Notes: generated by a model from the letters alone, not told the origin. Positions 1 to 17,747 are shown, counted from the first letter of the stretch. The stretch: 17,747 bases of DNA from Candidatus Vampirococcus lugosii (GCF_018420025.1 NZ_JAEDAM010000016.1:1-17747); one strand, 5' to 3'. Program-made: numbers and translations.

Positions 1-530
1 TTTCAAAATGTATTCATTTATCTACACTTTTGCATGATGCAGGAAAATTATGAACTGATTTATTAGCTCTTTCATCTAGAATTAAACTTAATGATGAAGA
101 GTTTAGAGAAATTAAATCTCATCCTTGAAAATGAGAAGAACTTATAAAACATTTTACTTGATTAGAGAGTATACCAAAATTTATTTACGATGGAACTTTA
201 CATCATGAAAGACCAGATTGAAGATGATATCCTTTTTGATATTCTTTGGAACAAATTCCTTTAATATCAAGAATAGTTGCAGTGGCTGATATTATAGATG
301 CAATGTTATGAAAAAGACATTATGTATTTGAAGAAAAATCTGTTAAATATGTATATGATGAATTAATTAAAGCTAGTTGAAAACAATTAGATGCTGAAAT
401 TGTAGATATAATTACTAAAGATAAAGAATTTTTTAAAAAACTTTATAGAATTTATAAAAAAATTAAAGATATTGATACTTTGGAAATTGAATCAAATTCA
501 GAATTAATTGTAATTGATAGTTTAAATTAA
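1..530 (+). CDS. HD-GYP domain phosphodiesterase (c-di-GMP type), 3' part; the 5' end lies outside the window
   Basis: The frame with its first full codon at 3 is open to TAA 528-530 if TGA is sense. The translation contains LLHDAGK, SHPGKGEE, HHERPDGRGYPFGY (codons from 201) and RIVAVADIIDAM. TGAs at 219-221, 225-227 and 237-239 fall exactly on the Gly residues of the HHExxDGxGYPxG signature. There are 9 in-frame TGAs in 175 codons. Confidence 0.85.
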
Positions 531-1390
531 TCTCATAAGTTTTTTATCTCAATTTCTCAATCATTATCAATCATTTCAAAATAATATGTTTTTCAGTTTT
601 TGTGTTCTATTATTATTATTTGAGAATTTTCACTAACTTGCAAATATTCAATATTATCTATTTCTCATATTTCATACAATATTTCAGATACAAACTTAAA
701 ATTATTTACTATCATTTTTGAATAATTTTCCATTTTGCCTTCTTTGTCATAATGGAATTTTTCGTTAATTATTTTAAATTTATTTATATCAGTTTTTGTA
801 TAATTTTGATATATTGATATAATAAAAATTGCAATTCATGATATTGTTGTAGCTATTCATATAACTAATTTTTTTGTCTCAAAAAAATATTCACTTACTT
901 TTTTGATTCTACTTATAAATTTTTTGTTATTACGAATTTCAGTTCTTATTTCTTCAAGTTTTTCTATTCACTGTTTAGTTATTTTTAGATATATAAAATA
1001 TCTATATAAAATATCAGTATTTATTTCCAATTTTCAATTTTTATTTTTTATTATTTTTGAAAAACTTATATTATTTTTTTTCAACATTTGTCTTATCCTC
1101 TTTTTACTAAGATTTTTCAAATTTTTAAATTTAAGGTTTCATATTCATACATTATAAAAAATTCTTTTTCTTAAATATGAATAATTTGTTCATATTTTTT
1201 GTAATTCTTTAGGATCAATTATTTCATATATATTTATATATCAAAAATTTTGTTCAAAAAATTTATTTTGAAGTAAAGATAAAACATATAGATCTATTTG
1301 CTTATCTAAATTTTTTTTATTTTTCTTTATATTTTCTTTTATAGCTTCGTTTATGTTTTCTTTTGTTTCTTTTGTTTTATCTTTTGTCAT
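527..1390 (-). CDS. Hypothetical membrane-anchored protein, 287 aa, no recognisable family
   Basis: ATG at 1390-1388 and TAA at 529-527. I walked all 287 triplets and found no TAA or TAG, which is improbable by chance in DNA this AT-rich; 12 TGAs are in frame. The N-terminal half is K/E/N-rich. There is one hydrophobic helix (LVIGIATTISGIAIFIISIY) followed by a C-terminal domain of about 90 aa. No upstream in-frame ATG occurs before the stop at 1514-1516. Confidence 0.6.
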
Positions 1391-1557
1391 TTTTTTGTTT
1401 TTTTTAAGATCTATATACTCATAAGTAGAATTAATATAATATATATTAAATATTCAATGTCAATTTTTTTTATAATATAAATTATTTTTTGAATAAATAT
1501 ATATTATAATAATTTATATTTATATATCTAGTTTAATTAACATTAAAATTAAATAAA

Positions 1558-1612
1558 TTTCATTATATATAAAAAATTTCATTATATATAAAAAATTTTA
1601 TTATATATAATA
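1558..1612. repeat. 19-bp tandem repeat, about 2.8 copies (tttcattatatataaaaaa)
   Basis: Copies at 1558-1576 and 1577-1595 are identical. A degenerate third copy starts at 1596. The repeat lies in the 287-bp AT-only spacer between the uvrB stop (1678) and the start of the 527..1390 gene. Confidence 0.8.
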
Positions 1613-1677
1613 TAACTTAAATTTAACATAAACAATATTACGATTTTTATATAAAAATATTACAATTTAAAAAATTA

Positions 1678-3133
1678 TTATTCTAATAATATATCTTTTA
1701 TTGTTGTATCATCACTATATCAATTTAAATATTTTTTGATAAAAGGTTTTTTGTTCAAAAGTTTATCAACACTAGAAATAAGTTTTTCATAATCTCAATC
1801 TTTGGGATAAACATAAGTTATAGGATCTAATAATCAAGTTGGTCTTATTATTTGTTCAGGAACATCTCAAGATTTACTTATTTCATATTCTCAAGGTGTA
1901 GCAGATACAAATAAAGTTTTGGCATCTTTTTTTATTTTATTTAATCATAAATTTTGTATTATATCTTCATTGTATTCCCAGGATAAACTTGTTTTTAATT
2001 CATCAAAATTTAAAGGTCTATGATCTATAGCACTTGGTAATCTAAATCAATAATCAATTAAATTTAATTTTCTAGATCTATCAGCTTTTGGCATAGCTTG
2101 TAATTGTGGTAAACTCATATGAGATTCATCTATAATATACAAAAAATCATCTGGAAAATAATCAAAAATAGTATTTGGAGCTTGTCAAGCTTTTCTATCA
2201 TCAAAATATGGAGAATAATTTTCTATTCAGGTAGTAAATCAAGTCTCTTTTATCATTCTAATATCGTATAAAACTCTTTTTTGTATTCTATTCGCTTCCA
2301 AATCTTTTCATTCTTTTTTGAAATATTCAACCCTTTCTTTCATTTCATTTTCTATAGCAATTAATATATTATCCAAATTTCACATATTTTGTAAAAATTG
2401 AGTTGCTGGCCAAATATTCAAATGATTTAATTTTCATTTATCAGAAAAAGTCATAGAATCTTTTATTGAAATAAATTCTAATTTATTTTCATCAAAAAAT
2501 AATCTATAAAGTATATTTTCCATACTAGAATATATATCTACTATATCTCATTTAAACTCAAACATTCAAGCTTCTATTTTTCATAATACTGGTTTATATT
2601 GTATTTTTAATAAATTTCTTTTTATTTCATCAAAATCATATTCATTTCAAACTTCAAAATAAATTCTATTATTTTCAAAAGTATCTTTTGATCATAGACC
2701 ATACAAAGATGAAACTGATGCAACAACTATAACATCTTTCCTACTCAACAAACTAGCCATAGTAGAAAGTCTAAACATTTCTATTTCTTTATTAATAGTA
2801 CTTTCTTTTTCTATATATATATCACGATTTGGAATATAACTTTCAGGTTGATAATAATCAAAATATGAAACAAAATAATGAACAGCATTTTTTGGAAAAA
2901 AATATTTAAATTCAGTTGCCAATTGTGCTGCCAAAGTTTTGTTGTGCGACATTATCAATGTTGGTATTTGTAAATTTTGTATAATATTTGCCATAGTAAA
3001 AGTCTTACCAGTTCATGTCGCTCATAATAATGTTGATATATTTTTTTCAAGATTTAAATCAATCTAATATTTGTTTGATAGCTATTGGTTGATCTCAAGT
3101 TGGAGAATAACTTGAATTTAATTCAAATAACAT
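1678..3133 (-). CDS. uvrB: Excinuclease ABC subunit B (UvrB), interrupted by a frameshift near 3058 and ending after helicase domain 1; possibly a pseudogene
   Basis: From ATG 3133 the frame reads [25 protein letters not shown]. After a +1 shift it continues [27 protein letters not shown]... (Walker A with TGA=Gly at 3013-3015 and 3022-3024). Further motifs are [59 protein letters not shown] and RPTGLLDP, then TAA at 1680-1678. Without the shift, the longest ATG-initiated ORF is 1678..2994. Confidence 0.9.
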
Positions 3134-3314
3134 AATTTTATTTTTTTACTATATTTAAATATAAGTAATATATTTTTTATTTTTAAAAATTAAAATTATT
3201 TTATAATAAATTAATTTAAAATATAATTTTACAAAAGTTATAAAAATAATTAAAGTAATAATATAATGAAATATAAAATTAATATTTATTAATATTTATT
3301 AAAAACAAAAAATA

Positions 3315-4550
3315 TTAATAAATCTCATTTTTCCATATATCTTTAAGATTTTGTCTTTTTCTCACTTCTTTTATATCTCATTTCTTATCAATCAATAATT
3401 CTCAAACTTCTGGATAAGAATTATAATTTTTCATACTCATAGCAGTATTATAAGCTCAAACTCAATCAATAACTATAATATCTCATATATTAACTTTTGG
3501 TAATAATATTTCTTCAATAATTTCTTGATCATATAATTTGGTAGTAAGAATATCTCATGACTCACAACAATGCCCTACTACAACATATTTTTCTTTTTCT
3601 TGAGAATTGTTTATAATATATATAGCTTGTTGTACTCAATACATAGAAACTCTTGGCATTTCAGTCATTCAAGTATTAGTTCTCAAAAATTTATATCATT
3701 TTTTTCAAGTATCTACTATATCAACTATTTTTGCAATAATACTTCAAGCATTTATTATTATATATTTTCATGGTTCTAATTCCAAATGAATTTTTCTTTG
3801 AGTTTGTTTATGAAATTCTTCAAATTTTTCTTTGACTGCATTTCAAATTGATATTAAATCTGCTGTTTTTTCATAATCCATAATAGCCATTTTGAAACCT
3901 CATCACATATTCAAAATTTCAACATCTGGAAAATCTTTAACAAAATTTAATCAAATATTTGCTGTATTTACCCAAGATTCAGAAGTATTTTCTGATCAAA
4001 TATGAAGATGAATTTTAGTTATTTTTAAATCATATTCTTGAACAATTTTTTTTACTTCTCAAATATATTCATGCCAAATACCAAAACTTGATGAAAGTCA
4101 TCAAGTAGATATAGCTGTAAAAGCTCATGATCAAACTCAAGGATTTATTCTTATTCAACAAGTTCCTCCCCTTTTTAATTTTCAAAATTCTTGAAGCTGA
4201 TACAAACTAGTAGCAACAAAAAAAACTCAAGTATTAATAAGTTTATCAAAATTTTCACTTAATTCTTGTCAAGAAATTTGAATATCATTTCATAGAAATC
4301 AAGCAGATAAAGCTCTATATACTTCATATTCTGAACTTGCATCAATTTTTATATTTTGATCTTTCAAAATTTTTAAAACATTCATATTTGAATTTGCTTT
4401 CATTGCATATCTAACAGTAAGTCAAAATGCATTAGGAAAATTGAGAAATTTTTGTGATGATTCCAATATTTTATTTTCACTGTATACATACACAGGAGTT
4501 TTATAATTATTTGTAATATACTCTATTTGAGAAATGTTTAAAAAATTCAT
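3315..4550 (-). CDS. lysA: Diaminopimelate decarboxylase-family PLP-dependent decarboxylase, 411 aa
   Basis: ATG at 4550 and TAA at 3317-3315. All triplets were checked and no TAA or TAG is present. Motifs: TPVYVYSE, RYAMKANSN (PLP lysine), NMGGGF, ELEPGKY, VVGHCCESGD and DGVGAYNTAMSMKNYNSYP. Many of the conserved Gly residues are TGA codons. Confidence 0.85.
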
Positions 4551-4634
4551 TTTTATAGTTTAATAAATTATAAGTTATAAACTATAACTATAGTAATTTA
4601 AAATCATTTTTCAACAAGAAATTAAACTAATTTT

Positions 4635-4658
4635 GATGCTCGTAATTTCGAGCTTTAA
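4635..4658. repeat. Hairpin-containing 24-bp repeat, copy A (gatGCTCGtaatttCGAGCtttaa)
   Basis: A 5-bp stem (4638-4642 with 4649-4653) and a 6-nt loop. It matches copy B at 21 of 24 positions. Two of the three differences are a compensatory pair in the stem. Confidence 0.6.
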
Positions 4659-4708
4659 ATTTTAAAAAAAGTAAAAAATATATTTATTCATACTAATCAA
4701 AATATTTC

Positions 4709-4732
4709 GATGCTCATATTTTTGAGCTTTAA
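4709..4732. repeat. Hairpin-containing 24-bp repeat, copy B (gatGCTCAtatttttGAGCtttaa)
   Basis: Stem 4712-4716 with 4723-4727. The closing pair is A-T where copy A has G-C. The flanks gat... and ...tttaa are identical in both copies. Confidence 0.6.
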
Positions 4733-4847
4733 TTATACTTATCACAAGTATAAGTAAAAATTTAAAAAATTCAAGTATTTTTTCAATAAATTGTGTCGGA
4801 TTAGATTCAAGAAAAATATTTTTAATTATTTAAAATAAAATTATAAA

Positions 4848-4866
4848 ATTTATGTAGTACATAAAT
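4848..4866. promoter_or_regulatory. Perfect 19-bp palindrome (atttatgta g tacataaat), candidate operator
   Basis: Two 9-bp arms around a central G, read directly from the sequence. It lies about 300 bp upstream of the lysA start, in the 480-bp spacer. Confidence 0.25.
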
Positions 4867-4961
4867 CTATTTTTATTTTCTCGCAAATCCTTATCTAAAT
4901 CAAGAATTTAGAAATTTTACTCTACAAAAATGAGTCTAAACAATATTTTATATTTCAATTT

Positions 4962-5000
4962 ATTGAAAAAACAAAAAACATCTCTGAATTAAACAGAGAT
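4962..5000 (-). terminator. Rho-independent terminator downstream of the RRM protein gene
   Basis: A 7-bp stem (atctctg 4980-4986 with cagagat 4994-5000) and a 7-nt loop. On the minus strand it is followed by GTTTTTTGTTTTTT. It starts 31 nt after the stop codon at 5031. Confidence 0.6.
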
Positions 5001-5030
5001 ATTTTTTATATTACTGAGAAAAAATAAAAT

Positions 5031-5306
5031 TTATTGATTATTATTTTCTTCTCTAGGTCTTGCATAATCTATTTTTATACTTCTATCATTAATTTCTGCT
5101 TCATGCATTTCTTCTTTAGCTTTGGAAGCATCTTCTGCATTAGCAAATTCTACAAAACCATAACCTTTACTTTTTTTAGTTTCTCTATCTAAGATAACTC
5201 TAGCAAAAGTAACTTCTCAATATTGAGAAAATATTTCTATTAGATCTTTACCTCTTAAAGCCCAAGGTAAATTCCCAACAAAAAGTGTATTTGATTGTTC
5301 ACTCAT
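5031..5306 (-). CDS. RRM-type (RNP-1/RNP-2) RNA-binding protein, 91 aa
   Basis: ATG at 5306 and TAA at 5033-5031. The translation is MSEQSNTLFVGNLPWALRGKDLIEIFSQYGEVTFARVILDRETKKSKGYGFVEFANAEDASKAKEEMHEAEINDRSIKIDYARPREENNNQ. It carries RNP-2 (LFVGNL) and RNP-1 (KGYGFVEF). The single TGA gives the Gly in FSQYGEV. Confidence 0.9.
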
Positions 5307-5664
5307 AATAATAATTTGTATAATAAATATAAAGGCATATAAGCCTTCGAGACCAATTGACTAACTACTAAAACAACAACTTAAAGTATAATCATATTGC
5401 TACTCAAAAGACTTATCTAACATAATAATAATTTAAAAAACAATTTCAAGAGAAAATTAAATAATTATGCTATTATACCAAAAATAACTTAATTTATTAG
5501 TAGAAATATATAAATAAATATATATATAAATAAATAAATAAAATAAAAATGATAGAAAAATTAGAAAAAATTACAATCTTACATAAGTAGTGTTGAAACT
5601 TAAATAGATTTTAAAAAAAAATAAACTATCACACTAAAATTAGTAAGTATTTTTAGTATATAAT

Positions 5665-5697
5665 AAAAACTCAAAAAAATTAAATTTTTGAGTTTTT
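5665..5697 (-). terminator. Bidirectional-looking terminator hairpin after rpoC
   Basis: A 13-bp stem (aaaaactcaaaaa 5665-5677 with tttttgagttttt 5685-5697) and a 7-nt loop. The U-rich tail is continuous with the stem on both strands. It begins 13 nt downstream of the rpoC stop at 5710-5712. Confidence 0.65.
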
Positions 5698-5709
5698 TAT
5701 CATAAATAA

Positions 5710-9492
<3,783 letters not shown>

Positions 9493-9546
9493 AACAAAGA
9501 AAATGTTAATTTATAAATCACAAATATTTAATGTAAACAATAATAA

Positions 9547-13086
<3,540 letters not shown>

Positions 13087-13093
13087 TATTTAT

Positions 13094-13108
13094 ATTTTAT
13101 ATTATAAA
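13094..13108 (-). promoter_or_regulatory. TATAAT-containing 15-mer (TTTATAATATAAAAT on the minus strand), 7 nt upstream of the rpoB ATG
   Basis: An exact 15-nt copy of the element at 13366-13380, at an equivalent offset from a start codon. It contains a consensus -10 hexamer (13106-13101). Confidence 0.35.
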
Positions 13109-13115
13109 CAACTTA

Positions 13116-13135
13116 AAAATAACCCTAATAGGGCT
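13116..13135 (-). terminator. Small GC-cored hairpin plus U-run in the rpmH-rpoB spacer; candidate attenuator or weak terminator
   Basis: The minus strand reads AGCCCUAUUAGGGUU. The stem has CCCU/AGGG plus a G-U and an A-U pair, with a 3-nt loop, and is followed by AUUUUUAAG. It is the only G+C-rich patch in this 115-bp spacer. Confidence 0.3.
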
Positions 13136-13201
13136 ATAAATTACACACAAATAACAAAAAAGTCAAAAAAAATCATATTAGATTTATTTAAAAGTCAAAA
13201 A

Positions 13202-13357
13202 TTATTTTTTTGAAACAACTAAAGAGTGTCTACCTTTAGCTCTTCTTCTTTTAAGAATATTTCTACCTGATTTAGTAGACATTCTTGCAAAAAATCAATG
13301 AACTTTAATTCTTTTTGACCACTTATATTTTCTAATCCTATTTAATTTTGATGGCAT
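13202..13357 (-). CDS. rpmH: 50S ribosomal protein L34 (51 aa)
   Basis: ATG at 13357 and TAA at 13204-13202. The translation is [51 protein letters not shown]. The one TGA supplies the Gly of the conserved HGF(R)ARM motif. Confidence 0.9.
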
Positions 13358-13365
13358 CAATATAA

Positions 13366-13380
13366 ATTTTATATTATAAA
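13366..13380 (-). promoter_or_regulatory. TATAAT-containing 15-mer (TTTATAATATAAAAT on the minus strand), 8 nt upstream of the rpmH ATG
   Basis: An exact copy of the element at 13094-13108. Confidence 0.35.
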
Positions 13381-13408
13381 TATAGGATATATTCTTAAAA
13401 CTAAAAAA

Positions 13409-13609
13409 CTATTTTATATATTCTATTATTCACAGTTCCCTAGCTCTAATAATAGCTTTCCTAACTTTTTTTTGTTGAGAAACTGAATTACCAGTAAATC
13501 TCCTAGGTTTTATATCACCAAATCTAGTCATATATTTCTTAAGAAGAATTACAGATTTCCAGTTTATCAAATATTCATTATTTTTATCAAAATAACTTTT
13601 TTTTGACAT
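13409..13609 (-). CDS. rpsR: 30S ribosomal protein S18 (66 aa)
   Basis: ATG at 13609 and TAG at 13411-13409. The translation is MSKKSYFDKNNEYLINWKSVILLKKYMTRFGDIKPRRFTGNSVSQQKKVRKAIIRARELGIIEYIK. This fits the S18 pattern (G.I.PRR.TG....Q......AI.RAR). Confidence 0.9.
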
Positions 13610-13678
13610 AAGACAATTATATTTAATAAATAAATTTTTTCAATAATTCAAGACAAATAATAAAAGTTTATATATAAA

Positions 13679-14074
13679 CTACTTATTTAATTGAGCAGAA
13701 TCTAAATCTTTAAATGCTTTTTCAGTTTCTTCTTTCTTTTTTTCTTCTGCATCTTCAAAAGTTTTATTTATATCATAATACTTCAAAAACTTCTCACTTG
13801 AAGACATTGAATATATAAAATATCTAATAACTGACTCCATTAATTTAAGTTTATAATTAATAGTAGACAACAAATCATTATCTCAAGAGAAAAAAAGAGA
13901 AAGAAAATAAGCTCTATCATTTCAAGACACTTCATATGCCAAATCTAAAATACCAATATCATCTCTATCTAATATATTATCTCAAATTATTCATTCTATA
14001 TTTGATATAACAGTTTTTATATCATCTTTATTCATTTTTGGATCAACAAGAACAACAAGTTCATATTTATTCAT
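13679..14074 (-). CDS. rpsF: 30S ribosomal protein S6 (131 aa) with an acidic/lysine-rich tail
   Basis: ATG at 14074 and TAG at 13681-13679. This extends the track ORF 13679..13873 upstream through 4 TGAs. The N-terminus reads MNKYELVVLVDPKMNKDDIKTVISNIEGIIGDNILDRDDIGILDLAYEV..., which is S6-like (YE.V....P). Its position just upstream of rpsR supports the call. Confidence 0.85.
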
Positions 14075-14104
14075 ATTCAAATTTTTAACTTGTAAAAACA
14101 AATA

Positions 14105-14127
14105 ATACTATATACTATATACTATAC
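14105..14127. repeat. 7-bp tandem repeat (tatacta, 3 copies) overlapping the tsf stop codon
   Basis: The sequence atactatatactatatactatacc was read directly. On the minus strand it gives three TATAGT boxes 35-50 nt upstream of the rpsF ATG. Confidence 0.6.
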
Positions 14128-14915
14128 CTTCTAAATTTCAAAAAATCAAATCAATCTGGCAATATATCTTTCATTTTTTTAGATTCATCTCTAATATAAG
14201 ATTGTTCCATCAAAACTATATCACCAAAATGTTTAGAAACTTTTCCTTCCAATATTTTTTCCAAAACTTCTTTTGGTTTTCAAGAACTTTCAATTTCTTC
14301 TCTAAATCAATTTTTAATAGCTTCAATATAATCACTAGGAACATCTTGTATAGACTTATATTCAGGATCCATAGCAGTTATTTGCAAAGCAATTTCTTTT
14401 GCACTATCATCAAAATCTCAACCATCATAATAAACAACAGTAATAATTTTATCACCTGGATGAGAATAAATATAAGATTTTCAAGAATCAACAAAGACAT
14501 CCAACAACTTTATATTTTCTCATATAGTTCATATAGCACTATTAATTATAGGAGTCAAATTATTATCAATAAAATCAGAATCTACATCATTTAAACTATC
14601 AATAGAATCTAAATTTTCTCAAAAAATATTTAAAATTTCTTCTACTAAAGCATGAAAATCTGGACTTTTTGCAACAAAATCTGTTTCACATCAAAGTTTA
14701 ACTCAAACATTTTTTCAATTAATTTTCAAAACCTTAACAACACCATCATTAGTATCTCTATCAAATTTTTTAGCGGCTTTAGATGCACCTTTTTCTTTTA
14801 AATATTCAACAGAAGCATCAAAATCTCATCAAGTTTTTTCTATAGCTTCTTTACAATCTTTAAAAGCTGCTTTTGTAGTTTCTCTAAGTTTTTTCAAAAG
14901 TTTTATATCTGCCAT
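14115..14915 (-). CDS. tsf: Translation elongation factor Ts (266 aa)
   Basis: ATG at 14915 and TAG at 14117-14115. Triplets from the stop codon up to about 14762 were walked one by one with no TAA/TAG; the remaining ~50 N-terminal codons were read sequentially during translation. The N-terminus reads MADIKLLKKLRETTKAAFKDCKEAIEKTGGDFDASVEYLKEKGASKAAKK. Later motifs include GCETDFVAKSPDF, IGTIGENIKL and the ITAMDP region. Confidence 0.92.
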
Positions 14916-14959
14916 AATCTAAGAATTAATGTAATACAAATAAATATTTCACAAAACAA

Positions 14960-15376
14960 CTATAATTCTTTATCAGAAGAATCTATATCTTCAAACAAAT
15001 CAGACACCCAAGATCATATTCAATAAAAAATAGGAAAAATAGTTTTATTTGATGAAGTCGTATAAAAACCTTCATTAGCTTGTTTAATAAATATAATAAA
15101 CATTACCAATAAAAACAAAAAAATTAATATTGGTAGAGCTCTCAAAAAAGGTATAAAAATCAAAAACACACTAACAACCAAACTTCAAACAAAAATTAGC
15201 CACCATCAAATAGCTTGTTTAAAATGAAAAGTTCAATATTTTCATAATTTTTCTGAATTCAATCAAAAAAATATTCATACCAAAAAATACATAACCACTG
15301 CCCTTTTTCTTTCTGTTGAAGCTGGAACATAATTCTCATCAATAAGACTATTTAACTCATTTTTTTTATTAGACAT
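14960..15376 (-). CDS. Small integral membrane protein (138 aa, about 3 TM helices), possibly DUF4870-like
   Basis: ATG at 15376 and TAG at 14962-14960. Every triplet was walked and no TAA or TAG was found. The translation includes TERKRAVVMYFLVGIFFGL...HFKQAIGWWLIFVGSLVVSVFLIFIPFLRALPILIFLFLLVMFIIFI. Its start lies 3 nt after the rpsB stop. The family assignment is a guess from motif resemblance only. Confidence 0.65.
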
Positions 15377-15379
15377 AAT

Positions 15380-16042
15380 TTATTTTTTTAGAAGATATTC
15401 TATAACAAATTTAACACTTCCATAAGAAGTTATATTTGACACAACTAAACTGGAAGAGTCCCAATATTTATCAAAATCAGTTGAAGAAAGAATAACATTA
15501 TCCAATCATAATATTTCAATCTCTTTAACAAAACTAGATAAAGCAACTCAATCCAAAACAATAGCAAAATCTGGAGATTTCTTTAAATTTTTAACACCAC
15601 TATAAATTAATTTTAATTTATTCAATTTCTTAATAGTTTGTTGCTTTTCTTTTTTTGATAAAGTCGCAAAATCAGAAGATTCAACAAAAGCCGAAAGCTC
15701 AAGCATAGAATTTATTCTAGATTTCAAAGTATCAAAATTAGTAAAAACACCAGAAGGAACATTATTATTCATATAATGAATTCATTGAGATTCACAAATA
15801 TCTTTTATTTCGTCTCTAAATATAACTTTATCAGAAACAAGAAGTATATCTTTTCATTCATTTTTTGCAGACTGAATTCTTTCCCTTGCTATCTTAAGTT
15901 GAGATAATATATATTCTGGATTTATAATAACCAATCAATCTCTAACATCAGCCCAATATTTTCTAGTTTTAGGATTAGCAAACCTTTTTAATGTTCAAAC
16001 ATAAGATTTAGCTCAAACAACACTATCAACTGTTATTTCCAT
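15380..16042 (-). CDS. rpsB: 30S ribosomal protein S2 (220 aa)
   Basis: ATG at 16042 and TAA at 15382-15380. It contains the track fragment 15548..15772. The translation includes MEITVDSVVGAKSYVGTLKRFANPKTRKYW...GKDILLVSDK...PDFAIVLDGVALSSFVKEIEILGLDNVILSSTDFD. This is collinear with S2, and the gene sits upstream of tsf as usual. Confidence 0.88.
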
Positions 16043-16068
16043 AATTTAATTTTAAATAACTTATAAAA

Positions 16069-16446
16069 CTATTTTAATGTAACTGTAGCACCAGCAGCTT
16101 CTAATTTAGATTTTAACTCTTCTGCTTCTTCAACAGCAATTCATTCTTTAACCAAAGTAGGAGTTTTCTCAACCATTTCTTTAGCTTCTTTTAATCACAA
16201 TCATAAAGCTTCTTTAATAGCTTTAATAACAGATATTTTTTGTTGCCCTATTTCAGATAATTCAACAGCAACAGTATCATTTCATTCATCAGCATCATCT
16301 CAAGCCCCTCAAGCCCCTCATACAGCTACAGCAGCAGCGGAAACACCAAATTCTTCTTCCAAAGCTTTAACAACTTCATTTAATTCACTTACAGTAAGCT
16401 CTTTCAATAAATCTATAATTTTTTGTCAATTTTCTGATATACTCAT
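16069..16446 (-). CDS. rplL: 50S ribosomal protein L7/L12 (125 aa)
   Basis: ATG at 16446 and TAG at 16071-16069. The translation includes ...[35 protein letters not shown]...KISVIKAIKEALGLGLKEAKEMVEKTP...AEELKSKLEAAGATVTLK. Of 13 Gly codons, 8 are TGA. These include both Gly of the invariant LGLGLKEAK (16195-16197 and 16201-16203). Confidence 0.95.
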
Positions 16447-16484
16447 TTTTGATTAATAATTAATTAATTTAAAAATAATTCAAA

Positions 16485-16997
16485 CTATTCTCATTTTTTA
16501 GCAATTTGATCAACACCAACAGCAAATGAACGAAGTGGATAATTCATCAAAAAAGCAAATTTAGACAACAATTCATCTTTAGTTGGAAGTTCAGCAATTT
16601 CTGATACATAAGAACTATCTTTCCACTCTGAATCGTACCATCATCAAAGATAAACTAATTCAAACAACTTTTTCTCTTTCTTCGCTTGTTTAACAAATTT
16701 TGAAACTTCTTTTAAAGGAAGATATTCATTTTCTCAAGAAGAAAACAAAGCAATTACTGATCACTCCAAATCATCCAAAGAAACTTCTCATAAACCCGAA
16801 GAAATAGCTGTAGACAAAAAAACTCTTTTCTTAACAACAACCATCTTAGCACCAAACTCAACTATACTATTCCTCAATTTATTGATTTCATTAACAGGTA
16901 TTCATGATTGCTTCAACAAAACAATATTCGATGAAGATTCAATATCTACCTTATAATTATCAACAAGACTTTCTTTCTGTTTCCTTGTTAAAGCCAT
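16485..16997 (-). CDS. rplJ: 50S ribosomal protein L10 (170 aa)
   Basis: ATG at 16997 and TAG at 16487-16485. The translation includes MALTRKQKESLVDNYKVDIESSSNIVLLKQSGIPVNEINKLRNSIVEFGAKMVVVKKRVF... The N-terminal pattern is L10-like, and the gene lies immediately upstream of rplL. Confidence 0.88.
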
Positions 16998-17018
16998 ATA
17001 AATATAAACTTAAATCAT

Positions 17019-17042
17019 AAAAAAACCTTAAAACATTAAGGT
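17019..17042 (-). terminator. Terminator-like hairpin plus U6 inside the rplJ 5' leader; candidate L10-leader attenuator
   Basis: The minus strand reads ACCUUAA-UGUU-UUAAGGU (7-bp stem, 17042-17036 with 17031-17025), followed by UUUUUU (17024-17019). It ends 21 nt before the rplJ ATG. No minus-strand gene is detectable upstream within the window. Confidence 0.4.
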
Positions 17043-17358
17043 GATTTAAATCAAAAAATGAGATTTAATAACCACCTAGGCAGGATTTATTTTATAGCAA
17101 CACTACAAAACCTACTTTCTTTAGTAGTTTTTAAAATAAAAACTATAATACAGTTTATAATGATTTAATATAAAAAATCAAGAGAAAATAAACTAACCTT
17201 CTGCAATAAAAAGATAAAAAAAGCTTGAAAAGTTAATTAAGAACTAATAAAAAACAATAAATAAAAAAGGTGGAATTAGTAGAAATTTATGAAAAATATG
17301 TATAAAGGAGGTATTAAAATTAAGTATAAATGCATTAAAATTAATAAAATATAAGAAA

Positions 17359-17574
17359 ATGAATTATATAAAAAAACTGTTAAATTTAAAAAATTTTGAA
17401 CAAGAAATTTCTAATTCTGTAGAAAATATGTATGATAAATTATATAAACTTACATATAATTACAAAAAAGATTCAGCTAAACTAATAAAAGATATAGTAC
17501 AGTGATTTTTGAAAACAAAAGATATTTCTTTATCAGAAATAAGTAGATATTCTTTTAAAAATAGTAAACTGTAA
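17359..17574 (+). CDS. Hypothetical small protein (71 aa)
   Basis: ATG at 17359 and TAA at 17572-17574, with one in-frame TGA. The frame is actually open from 17251 (108 codons), which is unusual by chance in DNA this AT-rich. The K/N/E-rich composition matches the real genes here, whereas the antisense track ORF 17460..17681 is F/L/I-rich. No family was recognised and the start codon is uncertain. Confidence 0.4.
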
Positions 17575-17642
17575 TATAGACTAGCGTTATTTACACAAAA
17601 AGATATAATAGATAAAATTTTTATTTGTGTAAAAAACAAAAT

Positions 17643-17747
17643 ATGAATATACATATAACATGTACTCAAAAAAAAGAACATAAAAATCAGAGACTAACAG
17701 AAAAGAATCGTAAACATATTCGAAAACTATATTGTGATCAATGGTCT
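17643..17747 (+). CDS. Hypothetical protein, 5' part only (35 codons, runs off the window); weak resemblance to an IS30-type or HTH N-terminus
   Basis: ATG at 17643 and open to the window edge. The translation is MNIHITCTQKKEHKNQRLTEKNRKHIRKLYCDQWS. The LTxxxRxxIxxLxxxxxS spacing recalls the HTH N-termini of IS30-family transposases. This is a pattern match from memory only. Confidence 0.3.
   Translation, partial: MNIHITCTQKKEHKNQRLTEKNRKHIRKLYCDQWS

Follow-up and report, generated by a model that had tools for sequence, protein, structure and literature searches.

The use of UGA as a glycine codon is a textbook example of how AT pressure lets a stop codon be taken over, and Rinke et al. 2013 are reportedly among the sources credited with this code. 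For Candidatus Vampirococcus lugosii, a predatory bacterium, Moreira et al. 2021 (PMC8080830) stated UGA=Gly for the genome, which is annotated with table 25; release factors, tRNA-Gly and UvrB are absent from the supplementary files of that study. Across the clade a tRNA(UCA)-Gly gene and the absence of release factor 2 accompany the recoding (Shulgina and Eddy 2021, PMC8629427), and proteomics confirmed glycine at the UGA codons of the sister clade BD1-5 (Hanke et al.). In addition to UGA=Gly, a reading of CGA and CGG as tryptophan was proposed computationally for the phylum with Codetta (Shulgina and Eddy 2021, PMC8629427).

The window analyzed here is a stretch of 17,747 nucleotides with a GC content of 23.7%. 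When all 71 TGA codons of its rpoB are translated as glycine, the product equals the NCBI RpoB of V. lugosii with zero other differences, and NCBI assigns this organism to the Absconditibacteriota (Absconditabacteria/SR1). After V. lugosii, the next RpoB matches in a protein search were Absconditicoccus praedator (74%) and other Absconditabacteria. The gene order L10-L12-S2-hyp-EF-Ts-S6-(SSB)-S18-L34-RpoB-RpoC is common to the window and its relatives. RpoB identity, next matches, lineage and gene order all place the contig in the code-25 clade (Absconditabacteria/Gracilibacteria), and the original prediction's guess of SR1/Absconditabacteria was borne out. The window is almost certainly a contig of V. 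lugosii, the genes of which, judged by their sequences, would use UGA for glycine, UAA and UAG as sole terminators and UGG for tryptophan. This agrees with code 25 as applied to the same organism (PMC8080830), in which UGA is glycine, UAA and UAG are stops and UGG is tryptophan, so that the assignment of TGA is identical. The observation that UGA encodes glycine in V. lugosii is correct and already known, having been published in 2021.

The window contains 16 reading frames with 5088 codons, of which 270 are TGA, and neither TAA nor TAG occurs inside any of these frames; the two other frames hold 500 TAA and 250 TAG. An HD-GYP-type HD domain protein, the 5' end of which is cut by the contig start, is encoded on the plus strand (3..530; 9 TGA, ending in TAA; Pfam HD_5 8e-11). 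The other frames are located on the minus strand and begin with a hypothetical protein without family match (527..1390; 12 TGA, ending in TAA). The main frame of uvrB (1678..3063; 20 TGA; Pfam UvrB_inter and ResIII; tblastn) corresponds to residues 27-463 of E. coli UvrB, with the C-terminal third missing, and an N-terminal fragment (3005..3133; 3 TGA; E. coli residues 5-31; tblastn) lies in another frame; an A7 run at 3041-3047 marks the loss of the frame. These are followed by a lysA-like gene for a PLP-dependent decarboxylase (3315..4550; 30 TGA, ending in TAA; Pfam Orn_Arg_deC_N 3e-20), an RRM-type RNA-binding protein (5031..5306; 1 TGA; Pfam RRM_1 2e-21), rpoC (5710..9492; 75 TGA, 8 TGG, ending in TAA), rpoB (9547..13086; 71 TGA, ending in TAA), rpmH (L34; 13202..13357), rpsR (S18; 13409..13609; 1 TGA, ending in TAG), rpsF (S6; 13679..14074; 4 TGA, ending in TAG; Pfam Ribosomal_S6) and tsf (EF-Ts; 14115..14915; 13 TGA, ending in TAG; Pfam EF_TS 4e-40). 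The interval between rpsB and tsf is occupied by a conserved hypothetical membrane protein (14960..15376; 8 TGA), which is found at the same position in all relatives, and the series is completed by rpsB (S2; 15380..16042; 7 TGA; Pfam Ribosomal_S2 7e-24), rplL (L7/L12; 16069..16446; 8 TGA) and rplJ (L10; 16485..16997; 7 TGA; Pfam Ribosomal_L10).

All 16 frames end in TAA (10) or TAG (6) and none in TGA, at the positions that the orthologues predict; the original prediction was right about the terminators and had counted 15 ends. With TAA and TAG as the only stops, open frames of 1266 and 1180 codons are obtained. Product lengths agree with those of the orthologues from relatives (RpoB 1179 residues vs 1181-1185, L12 125 vs 125, S18 66 vs 66). 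Under table 11, the longest ORF with a start codon has 157 amino acids, the same maximum as first given, and short ORFs only would also be expected if TGA were still a stop and the window a field of pseudogenes with occasional read-through or selenocysteine insertion. This explanation has practically no probability, as 270 TGA occur without any TAA or TAG in frames of up to 1260 codons, and rpoB, rpoC, EF-Ts and the ribosomal proteins are essential and conserved in sequence and order among relatives. Selenocysteine would in particular be at odds with the spread of TGA over all gene classes, with the lack of any TGA aligned to a cysteine of the E. coli orthologues and with the absence of Rfam matches in the window. 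TGA is a sense codon in the genes of the window, which must be translated with UGA=Gly and otherwise appears non-coding.

The TGA codons are located in well-known glycine motifs, and each coordinate that had been given for such a motif matched the window sequence. In the Walker A motif of UvrB, LL-x-AT-x-TGKT, they occupy 3013-3015 and 3022-3024 (minus strand). The HD-GYP signature at 219-239 (plus strand) reads TGA AGA TGA TAT CCT TTT TGA and is preceded by HHERPD. In L7/L12, TGA TTG TGA is found at 16195-16203 and the hinge at 16300-16320 reads TGA GGG GCT TGA GGG GCT TGA. The rpoB motif PLV-TGA-T-TGA spans 11167-11184, with the first TGA at 11173-11175, and the TGA of H-TGA-F in L34 is positioned at 13295-13297. 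Only the rpoC motif had been misread: instead of TFH-TGA-TGA the sequence is TFH-GGT-TGA-TGA (6604-6621).

The tabulation of residues opposite in-frame TGA that the original prediction had proposed was carried out against E. coli orthologues, 149 diverse RpoB representatives (identity at most 51%) and 78 named standard-code genomes. Clade relatives from the rpoB protein search were left out as references because their translations already presuppose a code, with G or W at TGA. Opposite the aligned TGA codons, E. coli has glycine at 126/219 and tryptophan at 2/219; glycine accounts for 13 of 19 in uvrB, 19 of 28 in the lysA-like gene (against E. coli LysA) and 41 of 75 in rpoC, where one of the 75 faces tryptophan. 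Among the 149 RpoB representatives glycine is the consensus in 48/66 covered TGA columns and tryptophan in 0/66, and 35 of the 36 TGA columns conserved at 80% or more are glycine and none is tryptophan. The 78 genomes give a glycine consensus at 96/136 TGA columns (rpoC, 44/61 covered) and a tryptophan consensus at 0/136. At other codons glycine is the consensus in 2.7% (binomial p about 1e-117); together with the lack of internal TAA and TAG, this excludes a chance origin of the pattern. About 30% of the covered TGA columns hold other residues in the distant references (Ala, Glu, Ser, Asn and others), which is normal for glycine at variable positions. The three comparisons support the claim that UGA would be read as glycine throughout the genes of the window, and neither as stop nor as tryptophan.

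Translation of TGA as tryptophan (table 4) is known from Mycoplasma, Spiroplasma and several equally AT-rich insect endosymbionts, and the very low GC content of the window as well as the many public translations of relatives with W at TGA would fit it. These W residues stem from gene callers that reverted to table 4. The code 4 systems resemble the window in that UGA has turned into a sense codon in a small, AT-rich genome that can presumably do without RF2, but glycine instead of tryptophan faces TGA in the window, where the codon is also far commoner. In neither multi-genome set is there a TGA column with a tryptophan consensus, and tryptophan would be placed in the Walker A loop GxxGxGKT and in the L7/L12 hinge. 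Conserved tryptophans are instead kept on TGG, as originally argued against table 4: the TGG of the RpoC motif PEW was confirmed at 8602-8604, the three TGG codons of rpoB coincide with the three conserved tryptophan columns of the 149 representatives, and of 11 tryptophan columns in the 78-genome set seven carry TGG in the window and none carries TGA. Among the window and eight relatives no TGA-TGG exchange occurs in 9402 codon pairs, although the two codons are one base apart; the partners of TGA in the eight relatives are TGA (63%) and GGN (25%), never TGG. With TGA thus not shared with tryptophan, table 4 is an extremely improbable description of this contig. TGA reaches 531 per 10,000 codons, is ten times as frequent as TGG and makes up 77% of the glycine codons of the window. 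Across this AT-rich lineage UGA holds 77-88% of glycine codons and GGA is near vanishing.

Published work on the clade suggests how glycine would be inserted at UGA. A dedicated tRNA-Gly with the anticodon UCA and GlyRS identity elements, expected to be G1:C72, C2:G71, G3:C70 and U73, would read the codon, and the proposed loss of release factor 2 would leave it without competition; AT mutational pressure may then have shifted glycine codons from GGA to TGA. The window, which is one contig of the genome, contains no tRNA gene, and the absence of prfB within it bears on that contig alone. ARAGORN detected only Cys, Phe, Pro and Ile tRNAs at the rpoB loci of eight clade relatives, and five further loci contained no tRNA at all. 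A pattern scan of metagenomes for tRNA-Gly(UCA) gave at least four canonical tRNA(UCA) with a Gly-type acceptor stem among the matches listed; none of these is tied to the clade, and single-base variants of tRNA-Gly(UCC) may be among them. Most of the matches listed were chance occurrences in GC-rich DNA, where no tRNA was called, or tRNA-Gly(UCC)-like genes minus one C in the anticodon loop, which ARAGORN labels with the anticodon 'tc' and a 6-base loop.

Such a tRNA also bears on the idea of a dual UGA, which would mostly specify glycine and at some sites, via competition or wobble misreading, termination or tryptophan. The U34 of tRNA(UCA) could in principle read UGG as well (Shulgina and Eddy 2021, PMC8629427), and at the highest stringency Hanke et al. 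found one tryptophan peptide versus 40 glycine peptides. In the distant references the glycine consensus is somewhat lower for TGA columns (71%) than for GGN columns (88%; Fisher p = 0.02), and TGA is, relatively, slightly scarcer than GGN at the most conserved glycine columns. However, no gene of the window requires a TGA terminator, and among the 127 reference columns with 90% glycine or more, 77 are TGA in the window and 34 GGN. As TGA thus occupies strongly conserved glycine columns including catalytic loops, ambiguous decoding would be costly. A dual function is therefore very unlikely next to a uniform reading of UGA as glycine.

The assignment of the contig to table 25 holds for UGA=Gly and is probably incomplete in another respect, since the lone CGG codon looks tryptophan-like when compared with relatives. 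The window supplies this one CGG (12709..12711, minus strand; rpoB residue 126) and no CGA. In the deposited translation of V. lugosii it is read as arginine. In the column of residue 126 the window and eight relatives carry CGG six times, CGA once, TGG twice and never AGA or AGG, whereas standard-code bacteria have Arg or Lys. Of the 22 CGA/CGG codons in rpoB and rpoC of the relatives, 18 fall where other members have TGG, and in three relatives they occur at the universal tryptophan columns 170 and 1052 of RpoB and 22, 104 and 727 of RpoC. In rpsB and the hypothetical gene, four further CGR codons of relatives coincide with TGG columns. In the nine-genome set 0/176 pairs are CGR-AGR. The data resemble the extended code of Shulgina and Eddy in that the CGA/CGG of relatives pair with TGG and never with AGA or AGG, that these codons are very rare and that arginine is almost all AGA; they differ in that the window contributes a single CGG, which leaves the evidence for V. 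lugosii itself comparative and thin. Codon 126 of rpoB is probably tryptophan rather than the deposited arginine, and NCBI table 25 is probably an incomplete description of the code of this lineage. It is quite likely, from these codon alignments, that V. lugosii and its nearest relatives carry three code changes, UGA=Gly plus CGG (and CGA)=Trp. The main text of Shulgina and Eddy 2021 (PMC8629427) does not mention Vampirococcus; the reading of CGA/CGG as tryptophan has not previously been applied to the V. lugosii genome and is still a computational proposal for the phylum.

The recoding has consequences for public databases, in which the RpoB of many relatives carries tryptophan at 30-60 glycine positions each as a result of gene calling with table 4. 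A scan of genome contigs with V. lugosii RpoB returned no close relative and yielded the 78 standard-code genomes that were used as independent references. In such a scan, peptide patterns back-translate glycine as GGN and tblastn takes TGA as stop. Searches based on back-translation overlook the recoded clade entirely. If CGG and CGA are tryptophan, each such codon is mistranslated in the proteome deposited under table 25, with RpoB residue 126 being Trp rather than Arg, which would mean small, systematic errors in the published proteome. The recoding is regarded as a genetic barrier between these predatory, DNA-scavenging bacteria and both their prey and their phages (Moreira et al. 2021, PMC8080830). 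That CGG and CGA are also tryptophan codons in this lineage is very probable and goes further than the annotation on deposit.

The window has a length of 17747 bases and a GC content of 23.7%. With translation table 11 just three open reading frames of at least 100 amino acids were found, the longest comprising 157 amino acids, which is the upper limit that the original prediction had given for standard-code frames. When the stops were restricted to TAA and TAG, long frames opened up, almost all of them on the minus strand. Genes were named by Pfam and orthologue comparison. They encode a 5'-truncated HD-GYP-type protein on the plus strand, a hypothetical protein, UvrB (1678-3133, minus strand, split over two frames), a LysA-like decarboxylase and an RRM protein downstream of rpoC, as well as the products of rpoC and rpoB, of rpmH, rpsR and rpsF, of tsf, and of rpsB, rplL and rplJ. 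A predicted conserved membrane protein of 138 residues (14960-15376, minus strand) is located between rpsB and tsf. The window harbors no tRNA genes and no match to any Rfam family. In a protein search with rpoB, for which TGA was masked as X, the best match was P0001, the NCBI RpoB of Candidatus Vampirococcus lugosii. Both translations differ at 71 TGA positions only, and P0001 has a glycine at each of them. Due to this identity outside the TGA positions, the window is a contig of V. lugosii and belongs to the phylum Absconditibacteriota/SR1, the clade that had been assumed from the sequence alone.

The 16 coding frames (5088 codons) contain 270 in-frame TGA codons and not a single internal TAA or TAG, whereas 500 TAA and 250 TAG codons occur in the two other frames of the same DNA. 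This asymmetry alone is sufficient to identify TGA as a sense codon. Ten frames end with TAA and six with TAG. The original prediction had also reported exclusively TAA or TAG at gene ends, but for 15 ends instead of 16. All coordinates listed in it agreed with the sequence. For its rpoC motif, given as TFH-TGA-TGA, both TFH and the TGA pair were present, but the actual reading is TFH-GGT-TGA-TGA.

The residues facing TGA were determined in three independent standard-code reference sets. Close database relatives were excluded, because depositors translated them with table 25 or table 4 and many contain a tryptophan at TGA. When ten genes were compared with their orthologues in E. coli K-12, 219 of 237 TGA codons could be aligned, and these faced glycine in 126 cases and tryptophan in two; GGN codons (the standard glycine codons) of the window were opposite glycine in 54 of 66 cases, and eight E. 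coli tryptophan residues were opposite TGG. Among 149 RpoB cluster representatives with at most 51% identity, 48 of the 66 covered TGA columns have a glycine consensus and none a tryptophan consensus. Glycine accounts for 35 of the 36 TGA columns conserved at 80% or more, and the three conserved tryptophan columns are all TGG in the window. The third set consisted of RpoB, RpoC, L7/L12 and L10 from 78 named standard-code genomes, including Bacillota, Actinomycetota and Cyanobacteria. Here, glycine is the consensus at 96 of 136 covered columns and tryptophan at none, compared to a glycine-consensus background of 2.7% at non-TGA codons (binomial p about 1e-117). At the 127 reference columns with at least 90% glycine, the window has TGA at 77 and GGN at 34. 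This shows that UGA is a sense codon that stands for glycine and is never required as a stop, and it supports the glycine decoding originally predicted and confirms the use of TGG at conserved tryptophan positions. Many of the deposited or predicted Absconditabacteria RpoB sequences in the public protein collection (P0002-P0120) carry tryptophan at 30-60 of the window TGA positions, because they were translated with table 4. Such mistranslated database entries would mislead residue tabulations.

Evidence independent of any translation table comes from codon exchange. The rpoB neighborhoods of eight relatives, among them Absconditicoccus praedator, were fetched, and rpoB and rpoC of all nine genomes were subjected to codon-aware alignment. 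The gene order is conserved in these neighborhoods, and the frames of the relatives likewise hold TGA without TAA or TAG. TGA is paired with TGA in 63% and with GGN in 25% of the cases, but with TGG in none of 9402 pairs. At 103 of 146 window TGA columns all eight relatives contain TGA or GGN. TGA represents 270 of the 350 glycine codons in the window (77%), besides 62 GGT, 12 GGA, five GGG and one GGC; GGA is almost lost. In rpoB and rpoC of the nine genomes, the share of TGA among glycine codons extends from 17% at 40% GC to 88% at 27.5% GC and falls with rising GC (Spearman rho -0.75, p = 0.02). This trend fits an AT pressure turning GGA to TGA after UGA became readable. Glycine-consensus columns are occupied by 71% of the TGA-encoded glycines versus 88% of the GGN-encoded ones (Fisher p = 0.02), and 58% versus 82%, respectively, face glycine in E. 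coli (p = 0.0003). A search of genome contigs by back-translation of V. lugosii RpoB and tblastn returned no close relative, not even the genome of V. lugosii itself, because glycines of the seed peptides were back-translated as GGN and TGA was treated as a stop codon. Searches of this type cannot see recoded clades.

The assignment of UGA to glycine has been known since 2013 for the phylum and since 2021 for the V. lugosii genome, which was annotated by Moreira et al. 2021 with Prodigal table 25 (PMC8080830). In the sister clade BD1-5, proteomics at UGA yielded 40 glycine peptides versus one tryptophan peptide (Hanke et al. 2014). Based on the literature on the clade, the recoding would be accompanied by a tRNA-Gly(UCA) with GlyRS identity elements and by the loss of RF2. 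Two nominal Gracilibacteria that lack this tRNA and kept RF2 show no recoding (Shulgina and Eddy 2021, PMC8629427). Two further loci, L008 and L009, derive from MAGs that carry the label Candidatus Gracilibacteria. The rpoB genes of L008 and L009 contain zero and one in-frame TGA and 91 and 96 GGN codons, respectively, and that of L009 harbors 30 CGA codons. Judged from rpoB, both look as if they were not recoded, in agreement with the published remark on standard-code members. Among the matches listed from a pattern scan for tRNA-Gly(UCA), L096, L097, L109, L157 and about 30 more metagenome loci contain tRNA-Gly-like genes. Their anticodon loop, CUUCAA, has six bases and corresponds to UCC minus one C, and ARAGORN calls the anticodon as 'tc'. 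The identical CUUCAA-loop sequence is repeated in several independent assemblies, partly within ordinary tRNA clusters. These genes could represent either sequencing errors or genuine, unusual tRNAs and have no link to the window.

The uvrB gene is interrupted twice. Its first approximately 31 residues are in a different frame, with the shift at a run of seven A (3041-3047), where six or eight A would restore the frame. Furthermore, uvrB extends no further than the position matching residue 463 of E. coli UvrB and lacks the C-terminal third (residues 464-673 in E. coli), which we take to be the second helicase domain; no trace of this third was found elsewhere in the window. These breaks could reflect genuine decay or slippage within the seven A, or they could have arisen as artefacts in the assembly, which is based on MDA/MALBAC amplification. 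Differences also occur in the gene neighborhood. Six of the eight relatives (L006, L007, L088, L089, L090 and L092) harbor ssb between rpsF and rpsR, which are 69 bases apart in the window, without ssb (13609-13679). A tRNA-Cys(GCA) directly follows rpoC in five relatives (L006, L007, L088, L089 and L092); none is present after rpoC in the window (5360-5710), where the RRM protein and then lysA follow. Synteny downstream of rpoC varies among all relatives. The position of the membrane protein between rpsB and tsf is kept in all eight; it has no Pfam match and contains two adjacent conserved tryptophans.

Absconditabacteria have been proposed to read CGA and CGG as tryptophan, too (Shulgina and Eddy 2021, PMC8629427); the main text of that study does not mention Vampirococcus. 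The coding frames of the window contain no CGA and one CGG, besides 158 AGA, 24 AGG and six CGT. This sole CGG (12709-12711, minus strand) corresponds to residue 126 of RpoB, for which the deposited V. lugosii protein has an arginine. Six of the nine genomes have CGG at column 126, one has CGA and the other two have TGG; AGA or AGG never occurs there. A retained arginine is conceivable at this single site, because standard-code bacteria have arginine, lysine or asparagine there, but it would require that a nearly extinct arginine codon was kept in seven of nine diverged genomes without any AGA, which is very unlikely. Of the CGA and CGG codons in rpoB and rpoC of the relatives, 18 of 22 occupy columns with TGG in other members, including columns at which standard-code bacteria universally have tryptophan (RpoB 170 and 1052; RpoC 22, 104 and 727). 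In rpoB and rpoC of the nine genomes, CGA/CGG is paired with TGG in 52% and with CGA/CGG in 28% of the cases, but with AGA/AGG in none of 176 pairs, and AGA/AGG is never paired with CGA/CGG. Four further CGA/CGG codons, in rpsB and the conserved hypothetical gene between rpsB and tsf, are all on TGG columns; at rpsB residue 194 a CGA of A. praedator is opposite a TGG of the window. Such codons occur in rpsB of L006 and in rpoB/rpoC of L090, L091 and L093. This column evidence supports the proposed tryptophan reading for the lineage; the likeness lies in CGA and CGG on tryptophan columns of the relatives, whereas the window itself has one CGG only. Judged from these alignments, the CGG at 12709-12711 probably encodes tryptophan and the arginine at residue 126 of the deposited RpoB is probably wrong. 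Table 25 would thus probably be an incomplete description of the genetic code of the V. lugosii lineage.
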